Shown here in pieces: positions 1 to 64,000 of a stretch of DNA of 64,000 bases. Source of the DNA: Okamejei kenojei (lineage: Eukaryota). The position numbers and the translations under genes were made by a program. The DNA lies in assembly GCA_035221665.1 (NCBI GenBank), contig CM069152.1, positions 19,840,001-19,904,000 of the forward strand, given 5' to 3'. The notes beneath the pieces were generated by a model, which had not been told where the DNA came from, did not search any database, and saw nothing but the letters and a program-made list of their open reading frames with translations. The number at the start of each line of letters is the position of its first letter. Position 1 is the stretch's first letter.

Positions 1-367
1 TTTGCACGGACATGGTGGACGGAATGACCTGTTTCTGTGCTCCAGCTCTAAACTTGAAACTCTAAACTAACGATTGGCCTTGTGCGTACAAATGTCTCTT
101 GCTATTACTCAGGAGCTGATGAGGAGACCAGAGGTGGTGAGGGATGTGAGACATAATTTGGGCACGAACCAGGGCTGGGGCTGGCCAGAGGGAGGATGTG
201 TCCGGGTTTCGGTGGGTTGGGAGGGTCAAGAGCCAGGGATTGGGATCAAATGTGGGAGGCAAATATCTGCGTTTCTGAAAAATCAGCAAGGGTTGGAAGT
301 TGGTGGAACCCAAACACCGACAGCTCTTCACAGGTGGACCTTCTGGAGGACAACCAATTATTTGGAC

Positions 368-1410
368 TGTGGAAAGAAAGAACTGCAGATGCTGGTTTAT
401 AAAAAAGATACTCAGCTGGTCAGGCAGCATCTCTGGAGAAGGTGGACACAAAATGCTGGAGTAACTGAGCGGGTGAGGCAGCATCTATGGAGAGATGGAA
501 TGGGCGACATTTCGGGTCGAGACCCTTCTTTAGACTGATGTCAGGAGAGGGAGCAGGACAAAGATAAAGTGTAGGCGGAGACTGTAAGACTAGTGGGAGA
601 ACTGGGAAGGGGACGAAGAGAGAAAGCAAGGGCTATCTGAAGTTAGAGAAGTCAATGTTCATACTGCTGGGGTGTAAACTACATAAGCAAAGTATGAGGT
701 GCTGTTCCTCCAATTTGCGCTGGGCCTCACTCTGACAATGGAGGAGGCCCAGGATGGAAAGGTTAGATTGGGAATGGGAGGGGGAGTTGAAGTGCTGGGT
801 CACCGGGAGATCAGATAGGTTAAAACGGACTGAGCGGAGGTGTTCAGTGAAACGTTTGCCGAGCCTGCGCTTGGTCTGGCTGATGTAGAGAAGTTGATGC
901 CTGGAACTGCGGATACAGTAGATGAGATTGGAGGAGGTTCAAGTGAACCTCTGCCGCACCTGGAAGACTGTTTAGGTCCTTGGATGGAGTCGAGGGGGGA
1001 GGTAAAGGGACAGGTGTTGCATCTCCTGCAGTTGCAGGGGAAAGTACCTGGGGGAAGAAGTGGTTTGTGTGAGAAGGGATGAGTTGACCAGGGAGTTACG
1101 GAGGGAACGGTCTCTGCAGAAAGCAGAAAGGGGTGGAGATGGGAAGATGTGGCCAGTGTTGGGATGTTGGAAGTGCAAAAATGTTGAAGGATCGTATGCT
1201 GTACATGACGGCTGATGGGGTGGAAGGTGAGGACAAGGGGGACTTGTTATGAATGAGGGGAGGGGGAGTAAGAGCTGAGCTGTGGCATATTGAGGAGACC
1301 CTAGTGAGAGCCTCATCTATAATGGAAGAGGGGAACGTCTGTTCCCTAAAGAATGAGGATATCTCCGATGCCCTGGTATGGAACACCTCATCCTGAGGAC
1401 AGATGCCCAT
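368..1410 (-). mobile_element. Penelope-like element (PLE) 3' fragment: decayed linker/GIY-YIG endonuclease region plus pseudo-LTR
   Basis: Minus-strand translation gives FPSSIIDEALTRVSSI, IFPSPPLSAFCRDRSLRNSLVNSSL and a Cys linker, homologous to the GIY-YIG copy at 63310-64000. It has frameshifts. The terminal repeat with a hammerhead-like motif (core mutated to CTAAAGA) lies at 503-540. Confidence 0.85.
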
Positions 1411-2616
1411 GGATAGGTGACATTTTGGGTCGGGACTCCTTGGCAACAAGGACCCCAGGTCATTGTTGGAATGTTGAACACAGAATAGTCTGCTGGAGGA
1501 ACTCAGTGAGTCAGGTCCCATCAATTGAGGAAAATGAACAGATGACATTATGGGTCAGTTTGTTTTGTGCTCAGTCTCAATGTTATTGCCCTTTCTGCGC
1601 GATTTAAGAAGTTGCACTGTGGGCATGTTAAGTAATCACACGAGGGTTTCTCTGACAAAATACGATCACAAAGCTTGCAGAAGCAATGGAATGCCTGTGC
1701 TTTGGTGCATGGGGCAGAAACTGGCCTGGTTTGGATAAGCTGCGGGAAATATCAGGACCATCTGGGCAACTTGCTGCATTTCCGTATGTGAAAGTGTATC
1801 CTTTCCTTTTCTAAGCCTTGTGTTGAAAATCATTAATTAATGTTAAGAGCAAAAATCTCATGGGAGAAAATAAGTTGATTCGATTCAATGACAGATCGAT
1901 CCTTTTTCAATAAATATCCTTCTGCATCAATCTGGGTTGCACTTTTAAATAAATGATCAACTATAGACAATGTGACTTTGTGGTGAATGGCTTTCACTAA
2001 ACTCAGAAAACCTATTTGCAAATCCATTGCAACGCTGCCTGTCTCTGGGTAATTTCTACTCTGTGCATTTGGTTTCCCAACATCTCCCTGAATTGCTTTG
2101 CTACATCTTGCCTGTAAATGGATATTTGTCAGTCGCTACTGGATGCTGGGTGTATGGCGATAATGAAAACTGAATTGAAGATTTTTGCTTGAAACTCGCC
2201 CCTTTTTGTACCACAAGGAAAGGACTTTTCTGTTATATAATGGCCAAGATGATTCAAGTCACTCCATAGTCAATGAAATTCTTTGAATCTGTCGTTGTTA
2301 CTGGATATAGGAAATGCGGCTGCCGGTCGAACGGTTTTATGACAATCTGATACTTTCACGGTCATTCTTAATGTGTCCGTTTTTTACTTCCAGCCTTTAA
2401 ATAAAATTTGAGTTCAGATTCTCAAGGTTGGATTTGAATTTTCTGGATCATTACTCTGGTAATTAAGTGACTACGTTCTGCACTCATGGTCTGCACAAAA
2501 GCAGTTTCAGCTGGTAAAGTAGTTGAAATCACAGAATCCTGCAGCATAGGAGAAGACTTTTCAGCCCACTCAGCTTGTGCCAGCTCCTTGAAACATCTAT
2601 CCAATTCTTTTCACTA

Positions 2617-3163
2617 AGTAAGTAAGTAAGTTTATTGGCCAAGTATTCACATACAAGGAATTTGCCTTGATGCTCCATCCACAAGTAACAGCATGACATA
2701 CAGTGACAGTTACAAATGACTCGGAAAACACTAAACATTAATAATAATAAAACATTCATGATAAAACACCATTGCTCAAGTATGTGAACCAACAAAATAC
2801 CAGATCAAAGGGAGGCTACAGATTTTTGACTGTTGAGTAGAGCAACTACTCGTGGAGAAAAACAGTTTTTATATCTGGCTGTGGCAGCTTTGACAGTCCG
2901 GAGTCGCCTTCCAGAGGGAAGTGATTCAAAGAGTTTGTGGCCAGGGTGAGAGGGGTCAGAGATGATCTTGCCCGCTCGCATCCTGGCCCTTGCAGTTTAC
3001 AGTTCATCAATGGAGGGAAGGTTGCAGCTAATAACCTTCTCAGCTGATCGGACGATTTGCTGCAGCCTCCGGGTGTTGTGCTTGGTGGCTGAGCCAAACC
3101 AGACCATGATGGAGAAGGTGAGAACAGACTCTACGATGGCCGTGTAGAATTGGACCATCATTG
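2617..3163 (-). mobile_element. Rex1/Babar-like non-LTR retrotransposon, 5'-truncated 3' end
   Basis: Minus strand reads FYTAIVESVLTFSIMVWFGSATK...KIISDPSHPGHKLFESLPSGRRLR, a typical Rex1-type C-terminus, and ends in an (ACTT)n tail at 2617-2631. Confidence 0.8.
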
Positions 3164-3704
3164 CTCTCCTCCACCATCTTTGTCATCTTTACCTTTGCAA
3201 GAACTTTACCTTTGCAAGCTACTATTTATTGTGTTTCCAAAGGAGTGCTCTCAATCACTATGGCAATGAGGGCCTTCTCCTTAGCCAGTGCCATATTCCA
3301 CACCACTGTGCTTGCACTCTCTCAATTTTAAGCCATTCCTTTGAGCCAGTTTGTTCTTAATTCCTCCACCCTCCCATCAGCCTGAGCGATCCTTCAGTCA
3401 AATATTTTCTAACTGGTGCCACAGGTTTGCAAAAGAAATAGGTGGAGCAAAAAAACTGCTTGAAAACTGTTGCAGTCGTAATGAGATAACATCACTGTCA
3501 TAGATACTGCAGTGCCAATTAATCTGCTGCAGAGGATATGCTCTATTCATTCTCAATTGGCTGCAATTGATTATATGTTTACCCATGGTTGTTAAAAAGA
3601 TTAACTAATCATTTTACAACAACAACTTCAATTTTCAAGTAGAAAAATGCGCAAAGCATTTCACAGGAGAAACTAAGGCATCTATGACATGGCCAACCAG
3701 TCGA

Positions 3705-3876
3705 GGAAATGTAGACAAAAATGCTGGAGAAACTCAGCAGGTGATAGGCAATGTTTCGGGTCGAAACCCTTCTTCAGAAGGATTTCCTTCACTCCATAGA
3801 TGCTGCCTCACCTGCTGAGTTTCTCCAGCATTTTTGTCTGCCTTCGATTTTCCAGCATCTGCAGTTCCTTCTTAAA
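3705..3876. mobile_element. Short fold-back PLE-derived insertion with hammerhead-like core
   Basis: Inverted arms (AGACAAAAATGCTGGAGAAACTCAGCAGGTGA and its complement). Minus-strand CTGAAGA-AGGGTTTCGACCC-GAAA at 3750-3777. Flanking 7-bp repeat CAGTCGA at 3698-3704 and 3877-3883. Confidence 0.75.
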
Positions 3877-4885
3877 CAGTCGATTAAATGTGGCTGGTTT
3901 CAAGTTTGATTGGGATTTTCTCTCCGCTCACCATTCCCACATTTGGGGAGTCGCAAGCAATAGGTTGCCAGTGCCCACGTCTGACAGCATGAGTGGATAT
4001 AAGCAAGGCAGCCTCTCTGGCACATGCCACACCTCTCTCTGGAGATCTTTGCGGCAAAGTACCTATTAAAACACCAGCCACGTACAGAATTTGTAGCTGC
4101 AGCAAATAAAACCAGCCAGTAACTAAGTTGCAGTGAATTGATCCGTTTAAGTAATGCTGGGCAGGATTCTTTCGTGCTGCTTATCAAATTCTCAGCTGTA
4201 ACAGGTAGAGAAGATGTGTACTAGGGTGTTGAGCTAACGCTAGTATTGTTAACTCATAGCATTTGCACAGACCTGCTCTGCATGCTTCCAACAGGCATTA
4301 TTTCATGCTCTCTCATGTTTTAACCAGGTGTGTTTTAAGGGGAATCAGAACAAGTGTGGGACTACCCATCCAAGGATATTTTGTCCCTCATATTTCACCC
4401 ATAGTATCCAAATGATGAACAGCATTGTTCCCAGTGAATCGTCACCTTAACATCAGACCAGTATTAATCCAGAATTCAGTTGCCAAGCAGCAGATGTAGG
4501 CCACAGTCACTACTACATCTATTCATTGATCACTGATTATCTCAAAAGCCTTCATTTCCCTATGAAACTATTATGAAACCACCTAATGGAACCTCCCCAA
4601 CCTCAAATCAGATTTCCCACTGATGAGATCAGCTCTGTTGCTTTATGACCCTCCCAATAGTTAGTAACTGACTTTGTCAGGCTTTGTCACCAGATGCGAA
4701 AAATGGAATGAGAGAGAGAAAAGCCAAATGTTGGGACTAATCGCAAGTTGGCTCCTTCCCCAGGTTGGTCCCATGTTACAGGAACTTCTTCTTTACGTTC
4801 TTGAGCGGTCCCCTTGACACTTTCAGTTCATCCTGCCTTCTAATTGACTGGTCCATACTTTCAGGAGTGACTGCTTTTGAATGTC

Positions 4886-5020
4886 TGTGTAGGAAGGAAC
4901 TGCAGATGCTGGTTTAAACCGAAGATAGACACAAAATGCTGGAGTAACTCAGCGGGGCAGGCAGCATCTCAGGAGGGAAAGAATGGGCGACTTTTTGGGT
5001 GGAGACCCTATTTCAGCCCC
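4886..5020 (-). mobile_element. PLE pseudo-LTR terminal fragment
   Basis: GTAGGAAGGAACTGCAGATGCTGGTTTAAACCGAAGATAGACACAAAATGCTGGAGTAACTCAGC matches the terminal repeat of the PLE at 368-1410. Confidence 0.75.
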
Positions 5021-5254
5021 TTTAAATATCTGCTTGTCTACCTGGCAGAGACTCTCGGGGTAATTGATTCTGTCGTGGTCATGATGGATTAAATAAAATG
5101 AAGGAGGAGCAAAGAGGGAGGAGGAGACAGTGGAGGAAGGAGACAATGCTTTGTCAGTGTCTCAGAACAAGCAGATGGCAATCAAGTGTCAAGAGACACT
5201 CCAGTGCAATACGGGGAGAGAGTTGCATTGTCATAGATGCTGTCTTTCAGAGAG

Positions 5255-5538
5255 TCACAGAGAGGTAAAACATGAAAATAGGCCCTTCAGCCCACCAATT
5301 CTGTGCTGACCAACAACTACCCAATTTTTCACTCATCCTTCCCAGATACTACCATTTACCTGCACATTATGGGGCAATTTACAAAGCCCAGTTAATTTAC
5401 CAAACCCGCACATCTTTGGGTTGTGGGCGGGCATAAAGAGAATGTGCAAACACCACAGAGATAGCATCTGAAGTCAGGATCGAACCTGTGTTACTGGAGC
5501 TGTGAGGCAGTGCCTCTACCTACCTTCCCCACGGTGCC
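5255..5538 (-). mobile_element. HE1-like tRNA-derived SINE
   Basis: Reverse-complement B-box (GGATCGAACC at about 5477) and LINE-derived tail (AATAGGCCCTTCAGCCC); matches other SINE copies in the window. Confidence 0.75.
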
Positions 5539-5656
5539 TCACCATTTCAGACAATGAGCTCACCCAAGGCTCCACTTTTAATCCAGGTGAGCGGAAAAGA
5601 TCCATGGCGATACTTCAGTTACCAAGATTAATATTCATCTCTTGATCAGCATAATA

Positions 5657-7365
5657 AGGGCGGCACAGTGGTGCAGCAGTGGAGTTGCTGCCTTACAGCA
5701 CAGTGTCCCCGGGTTGGACCCTGACTACGGGTGCTGCCTATATAGAGTTTGCATGTTCTGCCTGTGACTGCGTGGGTTTTCTCCCACATTCCTCTGCTCC
5801 GGTTTTCTCCCACATTCCAAACACTTGCAGGTTTGTAGGTTACTTGGCTCCTGTAAATTGTCCCAAACGTGTGTGAGGAAATATTATACAATAGAATTGC
5901 TCAAATGATAACTTCTGTGTGAGGAACTTATATTAAGTTGCAAGAGAAGGACTTGGAGCTGAGGTTTTCAGAAATACATGGCCTAAAGAACACACACACA
6001 TAGGGGGACAGATGGCTTATCATAACATGGAGATGTTGATGTGAATAGACATAGCTTTGTTTGCTTTGAAGTGGTTATAACTCTGTCAGAAGTTGTATTT
6101 GGTTTAGTTTAGTGTTTAGAGTATAGGTTATTGATGGGTTTCTTCTCAGGACATGAGCATCACATGTTCTTTCTTTATGGCACATCTTTGAGCTCGGGTG
6201 TGCTATAAAGGGGATTTATGGTTGTCTATATTGGGTCTGGGGCACCAAGTCTAGATAATAGTCTGTGATCTGGTTTGTGCTGTTTAAATGTATTTATGTT
6301 GCGATAAGAGATAAGGCATAGGTGATGGTTGTGTGGCCTTTGTATAAGGGTGGTTTCTTGTGTTTATAGAAAACTGAGAAAGTAAGTCTGTTTTGATAAT
6401 CTTCCATTTGCTGTGTGGAATGCTATTAGTGAGGAGGCCTTACATTCCTTTCGTCCAGAGATAGAAGGGGGAGGTTGTAATTCAAAATGAAATTAGACCC
6501 GAGCTTGGGAAGAAGCGATTATAATTAATCAAGTGTGACAATTAGTGGCCTTTGTGTAGTTGGGGATTGTAGAAATAACTTAAGTCCTTACCACTTTGTA
6601 AGAATGGGGCCAAACTCATATTTAATCCATAAGTAACTGTATATTAACTATGAAGTAGGGAAATTATTTGTGAAGTGTATGTGTTTTAATTATGATTGTA
6701 AGTATTAGACTTTGTTTAAATCTGAAGTTTTAGAAATAACTTTCTTTTCCAAAAGTAAAAATATATGTTTTGTGTGTATGTATTGTGTGATTGCTGTATG
6801 ATGTGTATTTTATATTCTGAGAGGTGGTATCTGAGAATTAGTTTTATATTTCTGTGGTTTTACTTCATTGAAATAAAATGATTTTGAGCAAAGAGGTTAA
6901 AGAAAACCACAGAGGGAAAAAAGGTTGTAAAGAGGCCAGAAAAGGGATAATCATGTGACTGTACGTGTTGTCAATCACTGTGAAGGATTTAGTTGATTGG
7001 TTAATGCAAATAAGCTAAATGTATGGTAAACCATAATGATTGGTTAATAGTTTGCCACTCCTTTTGTACCATAATTGTCTAATACCTATATTATGTTTTA
7101 CGTTTGTATCAAAACAGTAGTTCTTTTGTCCTGCTCCAGAGTTTCTAGCTCTGTGTTGGAAGATTTAAAGAATTATCCAGCGCTGTTGGAATAAATAATC
7201 GATTTCAACAGCAAGAGTTTGAATCAAGTTTTCTTAAATTGGACTGACAAAAGAACTCAGTTTAACATGTGCAGGGTAGAACTTGTGTACAGGTGACTGC
7301 TGGTCAGCGCGGACAGTGGCCTGAAAGGCCGGTTTTCATCCTGCTGTATCCCAAAACTAAACAAA
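5657..7365 (+). mobile_element. HE1-like SINE (5657-5873 and 7268-7365) interrupted by a solo LTR
   Basis: tRNA-like head GGGCGGCACAGTGGTGCAGC...GGTTGGACCC. The body stops at AAATTGTCCCAAACGTGTG and resumes at TGTGCAGGGTAGAAC...GAAAGGCCGGTTTTC...CTGTATC. Confidence 0.8.
5874..7267 (+). mobile_element. Solo LTR (1394 bp) of an endogenous retrovirus or LTR element
   Basis: Begins TG and ends TTTAACA, flanked by a 4-bp duplication TGTG (5870-5873, 7268-7271). Removing it restores the SINE. Contains reverse CCAAT boxes (6995, 7038), octamer ATGCAAAT (7004-7011) and AATAAA (7190-7195) near the 3' end. Confidence 0.7.
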
Positions 7366-8269
7366 AAAATAAATAAATGCACAGAATATCTGATCAGCGT
7401 TATATTGTTCCTTGTGGGATCTTGCTGTGTGCAGATTGCCTGCTCCAACTACTCCATTATTCCGCAGTTCATAACTACTTCAATGGTTATAAATTGTTTT
7501 TGCAGCCTCCTTAAATGGAGGTGAAAGACACCACATAAATGTAAGTCTTTCGTGCAGTTTAAACTTTGTCTAACAGGGTGAAGCATCTCACTGTGGAGCA
7601 GCTTGCATGGGGCTGAGAGGAAATGGCAACATCTCAGTACTTCTGAAAGGCACGCGGCCATTCCCAATCTTGAGAAGCTTGGCTGGCATCACCACGAACT
7701 ACACATTGTCAAGCTTATCCCCGTGCTAACACCTTATGATCTGATAGAATTCCCAGTTCCAATATTCTGGCACAATGCTTTTAGTTCCCAATCATAGCTA
7801 TTATGAAAAAGCTGTTCCAATTTGATTTGCTTCAGTCTGCTGGCTTATAGATAAACCTGTCTGTAGTTCCGCTTGGACGGAACGTGCAACTAATTGACAA
7901 CAAATATCCATGTTTTTATTTTATCAGCTGCTGCACTAGATTTTATGGTTGAATTTTACCTGTCATCCTGAAATAAGTAAAAAATACATTTACTGCAAAT
8001 CTAATCCTTTACGAATAAATAGGTTTCATTTTTTAATATCCTGCATGGTGCAGGAAGTTAATATTCATATCAGAAAAGTGATGGAATGGCAGTAGACTAT
8101 TTCTTTTGAGAAATGGGCTGAAAGCAGAGGAAAAGGAGAGACAGTCCTGAGGGGGAGAATTGTAAGGGCAATCAATGTTGGTTTCCGAGCGTCTATTTCA
8201 GAAGCACTGGGCAGTGCTGCCTGGTAAGCATTTTTTATTTGCCTAATGCCCCCATTCTCTGCCATTTTT

Positions 8270-8790
8270 GATCTATTGTGCGCCGTTCTGGTCACCCTAT
8301 TACAGAAAGGATGCGGAGACTTTGGAGCGAGTGCAGAATTTTCACCAGAATGTTGCCTGGATTAGAGGGTGTCAGCTACAAGGAGAGGCTGGACAAACTT
8401 AGATTATTTTCAGTGCAGCCTCAGAGGCAGAGGAGAGATCTGGCAGAAGTGTATCGAATTATGAGAGGCATACGGGTCAGGTAGCCAGTCAGAACTCTTT
8501 TGCTAGAGTGATAATCTCAAATTTCAGAAGACATGGCTTTAAGGGCTGAGGGGGGATGAATAAAGAGCACGGTTTTTACACAGAATGTTGGATGCCTGGA
8601 GTGCACTGCCAGGGGCGGTGGTGGAAGCAGATATGATAGTAGCATTTAAGATGCTTTTAGATAGGTACATGAATATGCAGCAAATGGAGGGCTCAATCAC
8701 ATGCTGGCAGAAGGGACTACTTTAATATGGCATCATTTTTGATATAGACATCATGGGTCCGTTGGCCTGTTCCTGTGTTGTACTATTCTA
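8270..8790 (+). mobile_element. CR1/HER1 LINE 3' fragment
   Basis: FWSPYYRKD...FTRMLPGLEGVSYKERLDKLRLFS...RRDLAEVYRIMRG is a CR1 ORF2 C-terminus, followed by the GGCCTGTTCCTGTGTTGTAC tail. Confidence 0.85.
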
Positions 8791-9239
8791 TACAGTATAT
8801 GTTATCTCCCTCCGAATGGCATTACTTTGAATTTTTAATTATTCAACGACATCCATGACGTCTCCCTATCGCGATCTGTAACCTCCACTAGCCCTTAACC
8901 TATACGAGATATTTGCACTTGTTCAATATTTGCCTCTTGCACACTTTAGACTTTAATTGTTCCAACACAAATGGTCATGATTTCAGCTGCATAATCTATG
9001 GAAAGGAAAGGCTTAGAGAGGTATGCACAAACGCACGCAAATGAGATTAGTGCAGATAGGTATCTTGGTCAGCACGGACGAGTTGGTCCGTAGGGTTTGT
9101 TTCTGTGCTGTATAACTCTGAAACTATATTCTAACGTTCCAACCCCTCCCCCACCCCAACTCTCCTCCATATTAATATTCTTCAAAGTCCCCCCATCTGA
9201 CCTTAATATCTCTTATGGTTTAGTATCAAATTTTGTTTT

Positions 9240-9705
9240 ATAGCAGAGAAACAAGCCCCTGCAGTTCTGGTTTACTAGAAAGAGACACAAAGTACAAGAG
9301 TAACTCATTGGTTAGGCAGCAACTGTGGAGAATATGAAAAGGTGACATTTTGAGTTGGGACCCGTCGTCAGACTGATTGTGGTGAGAAAGCTGGAAGAGA
9401 GGAGGGGCAGTACAAAGCCTGGTGAGTGATAGGTGGATATAGGGGGTTCTTTCAGTTAGATAGTTCGACCGAAGGCCAGAGATGAAAAGGCCATCAGATG
9501 TGAGATGAGGAAAGACAAAGTGCAAATTGTGAAGCCACAGGAAGGAATATAGATGGAAGGGGAGGGGGAGGGAAGAAATGACTGCTCATCCTGGTGGGAC
9601 ACAGGGAAGAGAGGGGGAAAGTGGGGAAATGATGGGGCGAAGGGATTTTGTAGATAGTTACCTGAAATTGGAGGAATCAATATTCACACCGTTAGGTGGT
9701 GTAAG
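9240..9705 (-). mobile_element. Older PLE 3' UTR/pseudo-LTR fragment
   Basis: Degenerate GGTGACATTTTGAGTTGGGACCCGTCGTCAGACTG motif, purine-rich body, and the end of the endonuclease ORF; similar to 368-700. Confidence 0.65.
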
Positions 9706-10734
9706 TTTTGAAGCACCTCAGTAAAAAGTCTTTGCATGTTTCACCATGTTAAATCTCCCTATGGAAGGGCACATTGTTTGTGGAATCGAACCCGATGGTG
9801 AAGTAGGCAGGAAATGTCTGCTGCTGCTGCTCTCTGTTCACTGTAAAACTATATTTAGGGAATGTACATTGACTACAGATTAGAAGTGCACAGGTTAATG
9901 TACATTTGGTCGAACTGAGGGTGGACTGGGCGAAGATATTGATTTGGTCTTTTGGAACAATTAAGTCATGTAAGTAAATGAAGGTGAGAGCTTCTGACTG
10001 ATAGTATTAGATAGGCATGACGGCTTGGGGTCACAGTGAATCGAAGGCACCATGTTGACCAATCCTAATTTTTTAGTGCTGCTTATTTCAACGCTACCTT
10101 TAAAACTCCATGTTTCATTGAGAAAAGTCATGATAATTATGTGGCTCATTCAATATTACTTTGGAACATTTCCAGGGCTCTTCCTGGGGTGATTTCTATG
10201 TCAGATACATGTCAGGTCATCGAGTCAGAGTCACACAGCACAGAAACAGGTCCTTTGGTCCAACTAGTCCATGTCGGCCAAATACCTATCAAAGCTAGTC
10301 CAATTTGCTCATTAGTTTAGTTTAGTTTAGAGATACCGAACAGATACAGGCTCCCACCGAGCCTGTGCCGACCAGCGATCCCTGCACATTATCCTACACA
10401 CTAGGGACAATTTACAATTCTTACCAAAGCCAATTTTACTTGAGTCACGTGAGTGATTCCGTGAAGAAGGCCCGCCAGGACGCCTGCGCAACATTACGTC
10501 AGCCGCATTGGCGCAAGCACCAGTCAGGCAGGACTGAGCTCCTGCCTGTGGTAAGTTAAACATTAAAGGTAAGTTTATTTTTACTTACCAGGGGTTTTAG
10601 GCAGGAGCCTCTTTTTACAGAGGTTTACTGCCAGTTCTGCAGCCCGACAACTTGCCGGTTATGGACTGTGGTGAAATTTCAGTCCGACCGCAAATGCGGA
10701 AAAACCGGCAAGATTGATTGGGTTGCGAGATAAG

Positions 10735-10975
10735 GAGCCGCTAACAGTGCAGTTAGCGGCTCCCCAGCTGCAGGAATGCCGTAAAAACGGCAAGAAATAA
10801 AGCGGAGTCGCTGACAGAGGGATCAGCGGCTCCCCAGCCTGCAGGGATGCCGTGGGAACGGCAAGGAATATTAAACTGAGTCGCTGACAGGGGGGTCAGC
10901 GGCTCCAAGCCTGTGGGATGCCGTTGAACGGCAAAGAAGCAACGCTGGAGCCACTGACAGTGGGGTCAGTGGCTC
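10735..10975 (+). repeat. About 70-bp tandem repeat, 3.4 copies, each full unit with two hairpins
   Basis: Units start at 10735, 10805, 10878 and 10948: GAGYCRCTRAC-N6-GTYAGYGGCTC, then TGCCGT-N3-5-ACGGCA. Confidence 0.9.
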
Positions 10976-11239
10976 ACAGACGTTGGTCCCCAGTCAAAAA
11001 ATTACTGGGACTAATTCAGCCCTCAGGTGAGTTGGGATATAAGGATTCTCCTTATAATTAAAAGTATATTTTATTGTGTTTTTCTTTGAGTAAAAAACTA
11101 AAGGAAAGTAACAAGTTATTGTTTTTTGATATTGTTCTGACAATGTTATTATTGTTTAAGCACAGGTTGCTATGATTTATATTTTCACAGGTAAAGCTGT
11201 ACACTAAATGTTGATTTAGTGAGCTTACACAGCAATAGT

Positions 11240-11717
11240 GTGGGCGTATGGGACAGGCCACGCCAGCAGCGCCTGACAGGGCTGCTTCATGTGTAAAATG
11301 TGCGGGCCTATGGGACAGGCCACGCCAGCAGCGCCGGACAGGGCTGCTTCATGTGTAAAATGTGCGGGCCTATGGGACAGGCCACGCCAGCAGCGCCTGA
11401 CAGGGCTGCTTCATGTGTAAAATGTGCGGGCCTATGGGACAGGCCGCGCCAGCAGCGCCGGACAGGGCTGCTTCATATATGAAAGTGCCGGCCTACGGGA
11501 GAACCGTGCCAGCAGTGCCTGATTCAGGGCTGCTTCATTTGTGACATTACCGGCCTATGGGAGAGCCGTATCAGCAGCGCCTGACAGGGCTGCTTCATGT
11601 GTGAAGTGCCGGCCTACGGGAGAGCCATGCCAACAGCGCCTGATGCAGGGCTGTTCATGACAAAAGCGCCGGCCTTTATGAAAGGTGCCGCCAGCAACGC
11701 CTGGCAGAGGGTTGCTC
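11240..11717 (+). repeat. About 62-bp tandem repeat, about 8 copies, diverging toward the 3' end
   Basis: Unit GTGCGGGCCTATGGGACAGGCCACGCCAGCAGCGCCTGACAGGGCTGCTTCATGTGTAAAAT; anchors at 11247, 11309, 11371, 11433, 11494, 11556 and 11615. Confidence 0.92.
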
Positions 11718-14199
11718 AAATTCACACATATCTGCTCGCCCACGGAGTCGGGAGATAATTCTCCACCGGGGTTAGAGAGCAAGGTCCACGGAGTCGGGGG
11801 ATAAATTCCTCACCGTGGCTGGATAGTGCGTTGAAATGACTATCCTTATACAGCAACTGTTGTATACAGTGCTGCAAAGGTCTCCCTCTCAGAGGCTGGG
11901 TCAGTATCCTGCTGACACTGAGTCTCAGGGTATGGCCGTGGGGCATACCCAAAGGGATGAAAGGCACGTGTCAGAGGTACCTTTCCTGACAATGAGTTGC
12001 CATCCCAGTAAAATATTCTATTGGGGTTAGGCCAATGGGTTCATATCAGTATTGTATCCTACGGCCTGCGGTAGCGCCTGTTAGAGTTGCCTACGAAAAA
12101 AAGGGAAGAGCAAAAGATCAAGATGACTCCGGGCTCTTAAGATGTCAACAGAACAGACTCAAGTACATATGTGCCGGCAGTGAACAACGGCAACAGGGGG
12201 ATGTGAGAGCCAGCCGCTGAATCGATTATTCAGGTAGGTCTATTCTACTGGGGCAGAAGCCTGGCAGATGAATTAATTCGGCCATGAATGGGCAGAAGTC
12301 ATCGTTCAGAATGCACCCCAGGTGCTCATCGGCAGTAGTGGTTCACTGGAGCTGGGGGCAGCATGATAGATCAGAAATTCCATGCACCTTCCAATCATGC
12401 TCAACTAAATGGGTCTAGCACTTCCAAAATCTGGGTAGTGCACCGTTCACAAGTTGAAATATTTATATTTGTTTATACAACACACAAGGGGTAAAATATC
12501 TGGTTGAGGCACAGCAGAGCATTCCAAGCAAGTTGGATTATGGCCAGGGTTTGGAAATTGGGCTCATGCAAACCACCCATGCAAAAGGCAGGATTGGCAT
12601 GTTATTATGAACAATAATGAGTATCTGGCAAATGAACTTCTGTATGTAAAAAAATTATTCCTGACTTCAACAGGTTCATGAGGTAAGAGATTCATGTTAT
12701 ACAAATCCCATTACAAAGGTTATCAAAGACAATATAACTGTACAATAACAGTAAGCTTTGCAGTATGGGATAAACTGTTGTTGGTCATTGGGATTTACCT
12801 ATAATTATTATTAGCGTTGTCTCCACCTTGGGGTTATACCAATCTGTTACTAAACTGATTAAAGTAATTGGCAATATAGCAGCTGGGTTGCAGCTGAGAT
12901 AATCAAGGAACTGATATTGTGTAAGTAGCAATTAGATCATTGCTAACAACCTTGTGCTATTGTCAGCTGAGACTACTTCAGCCACAATGATGAAGTAACA
13001 GTATTCAGCATTGCTGAACATGACCATACTCATTGAACTTGAACTTGAAACTCTCCACAGTAGTGTGGTCGGTTCAATTCAGTTATTATGAAATGATGTT
13101 AGAACTCTAAGATGAGAAGTTCCAAATACCATCACCTACTCAAAGGTAGTGGAGATTGTATGAGTACCAATTCTTCAGTTGTTGGTATCAACTAAATATA
13201 AACACTAAATGCACCGTTGAGTAAGGTTTTGAGTGAATATACATATTCTTCATGCACAAAGTTAAGTTGTTGCTCTACAATGGTGACATATGTTGGTCTC
13301 ATGGTAATTAGGAAGAATATCCTGTAATTAATCTCCTTGCCACTGGTGTATTGTCCAGTTTAGATTGATGATAACACAGAATAAATGTTGGATTTCAAAG
13401 TATGATGAAAGCATGATTCAATTCTTTATCAAATGTTTGTCATGTTTATGCATGTTCACTGTTTGCAAAAATATGTGACACAACAGTGTGGAGAAATATA
13501 TTCTCGTTTCAATAGGAGGAATGGACTTTATGTCTTCCTCATTAGCTGGGTCTTAAAACAGTCAGCTAGACCTCGTTTGGATTCGTACTATTGGACTGGC
13601 CAAGCGTCCATGTTGCCTGCTTCATCAGGCATTATGGCACAATGGTATTCAGTTATGCCAAAAAGCAAGAACTTGCTGTTTTAAACTGTGGTTCAGGAGA
13701 CTGGTCTTTGCACAGTAAACGATTATTGACTTACACATTTTCAATGGATTAACTTATGCCTCATGTTGTCACATTTAGCCATGAGGGTGTTCATTGCAGT
13801 ATGCATGGATAGCATCCAAAAAAGCAGTACATCTCTATTGAGGGGATCAGGAATGTTGTTAAATATCATGATACATTTGATATGATACAAATTACTGACA
13901 TTTCCAGTTCATTTTAAGTGATATTGACAATAGTTCAGTTATAGAGAAATGACAGCTGTAACATAAGGGAACTACATTGTCGGGTCCAACCCGGATATCA
14001 AGTTGTTAAAAAGATCTTGATACAAGTACTCACATCACAAGATTATGCAGTTGGTTATTGTAAATGTGTAAACATTATTCCGCCAAGGGGTTCCAGCTAC
14101 ATCCTTAGTCATGACTCTAATATCAGCACAACGACAGCAAAACATTGCAAACGCTGTGGCTGGACAGGATGGAATTGGCTGTTCATGCCATTACAGTTT

Positions 14200-14631
14200 A
14201 TAGTCTGGTCTACACTAGCAGAGCAGACCAGGGCTGGCATGGTTTTAAGATCATTTGAGTACCCCACTGTCTCAATTTATGTTATCAAGGCCACCAGAAT
14301 CCTTAGAAGTATGGATTCAGCACTGTGTATTCGTTAATAAACAATTACACAAGAAAAGGTCGGTTCAGACTATTTCAAGGTGGCTGCAACAGGTATTGAC
14401 ATTGACGATTGTATGTCTCATTCCACCAGGTCAGCATCAACATCAGTATATCATTTAGAGAGTGTGTTTACATCTCATTATACTAGGGCAGCAGCTATGT
14501 TGGCGGTCAAATGGAGGGATGTGTCCTTTGACCAAATTTTAGTGGCTGTTGGATGGGCTAATGTGCTGATGTTTCAGAAATGTATCATTGGCCAATTGTC
14601 AATCCAGGGCTGTTTGCCAATGTCATTTTAA
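14200..14631 (+). pseudogene. DIRS tyrosine recombinase, C-terminal remnant
   Basis: Frameshifted pieces KQLHKKRSVQTISRWLQQVL and GID...HSTRSASTS...HYTRAAA...FDQILVAVGWANVLMFQK match the HxxR...GW...F..Y catalytic segment of DIRS recombinases. The catalytic Tyr region is disrupted. Confidence 0.8.
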
Positions 14632-14799
14632 GTACCTAAATTTTAGGGGTACTGTTGTTTGTTTACATTGTTAAATAAAACCCTATCATTACATTGAATG
14701 CAATGTTATTACTAATGCATTTATTTCTCTTTCGAGTCAATCAAATGCAGTGGGATGCCGAGAATGTAATCTGCGGCATGAAATCACAAAGCTTTGAAA

Positions 14800-14911
14800 T
14801 CTTCACGGAATCACTCACGTGACTCCGAAGTAAAATAGTAAGATTAAACGAGAACTTACCAGTTTGAAGTTTGATCTTGATTTTATGAGGAGGAACGTTG
14901 GTGACTACGTG
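14800..14911. repeat. DIRS internal complementary region (circle-junction template)
   Basis: Reverse complement reads ...TTAATCTTACT-ATT-TTACTTCGGAGTCACGTGAGTGATTCCGTGAAGA, which is the right end fused to the left start. Confidence 0.9.
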
Positions 14912-16289
14912 CCCACCACGCCCAACCCTCTCTCATAAAAGATCATATGGTAGTTCTCGAGTCACTGATCTTACTGTTTACTTCGGGTGCTGTTTATTTG
15001 TGATTTCATACCGCTGCTTTGAAGTTTGCTGCGCAGGCGTCCTGGCGGGCCTTCTTCACGTAATCACCAACGTTCCTCCTCATAAAATCAAGATCAAACT
15101 TCAAACTGGTAAGTTCTCCTTTAATCTTACTATTAACCTGCAAACATGGGTCCCACCGAGCCTGTGCCGACCAGCGATCCCTGCACACTATCCTACATAC
15201 TAGGGACAATTTACAATTCTTACCAAAGCCAATTAACCTGCAAACATGGAGTATGGAGGAAACTGGCGCTCCTGGAGAAAACCCTCACAGTCACTGGGAG
15301 AACATCTGAACTCTGTACAGACAGCTCCCGTAGTCAGGATCTAACCAGGGTCGCTGGTGTTGTAATGCAGCAACTCTCCTGCAGTGCAACCGTTTGACAC
15401 ATGTCCCTTTAAACCTTTCCTATCCACATGACTGCATTCCCAGTATTGCCAGGGTATTAAGACTACTTAGCCACTGTTGGTCACACCCAGGAAACTTGGT
15501 GGAAGCAGCACTATGCTGGACTGGCAGCCACCCTCTTATCCTACATGGTGCCAGTGGCCAGACCGTCAAGCCAGTGCTGCGATGGCCTATGATGGTTCTC
15601 ACTGCTCATCCAATGCACCAATCCTCTATAGCATGAAACACCACTCATCTCACTACAACGCACCACCACCCCTCCTCTCTCACGCACATGCTCTGCTATC
15701 ACCAACCCTCCCGATATCCTTCATTTTGAACTCAGAAATAACAAGGAAGGAGAAGAGATATTCAAAACTAAAATAGGACATGTCAAAGGTTGTTGGAAAA
15801 AATGAGATCAGATGAGAGGAAATAGTGAGAGTTGGGAAAGTGACCCTGATAACACACCCACTGGTAGGTAAGTGATATCAAGCTAATGGATTTTCTGGAG
15901 AGCACGCGAAGGGGCAAGGAGAAACTTAATATTTAATATAACTACTTCATTCCACTTTTAATTAGTTTTTCTTGAAATACTTCTTCACCTGGATACAATA
16001 ATAGTGCAGAAATTCACAATGGAATATCCGGGTTGGATGATGAGCATAAATCTAGCTATTAATTTCAAAGTTATCCTGGGATGAATATGAAATGTGTTTT
16101 GAAGAGTGTATGCTTGCATGTGTCTGTATGTGCGTGTTTGAATGTGCGCAAGTGTGCACGTGTGTATGGGTGCACTTCTGTGTTTCAGTTTGTTTGTTTG
16201 TTTGTGTCAAATTTTGTGTAATAGAGTATGTGTGTTTGAGTATGTGTCATGTGTATGAAATTGTGCGTATCCATGAGTTTGAGTGTTTC

Positions 16290-16582
16290 GTTTAGTTCAG
16301 TGATACAGCACGGAAACAGGCCCTTCGGCCCACTGTGTCCATTCCGATGATCGATCATCCATGCACTAGTTCCATGTTATCCCCGTTTGCATCCTACATT
16401 CCAAGGGCAATTAACCTCTAAACGTGCATATCTTTGGAGTGTGGGATGAAACGGGAGCACCCGGAGAAAGCACACCCTTGGCACAGGAAGAATGTACAAA
16501 CTCCACACAGACAGCGCCAGTAGTCGGGATCGAACCGAGGTCTTTGGTGCTATGAGGCAGTAGCTCTACCACTGTGCTGCCA
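16290..16582 (-). mobile_element. HE1-like SINE
   Basis: Tail CAGCACGGAAACAGGCCCTTCGGCCCAC and reversed B-box GGGATCGAACC; sits inside a TG-rich tract. Confidence 0.8.
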
Positions 16583-16923
16583 TCAACTTGTTATAGTACC
16601 TGCCTGAGTTACTTATTTTGGCAACTTGTTCAATAAACCCACCATCCCCTGTGTGAAAAGGTTGGCCCTCAGTGTATCTGAGTGTACGTGATTTTATGTT
16701 TGTTTCTGTATGTGTGTGTGCGTGGTTGCCTGCGTGTCGTCACATACATGAGTATACACGTGTGTGTATGTGTGTGCGTGCTTACACGCGCGCATTAGGG
16801 GATTGAGAATGGACCTGTGATTTAGTAGATATATTTCCTCATTCCTCAACAATGTTTTACGACACTGAAAATGCTAGAAATTCTTATCCAGGCATTCTTA
16901 TCCAAGAAATTCTTATCCAAGCA

Positions 16924-16987
16924 AGGAGGGGTGGTGGGGGGGGGGGGGGGGTGGGGGGGGGGGGGGTGGGGGGGGGGGGGGGGGTGG
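16924..16987 (+). repeat. Poly-G tract (G-quadruplex capable)
   Basis: About 60 nt of near-pure G. Shorter G runs at 28139-28162, 29031-29047, 37024-37044 and 52407-52423; C run at 18428-18441. Confidence 0.85.
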
Positions 16988-17789
16988 CAATTAGGTGAAA
17001 GGAGAGATTGGGTGATTGAGGGGGGGAATGATGCAAACTGAAGGAAGGGTGGTGAGAGTCTCAAGGAACTGTAACTACAGAATAATTACCTGCGATTACC
17101 AAATGTGAGTTCTGAGTATCTAACCTTGCAAATGTCTTGTCAGTGGGTTTATGTATTGAAGGATGTTGAGCTGCTATTCCTGGACCACATCTCAGTGGAG
17201 TTCGTCCAGGTCACACAATATTTACAATGTCACTGCAACAAAACACATGTTTTAACCTGAAAATAATAGTCCGCGATGCTGCACAGGAGTCTTACCAGAT
17301 GAAAATTGGCACCGAGCCACATAATTAATCAGAGAGAGCTTAATCAAAGAGGCAACATTTAAGGAATAATTTAAAGGAATTAGAAGAAGGCGAAAGTCTG
17401 AGGTTTTGAACAGGGAGTTTCGGAGCCCAGAGCCTCCAGCAGCAGAAGCAAAGTCCACGGGAGGTGAGTGGCTAAGGGGATGACCAGGAGGTTGCAACTG
17501 GTGAAAGGTATGGGAAGTGTAAAACATGGGGACAGTCACAGAGTGAGGGCGAGCTGAGACTTTGTGTGAATTGAAAGGCAAGGGTGAAATTAAGACATTA
17601 ATTAATCATTGGGCATGGGGGTGACCGATAAACAGGCCTCTATTTAACTTCACAGAGAGCAAGATGAGGGATCTACCAGGAGGGCATTGGAATGGTAGCT
17701 CGAGGTAAGGATGAGGATTTTGGCAGCAGACATACCGTGGGTGGATGGAGGTTTGTAATCTTATATAAATGGAAGCACCTTCAAACCAA

Positions 17790-18090
17790 ATTGATGCCTC
17801 ACAGCACCAGAGACCCAGGTTCGATCCTGAGCTGTCAGTGTGGAGTTTGCATGTTCTCCCTGTGACTGTGTGGGTTCCCTCTGGGTGCTTTGGCTTCCTC
17901 CCATGTTCCAAAGATGTGCAAGTTTATAGGGTAACTGGCCTCTGTAAAATTGTCCCTAACGTGTGGAGAGTCGATGTGCAAGAGGGATAGTATAAAACGT
18001 ATGTGAAGGGATGGCCGGAGTAGACTCTGATGACCGAATAGCCTGTTTCCCTACTGTATCTTTAAACTAAACAAAAACTAAAAACTAAAC
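17790..18090 (+). mobile_element. HE1-like SINE
   Basis: B-box GGTTCGATCC at 17818, body GTGGAGTTTGCATGTTCTCCC, tail GCCTGTTTCC...(CTAAA)n. Confidence 0.8.
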
Positions 18091-18109
18091 TGGTTTTGGT
18101 CAACATAGA

Positions 18110-19150
18110 AACTCATAGAAAGTTACGGTTTGGAGGGGCCTCGTTCAGCCTATGGAATTCCTAATTCTCATCCTAAACGCCTGCATGTTGCAAAGCTCCA
18201 GGTACTTTCTATATGTGATGGGATTTTCTGCCTCCACTTCGTTATGCAGTGAGTTGCAATCCCCTCCTCTTCTGGGGTGGAACATATCTCCTCAAACTTT
18301 CCACCAATTCATCTGCTCCTCCCAGTCATTGACCTCTTTGCTACAGGAAACCAGTCCCTCCTTTTCGCCTCTGATAAGTTTAGATTTTATATCTCCTCTC
18401 TGAATGCTTCAATCCAACCTACAGTACCCCCCCCCCCCCCCATTGTTGTAACCCTCGGCTCTGTCTTCACAGACCTCCGATGTGCCCACTTTGACACCGT
18501 CACAGTCTCCTAGTTCTCTGGCGGCCAGACCACACACAGTGGTCAGCTGTTGTCTTGCGGGGTTTTTTCAGCTCCTGTATAAGCTCCCTGTTCATATGTT
18601 CCATGCCTAGTTGATAAAGGAAAGTATCCTGCAGCTTTTTTAACAGTCATTTTCCTGGTTGCCACCATTTATTGCCCATCCTAACTACCCTCTGGAAGAT
18701 TGGAGTGACCTAACTTCATGAAGACCTAACTGTTGTGAAAGTCTCCCATTTGTGCTATTGAGGAGGACGTTTCAGGATTTAGACCCAGTGATGATGGAGA
18801 ACAAGCAATGTATTTCCAGATCGGGATGACATATAATGTGGAAGAGAACCTGCATGTGGTGGTTCCCCCATGCATATGTCGTCCCTTTATTTCCTTGTCC
18901 CTACTAGGTTTGAGAGGTGCTGTAGGATTAGCCTGGGTGAGTAACTGCAGTGTGTTTTTGCAGATGATACACAATGCAGGCACTGTACACCCAGTGCCGG
19001 AAGGTCAATAGGGTCTCAATCGTACAGGTTGTTTCTTTCTTGGAGAGTTGCTGGAACTGCGCTCATCCAGGCAAGTGGAGAGTATTTCTTCAACCTCCTG
19101 CCTTGTGCCGTGCAGATGGCAGCACATCTTGTGCGTGTCAGGAGGTGATT
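18110..19150 (-). mobile_element. Decayed CR1-type LINE fragments
   Basis: Reversed 3' tail (CATAGAA...GGAGGGGCC) and sequence resembling reversed CR1 3' regions; recognised by nucleotide similarity only. Confidence 0.5.
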
Positions 19151-21065
19151 CATCCACCTCCTACCCGCCTTCTCTACCTGGCTCCCTTCCGTCCCTTCAT
19201 CTGTAGATGTGCTCTCTGAGGTTGCTGTCTTCCTCCATGCCCACTATTCCTGTGTGATACAGAGGATATTGGCTGGATAGCTCAGTGCACTGTCAACAAG
19301 ATGCTTATGTTGCTTCAGCCTGAGACCGAGGGGGATGTGGAGGGAGCTGAAGACATTTGCCTTGACATAGCCTTGCACTAATGGAGGTAATTACTGCTCA
19401 TCGGTACTGGCTGTTGGACATTAGGAGTAACCAAGTGATTCATTTTAAATCTGCTGATGTTGAGAATAATTTGCTTAGAAATGTTATTTGTGCTGTGTTC
19501 TGAATAACTTGCTAATTGTTATGGAGCTAGAAGATTAAAACCCATCAATCTCTAAATCTGTATATGGATGTCACTGTATTGATGGTGTGATATGATGCAC
19601 TGAGTTGAAATCTAAGTCTCTTGGGGAAAAAAAGTCAATTAAAAAAAACTCAGTTGGGGGAATTTTGGAAGTGCTTCTCTTGCACAGAATTGAATTCTGT
19701 CAATGTTTTCTTGCTGTTGGCTCGGTGGCTTGCTTCAGAGTCATTAGGAACATAAGGAAGTTAACACGCTTCCTTTGCTGGCAGTCTAGGTTCTTCAGGC
19801 AATGATGTTAGTGATAACAAGGTGACCTGATGAGTGACCAGGCAGGTCAGCTCTGTCTTGGGCATGTGGTCAGAGTAGAGGAGAAATTCCTTCTCCCACA
19901 GGATAGTAAATGCTTGGCATTGTCAACCCAAGAGGCCGTGGAGGATATCTAAGACTTCTGGATATTAGGAGAAACATGGGATAGGGGTTTACTGCAGGAC
20001 AACCATGTTGAAGTAGAAAATGAGCCATGATCTCACTGGATAGCAGAGCAACAACAAGGGGCCGAATGGTTCATGCTTCCCTTATTTCCTGTGTCCCTCA
20101 GTGGAAAGAATAGATGCAAAGGATTGAATGGTCTTCTCTGTGGTACTTTGAATTGACTGTACATCAACATGGAAATTACAGATTATAATAAAAACATGTT
20201 TTGATTAGAACAAGAAAATGATAAGAACAATCAAACTGCTAAAACAGATACAAAGTATTCCTTACGATGGTCTCAGTGGCGTTGAATGACTGAAGCATTT
20301 TCCCCTCTGACTATAGCCCTGACACCAGGATTAGTGAAAAGAATTGATTATTCCACTAAGAAAGACCCTGCATATTTGGGAGTATCTGTGTATATGAGAG
20401 AGAGAGAGAGAGAGAGACAGAGAAACAGAGAAATGGAAAGACAGTCAGAGACCTCTGCTATTTTGGGTCTAGTGCATAGATTAATGGTGGAATCTGTGGA
20501 AGTTGAAAAAAAGTGGAGAAAATAAAATGTCAGTAGTGTAGGATTAGTATAAACTGGTGTTTGATAGCATGTACTAAGTAGGCTGAAGGGTCTGTTTCTT
20601 TGTTGTATGGCTGTATGATTGTGTTCAGGACTCTTACCCTAAACCCATGTATTAGACCACTAAGCAAAGCCACGCACAACAAGAGGGTGCTGGCTTTACA
20701 GCTCTCTCTCTCTCTCTAATATTTAGATCACATCAGAGAGTGAACAAAATTCTAGATTGAGATTGAATTATTTAACGTGGGGAGAGAATTTCAGAGACTG
20801 ATTGAGAAAATTGCTTAATTGGCCCTCTTAAGTTGAATAGATTTATGATTGTAATTATCTTTCATAAATCACCTCTGTTTTAACTGGGATAACAGTTGCT
20901 AAATTGCTAGTGGAATGAATTCATCTCTGGTAATCTTTGCTTGGGAAGACTGCACTATTATTTTAACCTCCTCCTTTATTATTCTTGGAGAACCATTGTA
21001 TTAACAACTATGCACGCAGTGGTAATTTGGACTAAGGGTGGCGTTTTGTACAAGAACGCATTAAA

Positions 21066-21284
21066 GGGCGTTATTTGTGCGTCACGCAGATGGCGCGCGA
21101 AGATTTTGTACATCCCAAAATCCTGGAGCGGCAGCGCGAACACGCGTCACTGCCTACGTCACCACGCACCATGCCCGCATAATGCGCACATCACGTGCGC
21201 GTCACGATGCGCACGTCGTGCATCGTGACGCGTAAATGATGTCGCGTAAATGACGCACAAATGACGCCCAAGTGGGACAGGCCC
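21066..21284. mobile_element. CpG-rich MITE, probably PIF/Harbinger-type, with the left terminus partly deleted
   Basis: GGGCGTTATTTGTGCGTCA (21066-21084) pairs with TGACGCACAAATGACGCCC (21251-21269). Right end AAGTGGGACAGGCCC. Confidence 0.7.
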
Positions 21285-22059
21285 TCAAAGATGCAGCATT
21301 TCACAGTGGAGACGGCCTGTGGGACTGATGGCTGTGGGCCGAATATTCTAAACCTGATATTGTAAAAATGACAGGTTTTTTTAAACAATGACTCAGTGCT
21401 CAGGGGCACAGTCAAATGTTTCAGCAGTCGTGTGTACATGTGAGCCAGTTTCACCCACCAGTGTGGAACAATTAGTTTACATTACTTTCTCTTCACCTGC
21501 TCGCCCTGTTAACGTGCCAGGAGTCATTTTCCTGCTGCCTTCCACTATAATAAATACTGAAGTCATGATACGGAGTATAGGCGTACACACCCAGAGCTTG
21601 CAATACATTGCATAAGGAGCACCATAGGAGCATAAGAACATGACAAGGAATAAGAGTAGCAGTATGCCTTGTGACCCTTTGAGCCTGCTCCACTAGTCAT
21701 CACGTTCACGGCTGATCTACCTCTGTGTGGTCTTCCTTCCCCGTCAACATTCAGAAATCCATTAATTACCACTCTGAAGGAACTCAGTGACTGAGCCTTC
21801 AAGGGCCTTTGGAACAGGTGATTCCAGAGTTTCGCCACCCACAAACCAATGAGGTTTTTCACAGTGTGCCCCACCATAATGGGTGCCAAACAATCACGGT
21901 GCAATGCATCAAAGGCCATTTCAGCTACCAATTGCTGCCACAAACTTCAGCAGCATACTATAGGTAGCATTGTATTTTTCTCAATACCACATTGCTGAGA
22001 GTTTTGTAGCCATTCATTGCAGGAGGCGATCATTTTGTGCCAGCATCAACCCTCTCGAG

Positions 22060-22320
22060 GGAGAGTCTGACGACCCAGACTCGGGTCCTTTGGCCAAACA
22101 AGTCCATGCCAAGCACCTGTTCACATCAATTTTACACCAATCCCATTTTATCCTTCCCACAATTTCATCAACCCCCAACACCCAATAGCATCCCTTGTCT
22201 ACACACTAGGGGCAGCTTACAGCAGCCAATTAACCTAACAAAGGTCACACCATTAGGAGAAGGGACACAAACAGAGTATCTGGGACAAACCTATCTGCCA
22301 GAGGGAGAACATGCAACCCT
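22060..22320 (-). mobile_element. Degenerate HE1-like SINE
   Basis: ACACACTAGGGGCAGCTTACAGCAGCCAATTAACCTA...GGGAGAACATGCAAAC matches the reversed SINE body. Confidence 0.65.
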
Positions 22321-22486
22321 ATGCTCTTAATATAGTTACAAAAACGTTTGCGATTCTCCTTTGCTCCCCATACATGATATGAGAACTCCTTATAGAAAAG
22401 GCAATCTCATATATTGTGATTCTGACGCTGAGATCGGATGCAAATGTGGCTCTGGCTGGGTGCAGTGCAGCTGAGTTCATAGAGTA

Positions 22487-22777
22487 ATGCCCCTGTCCCA
22501 CTTGGGAAACCTGAACGGAAACCTCTGGAGACTTTGCGCCCCACCCAAGGTTTCCGTGCGGTTCCCGGAGGTTCCCAGAGGTTTTTGTCAGTCTCCCTAA
22601 TGGTCGAAAGTGGTTTCCGTTTTAAAAATCGGTAATTTTTTAGTCGAAGCCGGTTGCGGTGCTAGTTGAAGGGGGTTGCCGGAGGATAAAAACCTCCGGG
22701 AACCATACGGAAACCTTGGGTGGGGCGCAAAGTCTCCAGAGGTTTCCGTTCAGGTTTCCCAAGTGTGACCTGGGCAT
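22487..22777. mobile_element. MITE with about 85-bp terminal inverted repeats, probably PIF/Harbinger-type
   Basis: ATGCCCCTGTCCCACTTGGGAAACCTGAACGGAAACCTCTGGAGACTTTGCGCCCCACCCAAGGTTTCCGT... recurs almost perfectly inverted at 22690-22777; TA on both flanks. Confidence 0.9.
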
Positions 22778-24699
22778 TATGAGGAATGACCTGGGAACGG
22801 TCATCATTGCTTTTCACTCCATCCAAAATGCATCCTCAATCAGTGCACCTGAGGTAAGCAGCATTTCATGATCACATTCCTCGGCTTTCACCATCAGTCC
22901 TGCTTGCTGGGAATCTGTGCTGAGATATGGGGCTGTTACCCAGCCTCCCGCAGGACGTAGGTATTAGTGCCAGCAGCTAAAGAGTCTCACTGAGACAAAG
23001 ACTCCTGCACCTCAGACATGAATGGGTTTGTCCATTTTGTTTGGACATGATGGGGAGACAGGGCCAGGGTCTGTGGAGAGGAAAGCCAACAGTTTTTTCT
23101 GGACAGTAAGTGATGCAGCACAAAGAACTTTGCATGGTTAAGACTGCATACATTTCCGTCTGTATATAATCTGATCTGAGAGTATGAGGAGGAACACCTC
23201 AACTTGAAACGCTGTGTTTGGACGTGTTCCTGGCATGTAAATCTGATTGAACAAATCTCCTCTGTGTTCCTTTGTATTGCCTGGCCAATGCAAATGCTTC
23301 TGGGCAGCCATCCCATTGATACCACAGGATCTTGTGAAGGGCTTTCTGATACTGGAGTAAATATAAAAGATGCAAGATAAATGCGAGTGTATTACACAGA
23401 AGTGAAAAGCCCAGTGATCGTATTGAGGTTTAAAGCCTCTGAATGTTGGTTATTGAGTGCTGGCTGTAGCATTGAGATAAGCTGTCCTACATTGATCGCT
23501 AAGTATTGATTTAGGGAATAGGTAATAGGCTCATTCGCATGCCTGGTCCATACATTATCTTTGGTGTTCACTGAAAGGTAAATGAATTCTGAAATAAGTA
23601 CTATTCCTTTAACTGCAAGTTAGATTCTGAGGTAGTTTGAACTACCCTCAGCTCACCTCACATACATAGACCTACAGCATATCAATGGAGAGAATATAAC
23701 TTATTTTCTTTGTCCTGATCTTTCGAGCTGTTGGATTGCTTGCAAGTTTATAGCTAAGCGCTTCTGTGATACTAAAGATGAGATGAACTACTTTCAACTG
23801 GGATCATTCAGGGAAACCCGCCTTCCTTAAGTTGCCTTCTGCTTTATGTTCTATCACAGAGCAGCCCTACCTATTTATATTCAGCCAAGATTATAAATTA
23901 CAATGACTTCCTCAGCTATCCTCAGAAAAATCCTAGGTTGCATTCTCGTTTTGCCCAGTGCTGCATGTCTCACATTGCAAGAACATGCAGACAGCAATAC
24001 ATTTTTGACTGTTTCAGAAGAGTATGCAAGGGATGAATGTTGTCCCAAGGCAGCCAAGATTTGGGACTTGACCTGTTCTTTTTCCAACTCTTAAGGTAAT
24101 CTCTAGTTCAGGAAACAGTGCAAAATGGGAAATAACAATTTGATTGCCCATTTTACACTCCCTCTGATTATCATCATAAGTGATTAATCAATTTGCTATT
24201 TAATGACTATGCCATTTCTTGTTCTAAAATTACCAAATACTTCTCCACATTAAATCTCATCCAACAGCCATCTACCTAAACCATGAATTCATATCACCCT
24301 GAGATCATCAGCAGTTCTCTAAATGGTTCACCATGTTCTCTAATTTGTGTGCTCTGAATATATTTCCCTTTCTATCTGACTCTAGTTCATCCAGAAAGGA
24401 TTGGCAGCCCCAACACTGGTCCTGGGTGTCAGCAATGATTCTACACCCGTGTGGTCTGAAAAACAACCTCTCCTCTTCCATCGCACCAGTTACAGTACTT
24501 TAAGGAGGCATTGGTTTCAATCTGAAATATTCTGTATTGTTTGGGATCAGTGATTATCACTGGACTGTGCATCGATTAGCCAGCTCCTGACGTAGGAAAC
24601 CTTAGCCCCTGCCCCAGCTACTTCCTTTAGGCTTTCTGCTCTACCTGTTACGTGATTGCCCCCTCACCAGCCCAGCTGTCAGCCAGTCAGCAAACAGTG

Positions 24700-25010
24700 C
24701 TCGCTCACCACTGGTGCCCTGCCTCACAGTAACAGCGACACATGTTCAATCCTGACCTTGGCTGCTGTCTGCTCACAGTTTGTACTTACTCTCTATGGCT
24801 GCTTGAGTTTCCACCTGGTGTTCTGGGCTCCTCTTACATCCCAAAGACGTTCAGGTTGGTCGGTCACTTGGCCATTGTAAATTGCCTCTAGTGCAAGTGG
24901 ATAGTGGAATCTAGGGGGAGGAGATGGGAATTTGGGGAGAATAAGTGACCGAGTAAATGAGTAGAGAATGGGTTTGCGCTATGAGATTGGATGGGCCAAA
25001 TGGCCACTTC
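24700..25010 (+). mobile_element. Degenerate HE1-like SINE
   Basis: TGCCTCACAG...GTTCAATCCTGACCTTGG...CATCCCAAAGACGT...GTAAATTGCC. Confidence 0.7.
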
Positions 25011-25419
25011 TATGTCATAGTGATATATGGAATGTTGGAAGGGGGGTTTGCAGAACTAAATGAAGATGAGCCCTTTAGTGGAACTAATGATGGTTTGCAT
25101 TGAAGTGGTCCATGCTCCCATTTACCAGTGTCAAACACTGGCTGACTACAACAGCTGAAGGAGTCCGCCTGCTTCTTTGGAAGACGGTGCGGACCCATGT
25201 TCCTTGCTGGGGACCACACTACACTCAGGCAGTGGGCCTTGTAGTATTATGAATTGCAGTATTAGGAAGTCCAAAACCAAATTCATTCTGCTAGAGAGGA
25301 CAGGTTTACTCAAGGGCAGTTTTGCTTACATTTCTAAGACCCCAAGCGCCCATTAGGAGAATTATCTCCTTATATCTTGGTAGGATTCACATTCAACCTG
25401 GCACACAGAATTCTATCTG

Positions 25420-25900
25420 TTTAATCCTCAGCTCCCTTCTGCTCTTGCACTTCCAGCCTCCCCTCAACTGTACCTGAGCAGTTGCAAAAACTCCCAATAG
25501 CGGTGAGTTCCATTTCCCCTCTTTGGGTGGAAAGGTTTTGTCTGCATTCGCCGTTGGTGACAATCTTATATTGATGGCCTCTAGTTGTTCTCGTTCCCAC
25601 AGGGGGGAACAATCTCATCTTATCCACTCCATCACAACCTTTCGCGCGTTAAAACCCTTCGAAAGATCACCTCAAGAGAAAAAGACGGCGTGTTCATCAT
25701 CTCCTGCTGTTGTACCCTCACATCTCAGATAACATCCCTGTGAATCACCTCTGCAGTGTTTCTATTTCTTTTGTGCATGACAACCAAATTTGTACACAGT
25801 GCCGTGTGTGTGGTCTAAACAACGTACAATTTAGCTTTAGCACAACTTACCGACTTTTCAATTCCATTCCTTTCAAACTAAACCCCTGTGGCTGATCTGT
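25420..25900 (-). mobile_element. CR1/HER1 LINE 3' fragment
   Basis: Minus translation DKMRLFPPVGTRTTRGHQYKI is a CR1 C-terminal motif. Confidence 0.7.
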
Positions 25901-26034
25901 TTTATTAGTGTTCTTGCTGGCGTGCTAGAACCTTTATTGGTTGGCGTGCTCAGGCGAAGTTGCCAACAATCCCTGATTGTAGCAGACACTCTGTGTCACG
26001 TTGATTGTAAGGCACCAATTCTCCCAATCAGCTG

Positions 26035-26540
26035 ACATCACCCACAGCTCCAACACACACACCCCCACCCACAAACCCATCCGTAAAAGACCACCTTCAT
26101 CCACATCATCATCCCCAAACCCAACTGTAACCCTACCCTCAGCCACAATGTCACACCCAGGCACACCGCCGTCCACAAAACCAACTGTAACTGAACCCCA
26201 CCCACATTACGCACAACCAAAACGTCATCCCACCCCGGCAACATCCCAACCGCACCCACCCACCACTTCCCCACACCTTCGCACACACATCACCCACACC
26301 CTCAACCACAGTTTACCCACTGACCACCCATATGTCATCCATACCTCTACCCACCTTATCAACCATGCCCCACACACAACTCCACTCACACCAACAGTCA
26401 CGGCCCACAAACCACCCACAACTGCTCCAACTAGACACCCCACCAATAAACCCACAACCCATAGCCCACCTACAAGTCTGTCCATGACTCCATCCACAAT
26501 TGCTGCCACAACATCACCCATAACGTGTCCCATTCACAAA
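26035..26540. repeat. C/A-rich low-complexity tract
   Basis: Degenerate CCCACA-type repeats; explains the 219-aa Pro/Thr/His-rich ORF. Confidence 0.75.
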
Positions 26541-27344
26541 CATAGCTGGGAATCACTGAAAAGCTTGGGTAGGCTTTATGTACCTTTATGTTTTTATACC
26601 TGTGCAAGAAGCAGAAAAAAAAAGAACTATTTTTCGATTGGAACTGTCGGGCGAGAATAGTTCAGTGTCTGCTCTGCTTCAGCTGTCCTGGGTTCAAGAA
26701 CCAATCCAGAGGTGGTGAGCATTTCATTGAGGCCGCAAAGACAACTGAAAGCAGAGCCGTTGAGATCTCTCTGTTGTCCTGCACAATATTTATCCTTCTC
26801 CCCATTTCACTAAAAATACATAATCATTAGCACATCATTGTGTTTGATTTCCGGTATCACTATAATGTTCACAAAAGTTAACAGCTGTTCAATGAGGTGG
26901 TGGAAGACTGGAATTTAACAAATCTTCCTTTCAGCGCACAACTAATGTTGCAGATCATTGAAGGATTGCAATGGAATTCCTTGTCTGAAGTACCTCCTTC
27001 TCAAGTTTCTCCGTGTCTTTGATGTGGTTAAAATATTTCAGCAGGTGCAATGCTGTGGTATGTCAAGCATTCATTGCTAATTCTGATAGATTGAGCAGTA
27101 CACTTTAAAATGTAGCTCCTTCTTAAACAGAAACTCGTGTGCTCAGTAAATGGACTGTGTGACATTGGAAGCAAAATATTGATTCATGTTCCACAGTTAA
27201 AGGGAAGTGAAGTGTGTGACATTTTGAGCAATAAAGATCCATAGAGACTGGTTATTTCCACAAAGATACCATGACTTAAAGAGTGTAAGTTAGCGCAAGG
27301 TGGTATTGTGCATTAACCAGATAGATCTGATCATCTGATTATCA

Positions 27345-27457
27345 TGTCCGAACAAGGGTCTCGACCCGAAACGTCGCCCATTCCTTCTCTCCAGAGTTAA
27401 TCCAGCTTTTTGTGTCTATCTTCCGTTTAAACCAGCATCTGCAGTTCCTTCCTACAC
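27345..27457 (+). mobile_element. PLE pseudo-LTR terminal fragment
   Basis: AAGGGTCTCGACCCGAAACGTCGCCC...CAGCATCTGCAGTTCCTTCCTACAC; the hammerhead 5' core is mutated (CCGAACA). Confidence 0.8.
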
Positions 27458-27854
27458 AATTAAAAAATGAAAACAGGAACAATTTTGCCCAAGGATTGGA
27501 GAGAGAGGCTTCAATTGAAGCCTTGAAAACTGTTTCACAAAAAATGTCACTCAATTCATCCCCCTATAAATGGGAAACACAAATCAATATTTTACTTCCA
27601 AAGTTGGTCGTTGACCACAAGGGCTCCTATTTGCAACTCGGACAGGAGTGTCACTCCCTCAGCCTGGAGGCCATCTGCGCATGACATCTCCATCCTACAG
27701 GAGTCCTCACTGCCAGACACGTCCAGTGGGTGAAGGGAAGGATCTCTGCCCACTCACATCACCGCACTCTACAACCTCTGAAACAGAGAGAAGCACAAGC
27801 ATTAGCCTAGTGTTGGAAATTACCACAGATCACCAGAACAGAAGCTGATCGAGT

Positions 27855-28112
27855 TACAGAGAGGTACAGCACAGAAACACCGAGAGTACATGGTGACCAT
27901 CAAGCACCCATTTACACTAATTACATGAATTATTTCTTATTATTCTCCCCAGGGTCCCATCAGACTTTATCACTCTCCTAGACATTGTGGACCTTTGGGA
28001 TGTGGGAGGAAACCCACACAGTCACAGGGAGAGTGTGCAAACTCCACACAGACAGTGCCGGAAGTCAGGATTGAACCTGAGTCTCTGGCAATGTGAGGCA
28101 GCTGGCTCTGCT
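27855..28112 (-). mobile_element. HE1-like SINE
   Basis: GGGATGTGGGAGGAAACCCACACAGTCACAGGGAGAGTGTGCAAACTCCACACAGAC...GGATTGAACC. Confidence 0.75.
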
Positions 28113-30377
28113 AGATGGGATGGGACCACATTAGTTTTGGGGGGGGGGGGGGGGGGGGGGGGCTACAGAATGGACCAAGCAGTTGGCGAACCTTCATCAC
28201 TGTGAGACATAGAGTGCATAATTTATTTTCTAAAATTCAATCCCTTAAGGGGATGTGAATTTTGCTGGTAGTGTTGGCGCATATGATTCATCCCTAATTG
28301 CACCTGTGGAGGCTGTTAATTATTAGAATTAGAGGGACTGGGGTCACATACAGGCCAGACCAGGTAAATACGAAATATTTCCTTCCCTGAACAATGTTAG
28401 TGAACCATTGTGTTTTTAACCACATTTCCTGGTCACTGTTTCCGAGACTAATACAATTCCAGCTTCATTTAATGATGAGAATTTAAATTCTCAGCTGCCA
28501 CAGATGTCCCAGGAGCAGAGGTCCAGTATTCTATCTGTTGGAGCAGAAACATGATGGACTCCCAGTCAGACAGCTGATTTACATGGGAAACCTGCAAATT
28601 AAAGTTCCCCATTGCAAACTAACTGAACCACCCCGCACTCCAATACTTAACACCAACATAACACCCAATGATCAGTGGACAGAGGCCAAATAATGCACAC
28701 AATCTCCTCACACCTGACCGTGTGTCCAGTTGCATTGAATGAAGGAAACCCTGCTCCAATTATTGTAATAGCTCACTATGACATCTCTATATTTGCCATT
28801 AAGAAGCACTTCACTTAAAGTACTCTGCATAAAATACATCTCCACTTTGCGGGCTGAACACATTGATTCCATGGAATTTCTATCACATTTCTCCCCTTGT
28901 TGAGGTCCCACACTTGTGCAGGAGATAGCATTGACCAGCTCCTACCTATGGATGGCTGGGTAGATCTCCAGGGCCCTCGAAACAGGACCTCCCTGCTGGC
29001 CAGGCCATGCTTACCCATTTGAGTGACCGTGGGGGGGGGGGGGGGGGCTCTTCCATTCCAACAGAGCCACTGCAGTGTGGAGCAAAAGTTTGGGAAGGGA
29101 GGGATATCCCTGGTTTAGTGGTATGTTTCTGAGCATAAGCACGCTGACATAATTTCAAATTGGAGTTTGGCCAACTTTGGAATTACTTGTAGTGGTCCCA
29201 GAAAGGGTGTTTCTGTTTGCATGCCAAAAACTGGAGTAACCCAGGGCCCCAGCAAAGAAGTCTGTGGAAGGATATGGAAACACTTTGGATGAATTGGCAA
29301 AGATTCAGATTTACATTCGTTTTATTGTCATAAACATCAGGGTGCAATGAATTTCCTTGTTCAATTGATGCTCATATGGTAAACTGCATACAAAGTAACG
29401 ATAGGTACAGCGACAAAATAACAATGAGAAGGACAGATGGAGTTAAATGCAGGGAAGTATTAGAAATCCACAAGTACAAAAAAGTTTTCTATTTAAATTC
29501 TGTAAGACCATTAAAAGTTGGTGTTCGGAAAGATCTGCGTGTCCTCACATAAGAATCAAAGGTTCCTGGAAATTAGATTCACACTCTAGTCGTGCCAGAC
29601 CTTGCAGCTCTCTGGATCTCTGGATGAATTCCTGGGACTGGATAAGGAGGAACTGGGAGCAGCTGTGTTACTCATTGCACATAGGCTCCTATGGTGAAAA
29701 GGTCCCCGCTGTATTTACGGCAATTACCTGAAGGTGAATGAAGAGTTCTCCCGACAGCAGTTACAGTATGGTGGCAGAATAGGCTGCAATCAGGGTGAGG
29801 GGCGCACATAGTCTGCTGTGTCCCAGGCACTCCCTCAGTGCCATGGGCAGCCCCACACCTCTGCCAATTGTGGGCCGATTTAGACCAGTGATAGCAGCTT
29901 GCAGCTCAGACATGATCTGCACAAGGAGGAGGCGGTGGGTGGCGATAGCTCCGCGCATCCATGTCCCTCTGGCCGATCCTCAGTGCCGGAGATCTATATC
30001 GTGCAGCGAATCTTTCAATAATTGTCTCATTCAAGTGAGGTCAAATATCTTGTTGCATGCAAAAGTACATTAAGGTACAGATACAATGAAAACCTTATTA
30101 CAGCAGCTTCACAGGCACATAGATGTAGACAACACACAAAAACCTCAATTATACAAAAAAGACACATAAATTCTACAAGGCAGTGTCGAGAAAAGACTGC
30201 AACAAACAAAGGCATTAGTGCAAAACACAATTAGAAACCAGGTTCATGGTAGTGTAAGAGGCAGGATTAGAGGATTAGTCTCATTAGTGCTCCCAGGACT
30301 GAAGCTTGGTGGCTGACACTATTTAAATGTTGGGATGAGCACTTGAATTAGTTACAGTGAGACGACGAGAGAACCAA

Positions 30378-30685
30378 GTTTAGTTTAGTTTTAGGATATA
30401 GCATAGAAACAGGTCCTTTAGCCCATGAGTCCAAACTGACCATCGATCATCCGTTCTCACTAGTTCTGTGTTATCCCACTAGTACATCCACTCCCTACAC
30501 GTCAGGAGTAATTTACAGAGGCCACTTTGTAACGTCTTTGGGAGGAGCAAGGAGACCGGAGTCCGCGGAGGAAACCACGTGATCACACGTGCAAACTCCA
30601 TGCAGACAGCACCCAAGGTCACAATCGAACCCGGGTCCCTGGCGTTGTGAGTCAGCACTTTATTATCTGGGCCACTGTGCCACCC
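30378..30685 (-). mobile_element. HE1-like SINE
   Basis: (GTTTA)n tail, GAAACAGGTCCTTTAGCCCA, reversed B-box ATCGAACCCGGG. Confidence 0.8.
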
Positions 30686-30849
30686 AACAAAGGGGTTAAT
30701 GCAGAGAGGTGCCCATCGATTGGTGTGAACATTTGGCTAAATTCTGTGCAATTGCATGATTTCACGAGAAGAAGGAAGATTGTGCAAAATAGGCCCATCG
30801 CCTTTGAACTTTGAAAAAAATAAGATAGAATCTCATTCTAATTTATCAG

Positions 30850-31710
30850 CTTGTGAGGAAACCTGACAGGGTAGATGGTAGATGAGGTGAGGATGTTTTG
30901 CTTGTGGGGGATTCCGAGAATTGGGGGAGGAGGGGGGTGAGTGGCTCGGGATAAAGGGCCTCCTATCGAAGATGGACATGATGAAAAAATTCTTCTCGCA
31001 GAGAGTTTTGAAATTCGGTGTCTCAGATACCTGTGAATGTGAACCGCATTGTATTCAAGGATGAGGTAAATGTGAAAGATGCAGGAAATCAATGGGAGGA
31101 AAGTGGAGCTGAGGCTAAGTTCAGGTCAGCCATGTCCACATCGAACGGTAGTGCAGGCTCCGGGGACTGCTTGATGTATTCCAGCTCCGACTTCTTCTGT
31201 TTTTATTTAAAAAAACTCTGGATAGAGTCTGCTCGGAGCACTACCTTCAATTGTGCCTTTGAGGGAGTTCATTGCAGGTTCGCCAGAAGGACTAAAGTGC
31301 AAAGACAGGTAGATAGATTCATCATGTTTGCGGGAATGTGGAGGATTTCAGGCTGATGCAACTTGGGTGTTCCAAATGGTGAAATGATGTGACAGGGATG
31401 GAAATAGAGAGCAGCTCTTATCCCTGGAGAGGCAACCTAGTGCAAAGGAGGCATAACCTTAAAGCCAGCGCCAGACACTACACTGTGATATCAGGAAACA
31501 TCCTTTCACAAGAAAGGAATGAATATCTCTGACCTATGCTTCTTACAAAAACCTTGAGGCTGATGGAAAAATTGAAACTGAGATTGCTGGATTTTTGATA
31601 GGCAAGCATATGACGAATTACAGAGGCAAGGTAGCTGGATGGAAATGAGAAAAACAAAACAATTTGTTTGGGTGTCTGAGTTATGGTCGGGCTGAATGGC
31701 CTGCTCCTTT
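30850..31710 (+). mobile_element. Two decayed CR1-type LINE 3' fragments
   Basis: Similar to the CR1 3' ends elsewhere in the window (GACAGGGTAGATG...; GGGCTGAATGGCCTGCTCC tail). Confidence 0.55.
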
Positions 31711-32749
31711 AACCAGATCCCAGTTCTGTGCAAGCGAATGATTAGCTCAGAAGATTACTGGAGTATTATTGCTGGTTAAGAGAGGGGGGGTTGACTCCCT
31801 CTTGCTTTAAAATGGACACAACGGCTTGAACGTATCCTTCATTGTAAAATTAGGTGTCAGGTCAGCTTCAAATTGTACATTCTTCAAAAAAAAGGTGTTT
31901 CAGGGAAATAGTGGAGCCCACTGTCCATGTTGTTGAATAAGTGGGCATTTTCCTGCTTGGGGCAGCCTTATAGTTCAAAAGTACACGATTATGAGAGAGC
32001 TACACAGGTTGTCCAGGCTGGTGATATGAATCAAACACCAGCTGGCTAGCTGCATTGTATTAGTGATTTATGACCTCCCCACTCAGCAGTGAAATGGCCA
32101 TTAGTAATATTCCAATACCAGGGATGATGCATGCTGCTGCAATCTTGTTTTCAGTGCCTGGGAGATCTTTCCCATCTCTTTTCTGACCTCCATGGTCACC
32201 TCGTTCCCTCCGCACTGCTAATAACAGCGTTCCAATACCTCTTCCTCAACCGAGAACATTGGAAAGGAATCCCCAGGGGTGAGTTACAGGACAGAATCTC
32301 AATGAAGGTTTTATCAGGGTAAAGTGTTCAATTTAACCCAACTGGTTACTTGTTTGAAAAAGAGTGGAAGTGAGAGCGACAGCTGAAGAAAATAATTCAA
32401 TTGCACTAAGGAAGGAAAGACAGAAATTCCATTTGTTTTTAAAACTCCCTTCCCCCTTTTGTCAGTGGTGTCCTGGATGAGGGAAAGGGGCAGGCAATCA
32501 GAGAACAGTTACTGAGTTACAGAGAAGAGCTTGCCACAGTTTGATCCCTTGAATTGCAGTCTAATTCTTTTTTTTTGGAAAAACGGGTGATTCAATAAGT
32601 GCCTTGAGCCTACTTAACCATTTAATGGCCAATCTGTACATCAGTTCTACATCCCAGCCAAGCCATCCCACCCAATAAGCATCTATTGGTGACAGTCTTC
32701 AGAGTAACAGATAATAGCCACCATTCACTGCCATTTGCGTAGTGAGCTC

Positions 32750-33040
32750 CAACAGATGGTAGAGCTGCTGCCTCACATCGCCAGAGATCCTGGTTCAATC
32801 CTGACCTTGGGAGTTTTCTGTGTGCAGTTTGATGCTCTCCATGTGTCCAGGTGGATTTCTTCTCGGTGCTCTAGTTTCCTCCCACATCCCAAAGACGTGC
32901 GGGTTTATAGATTACTTGGTCCCTGTAAATTGTTCCAAGGAGTGGATGCGAGAGTGGGATAGCGTAAAACGAGTGTGAATGGTGAACGCTTGGTTGGTGT
33001 GGCTCTGCGGGTGAAAGGCCTGTTCCAAGCTGTATTTTTT
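32750..33040 (+). mobile_element. HE1-like SINE
   Basis: GGTAGAGCTGCTGCCTCAC...GGTTCAATCCTGACC...CCCACATCCCAAAGACGTGCGGG...GGCCTGTTCC. Confidence 0.8.
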
Positions 33041-34599
33041 CAATCAATTCGATCAATCTGCTCCCCTTCACACGAAAGATGCCAAAACATGTCTCTGAAC
33101 CCGTCAGGAAAAAATCCACACATTTAGAGCATATCGCTCAGCAAGGAATCAGCTGATTCACAACTCTGTGGCGGAAGTGTAAGGTGGGGAGGTGGATTTT
33201 TATCACAGGGAATTTTCATTTGAATGAAAAGAAGAAAAGAGTTCATGAAATCATTCATATATGAAGCCAAAGCAAAGGTCAGGAGCAGTAAATGAATTAC
33301 TGACACTTTAGTAGAGAAAACCTGTCTCTTGGGGTTAAAAACTGGAGAAATATATTTTAATAAAGGATGGACATGTGTAAACATAACCTCAGGAAAAATA
33401 ACACTGTTTATGCAATTTGTGCTGGGTCTGGTCGGGAGGACAAGGGGATACTCACAAACTAGGTGAGCCTATTGAGTGTTATTTCCTGACCTGATGCTGA
33501 GCATTATTGTGTCGCTTGCTTGTATCATGCAGCCTGCAACATTTGCTTGCTGGAAGACCACTACATTTTGGGAAGAGTAAGCTACATCCTGAATCAACTT
33601 GACGATACTCCAGCAGCACGGAGTGTGTATCCCGTAGATGACAGAATCCTGTATTACAATGCTGCTCGGAACGAACCTTGGCTAAGACCACAGCATCTTG
33701 TCCAAACAGTCTTGGCCAACAAGCAGTTCACAAGGAGTCAGATAACCTGCTCATCCACTATGCAGACACCTTGAGGCAGGTGCCAAGGGGTTGAGACCTT
33801 GCCTGTGCTGACAGGGAAGTCCCCTCTCACATCTAGCCATACGAGATCCTGGTGCTCATTCTGGCAATGAGGCATTCTCCCAATTCACTTTGACAGTCCA
33901 CTCAGGGGACCATCATGCAGAATCCACTGCTGAGGTTCTGTAGGGCCCTGCCTCTGCTTGGCACTGAGGTGTAGCACTGACTGTTTCACTGCACAGATGT
34001 AATGCTGGGCATGTAATGACTTGTTTGGTACAAGGACTATAGACAATCAGAGAGATGTCCAATTGCAGTTACACCAGGGGTTATGATATAGAGACTTTCA
34101 GACACAATATCAAAGTTATTTTCTTCCGCAGGATTTTCAATAATAAAGATCTTTCTAATAGCTATAAATTTAGTTTCATTACTGCAAGCTAAAAATATAA
34201 AAGGTTGCACATTATTTAATGGAATATCTTTACACAATTGTCAATAGAAGCAATAGCTAGTCAATTTCCAGGGCCACCCCTGGTGAAACTGTGTTTTTAG
34301 GAGATAATTGCATCTGATTACTGTTGGTGGAGGTTACCTGAAAACTTTTCTTTTTCCTGCACTGTTTTTCTGTTTGCAAGACAACTTTTCTCATTCTTGT
34401 CAATTTCCCAAATCACTCTAAAGTAGTTCTCTACTTCTTGATCAAAATCACGTTACAACCAATTCGGTCTGCATTATGTGTTTCCTAATTCGTCGATCAT
34501 GTTATATCTAATTCATGGTATGAAAATGTACATTATAGCAGAACTACATGTATGGGGAAAAAACAAGAAATCCTTCAGTGGGAGGTTGCAGGCCATGGA

Positions 34600-35400
34600 G
34601 CCATTCTGGAATCATGTTAGATAAGGTGTATGCGACAGGTCACATCAGGCAAACAATGACTAAAGGATGAATCTTTTCTGAAAACTTATCTGAATACCAT
34701 TGGTATAATAGTATTAGCTGCTGTGGGATGACGGTGGGATGACGAAGCTAGGTGGTCAGCAAAGAATCAAGGGAGTCTCAAGGAATTAGTGGTGTGAATG
34801 TACAGTCAGTGGTGGGGGAAATTGGATAGCAGTAATTGAGAAAGGTAACAGACCAGATGGTCCCTATATCTCAATGACAAAGACATTTTCCTAGAGGATA
34901 CCAGGATACATGCTCCTTGCACTTGTTAATGGAGGTCATTCTAGAGGTAATGTGAGAGGGCTTTATGCGGATAGCTTACATTAACATAATGGAGTAGGTG
35001 TTGTCATCCCATTGCAGGGTCACCCTGGAACAGTGAACAGTAGTGGATGAGGTAAGGTCCAATAGAATCAGATACACCTGCATCTGCTGGTGAATCGGCA
35101 ATCCAATCTTTTGGTCAACAACCTGTCAACCTAAGCAAGCAGAATGAGTGCTGTGCCAGGGTGGGTGGTCAGGGTTGGAAAGTGCAGTGGTTTATAATGG
35201 GGGTTTAAGACTTCAGAGGTGCAGGCAAGGGCTTGGTGAGGAGATCAGTGGCTGTGGAAGTGTGGTGATAAGTGGGGCACCAGCGACTGGACAACTGAGA
35301 TTTCAGAAGGGCTGCGGTAATTGAATCTTCCCGGGGCAGAGTACACAGAGCTGGGACGGGAGAGGCAATGTGGGCATAGAACAATGCCAGCATGTGACAG
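34600..35400 (-). mobile_element. Possible very old L2-like LINE reverse-transcriptase remnant
   Basis: Minus translation near 35050-35075 gives LILLDLTSS, resembling the L2 motif LILLDLSAAFD; otherwise highly decayed. Confidence 0.35.
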
Positions 35401-36399
35401 GGATGGCTTCATCCATGACATTGAAAGTAGCTAGGTAACATGAGAGCTCAACGTCAAAGAGAACACAGGCTGACAAGTTTACAGGGAGGGAGAGATTGAA
35501 GGCAAGTGGTGAACACGGAGAACGAGCAGCGAGTGAATTGAACTGGAGGTTGAAATTACCAGAGATGTGAAGTAGCTTAATCGAAAGGCTGAGGGTGGAA
35601 AGCAGTGAAGATAGCTTAATAAGAAAATTATTATTGTACTCGGGTGGGCGGAAGGAAGCGACAATTTTAAATGAGAGGAAAGAAGAATGGAATTGGGTGA
35701 GTTGCTCAAAGGAGGAGAAAGTGCCAGAAGAGTAGGAGGACAGACAGAGGCTGATTTTCTAAGTCGAGCTTCACTCCTACAGCAACGATCTGGGAGAGGC
35801 AAAGGGGGGGGGGATGCATCTCTTTGGGGGTTAGAGTCATCACTGTGATCCACAGTAGCAGTGTCTCATCCACAATAATCACATTGGCTGGGAACTGTTC
35901 TCTCAGTGGGAGGGATGTGGTAAAGGGATGGTGATAGCTGACCCACAGGCAGGGTCCACTCAGGTGGGGGCGGGCAAAGAGAATTGGGCAAGAAGGAGAT
36001 TGACGAGTTCAACTGAAATGACTGCTGTTATCTCAACGCTTCCCACAGTGCAGGTTCAAGACCTTTCCTCTGAGCAAGAGGAACATATTCTGTGTGCCGA
36101 CCTACTCTGCTTCACTTCTTGCTGCTGTTGCAGCTCTGACTGTGTCTGTTCCAGCAGAAGGCAAGGACGTGAGACAAATGCATTTAGTTCTGTATAAACA
36201 TCACCTCTTCACCACGTAAACACTTCAGCTTTTATTCCAACATAGTTGATGCAAATTATACAACCTATTTTGCATTCATACAGCCCTGCTAACACAGTCG
36301 TGCACCCGTGAGCATAGGGGTAGCATTAAACACGAGTCAGACAGCAAGCTGAAGGAGGAGGCAAAGCTTTGGTGTCAGAGGAAGGTCTGAAAGCACGGT

Positions 36400-36720
36400 C
36401 ACAAACACTCACATAGGGGCATGCACAGATGCACACCAACACATGTGCATATGCAGACACATGCGTGCAGATATACTCCTATACTCAGAAGTGCACAAAA
36501 ACAGGCACAAACATCACACACAAACACTCACATACATGTACAAAGGTGCAGATGCAGGCACACAGACACATGCAGGCAGGTACAGACATGCTTATCCACA
36601 CAAAGACAGACAGACAGATTTTTAGACACACGTACTAACACACAAATAACAACACGCAAACTGACGATGCAGACACACATCTACACAGGCACAGAAGCAG
36701 TCACACTCACAGATACCACC
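36400..36720. repeat. Degenerate (CA)n-rich tract
   Basis: Alternating CA/purine-pyrimidine composition; source of spurious Thr/His ORFs. Confidence 0.75.
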
Positions 36721-37354
36721 ATTATGGAGCGATACTGATCTAAATGCCTGTCATTTCTGCAGAGAAGCTTTACAATTCAGTCAATTAGCTGGAAAAACCA
36801 TGTCGCTCAAGATATAGTTTAAAAGCCTTGAAGGAAAGCTTTCCAATTTAATGAGGTGCAGCTGGTAGAGATATCAATACTTTGAATCCAAAGTTTAGCT
36901 GCAAGCCATGATTTGAAAGCCACATATGATAAGATACAGAATGCATAGGGGAAGGAGGGATAAAGCAAGCCCCAGGACTGCAGCACTGTTTCCCAGTGAT
37001 AGTGCCCTGTGCTGTCAGGCTCCGGGGGGGGGGGGGGGGGGGGGAGCAGCCTGACAACCGTAAAATATTTTTTACCTTTTTACCCAAAGCAAACTGCCCC
37101 TCACAGCTCCATCGCCCCTCCTGCACTAAGCTGGTAAAGAGGAAGTGAAATCTATAGATCAGGAGTGAGACCTCGCGGCGAGTCTACTTTTGCACACATT
37201 TGGGAGCAACTTAAGACCTTGGAGATGGTACACTGAATAGTAATGCCTGCTCCATTCCTGTGGAAAGACTTGGAGTTTGGGAGGTTAACTTACTCTATGA
37301 TAATTAAGAGAGTTACAAGATTATTGAGGAGACTATTTGTTACATAGGTGCAAA

Positions 37355-37560
37355 AATATAAGAGGAGCTGGAGACAACCAGAAAGTCAGGTAGCATCTGT
37401 GGAGGGAAATGGACAGTCACATTGAAGCCCTTCGTTTAGAACTTCATAAAGGGTCCCGACCCGAAATGCTAACTATCCATTTCCCTCCAGAAATGCTGCC
37501 TGTTTCGTTGCTCTCCTCTCTGTAGCTACCGGTTTTAGCATCCCCAGTCTCCCGGGTCTC
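37355..37560. mobile_element. Older fold-back PLE-derived insertion
   Basis: AGCATCTGTGGAGGGAAATGGACAG pairs with CTATCCATTTCCCTCCAGAAATGCT; centre AAGGGTCCCGACCCGAAA. Confidence 0.65.
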
Positions 37561-37749
37561 TGTTTTCACACAGGAGATTGCTCTAACCTAAATTCTCAGA
37601 AAGGGCAGCGAAAGCAGATTCATAAGTAAAGTTAGTTAATAAATACCTGAAAAGAAAATGGTCGGCTTGTTTGGTAAATTAGATCGCATGGAAACCAGAA
37701 TGAGCTAGATGGATAGGGGAGGACATTGTTCTGCAATAAGAGAATTCAT

Positions 37750-38105
37750 GTCTGAGGGGTGACATTACTGAGGTGTTCAAGATCGTGAAAGACAGCCTTT
37801 TTTCCTCATGGCAGATATTTTTTAAACTAGAGAAATAGGCTTATTGAGAAAGGGGAGAGATTTAAGGGGGACATCAAGGGCAACCTTTACACTGAGAGTG
37901 GTCTGTATTTAGAAAAGCCTGCCAGAGGAAGACATCGAAGTGGATGCTGTTACACTGTTAAAAGATATTTGATATTGGATAGGAAGGGTTTAGAAGGCAC
38001 TGATTGGGCAAATGCAGGAAAATGGGACTATCCCAGTACGCCAACTTCATTGGCATGGACATGGTGAGTCAAGGGCCTGTTTCCGTGCTGTAACGCTCTA
38101 TGACT
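37750..38105 (+). mobile_element. CR1/HER1 LINE 3' end
   Basis: CTGAGGGGTGACATTACTGAGGTGTTCAAGATC (LRGDITEVFKI) and tail AGGGCCTGTTTCCGTGCTGTAACGCTCTATGAC. Confidence 0.8.
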
Positions 38106-38429
38106 TGGTGGTGAACTCCTGGTTCTAGACTCCCTCAGCTGGAGGAGACATCCATTCGCCCTTAAAACCCTGTGAAATGGACTGAACAACTGCAAAGAAC
38201 CAATAGAGACACTCTAGTCTGGCATCAGGATAATGAAAGGACGATGTCTGTGCTTCCTGGACTACCAACCATTTCACAAGGTCACACGGCCCTCAGTCTT
38301 CATAGGTGAACTCAGACTGATTGTTAGCATCTATCCAAACAAGGGTGATATTTATCTGCTCCTTTAGTGCGTGACATTCATGCTTCAATATTGATATTGA
38401 TATTGGAGTTAGTTTATTATTGTATTGAG

Positions 38430-39210
38430 GGTTGTACTCACACCCTGAGTGTGAGCAGTACCACTGTGACTACACTTGAACACACAGTCTGTTTGAATAC
38501 ATGTCTGAACATGCTTCGAGGACTGTCTGTATACACTGTGTGGGCACATGCCTGTACAAGCTCTGTGTGAGTCATGTCTGAATACATTGTGTGTGGATAC
38601 ATGTCTGTACAGACTGTGAGTACATGTTTGTCCAGACTTTGAGGGTATATGTCTGTACATATTCTGTATACGTGTCTGTGCAAACTATATGAATGCATGT
38701 CTGTGCACACTCAGTTTGGGTACATGTTTGTGTGGGTGGGTGAGATAATGTGAGTACACCCCTACACACATACCATGAGCAGCGTGCATGTGTACACTGT
38801 AAATAGTCTGAGGGTGAACAGTGTGAGGGTTAGTACGTTGCTGTACAGTCTGAGTGTGAGCCGTGCGTCCCATTGTTAGTCATTTCCCATACACAAGCAA
38901 TGTAAGTGTGAGCAGATGCATGCACACAGTTTCAGTGTGAACCGTGTGTGGGTGGGCACACATATGTACACTGTGGTTCATCACTTTGTTTGAGTACATA
39001 CATGAACAGCACAGGGGGCCGTAATGCTGCACACACTGAATGAGTGCACTCTTGTGCACATTCTGAGTGTGTGCAGATTGTGTGCACTCTGTGTGTGAGT
39101 ACACTGCTGTACACACTGAGTGAGAGCAGTATGGGTACATACACTCCACATAAACAGTACATGTGAGGATATAGCTGTGCGCTTTCTGTGAGTGGAGTGT
39201 GAATGTGAGT
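38430..39210. repeat. Degenerate TG/CA-rich low-complexity tract
   Basis: Repeating GTACA/CATGT/TGTG/TGAG words; many overlapping spurious ORFs. Confidence 0.75.
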
Positions 39211-40289
39211 ATACGATATGATACGATAAAACTTTATTCATCCCTGGAGGGAATTTGGTGCCTGCATTCACACCCGTAAATATGAAGCAGCTTTGGCTCA
39301 GCCTCAGTATAAAATCTGAATGTCATTCAAGTGTGAATTCAGCTTGAGTGTACGCAGGCTGCAGTCAGCAGCAACCTGCAGGAATAGTCACACATCACTT
39401 GTCACATCGTACCAGCGGCAATGGAAACATACCCAAAGCTCTATCGCTGCACAACAGCATGCACACAATGCATTTCTCCTGCACGACAGTGGGTGCAGAA
39501 CCACTAATATAACTCCCATCCCCTGATTCTATATAATGCATTTGGCTGGTGTTTGAGAGCAACTCTAAAATGAAATGGTGATATGTTTTGCAGATATGAC
39601 GCATGTAATTAAAAATATTCATATGCACTTGAGTTCACCTCATATAGAATTAATTATTTTAAAGTGCATCTCATGATATTATGTAAACAAATGAAATAGC
39701 CATCTTACATCTAGAAGAGCAAATGGAGAACGTGTTATGAATATATTTTGGGATGTTTTGGAGTAAAACGAACCGAAGGCCATTCGGGGCCTTGAGCCTG
39801 TTCTCATCATTAATAACATCTTAAGAGCAGGGATTTGGAATGAGCCTGATGGGCCCATCGAGAACGTGTTGCGTTGAATAGTTTCATGGCTGAATTTCTA
39901 TCTCCAACCCCTTCTCCAATCCCTTGGTCGGTTCCCTTGTTGCCCCGAAGAATCATCCAACATCCATGAAGAGACCCAATGACTTAACCTCAACACTCTG
40001 GGCAGCAGATTCAACATATTCACAGCATGCTACATGGAGATGTGTTTTTATTGCAGCTCGAATTGGCCAACCCATTATCATAAAATTATGACCCTGGTTC
40101 CCGACTCTCTGAGCACTTCCTCTATTTTCACTTCAGAATTTTATAGGATTCAACTCCCGTTCTTCAAAACACTGGAGAATACGCGCCTGTTTCATTTATT
40201 CCTCCCCTCAAAGATTCATGGTGACCTTCTCAAAGGGTCGTTGTAACTGCTCCGAGACACGTTTGGTTGAGAGACCTAGGTTCAGGGAA

Positions 40290-40477
40290 TAGACACATAA
40301 TGTTGAAGAAAAGAAATGGGTGACATTTCGGGTCAAGACCCTTCTTCAGACTGAAGTAGGATCAAAACATCACCGAATCCTTTTCTCCAGAGACGCTGCC
40401 TGACCCACTGAGTTACTCCAGCAATTTTTTAATCTATCTTTGTGTGTAAACCAGTTTCTGCTGTTCTTTCCTACACA
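40290..40477. mobile_element. Fold-back PLE-derived insertion with intact minimal hammerhead core
   Basis: Minus-strand CTGAAGA-A-GGGT-CTTG-ACCC-GAAA-TGTC at 40322-40349. 13-bp TSD TAG(G/A)TTCAGGGAA at 40277-40289 and 40478-40490. Confidence 0.8.
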
Positions 40478-40959
40478 TAGATTCAGGGAACGGTCTTGTA
40501 AATGCCCTTTGTAGCTACAACTGACCGTGCTACACCTGTATATGGAGTAGGCCATTTTACTAATTCACTGTGCTCTGCCATTCAGCAACATTGTGGCTGA
40601 TCAATTCTCAGTCTTAGGATTTTATCTGCCCTCAGGGTTGCATGCATGCACCATGATATTCTCCTACTCGTTCCACATCCATAACACTGCCAGATATCAC
40701 CCCTGCCTCAGCTGAGACCTTGGGCCACCTAGTCCATTCACACCTGGCTGACTCAGCTACCTCTGTCCAAATTCCAAGAGCACTTCAAGGTGGCCGCTGA
40801 TCTCCATTGGCTCTCAGTTAAGCAACACCTTAATTTTAAACTTCTCATGAAGAAGTTCCAACTCTGGCCTTATCCACCCCACCACTACCTCAGTGTGTCC
40901 TCAAGCCTACAACCCTACGATAGATCGGTTCTTCTCCGGGTCTGGGTTCCTGACAATTG

Positions 40960-41420
40960 ATGTAACCTTTGCATGTGAAAATCTAGTAAATGGAAAATGA
41001 GGCGAGGTCACACTTGTCGGTGAAAGGAATGAAAAGGCACATAATTCTCTAAATGGAGAGGGACTGCAAACGAGTGAGGGTCAGAGGAACATCGGTAATT
41101 ACCGACATGAATCACCAAAAGTTAGCAGGCAGATCTAACAAATAATGAAAAGAGCAAACAGCATGTTAGTTTTTATTGTAAAGGGGTTAGTGTTAAAGGG
41201 AGGTTTTGCGATGGTTGTGAGGGTGTTGATGGAGCCATAACTGTAACCTGTGCAAACCTTTGGTCCCCTTCCCTAAAAAAGAATAGTGTAGCATTGGAGG
41301 TAGTCCAAAGGGGATTCAACCGGCTGATTCTTGAGATGAGAGAGTACTTCTATCAAGAGAGACTGGATAGTTTGAGTCTGTGTTCCTTGGTAAACTGGCA
41401 CGGAAGAGGCCTGAGAGGAC
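40960..41420 (+). mobile_element. CR1 LINE ORF2 fragment
   Basis: Decayed CR1 thumb-region motifs (KCEV.H, KRANSML.FI, ALEVVQRGF.RLI). Confidence 0.65.
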
Positions 41421-42364
41421 AGTGGTCTACTGCTATTCCGCTTTTCTTGTGTTCATAGAATTTTTCCACTTTAACCATTGTACGCCTCTTTTTTCCTTTG
41501 AGAAATTCCTTCAGACTTACCTCCTGGAACGTTGGGTCATTAGAAATAGCAGGAGTGTGCCAAAGGAACCACTTCACCTGTTAACATTATGGTTGATCTC
41601 CTACTTCATAAGCACCACCTACCTGCCTTATTCCCATGTTCATTGATTCCCTTTGGAGCCAAAAAACAGTTGAACGTATTCAATGGCTGAGCCTCAGCAT
41701 TGCCCAATCTTTCACGTATTTATCCATCTTAAATATAGCTCATGATTAGCCTTCACCACCCTCTGGAGAGAGAATTCTAGGGAATCACCCCTCTGAGAGA
41801 TTAAATTTCTGCGTACCTCTGTCTCAAATGACCATCCCTTTATTGTTTAGCTGTGTTTCCTTATACATGACTCTTGTACTTGTGAAAATATCTCGGTCCT
41901 TCGAGCCAGCACCGCCATTCAATATGATCGGCTACACTGACAAAGCCGATGGTAGCAGCGAGATCAGAGCGTGGTCGGGATCGTGTGGATCTTTGATGAT
42001 ATCAGCGACATGTTTGAGGTATTGCTTCATGTAGAGCACTTTAATATTGGGTAGGGATCAGGGTCAGGAGTGAACACGACGCCGTAGCAGTGGGCCAGTA
42101 AGCCTGGTCCCTATTAATTGCTGTGGTCAGCCCCACACTCCAGCTCATTGGGAATAGCCTGGATTTTACCTTGCATACCATCTGATGTCATGCCCTGAAA
42201 ACTTTCTGTGTCATGCACAGGAAGGAGCTCAAACCAATGTTGTAGACAACAGACAATAGGTGCAGGAGTAGGCCATTTGGCCCTTGGAGCCAGCATTGCC
42301 ATTCACTGTGATCATGGCTGATCATCAACAATCAGTACCTCGTTCCTGCCTTCTCCCCTGACTC

Positions 42365-42404
<40 letters not shown>

Positions 42405-42779
42405 CTTCGTTCATTACCCTCCCTCAACATCCCTGATTGTATATAGTAATTAGCTTTTAGTTTAAATTACCCTGCATAGCACAGGCACGTGAGGAAATGC
42501 TTCCTGGCCCAGGTTAAATTTTTAAACGCTAAGCAACTCAAAAAGGTTATCAGAAGTAAGGAAGAAAGAAGCAAAGAAGAATGTGCTCTTTGTGAAACCG
42601 AGAATGTTGACATGTGGCCATAACAAGGAATTAGGAAGGAAACTGGCGCAGTACTTTGACCTGTACAAGAGTAAGCATACATTTACAAAGCTTTAATGAG
42701 AACCACATTTGGAGAGTTGAATGTAGTTTTGGCCATTATATTTATAGATTAGCAACACACATTTGATTCATGGCTTTGG

Positions 42780-43520
42780 GGAGAGGTCTTACCAGAAGAA
42801 GCCACGGAGAGTGATGTCATTGGGATTCACTCCTGACACCGATCCTTACCCACCATTAAAGTGATCTACATGAAGCAATACCTCCAACGTGTCGCTGATA
42901 TCATCAAAGATCCACACTATTCCGACCACGCTCTGATCTCGCTGCTACCATTGAGAAGAAGGTACAGGAGGCTCAAGGCCATAAAATCCAGGTTTAACAG
43001 CTTCTTCCCATCACCCAACAGGCTAAAGTAATTTACTTTAGAAATACAGTGCAGAACCAGGCCCTTGGATCCACCGAGTCCTCACTGACTAGCGATCACC
43101 CCATACACTAGCACTATCCTACACAGCAGGGACAATTGACCATTTTACCAAAGCCAATCAATCTACAAACCTGTACGGACGGCACCTGTGGTCAGGATTG
43201 AACCCAAGTCTCCGGGACTGTCAGGCAGTGATGCTACTGCAGCACCACAGCACCACCCACAATGTTCTTGAATCACCCTGCACAGCTCTAAGCACAATCC
43301 TACCTCCGCATTTTACTACTTTAGAGTTTGTTTAGGTTGCACTCTTTACTTTGGCTTGACTATTATGGTCTGGCTACATGGAATAACTGATAATTGATTG
43401 TATTATTTTTTACTGTATCTTTATTTGTTGCGTTGTTACATTTAATGTGCTTGTGAAGCTGCACCAATTAAGAATTTCATTGATCCAGTCTTGATGCATT
43501 TGACGATTTAATACTTTTGA
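42780..43520 (+). mobile_element. Rex1-like LINE 3' fragment interrupted by a minus-strand HE1-like SINE (43030-43258)
   Basis: DIIKDPHYSDHALISLLPLRRRYRRLKA..SRF resembles the Rex1 C-terminus; the 3' UTR resumes after the SINE. Confidence 0.7.
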
Positions 43521-45159
43521 CTCTCTTGGCTCTCAACTCCCTGCAGATGCTGTCAGGGTCTCCCCTCGACGTCCCACTCCACCTCTCAAACACAAATCCT
43601 TGCATCTTCCAACTCCACCCATCCATGCCCAAGCCCCCACATGACACCTCCCAAACCCTGCCTGACCCTCTCATTACACCACATGATCTTTCTCCAACAC
43701 CACCTGTCACCTCCCTTCACCTTTCAACCCCTGTCTGATCATTCCACCAAATTACCTGGTCCAATGCTCCTCTTCTCCTGACCCCTCCCCTCATTCACCT
43801 CCCGATCCCAGCCCAACCCTTCCACCATGTCACCTGATGCATGCCCACCTCCTGACCCCTCCGTTTATATCACATAATTTCCAGCATCCCCCCCCACCCC
43901 CACATTATCTATTCCATGCCCAGCCCCCCTCAACCTCCTCGCTCTAGCCCAATCACCAAATTCTTGTCCAGTCCTCCCACCATAGCCCTGTTATCAGACC
44001 TTGACCTCCCATCAGACCACTCGATCCATGCTCCACTCCAGTCCGCACCACTGGATCAATCATGGGCCCTGAAATCAATCTTAAATCTCCATTTCCAGTC
44101 ATTTGAGCTTCTGCCCCATGTTTTGGCTATGTCCAGGTTCCATCCACACCCTTGAGATCCTGAGAAGTTGGCTCTTAAGCCAAGCTATTGGCTGAAATCT
44201 CTAAAATGTTAGCGCTTTTTTCATTCAATAATGCTCCCAAGAAACCCCGGAGACATCTTAAAAGGTTAGCGATCTCTAAATGTTGTTGTCATTGAGAAAG
44301 TCCTGAATTTCTTTCATCTTGTCTGACCTAAGCTTTCTAATGCATGTGAGAAGAACATTGGTCGAGATCTTACGACAAATACCCCTGGACCTCTTGCAGT
44401 AGATGTTGGGTGATTTCGCCAAAGCACTTGAATTGGTGTGCAGCACCTCAGGTTGAAGTTGCAGCCAAAGTATGATGTCTATGCCAGTCCTTTATTTATC
44501 AGTTGATCAATAGGACCTTTGCACTTTGTTGGAACTGAGCAAATTGTGAGAAGCATGGAGTTTAGAAGGCAGAGGGGACAGTGATGATGATCTTACATCT
44601 GAACAATCGCTCAGTGATTCTCTTCCTCTCTTGCTACTACAGGTGAAGATGAGCAGTATCCTGCCTTGGTCTTACTTCAGTGAGATTGGAAACTCTTCAA
44701 AAAGACAGCTAGCTCTGTGGATCTGAGGTAAGAGTTCTATCTCCCAACGACAATGCACATTGTTCAATATCTTTTACAGTTTGATTTACAAAAGACATCC
44801 TTTCGTCAGTTCCTCAGGGGTTGCAAGTCACATTGTCCACTATTTACACCTTTTAAACAATTTGAAAAGAACTGGGCAAGGAGTAACAGTTGAGATTTGT
44901 CACAATTTTAGTTAATGTTGGGCTGATTCTGAAAAGGTTTCATCTCCCAAATCCTTTAGAAAAGCCATAATTTTTGCTTTATTGTGCAAAGCAGGATCTT
45001 TGAGAGCATATCTATTTATGCAGTGATCTAAAGGCTAACATTATTCACACTAAAAGCATTTGCCTGCAGGCTTTTAAATCGTTCCCTACACTGGAAAATA
45101 TCATATTTACGAGTTTATGTGGAGAAGCTTTGAAAGAAATACCATTTAAAAACTCTCCA

Positions 45160-45372
45160 ATTTGTTCTCCCGCTCTCTCCCTGTCTCCATCTTCTACTCT
45201 TGTGTTCTCTCCTTATCTTTTCCATACCTCCGCCCCCTCGATCTGTACCACCTCTCTCCCTTTCCCTCTCTTTTCCCCTCTATGTCCCTCCTCTCTCCCT
45301 TTTCTCCCCTCCCCTCTATTACTTCTTCCCTCCTTTCTCTCAATCTTTTCCCTCTCCCTCCCCCCTCCCGCT
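45160..45372. repeat. Polypyrimidine (CT-rich) low-complexity tract
   Basis: About 200 nt nearly all C/T. A similar C-rich tract lies at 43560-44050. Confidence 0.75.
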
Positions 45373-47159
45373 AAAAAATGCTGATGTTGTCAGGATTTGA
45401 GTATTTGTACACTTCTCCCTCTTCTCATGGAATTTCTTCCCACTTTGACTCGGATGCTGAAGTCACCAGCATATTCCAACATGTCCCCTTGTCTTTGCCC
45501 AACATCTGCAAACTCATCTTTATCAACTGGGGCTCAGCGACATGACCCCCCTGGGCCAGGAACCGTTGCACAGAACCTGGTGTGGTCACGGGCTGTTTGA
45601 CACTGCGGTATTGCATCTCTCACAAGCTTCCTCACACTCCCTTACAGCTCAACATACTGTCCTTTTTCTTTCCTTCACAATGTATTTATCTGTTGCTCAT
45701 CCCCACCATTACAGCCACTCTCTGGGTAAAGACATTGATCCTCACCTTGGTCCTGGATTTAGAAGCTCATTTCCATTAATGGTCTTTGACCTTTGACTTG
45801 CCACATTTAAAGGATATCTGTTGCTTTCCCTGACTGTCACGGCCACCCCACCATTACATGAACCTCCTCCTCTATTAATTAGCTGAACTAATTCAGTTAG
45901 GGGATCTACTTGAAACCAGCCTGATATGTGCAGCTCTGTAACGGACCTGGGCATTGCATTTACCAACAGAAAGCTGATCAGTTGTTTACTTACCACCTTC
46001 TGAATGAGATAGATTCACCACATCCTGCATCCAAAACCCCTCTCGATATCCATGGTATGTTGAAGCAGGCATTAAGACCTTGCTGAAGTGGTTAATGTGC
46101 AAGCACTTTGAACCATGTACAACTCTTTGTCAGATCTCAGTGGGGCCCAGCTGCTCTCTCATTCCCAACCATATTTTTTTGTAAAATAAATTCCCATCCT
46201 CTGATATCCATTCATGCCTCCTTGTATATTAAACACATACAGTCACCAATATCATTCTGATACATTGCCAGTGATGGTTAGTTTGAACAGAGCCATCAAT
46301 GTTCCACAGCAAGATGGGATCCAGGAATGCCAGTGACAGGGAAGTGTTCAAGTAAAGGAGATTAATATAACTTTACCCTCTGCCCTATCTTCCAGCTAGT
46401 CCAACATCCTTCTCCCCCACAAGTTGATAACCTGACACTTCCCAGTCTGTGGTCCACAGACATAGATTCATCCCCTTCTGTCATTGTGTCCTGCCCAGCT
46501 AGTACACTAGAACACTTCTGGACAGCATTGACTTACAACATGTCTTTTGTTGCTACAGCTGAATGCACAAGCAGTATTAAAAGCCTGGTTAATGATTGCC
46601 CAGTGGTGTCCCAGCCCATAGCCAGATCCCAAAAGGATGGATGGAGCTGCAGGGTGGAGAGGAAGGGCAGCAATCAAAAGCAATAAAGGGTCAGGAAAGA
46701 GGAAGAAAGGTGTGGTGGGTCAGGGAGACACACAACAGCGAGTGACAAAAGCTGAACACCTCGGTGAGGGCAAGTAGGAGGCTCTGGTAGGGAAGTGAGA
46801 TACCAGGAGAAGCTCAAAGGCCAATGAAGGATAAATGAAGGAGCTTGTTTCCCCCTTAGACTGTGTTAAGGCAACATCCTCAACCTACATTTGAACAGTG
46901 GCATAGACTAGCGTAAGCTTGCAAAGCAATACAACCTGAAATAGGTAACTTAACTTGCAGTGTCCATCTGGAAATGTCCACTGCCCAATACCCTGAATAT
47001 ATTGTTTCTTCCTTATATGTTAAAGTATTGACTCCTGCTGTGAAACAATCCCACAGATCTGATAAGTTGCCTCAGCCACATAACTATTCTAAGTAAATGA
47101 TGTCAGCTCTGGAATATGAAAGAGCCAAAACCCTTTCTTAAAAACAATTCTCAGATATG

Positions 47160-48060
47160 CAGAGTAGCAGAAAGTAGGGAATATAAACAATATAATAATC
47201 TTTATTGCTAGAGGGTATGAGTACAGGTTTCCTACCTCAACGATACAGGGCCTTGACCAGACTGTATCTGGGATATTGTGTATTTTATCTTCGTACCCGA
47301 AAATGCTATACCTGTTAGAGGGAGTGTATCAAAGATGAGCTAGACTAGTTCCAGGCTGTCTGATCTGTCATCTGAGGAGAGATTGAGTTGTGATGGACTC
47401 CGTAGAAGAATGGGAAGTTATCTCAATGAAATGCATTCAATGTGGTGGTTGGGAAGCCCAGAGAGCAGTCCTGAACTACTATCCTGGTGACCCTCGGACG
47501 ATCTTTGATCAGACTTTACTGGCTTTAACTTAGCGCTAAACGTTATTCCCTTATCATGTATCTTGTAAATGGCTCGATTGTAATCATGTATTCTCGTTCT
47601 GCTGACTGGTTAGCACACAACAAAAGCTTTTCTCTGTGATAATAAGCTTTTCACTGTGACATGTGGCAATAAACTAACTAAACTGAACTAAGTCCAGAAC
47701 AAGGATCACAGTTTAGCTTGTAGAAGGCTGAAATGAGGAGACATTTTTCACACAAGGATAGTCATCTTTGGAAGGAGGATGTGGGAAGTTATTGATTGCG
47801 TTCTCAACTAAGATCACTATTTCTGGATAATAAAGGAATCAAAGGATTTGGGGATCAAGCAGGAAAGTGGTTCTTGAGGAGGAAGATCAACTATGATAGA
47901 CACAAAATGCTGGAGTAACTCAGCGGGACAGGCAGCATCTCTGGAGAGAAGGAATGGGTGATGATTTAATCCAGCATCTGCCGTTCCTTCCCACACAAGA
48001 TCAGCCATGACCTTGTGAGAGATCAGACCTAGTTTCGAAGGGCCAAATGGCCTACTTTAA
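47160..48060 (+). mobile_element. CR1 3' fragment carrying a nested Rex1-type 3' tail (about 47440-47690) and a short PLE fold-back (47897-47996)
   Basis: CR1-like flanks are collinear across the inserts. Tail CAATAAACTAACTAAACTGAAC. PLE piece flanked by AAGATCAACTATGA and AAGATCAGCCATGA. Confidence 0.65.
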
Positions 48061-48089
48061 AAGACAGTATTTTATTTCTACTCCTTGCC

Positions 48090-48385
48090 TTGATAAAGTG
48101 ATGGAGAGGTAAAACTCAGCCATCCAGTCACATGGACAGAGAAGGCCACCTGGCAACTCACTGTTTTGAGGAACAGTGGGGGGTTGGAGGGGAGTGTTAT
48201 CCTTATTAATTCCTCAAACAATACCCGAAAGGAGATTATCTGGTCATTTTCCTTCCCTGCTTTGCGAGCCTGCTGTGCATAATTTTCTTCCAGCAAAAAT
48301 ATATATTTAAGACCTCTGTTGTCAATAAAGCCAGTTGGATGTGCTCGGGTTTTGGAAGGCACTATATCTGTGCAAGTTCTTGCCT
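48090..48385 (+). mobile_element. Deu-domain SINE 3' remnant
   Basis: GATTATCTGGTCATT...GAGCCTGCTGTGCA...GAAGGCACTATATCTGTGCAAGTT, similar to 7380-7550. Confidence 0.5.
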
Positions 48386-48844
48386 GCGCTTAAGTTAGGA
48401 TAAGGCAAGGAGCACAGACTGAGGAGCCTCACACAGTGTTTCACTGTGGGGTGCAACAACAAATGCGTCCTCACTATTTATTTGGTTTGCTTGGTTCGAC
48501 TGGTTTACCGAGTCCCCTTGCTGTGCTCACGTTTGTAGTCAACAACTGACAGGCTGTGCTGAAACAATCAGGCACTTGATAAGATCGCTTCTTTTGGAAC
48601 AAGATGAAATTGTGTCTTGAAGACGATGGCAATTTAATAAGTTGTCAGTCAGGGCTCGGCCGAAAGTGAGGAGTGAAATACATTAAATTTCACCTTTTAG
48701 ATCTATTTTCTGGAATGGGTTGACACTTTTGATGGTTATGAATTCCAGGTTTCCTTTCCCACATTCCTAATACAGGCAAATGGGATTAGTGTGGATGAGC
48801 AAAAATGTCAGCAAGAACATTATGAGCCAAAAGGCCTGCTTCTC

Positions 48845-49268
48845 TGAAGACAAACACAGCAACTGGAGTAACTCAGCGAGTCAGGCAGCATCTCTGGAGA
48901 AAAGGAATTGGTGACGTTTCGGGTCGAGATCCTTCTTCAGGCTGAGAGTCAGGGGAATGGGAAATGGTATAATAAAATGGTACAAGGAAAAAATGAATGA
49001 AACGTATGCAAAAGTACAAATCAAAGCCAATAATGATAATCAAGGAAAGGTGGAGCCCACAATGGTCAATTGTTGGCTGTGGAGATGGTGACAGCGAGTA
49101 GATACAAACAGTGAAAGTCAGCAGGGCGACAGTGAAACTAGTACAATGACTAGGGCGGGGGAGGGAGGGATGGAGAGAGAGGTAATGCAAGGGTTACTTG
49201 AAGTTAGAGCAATCAATATTTATTCTATTGGGTTATAAACTGCCCAAGCGAAATATGAGGTGCTTTTC
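48845..49268 (-). mobile_element. PLE 3' end with pseudo-LTR
   Basis: End of the endonuclease ORF (HLIFRLGSL) at about 49240-49265, then the 3' UTR and terminal repeat. Confidence 0.8.
48908..48945 (-). ncRNA. Minimal type I hammerhead ribozyme motif (PLE type)
   Basis: CUGAAGA-A-GGAU-CUCG-ACCC-GAAAC-GUC: core complete, palindromic ACGU stem III, one stem II mismatch, very short stem I. Activity is not shown. Confidence 0.6.
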
Positions 49269-50144
49269 TCTGTTGTACAACTCGAACACACAATCTCAGC
49301 CCCTCCCTCTACTTGCTTTATGCTGAGATCACTATTCAACACTCCATCTCTTGCTCTCGCCCTAAAGCCCTCGGGTGATGTCGGCCTACACAGCTTGCAC
49401 GAGGATTGACAGCTCAAGAGTTGTGTTGCCTGACTGACTGATCTTCCCCCCGTTCTTTGCGCTGATCATGTCCCACACTCACCAGCTCCGGATTCCATCT
49501 GTATCTTGCAATTAAAACAAACCACATCTGTGTTATAGCGTTCAAAACAAAACTCAGAAAAATAACCAGACAATTGCACACAAATTATCAACCCACTCAA
49601 GTTTTATGAATAAATGTCAAATATTTACCATGGCAACAGCTCCACAAACTTCATCCTTCACAAAAGCTATTCACTATAAGCTATCTGAAGGGGAAAGCAA
49701 GGGTTAAGGTCACAACACTAATCGCTGTTCTGCATACAGAGAAATAGTGAAGACCTGATTATCAATTACAATGTCGACTGTCCAGTTCCCTCCACAGATG
49801 CTACACGACCCACTGAGTTCCTCTCGCAGATTGTTGTGTTGCTTCAGATTTCGGCAGCAGAAAGCCCTTGTGTCTCTATAAATTATATATACCCTATTTA
49901 TACTCAATAATTATAAATCAGGTTAATTTAGATCTTGGGGTTTGACATCAGCAGGAATGTCAGAATGGAAGTTGTTGTTTAACCCTTCTCTTGAAAAAGA
50001 CTTTGGGGAATGGACTTCAGTGGTTCAATGACATGCTGAAATATATGGAGTAGAGAGCTGAGTGTTCCTTCTTGCCCTCCTAACCAAAAATGTTGAAGAG
50101 GGCAAAGCCATAGACATTTGTCTATATGGACCAGGCTGCTCAGG

Positions 50145-50900
50145 AAGATTAGATCAAAGGGGATCCAGGGAGAGCTATCCGACTGGATAGAGAATTGGTT
50201 TCCTGGAAGGAAGCAGAAGATGATAGTGGAAGGTTATTTTTCAGACTGGAGGCCTGTGACTGGTGGTGTGCCTCAGGGATAGGTGCTGGGCCCATTGATG
50301 TTTGTAGTTTATATCAACAATTTCGATGAGCATATACAAAGCATGATTAGTACATTTTCAGATGAGATTAACGTGGGTGGTATCACAGATAGCGAAGATG
50401 GTTATTCAAAAATTACAGCAGAATCTTGATCAGCTGGGCAAGTGGGCTGAGGAATGAAGATAAGTGTGAAGTGTGGTGCAATCAGGGTAGTACCTTCACA
50501 GTAATGGGCAGGGCACTGGCGTGTGTTATAGAGCAGAGGGATCGAGGAGTGCAGGTACATAGTTCCCTGAAGGTAGCGGCACACGTACGTAGGGTGGTCA
50601 AAAAGGCGTTTGGTAAATTGACCTTCATCAGTCAGGGTAGGAGTATATAAGTTGGGATATTATGTTATAATTGTATAAGATGTTGGTAAGGCCGTATTTG
50701 GAGTATTATGTTCAGTTTTGGTAACTCTGCTATCGGAAGGATGTTGTTAAGGTGGAAAGAGTGCAGAGACGATTTACGGGAATGTTGCCAGAACTTAAGG
50801 GCCTGAGCTGTAGAGAGGTTGGACAAGCTAGGACTTTATTCCTTGGAGCGAAGTAGGCTGATGGGCGATCTTATGGAACTATATAAGATCATGAGCAGAA
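50145..50900 (+). pseudogene. CR1/HER1 LINE reverse-transcriptase fragment
   Basis: GIQGELSDWIENW..GRKQ...DWRPVTGGVPQG*VLGPLMFVVYINN...STFSDE (decayed FADD) through LDKLGLYSLE...GDLMELYKIM; contains stops and frameshifts. Confidence 0.9.
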
Positions 50901-51979
50901 TATTCCATCTATTGACCCCTCAGCCTTCTTTGCCTGAACTGGACCCTGTGTCTATTCTGTGTACAAGCAAGGGTGGATGCCAAACTAAAGGAAGTTGCAA
51001 AGTAAAAGATATTTCAAGATTATTATTATTTTTTTTTAAATGGTTTGCTTTTCCCCTTTGCTCCAAACCAGCCCATCATCCCACCCCGCCCAACCCCATT
51101 CAAGTGGTACCGTGCAAGACAGCACAAAATTCAAATGTTGAAATTGAAACTAGTATAAATGTATAACCAAGCATAAGTAGAGGAAGGTAATGCACCACAT
51201 TTGGCCATACAATCTATCATATCCATGCTAAGCAAACCAAGAGCAACTTAAGCGGATCCCACATCTTGGCCCATAGTTCTGAAGATGATACCATGCAGCT
51301 TTTCACTGTATCTCGGTACACATGAGAATGAAAAATTTATTATCAATACCAAATTGTGCTCATCCAGATGCTTTTGAAGTGTGCAGAGGGTTTCTACTTC
51401 TGCCATCCAATCATCCAGGTGAGACCAAACTCCCACCACTGGGTGAAAAGACTTTCCTGCAATTTCTCCTCTGATCCTTGCGTCCATTTCCTCAAATCCA
51501 TCCGCCAACTGAACACATTGGTAAATAAATCAAGGTCCACCATTGTCAAGGTCCAGCCCCTGTAGTAAGTGGTTGTTGCATCGTGGCATGGTAGATACTG
51601 TTCATGGGCCAATGCCCAAGGCACCAATGTCAGGATACCTGACTGGGATGTGTTCAGAGAGGTCCCCTTTAGGTTGGGCTGAAGAAGGCTTTGTCAGGGC
51701 ACGGAAGTGAGACCGCAGCATGGGAGGCCCAGAGGTCTAATGGAAAGTGACAGGGGGTCCGTGCATGTTGCTGTGCACCACCTGCAAATGGCCAATGTCC
51801 TCCGTGCATTAGTGGCCCAGAAGTAGAAAATTATTTACTCAGTAAATCCCTCATATTGGTTTATGTTTTGTTTTTCATAAAAACTCGATGGCTTAACCAC
51901 AAAACAGTGGTGCTAACTGTGGTGTTGTAGCGCCCAGTCAAACCACTGGTTCTTCCACTGGCACATTCATGGCCTTCTC

Positions 51980-52056
51980 TTGTGCTATCATAGATCCTTC
52001 CCAGCCTATGAACCTCCTGACGGGAAATTGCCTGGGAAGGATCTATGAGATCACAA
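51980..52056. other. Isolated stem-loop
   Basis: TCATAGATCCTTCCCAG and CTGGGAAGGATCTATGA form a perfect 17-bp stem, extendable by TTGTG/CACAA; loop about 27 nt. Confidence 0.7.
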
Positions 52057-52892
52057 ATGCCTGTGATTTTGGCAGTCGGACACTGCAGGTAAAAGCCCAG
52101 TGATCAAATCACTTTTGATCACTAAAGACACTTCAACTAAAAGTCAGAGGTCCCTGCATCTGGAACCCAGCTCCCAAAATGATGTTAACCCTAGTGTAAC
52201 ATCAAAGATTTGTCTTCAGCAAGATTTTCAGCCACAATGGACTGAAGAACAATTCTAATTCTGTTCCCTCACAGCAACTGGGCAGCTTTGAATGAGAGTG
52301 ACTTTTGCAAAGGCCCAGGCTTATCTCTCCTGCAGACAACCCATGGCCGACAACTTTAGGTCAATGCCCAAAACTGAGAAACTGTGGTCCGAGCCAATAC
52401 ACCATCGGGGGGGGGGGGGGGGGCGGGCAGGCAGGGGTGGGTTGGGGGTGGTGGGGGTTGGGGAGTTCACCAGCACCTGCTCGCCCCTCAACACTTAAAG
52501 CGAGTGGCTAGAAATGGCAAGCAAACAGCCTTACAGAAAAATGTATTCTCTCTGCTGAGAGAGCACCTGGGAATGTCCTGGGGCAAGGCTCTGAGTGTGA
52601 GCGAGACCTGGACTTTGAGAGTAGTTGCATGTATGTGTGTGATCTGGCACAGGAGGTTTTCAATCATTGGAGCTATGATCACAGCCTGCCTCGTGGATGG
52701 ACAGCCTGCATAGACAGAACTCCTGCAAAGCTTGGCTGGAGATAGTAGCAGGAGCTGCCCTTTTCATCAGGTGTATTTCCGCAACATTTCACTGAAGAAC
52801 AATGTACCAGAAGAACATAAGAACAGGAGTTTGCCATTGATCCTGCTCCACCAATTGCCATTAACATTACTATGCATACAGAGTGCCCTTTT

Positions 52893-53099
52893 GTGTAGGA
52901 AGGAACTGCAGATGCTGGTTTAAACCAAAGATAGACACAAAAAGCTGGAGTAACTCAACGAGTCAGACAGCATCTCTAAAGAAAAGGAATAGGTGAATTT
53001 TCTGGTCGAGACCCTTCTTCTCGACCTAAAATGTCACCTGTTCCTTTTCTCCATAGATGCTGTCTGACCTGCTGAGTTATTCCAGCTTTTTGTGTCTAT
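52893..53099. mobile_element. Fold-back PLE-derived insertion with perfect 14-bp TSD
   Basis: Inverted arms GATAGACACAAAAAGCTGGA...TCCAGCTTTTTGTGTCTATC; CAGAGTGCCCTTTT at 52879-52892 and 53100-53113. Confidence 0.85.
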
Positions 53100-53666
53100 C
53101 AGAGTGCCCTTTTCTTCCATAACCCAGGATACTCTAGTCCCCCGTTCTGTACAAGGGTAGGTGAACCACGCAGCAGGAGCAAACACATTGGGACCTAACC
53201 TTTCCAATGTAGGCAACCTGCTCAAGGCTGTATTGACGCAGTTGTCATCTACACATAACCCTGATTTCAGGTGTTGTACATTTCTGGGTTTGTTCCTCTG
53301 TGATTGCTGTGCAGAGCTCCATCCAACATCAACCCACTTTCACTCAACCTCAAGCTTCACATGTTGGCTGCGAGTTAGTTTGGAGGAATGTGGGCTCGGT
53401 CGCTAGCATCAAGTGTGTTACGGAGTCAAACAGCCCACTTGTCCATAATGTCCATGCTGACCATTAAGTCCCCATCTACACTGATTCAATTTACCTGGTC
53501 ATCAGTCGTACCTCAGTTGGTAGTAGGAAACTCACACAGCATCTCCTTCTCCCTGCTGGTGCCAGGGTGCTAAAACAACTCCTCCATTCCCGAGACGCTG
53601 GAGGGTTGGGAACCTCGGGATGGGAACATGTGGGCCTGCCACTTACTTTCCTGCTTTACTTTCGAT

Positions 53667-53690
53667 CCAATCCTAGGTTGCTATGGCAAC
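53667..53690. promoter_or_regulatory. Candidate RFX X-box next to a CCAAT box
   Basis: GTTGCTATGGCAAC (53677-53690) is one base from the palindromic GTTGCCATGGCAAC; CCAAT at 53667-53671. Confidence 0.4.
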
Positions 53691-55549
53691 ACACTCGATT
53701 TCAAGCTTCCACCCCCTGTTGATCTCGCTGACTAATCCGAGCTGCAACCTACACAGGGTTTCTTTTTAATTGTTTTTAGATAAAATGTTATTTTTCACGT
53801 CTGAGTGGAGGGCTTGCAGTGGGTGCCGAGAAATGATTTCCTTCTTTTTAATTGGCTTACTGCAGGAGATCTTGGGCAGCGACAGGAAGCATTTCTATTT
53901 GATGTGTGCGTACCAAACAGCCAGCTCAGGTTGATAGCACAGGCAATCTGCAGGCAACCAAACCCTACTGAATGCTCCTTTTCCCAGAATCCAATCAGTT
54001 TCAATCCCACAACCAAAAAAATCAATGTTGAGCCTTATACAGTTATTCTTCTATTTCCATAACAATATATGGAATGTATGCCTTCAGAGTTATAAACCAA
54101 CCATTGGACTTCTTGCCCTTTGTGCGGTTTTGAACATTTTCATTCTTGCGTTTAAATCTCCCCAAGTTCCAGCTCCTGTTTCTCAAGTTCCCATATGTTC
54201 CTGCAGATTGTGTGTGGCCTTGCACTAGCAGTGGAGGAGGCCAAAGAGAGAAAGGTCAGTTTGGGAATCGGAAGGAGAATTAAAATGGCTATCATTGGGC
54301 AGCTTCAGTGTGTCATGGCAGACTGAGCGCAGCTGTTTGGCATAATGGTCACCTAGTCTATGCGTGCTCTCGCATATGTAGAGGAGATACTATGCCCCCC
54401 TTTGATTCTAAATTCATCTTGAAGCTTGATCAAAGTAATCAGTTCAAAGAAACATTTTGAGGGAGAGAGGGGAACAGAAAAAGCGATGGAGGGTCTGACA
54501 AGGATGATTCTAAAGGTTAGGGTGGTGGGAGTGAAGGTGGGGATGGGGAAGCCGTTAAACTAAGTATTCAAGAAGGTTCGACCCCTGGAACAGCTCTGGG
54601 CAGAACACAACTAATCAGCTGCTTTCATACAAGGCCATGATATTTGAGTTATTCCAGAGCATTGGTGAATTTCTGGACATTCACTGGGTCACACTCATTC
54701 TTACCGTGCCCTTTGCCCTCCCAATAGTCAACCCACTCAGAAATGATTTAACGATCTTTGGGATGCAAGAATGATGTTTTTTCTTTATGTCAAGCAGAGT
54801 ACTTTCCAGCAGCTGCTTTGACATGTCTATTGATCATGACAAGAAATACCTGCCATCCTCACATCATCCTAAATGTTTTAAATTGACTTTGTTTTTTAAA
54901 AAAATGTCATACCAAAGGTCATATCACAAAATACTTCTCCATTCTTCAGCAATCACAATGAGCACATTTGAAGTAATTTTCACCAATAATAGGACCTTGA
55001 AGTCAGAAAATAGTATTCACAGTCCCCATTTATCAGACATAAAACATAAGAAACAGTAGCCAGATTAAACCATTACGTCCAATCAGCTCCATCATTCAAT
55101 ATCATGGTTGATTTTATACCTAAAAGCTATTTTCCTGCATCAATCCCATATTCCTTGATTTCCTTACTATCCAAAAAGCTGTTCTGAATATAGTCACTGA
55201 CTGTTTCTTTAGTGTACTTGAATAGTGGTGAAAATGTCAGAACTCTCTGGATGGCGATATTTCTTCTCACCTCAGTCCTGAATGACCAACTCCTTATTCT
55301 GATATTCTGCCCTTAGTCCCAGAGATTGCAGCCAGATGAAAGTAATCCTTGTATCTATTCGACCAAGACCTATAAGAATTTTGCATATTTTAATAAGATC
55401 ACACCTCATTCTTCCAAACAGACACACAATCCATTTAATCTCTTCATTGCTGGAGGAACAAGACTCAATATTCCAGGTGCAGCCTCACCAGGAGCTGATA
55501 TAATTGCAGCGAGACATCTTTACTCATACTTGAATTCTCTTCCAATAAA

Positions 55550-55985
55550 ATTTAGACACAAAAAAACTGCAGATGCTGGTTTTACAAAAAAAACCCCACA
55601 CAAAACAGTATAGCTCAGCGGGTCAGGATAGCAACTCTGTATATCCCCCCCTCACTTCCCTGTCCCCCATCCATATGTGCACCCATTTCTCCCACCATCC
55701 CGCCCCTCTTTCGGTCACCCACATCCCCTTCCACCTATATCCCTTCCTCTGGGTTCCCATTTCACTCTTCTTATCTTACAGCCTTTTGTCTTATTATCAT
55801 CTCTGGCCTTTGTCCACCCATCTGCCAACAAAACCCCACCTGTATCTACCCATTACCTGCCTGGCTTTGTCACAGCCCTCACATCTCTCTACTACAATTA
55901 GTCTGAAGAAGGGTCCTGACCTGAATTGTCACCATCCATGTCCTCCAGAGTTGTTGTCTGACCTGTGGAGCTACTTCTTTGAGTT
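55550..55985 (+). mobile_element. Truncated PLE pseudo-LTR with inverted 5' piece and 15-bp TSD
   Basis: TTCTCTTCCAATAAA at 55535-55549 and 55986-56000. Inverted terminal piece at about 55555-55630. CTGAAGAAGGGTCCTGACCTGAA at about 55903. Confidence 0.75.
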
Positions 55986-57111
55986 TTCTCTTCCAATAAA
56001 TTGTCAACATTACAACTGCCTTCACTAATTTATGCAGCCTGTGAATATCCCCTTAAAACCATTCTGCAAACTCGTGACAGTCTATACTGCTGATCAACTC
56101 TGTATCATCAGCCAGACTTGAATATATTATACATGGGCCATACATTCACATCACAAGTATAGATTGTGAATAGCTAGAACCCACCACTCATCCCTGAGCA
56201 CCGACACCCTCATCCCAAACCAGTACACTTTCCAAACCTAAACATTTGGTCTTGCCCTCTGTTTTGTGTCCGTTAACCAACCCTCTTAGCACCTTATCCA
56301 AAGGCTTTCTGAAATCAGTTCCCCCTTAGCTGTCCTGCTACTCAGAAAGCTCTAACAGATTGGCCAAACGCAATTTCCCATTCACGACTGCTCGGGCCTA
56401 ATATTATTTTCCAAGTCCCCTGTTATCTCTTCCCTAATATTAGATTCTAGCTTTTTCCCTGCTCTTGATGTCAGCATAACTGGTTCATGTTTTCTTTCTC
56501 TCTACTTTCTAAAAAAGAAAGATTATGTTTGGTAACTGCAGTCTGTGGAATCATTGTAGGAACTATGGACCACTGGTGCATCATCTATTTCCATATTCAA
56601 CTCCTTCTAAAAGCTGGTGTGCAGGTCATCAGGTCCCGTGGATTTATTGACTTTCAGCCCCATTAATTTTCCCACAGCCTTTTTTTCCCCCCACTAATGC
56701 TAATTTATTACCGCAAACCATTCTCTCCAGACATACTACTCTCACTTATTTCTGCAATATATTTTATGTCTTCTTCCCTGGAAGGCATAAAATACTTCTC
56801 TAATATTGATGTGATTTCCTTTTTTTCCATTATCATTTCTCAGCCTCAGTCTATGAGGGACCTACATTCAAATTTTTGGTTTGTTTTGTTACTCTTGCTT
56901 CCGAAATTTCAATACATTCCCTTTCATAATCATTGACCTGCCCCTCCTCTTGCTGAATTCTGAAATCGTTCCAACCCTCAGCCTTACTACACATTTTGAC
57001 AATGTTATAAGCTTTGTCCTTCAATGTAATACCATTATTAATTTCCTTGTTAGATTGCTTGAACCATTTTTTCTGTTGGGTTTTTGGATCTTAAAGGGGA
57101 TATGTTACAGA

Positions 57112-58688
57112 CAGTGCATTCAGACCCCTTCACTTTTTCCACATTTTATTACGTTACAACCTTATTCTAAAATGGATGACATTCATTTTTTCATCAATCT
57201 ACACACAATACCTCATAATAGAAAAGCAAAATCAGGTGTTTAGAAATTTTTGCAAAATAATTTAAAATAAATAACTGAAATATATCACATTTACATAAGT
57301 ATTCAGACCCTTTACTCAATACTTTGAGGAACCTGTGGCAGCGACTGGCGCCTCAAGTCTTCTTGGGTATGACACTACAAGCTTGGCACAAGTGCATTTG
57401 GATAATTTCTCCCATTCTTCTCTGCATATCCTCTCAAGCTCTGTCAGGTTGTTTGTGGATTGTCAATGCACAGCTATTTTCAGGTCCCTCCAGAGATGTT
57501 CGATCGGGTTCAGGTCCAGGCTCTGGCTGGGCCACTAATGGACATTCGCAGACTTGTCACAAAGCCACTCCTGCATTGTCTTGGCTGTGTGCTTTGGGTC
57601 ATTGTCCTGTTGGAAGGTGAACCTCCGCCCCAGTCTGAGGTCCTGCATGCTCTGGAGCAGATTTTCACCAAGGATCTCTCTGTACTTTGCTCCGTTCATC
57701 TTTCCCTCGATCCTGACTAGTCTCCCAGTTCATGCCACTGAAAAACATCCCCACAGCATGATGCTGCCACCATCACACTTCACCATAGGTATAGTATTGG
57801 CCAGGTGTTGAGCAGTGCCTGGTTTCCTCCAGATGTGACGCTTGGCATTCAGGCCAAAGAGTTCAATCTTGGTTTCATCAGACCAGAGAATCTTGTTTCT
57901 CATGCCTTTTGGCAAACTCCAAGGGGTTGTCATGTGCCTTTTACTGAGGAGTGGCTTCCATCTGGCCACTCTTTCATAAAGGCCTGATTGGTGGAATGCT
58001 GCAGATATAATTGGCCTTCTGGAAGGTTCTCCCATCTCCAAAGAGGAACTCCAGAGCTCTGTCAGAGTGACCAGAGTGACCATCTCCCTGACCAAGGCCC
58101 TTCTCCCCTGATTGCTCATAATGACCGGGCGGCCAGCTCTATGAAGAGTCCTGGTTCTTCCATTTAAGAATGACTGAGACCACTGTGCTCTTTTGGACCT
58201 ACAATGCTGCAAAAATAGTTTTATACCCTTCCCCAGATCTGTGTCTCGACACAATCCTGTCTCGGAGGTCTACAGACAATTCCTTTGTCTTCATGGCTTG
58301 GTTTTTGCCTTGACATGCACAGTCAACTGTGGGACCTTATATGGACAGGTGTGTGCCTTTCCAAATCATGTCCAATCCATTTAATTTACCACTGATGGAC
58401 TCCAATCAGGTTGTAGAAACATCTCAAGGATAATCAATGGAAACAAGATGCACCTAAGCTCAATTTTGAGTGTCATAGCAAAGGGTCTGAAGACTTATGT
58501 AAATGTGATATTTCAGTTATTTATTTTAAATTACTTGGCAAAAATTTCTAAACACCAGTTTTTGCATTTTTATTACGGGGTATTGTGTGTAGATTAAAAA
58601 AAAAGAATTTAATCCATTTTAGAGTAAGGCTGTAACGTAACAAAATGTGGAAAAAGTGAAGTGGTCTGAATATTTTCTGAATGCACTG
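57112..58688 (-). mobile_element. Tc1-like DNA transposon, full length, IR/DR type
   Basis: CAGTG...CACTG termini, about 200-bp inverted repeats, each with two copies of a TTCAGACC motif; TA on the right flank, GA on the left. Confidence 0.95.
57316..58294 (-). pseudogene. Tc1 DDE transposase pseudogene
   Basis: MKTKELSVDLRDRIVSRHRSGEGYK...AGRP...KPLLSKRH...ILWSDETKIELFG...GGSIMLWGCF; contains an in-frame stop, frameshifts and deletions. Confidence 0.93.
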
Positions 58689-59290
58689 TATACTGTCATT
58701 CCGTTTAGCATTATTTCCCAATCTACCACAGCTAATTTTTGCTTGATACCTTGTAGAATCATTTCTTTAGATTTAAGACTACGATTTTGGATTGGAATAA
58801 ACCACATTCAATGGTAATATAAAATTCAATCATATTACGATCACTCTCTCCTAATGACCCCTTAACTAGAAAATTATTCATTGATCCTTTCTCATTGCAT
58901 AATACTGGATTTGAAATAGCCGACATCAATGGGTTCCTCAACATAGTGGTTTTGAAAACGAGCTCTTTATTAATTTATCCTTTAACAAAATTACTATTAT
59001 TTTGGATTGTCTGTCCATGTATAGATTGGAATCACTTATATTTCCCTGCATTATGCTTGTTGCATGTATCTCTGGTTTCCTGTTTACACTCTGTTTTGCA
59101 TTATCACTGTTAAGGGTTTGCTGCCAACTCTCACCAGTGTCTTTTGCCCCTTCTTTCCTACTCAACCCACACTGCCTGGTGGCTCGTCTGAGCTTTGATG
59201 CTATTTTGCTAGTGCTGCCCAAAGAATCACAAAATACTTCCTTCCAAGCTTGATCACATTGCAAACATGACTACATGATGAAGAGTGGAC

Positions 59291-61152
59291 AGTATTCATT
59301 TATTTCCCTCTGTGCCATCAGTTTCCCCATCTTACTACTCGTGTTGCATGGATTCAGATCGAGAACCTTCAGTTTCATCCCCCGGTCTGACAATTGGAAG
59401 GGCATTCTCCCAAGTTATGCGCTGTCTGTGTCTAACATCCTGCACTATTGCTTGTCCCTAATAGTGAATGGTAAAGGCCATTTTTGAAGCTCCTTTGCCA
59501 GTGAATAACGCAGGAGAATGAAGTTTGCTCATCTCATTGATGGGATGCAAGTCATAAACCCTATGTGATACAGACCTTGACCTGCATAGGGTTTGTTCCT
59601 TTCAACAAATTTGAATGGGTTGGCCAGTTACAGGCGATGAAAATATAAGAAAACTGCAGATACTGGAACTCCGAAATAATAATAGGAAGTGCTGGAAACA
59701 CACAGCAGGTCAGGCAGCATCTGAGGAGGGAGATAAAAGAGTGTGCTCTTGAAATATTAACTTTGTTTCTCTTTGTCTGCCCTGCTAAGTGCTTCCAATA
59801 TTTTCAATTATTTATGCCATTACAGCCTTGCCACCGACAATGTAGTTTGAGTCTTCCTTGCTTAGAAATATATCCCCGGTTATCAGAACTCAATGTAACG
59901 GCTGTATATTATTCTGACTCCAAAATTGGAAGCTAAAGAAAGTGAAATCCAGAAGCGGGGATTGTGCTACTGCTATTGACCGAGAATTAATTTCCAAGCA
60001 AAAGAGTTAATTTTGGAGAGTTCTGCTTTTGTAGCGTTTTGATTGGATTTTGTGTCTGTGGCTCAGAAATAACAAGTATTTGATTCTAACAAAACTTGCA
60101 CTAGTGGCTATCAATCCCTTTAAAGATCCCAAGCCTTAAAAACAAGCTTCCTGTTTGCTTGATTCATTCTATGTTAGTTTCCACCATGAACAGCAATGCC
60201 AACACTACTTCAATTTGTAAGAAAATAAAAGGAGAAAATGCTGGATAGACTCAGCATGTCAGACGGCATCCCACGTTGCTTGACCTGCTGGGTATTTCTA
60301 GCATCTTCTGTTGTTATTTCAGATTTCCAGGCTCGGCAATTTTTGTGATTTTTATTCAATTTATAACTTGCTTTTGTTGAAGCAAAAACGTCCCAGGACG
60401 GCACAGAGGTTTTGTCAAAATAAAATAAAATAAACCAGTGCGCAATGGGATGATGTCACCATGGGACACCGTGTGAGTAGGGACACTGGAGAAGAGGCAG
60501 GACTAACCTGTGGGAAAGACTGCAGGCACTGGTGGGCTCGCTGGCATCCACTGGTGGGTGAGTGTGCATGGGGGCACGAGGGGAGGCAGGAGAGACACTC
60601 GGGGATGCTCGTGGGTCAGGGGAAGGCGGGGAACCAACAGCAGGAGCAAACCAGCCTGACATGAAGGCATGATGAGCTCCATCGCTGCCCCCCAATGAAC
60701 TGGCTGCCATTCCAACCAGCACAACCCTCCCACCTCAACACCACATCTCCTCACACTCCCAGCCCAACATCACTCACTCTCATAGCCTCACATCTTCTCA
60801 CAACCCCACATCCACTCTCACTACCAATATCACATCCACTCTCACTCACAGCCTCACCTCCATCCATACTCTGCCCCCTCTGGGTTTATGACTTGCATCC
60901 CATCAATGAGATGAGCAAACTTCATTCTCCTGCGTTATTCACTGGCAAAGGAGCTTCAGAAATGGCCTTTACCATTCACTATTAGGGACAAGCAATAGTG
61001 CAGGATGTTAGACACAGACAGCGCATAACTTGGGAGAATGCCCTTCCAATTGTCAGACCGGGGGATGAAACTGAAGGTTCTCGATCTGAATCCATGCAGC
61101 ACGAGTAGTAAGATGGGGAAACTGATGGCACAGAGGGAAATAAATGAACACT
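59291..61152. repeat. 271-bp inverted duplication (59291-59561 and 60882-61152)
   Basis: Arms are reverse complements with 3 substitutions; spacer 1320 bp. Confidence 0.95.
59645..60330. mobile_element. Two old PLE-derived fold-back remnants (about 59645-59810 and 60225-60330)
   Basis: CTGCAGATACTGGA...GCTGGAAACACACAGCAGGTCAGGCAGCATCTG and partial inverted copies. Confidence 0.55.
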
Positions 61153-61204
61153 CTGTCCCCACATCCACCCACACTCACAGCTCCATATTCAGTCACACTC
61201 CCAC

Positions 61205-61585
61205 TCCACATTCCCTCACTCTCCCAGCCGCACACCCCCTCACCCACAGCCCCACATTCCCTCACTCTCCTAGCCCCACACCCCTTCACCCACAGCCCAC
61301 ATTCACCCACTCTCCCAGCTCCACGCCCCCTCACCCACAGCCCCACATTCACCCACTCTCCCAGCCGCACACCCCCTCACCCACAGCCCCACATTCACTC
61401 ACTCTCCCAGCCACACACCCCCTCACCCACTGCCCCACATTCACCCACTCTTCCAGCCACACACCCCCTCACCCACAGCCCCACATTCACCCACACTCCC
61501 AGCCCCACGCCCCTATCACCCACAGCCCCACATTCACCCACTCTCCCAGCTCCACGCCCCTATCACCCACAGCCCCATATCACCT
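61205..61585 (+). repeat. 46-bp C-rich minisatellite, about 8 copies
   Basis: Unit CCCCACATTCACCCACTCTCCCAGCCGCACACCCCCTCACCCACAG. Confidence 0.9.
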
Positions 61586-61599
61586 CACATTGAATTCTC

Positions 61600-61940
61600 C
61601 AATTTTAGGTGACGACCTACATACAAACCCCGTTCCCTGCGCCCCACCTGGACTCACAGCCATTTCTACCTTTCTCATCTTTTGCCTTTTCATCTCGGTC
61701 TTTGTCCAACCATCTGCCAATTAAATCCCCCATCACCGTTATCCATCTATCCATCACCAGGCTTTGCCGTGCCCGTCCTCTCTTCCAGCTTTCTCTTCTG
61801 CCCATCATAATCAGTCTGAGGAAAGGTCCCGACCCGGAATGTACCTATCCACATTTTCCAGAGATGCTGCCTGACCCGTTGAATTACTCCAGCACTTTGT
61901 GTCTATTTTTGTGTCTAAACTAGCATCTACAATTCCTTGT
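61600..61940 (+). mobile_element. PLE 3' UTR/pseudo-LTR fragment
   Basis: CAGTCTGAGGAAAGGTCCCGACCCGGAATGT...GATGCTGCCTGACCCGTTGAATTACTCCAGC. Confidence 0.75.
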
Positions 61941-63309
61941 ATCCATTTGTCTGTGTGCTACCCACCTCCCATGAGGTATCTCCACAAGTGGTTACACTCC
62001 CTCATGAAGACAGAGAGTCAACCCCTTCACCCCATCTTGCAACACGTCTCAGAGGCTCACCCTTCCCTGGGAAAAGACCCAGCACAGCCTGGTGGAATTC
62101 AACATGTAAATATACCCTCCGTCTTCTTACACGGCCTCACTTTGCACCCAAGGAATTGGTGGGAGCCACGAATAAACAGAGGCATTCACACACTGACATA
62201 CGGTGCAGCTGGGGCAGTGGTGAAGGGAGATTGGAAAATGGCAATGAGTAAAGAAAATTACTGGTTTGTGAAAAAAAAAAATTGCTGAGAATCCTCCCAA
62301 TACATCAATCAGGATAACTGGCGGAAACCTGTATTCTTTCATCGCTCCCAACTGGTGGTTGCCATTACTCATTAAAGTACAATCTGTCACCAATGAATGT
62401 AAGTAGTGGGGGTAGAGTCAGCGCTGATTGTGTCCCACACTGAGTATTTCAAATCACATACAAGGTGGTGTATGTGACTCTTTGTTCCTTGGGAAATAGC
62501 TCTTTTAGTTTTTGAAGTGTCCCTCTGGGATACTGAAAAGAAGAACAACTCTGGGGTACGAATAAGGCTGCCAATTCTGGTTGGGGGCACCCTTAAGGTT
62601 GTATCCTCCTATGTGCCACCCATCCTCGACCCACTCGCCAATCCTCGCCAGGAAACCTGGACAGCAAGAAGGTCTGCGTTACCTGACTGGATATGTCTCA
62701 AATACCCTCTTTGCTCTGTTTTTTTTTGCCACATTAATGAACATAAACATTCAAAGAATATGGAAAAAGGCCTTCCAATAAAACAGCTGTGACTTTACAC
62801 CCAGCAGTGCCCAGGAGTGGAGGTTTTTATTTGCTATAGGGGGAGGCTGCCTGAGAGATAAATGCTTAGTAGAGCCTCTGCGTTTGTAGCTTCGGGACTT
62901 CCACTCCGCCTTCCACATATGGAAGCAATGATTCAGCTTTTATCTGCACTCTGCCTGCCTGTCCTGTAGGCCCTACCAATTTTCCACCTATCCCTTCCTC
63001 CTGCCCATTGCTTCAAGTCCAAATGCAAATTGCCCCCAGAGTAGAGTTGGCCAGGGTACTTCCCCAGAGCTACACCAGTACTTACCCAGGAGTGAAGCAG
63101 GGATCCAGACTACTGCCGCAGAATGTTGACATTCCCAATGTTCTTCACAACAGCAATGAGTAAACAGAATTTTACGGCAGGACCTCTGACTAGATGTTAG
63201 GGTTTGAACAACAACTACACAAGAAGAGAGCGAGATGTGAAGATTTAAGGAGGCAGTTACCAGACGGCTGGCCATCACGTATGAGAGAAAGGGACAAGTC
63301 CATTCCACC

Positions 63310-64000
63310 AGTCACCCAGAACGGGGATTCCCCTCCCCCACTATAGATGAGTCTATAGCACCAGGGTCTCCTCCATACCCCGCAACACTGCCCTCTCTCC
63401 CCATTCCCCCACTCGCAAACAGGGCAGAGTCCCCCTGGTCCTCACCTTTCACCCCACCAGCCGGCAAATACAACACATAGTCCTCCGCCAGTTTCGCCAC
63501 CTCCAACGTGACCCCTCCACTCGCCGCATCTTCCCATCTCCCCCCTGTCTGCCTTCCGCAAAGACGGCTCCCTCCGCAACTCCCTTGTCAATTCTTCCCT
63601 TCCCTCCCGCTCTACCCCTTCCCCGGGCACTTTCCCTTGCAACCGCAAGAAATGCTACACTTGTCTCTTCACCTCCCCCCCTCCACTCCTTTCAGGGACC
63701 CAAGCAGTCCTTCCAGGTCCGACAGAGGTTCACCTGCACCTCCTCCAACCTCATCTACTGCATCCGCTGCTCCAGATGCCAGATGATCTATATCGGTGAG
63801 ACCAAGCGGAGGCTTGGCGATCGTTTCGCCGAACACCTCCGCTCGGTCCGCAATAACCAAGCCGACCTCCCGGTGGCTCAGCACTTCAACTCCCCCTCCC
63901 ATTCCGTATCCGACCTCTCGGTCCTGGGCCTCCTCCACGGCCAGAGTGAGCAACACCGCAAGTTGGAGGAACAGCACCTCATATTCCGCTTGGGGAGTCT
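63310..64000 (+). pseudogene. Penelope-like element, linker plus GIY-YIG endonuclease, 5'-truncated, runs off the window
   Basis: RVPLVLTFHP...PGTFPCNRKKCYTC...FTCTSSNLIYCIRCSRCQMIYIGETKRRLGDRFAEHLRSV...VAQHFN...EQHLIFRLGS. Apparent frameshifts in C runs. The Cys linker is Neptune-like. Many CpGs remain, suggesting a young copy. Confidence 0.93.

Follow-up and report, generated by a model that had tools for sequence, protein, structure and literature searches.

The window analysed in this work, a 64,000-nucleotide stretch of contig CM069152.1 of Okamejei kenojei, contains on its plus strand a whole DIRS1-type element (positions 10434-15134) that starts with TTT, ends with ATT and belongs to a non-coding subfamily, here called Y. 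The Y element has a length of 4699 bp, and its longest stop-free frame spans 130 aa. The left terminus (10434-10493, plus strand) is the inverse of 14800-14825 (100%) and of 15027-15078 (88%), inverted terminal repeats being present at 10442-10493 and 15027-15078 (88% identity), and the right terminus, delimited by repeat comparison, consists of the inverted repeat plus a right extension (15027-15134, plus strand). An internal complementary region (ICR; 14800-14911, plus strand) is complementary to both element ends: it matches the left end at 14800-14825 (100%) and the right end at 14834-14911 against 15057-15134 (97%), and its halves overlap, as read from the sequence, on a 3-bp junction. 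The element is inserted in a SINE-like repeat with no target duplication, the window flanks rejoining the SINE at ATT, and the left junctions read NATTT in 62 of 78 cases, with 12 more ending in TTT; the 5' end is common to 30 aligned Y copies, whose flanks differ. The host SINE-like repeat (10349-10435 and 15148-15234) shows a tandem duplication of about 100 bp, with the element in the first copy, at ATT, and we take these flanking SINEs to resemble those of cartilaginous fishes. Inverted ends, an ICR and the lack of target duplication give the window element the DIRS1 layout, for which PMC3266345 describes inverted ends and an internal region that complements each of them, and confirm its original assignment to DIRS.

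The coding content of the element is decayed. Pfam returned no domain in six frames of the element body, and the search for gag, RT/RNase H/methyltransferase and YR frames in the window element recovered only a gag remnant at the protein level (11899-11991, plus strand; tblastn 45%, E 2.4e-4) and a tyrosine-recombinase (YR) remnant in broken pieces (14139-14636, plus strand; tblastn E 3.7e-15, with a natural YR ORF from a coding copy as query). Since only these broken remnants remain, the window element is a non-autonomous derivative and not a coding member. The best-kept coding remnant in the non-coding lineage is the last half of the recombinase frame. Nine of the 10 non-coding elements cut out measure 4.45-4.85 kb, the other one 3.8 kb; a length constraint on this lineage is possible, its members having about the length of coding elements despite 20-30% drift in the middle.

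Between 300 and 540 nt inside the 4.7-kb element lies a tandem array, recognized by TRF as 3.4 units of period 70, in which each unit begins with a stem-loop (SL1) made of 11-bp arms around a 6-nt loop. On the plus strand, unit 1 occupies 10735-10762 (pattern match) and is followed by a second, 6-bp stem (SL2; 10777-10792, from sequence and RNA fold); units 2 (10805-10832) and 3 (10878-10905), located by pattern match and copy comparison, each carry a U-G pair and are followed by SL2 at 10848-10863 and 10919-10933, respectively, both again from sequence and RNA fold. Unit 4 (10948-10975) has a perfect stem without SL2 after it, and is the positional homologue of the single gag hairpin of the coding families described below; it is a half unit, because the second stem occurs only three times. 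The arms originally quoted for units 1, 3 and 4 were recovered at these positions, and the proposed spacing of about 70 bp holds (70, 73 and 70). A degenerate 11-6-11 pattern gave seven strand-matches at four places of the array and none in 100 shuffles, and the region 10720-11030 folds as RNA with z-scores of -8.5 (plus) and -9.75 (minus).

Comparison of copies showed that the unit differences are family traits and not accidents of the window copy. Four units are present in 29 of 30 Y copies, so the array is fixed in the family; the U-G pairs of units 2 and 3 each occur in 29 of 30 copies and the A-T pair of unit 4 in 27 of 30, and only the mismatch at 10822 in unit 2 is private to the window copy (G in the other 29 aligned copies). 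Some details of the original prediction had to be amended. The G-U pairs of units 2 and 3 are real, but they had been read as derived from C-G, and U-G is the older state. The paired switch of unit 4 exists, but CG>CA together with CG>TG may come from CpG decay alone on both arms, and this double change therefore proves little by itself; the A-T pair carried by unit 1 lies outside CpG, and 5 of 14 older copies show its A-C intermediate. The second stem, described as invariant, is kept in three units, but it is missing after unit 4 and absent from the oldest subfamily (O, see below), and is thus young. Loop sequences do vary, whereas loop length is nearly constant: of 120 SL1 loops of subfamily Y, 114 have 6 nt.

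Rfam covariance models gave no match at E<=1 in 10300-15300, and a kissing-loop feature is absent, since the loops of the aligned families are not palindromic and only unit 1 has a 4-nt self-complementary core. As a weak lead, the loop region of unit 4 (10956-10966) has a possible long-range partner at 14261-14271 (plus strand), an 11-nt exact complement that falls within the recombinase remnant. By eye, complementarity is 9/11 in subfamily M2, 10 in M3 and 11 in Y, through one change per side; the match was found post hoc, with an estimated 0.07 expected by chance, and is not evident in coding families. Another long-range complement, of 9 nt at 12212, was rejected as within chance expectation.

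A second array of 62-bp double-hairpin units, from a later gag segment, extends over 11238-11716 (plus strand; 6.9 copies by TRF). Its arms show the same pattern as the first array, with compensatory changes outside CpG: there are three Watson-Crick arm variants in Y (seen 59, 23 and 16 times) and G-U intermediates in M2 (17 and 7 times), and no A-C variant was seen 4 or more times. The unit number varies among copies here as well, and the oldest subfamily repeats a longer gag segment at this place. Further hairpins of the Y 5' region occur at 10986-11011, 11038-11056 and 11740-11810, some of them more perfect than in older subfamilies, and a 46-nt doublet in the same region forms one long stem.

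The leader upstream of unit 1 is also structured. Hairpin H1 (10525-10548, plus strand; subfamily alignment) stands directly before a GT splice-donor-like site (10551), and one of its base pairs differs between subfamilies by a double transversion (T-A to A-T). Coding families (loci L046-L065) and non-coding ones alike have a hairpin ahead of a GT donor-like site that lies about 115 nt from the 5' end; for 7 of the 8 coding families folded, the 36 nt preceding the donor are predicted to form a hairpin, with a different sequence, the stretch folded for F3 having been anchored on a wrong donor. Hairpins H2 and H3 (10568-10632, plus strand) cover three further splice-like motifs (a second donor, a branch point and an acceptor), all read from the sequence. 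From the first gag codons, a multibranch domain, H4-H7 (10637-10728, plus strand; subfamily alignment), follows, which in O and M2 has GNRA loops on the sense strand.

Searches of the 2.76-Gb genome yielded 1671 first-look candidates for the family, and the 40 that were scored are 93-97% identical; 24 of 225 loci, which yielded no 5' end, do not enter the 5' analyses. In the 10 elements cut out (21 tried), the plus strand nowhere has a stop-free frame of 150 aa. Seven full Y copies share 92-95% identity with the window across the decayed middle, yet none of eight Y copies matched pol. Since Y copies are near-identical in the decayed middle and have no pol, the frames must have died before the subfamily spread, and therefore the proteins used by Y would have to come from elsewhere. 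Y thus fits the description of a uniform LARD-like multi-copy family without coding capacity.

Four related non-coding groups were distinguished (O, M2, M3 and Y), and a tree of the 3' kilobase, rooted on the coding families, places them in this order, with supports of 100/99 for coding plus O, 100/100 for M3 plus Y and 100/100 for Y. This tree lacks L074 and L085, which have no 3' match, L077 is only 19% filled, and the long branches of L069, L071, L078 and L079 are probably due to bad extraction. Along the series O, M2, M3 and Y the coding remnants fade. Nearly all copies of O (25 of 27) and M2 (24 of 25) have two SL1 units; the three M3 copies have two to four, and Y has four (29 of 30). 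The second stem first appears in M2, O having two other small hairpins at this place, and in O the SL1 spacer is of 7 nt in 24 of 27 first units. At the wobble position the pair is U-A in the coding families F2, F3, F7 and F8, U-G in O, in the last unit of M2 and in units 2 and 3 of Y, and C-G in units 1 and 4 of Y. This distribution is a stepwise path from U-A through U-G to C-G, in which U-G is older than C-G.

At least eight divergent coding DIRS families in this genome share the ends and the ICR, with 84-100% identity over the matched stretches, and copies within one coding family reach 99% identity, which indicates that this family spread recently. A coding relative with the same ends gave Pfam matches to RVT_1 (4e-22) and Phage_integrase (4e-11) and a weak one, below the cut-off, to Dam (0.003), with no RNase H match reported; in a Pfam search of the genome for Dam, 707 candidates came up, and none of the 150 that were scored matched. 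Subfamily O and coding family F2 are collinear (61% over 3 kb), with matches just after the last unit (E 6e-5) and over the second array (E 3.6e-31). Across the first array, the local DNA score between F2 and one O copy was 87.5 against a shuffle maximum of 68.5, and two other O copies gave marginal scores of 71 and 76 (shuffle maxima 71.5 and 72.5). By these comparisons, the SL1 unit is a tandem-multiplied piece of a former gag.

In seven coding families gag carries a stem-loop at the matching codon phase, its loop starting 273-311 nt from the 5' end, and despite the same codon phase these hairpins encode different peptides. Synonymous codons were used as a control for codon constraint in the coding families: the stems have 53 of 63 positions paired, against 31.8 +/- 3.1 with synonymous codons and a maximum of 48 in 20,000 draws. 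As a check on the coding-family windows, which had been picked by eye, SL1 was ranked among 217-228 gag windows per family, and its best ranks in the seven families were 1, 1, 2, 4, 4, 20 and 26. F2 was taken without two mis-anchored loci (L160 and L167), and F6, represented by one decayed copy, has no SL1 in register and stands outside the synonymous test. In the second array the hairpin beats synonymous codons at P<0.05 in two of the six coding copies matched, five further copies having no match. A further folding peak is seen about 425-450 nt from the 5' end, near an acidic gag motif, in six of seven coding families; a hairpin also exists there in O and M2 and is degraded in Y.

A gap-free covariation alignment of 14 hand-picked natural units, from five coding families and the non-coding groups, showed changes on both sides in 8 of 11 pairs, and 86.7% of its cells are paired; none of 500 shuffles was as high, which is not a probability, because the aligned rows are related, and slid controls reached at most 48%. 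In the same way, the counts given here are not independent events, since all the families are relatives within a single genome. Families F4 and F5 were left out of this alignment, and the homology of their hairpins, which differ in distance to the downstream acidic motif, is uncertain. The loops of SL1 are not alike from family to family and thus offer no evident conserved recognition sequence.

The region from the leader to unit 1 was compared in 38 copies, with helices chosen by eye. Between subfamilies, changed columns amounted to 17 of 108 paired against 45 of 111 unpaired positions in one comparison and to 9 of 119 against 25 of 112 in another (P 5e-5 and 0.003). All 12 one-sided stem changes between subfamilies exchange a Watson-Crick for a G-U pair, or the reverse, on the sense strand, and the H4-H7 domain holds 10 of them as well as one non-CpG double change; unlike these, the 99 private stem changes include 28 to G-U, 31 to A-C and 40 others (P 1.4e-6 for one-sided against private changes; P 7e-4 for G-U against A-C). 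Of the double changes in the leader, six preserve the pair, and three of these, as read from the alignment, fall outside CpG; one breaks a pair. In H6b, the per-copy count for group M gives two Watson-Crick to G-U changes and one double change to a mismatch. Some decay is found in Y, where the inner hairpin H6b has passed to G-U, G-U and a mismatch and the GNRA loop of H7 has been lost. In spite of this, the stems appear to be under selection, since they change less than unpaired positions and keep pairing. The claim of the original prediction that structure is conserved beyond sequence is thus supported by the double changes, the G-U-keeping changes and the synonymous-codon test, and the codon constraint that might have explained the pattern is ruled out in Y by stops in all three plus frames across the array.

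Because of the G-U-keeping changes and the GNRA loops, we infer that the folded molecule is the sense RNA. Predicted folding energy itself favours neither strand, the excess being larger on plus in 5, 8, 2, 10 and 1 of 12 copies of O, M2, Y, F2 and F3, respectively. An automated strand-neutral helix count gave 40 G-U and 22 A-C among 104 other mismatches, a permissive count in which chance helices dominate, and A-C pairs, equivalent to G-T on minus, are fixed in SL1 of the coding families F3 and F8. Along the element, predicted structure is densest in the 5' kilobase and around the ICR. Over the first 345 nt the fold excess over shuffles is 13 kcal/mol in F2, 7 in F3, 20 in O, 35 in M2 and 45 in Y, a trend that is hard to read because copy age confounds it.

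Taken together, these results lead us to hypothesize that the array is a multiplied gag stem-loop acting as a sense-RNA cis signal for capture by the Gag/RT of a coding relative, a reading to which we give a probability of roughly one half and in which capture means packaging or loading for reverse transcription. The sense RNA would probably start near the leader hairpin and form a series of stem-loops along the 5' kilobase, and SL1, single in coding gag, would be recognized by the Gag/RT of a coding relative, by which means the non-coding RNA could be packaged and copied; the ICR would then restore the element ends. In a lineage freed from coding, the signal could have been perfected and duplicated, and extra units may help the non-coding element to compete for helper proteins. 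Gag/RT as partner, the step concerned and any benefit of extra units are inferred. According to PMC7192593, the ICR of DIRS-1 restores the ends and is the only cis element there shown to be essential.

It is also possible, although rather unlikely, that the hairpins on the sense RNA serve its stability, nuclear export of unspliced RNA, the masking of splice sites or escape from silencing, and not capture by Gag/RT. The same covariation evidence applies to such roles, and H1-H3 lie before or over the splice-like motifs. No intron-less genomic copy was found for the one predicted junction searched, which is expected if only unspliced RNA moves, or without splicing. No GT..AG joint was seen in the leader of the window element and a coding copy in contigs from six runs of uncertain type, but such contigs are blind to strand and level and support no conclusion. 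SL1, however, is part of gag and sits some 100 nt downstream of the splice-like motifs. Translation control, one of the functions originally suggested for the array, is an unlikely reason for its retention because the element has no ORF.

The unit might instead be a neutral by-product, with GC-rich palindromes duplicated by slippage and arms matched by CpG decay and template switching without selection, and this we consider unlikely for the structure as a whole. The unit 4 double change and half of the leader double changes are of CpG type, and the unit number varies among copies. In addition, the 6-nt loop of unit 4 of one copy (L027; G000:C15:46059205-46059627, minus strand) is inverted between its arms, the only one of 223 loops, from which it follows that template switching occurs at the array palindromes. 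Nevertheless, homogenisation of the arms is rare, U-G having been kept in 128 of 138 cases and perfected to C-G in only 2. Non-CpG double changes occur in both the leader and the 62-bp array, one-sided changes, unlike private ones, all follow G-U, and in coding gag the hairpin is retained more than synonymous codons would predict. The neutral reading is viable only for the increase in unit number, which may be neutral slippage of a functional unit.

The G-U bias likewise bears on the proposal that the hairpins act in single-stranded minus cDNA, the true intermediate of DIRS elements, for example in second-strand priming, protection or circle formation. According to PMC7192593, DIRS-1 makes single-stranded, mostly linear cDNA; in our element the minus strand, folded as DNA, is strongly structured (z -13.2), A-C states on plus amount to G-T on minus, and the energy excess is about equal on both strands. 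On the other hand, there are 12 G-U and no A-C among the subfamily-level one-sided changes, the 62-bp array has passed through G-U intermediates and the GNRA loops are read on plus, which makes a role in cDNA improbable.

Sites of the dif/Xer type have an 11-6-11 layout. That each unit is a duplex DNA site for a dimeric protein, either a tyrosine-recombinase core of such a layout or a transcription-factor palindrome, is nevertheless highly improbable: the element family does encode a tyrosine recombinase, one spacer is inverted and the spacer is of 6 nt in all 33 perfect palindromes genome-wide (4-9 allowed), but these palindromes are probably related by descent (the 15 fetched are all from this lineage), the 7-nt spacer prevails in the first units of O, the arms vary from one coding family to another, one-sided changes obey the G-U rules, and in blast and repeat searches the unit resembled neither the ends nor the ICR.

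To return to a sense-RNA signal captured by Gag/RT, comparable arrangements are found in other elements. The retroviral packaging signal psi consists of stem-loops just after the splice donor that run into gag, with GNRA loops, and defective viral genomes can carry reiterated cis signals. Our element likewise has stem-loops from a donor-like site into gag, GNRA loops in its lineage and extra copies of the putative cis signal in a defective element, with the differences that a DIRS element is not a virus and has no envelope, and that the donor site here is only splice-like; on the parallel with reiterated signals, a literature search brought up just one paper, which was unrelated. We know of no tRNA primer site in DIRS. 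The primer of DIRS is given as unknown in the retrieved portions of PMC7192593.

Among LTR elements, Ty1 is the one that our model follows. According to the parts of PMC4974528 available, its packaging signals lie within the first 380-580 nt, and in a protein-less mini-Ty1 the first 380 nt and the 3' end suffice when proteins are supplied in trans. As in our element, structured RNA in the first few hundred nt overlaps gag and is kept in a protein-borrowing element; Ty1, however, belongs to another retroelement order, and the same parts describe no tandem multiplication. LARDs and TRIMs, as presented in the available sections of PMC7215508, are also large non-coding derivatives that form uniform spreading families with conserved RNA secondary structure, but instead of LTRs the present element has DIRS ends and an ICR, and its structures, which have been multiplied, can be followed back to particular gag codons in the coding relatives.

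With DIRS1-like elements, in the retrieved portions of PMC3266345, PMC7192593 and PMC9210276, the family shares inverted termini, the ICR and a trinucleotide junction without target duplication, and its coding relatives have the same gag, RT, methyltransferase-like and YR frames and a length of 4.5-4.8 kb; unlike them, the Y family is full-length yet non-coding, with two gag-derived hairpin arrays. Gag hairpins or arrays are not described in those portions, one of which proposes a single 3' hairpin as primer. In agreement with the original prediction, no prior description of DIRS gag hairpins or hairpin arrays was found in the literature searched, which did not cover subscription journals and Repbase reports, where this family may be described. 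Therefore, as far as the available parts of these sources go, what is new here is such a structure and array in DIRS, structured 5'/gag signals and structured non-coding derivatives being known for LTR elements.

Since proteins were lost while spread continued, the lineage shows which sequences matter in cis. A few stem-loops with an origin in gag codons of coding relatives, namely SL1, the leader domain and the 62-bp hairpin, thereby become testable candidates. More tentatively, and with less confidence than in the cis signal itself, this may be the first view of the DIRS packaging or loading signal, a stem-loop within gag that coding families conserve; a non-coding parasite lineage would have perfected and repeatedly multiplied two gag hairpins to out-compete its helpers for Gag/RT, a defective-interfering strategy within a genome. 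If unit number affects capture, the series from O to Y would be a rare natural record of a parasite of a parasite amplifying its signal stepwise.
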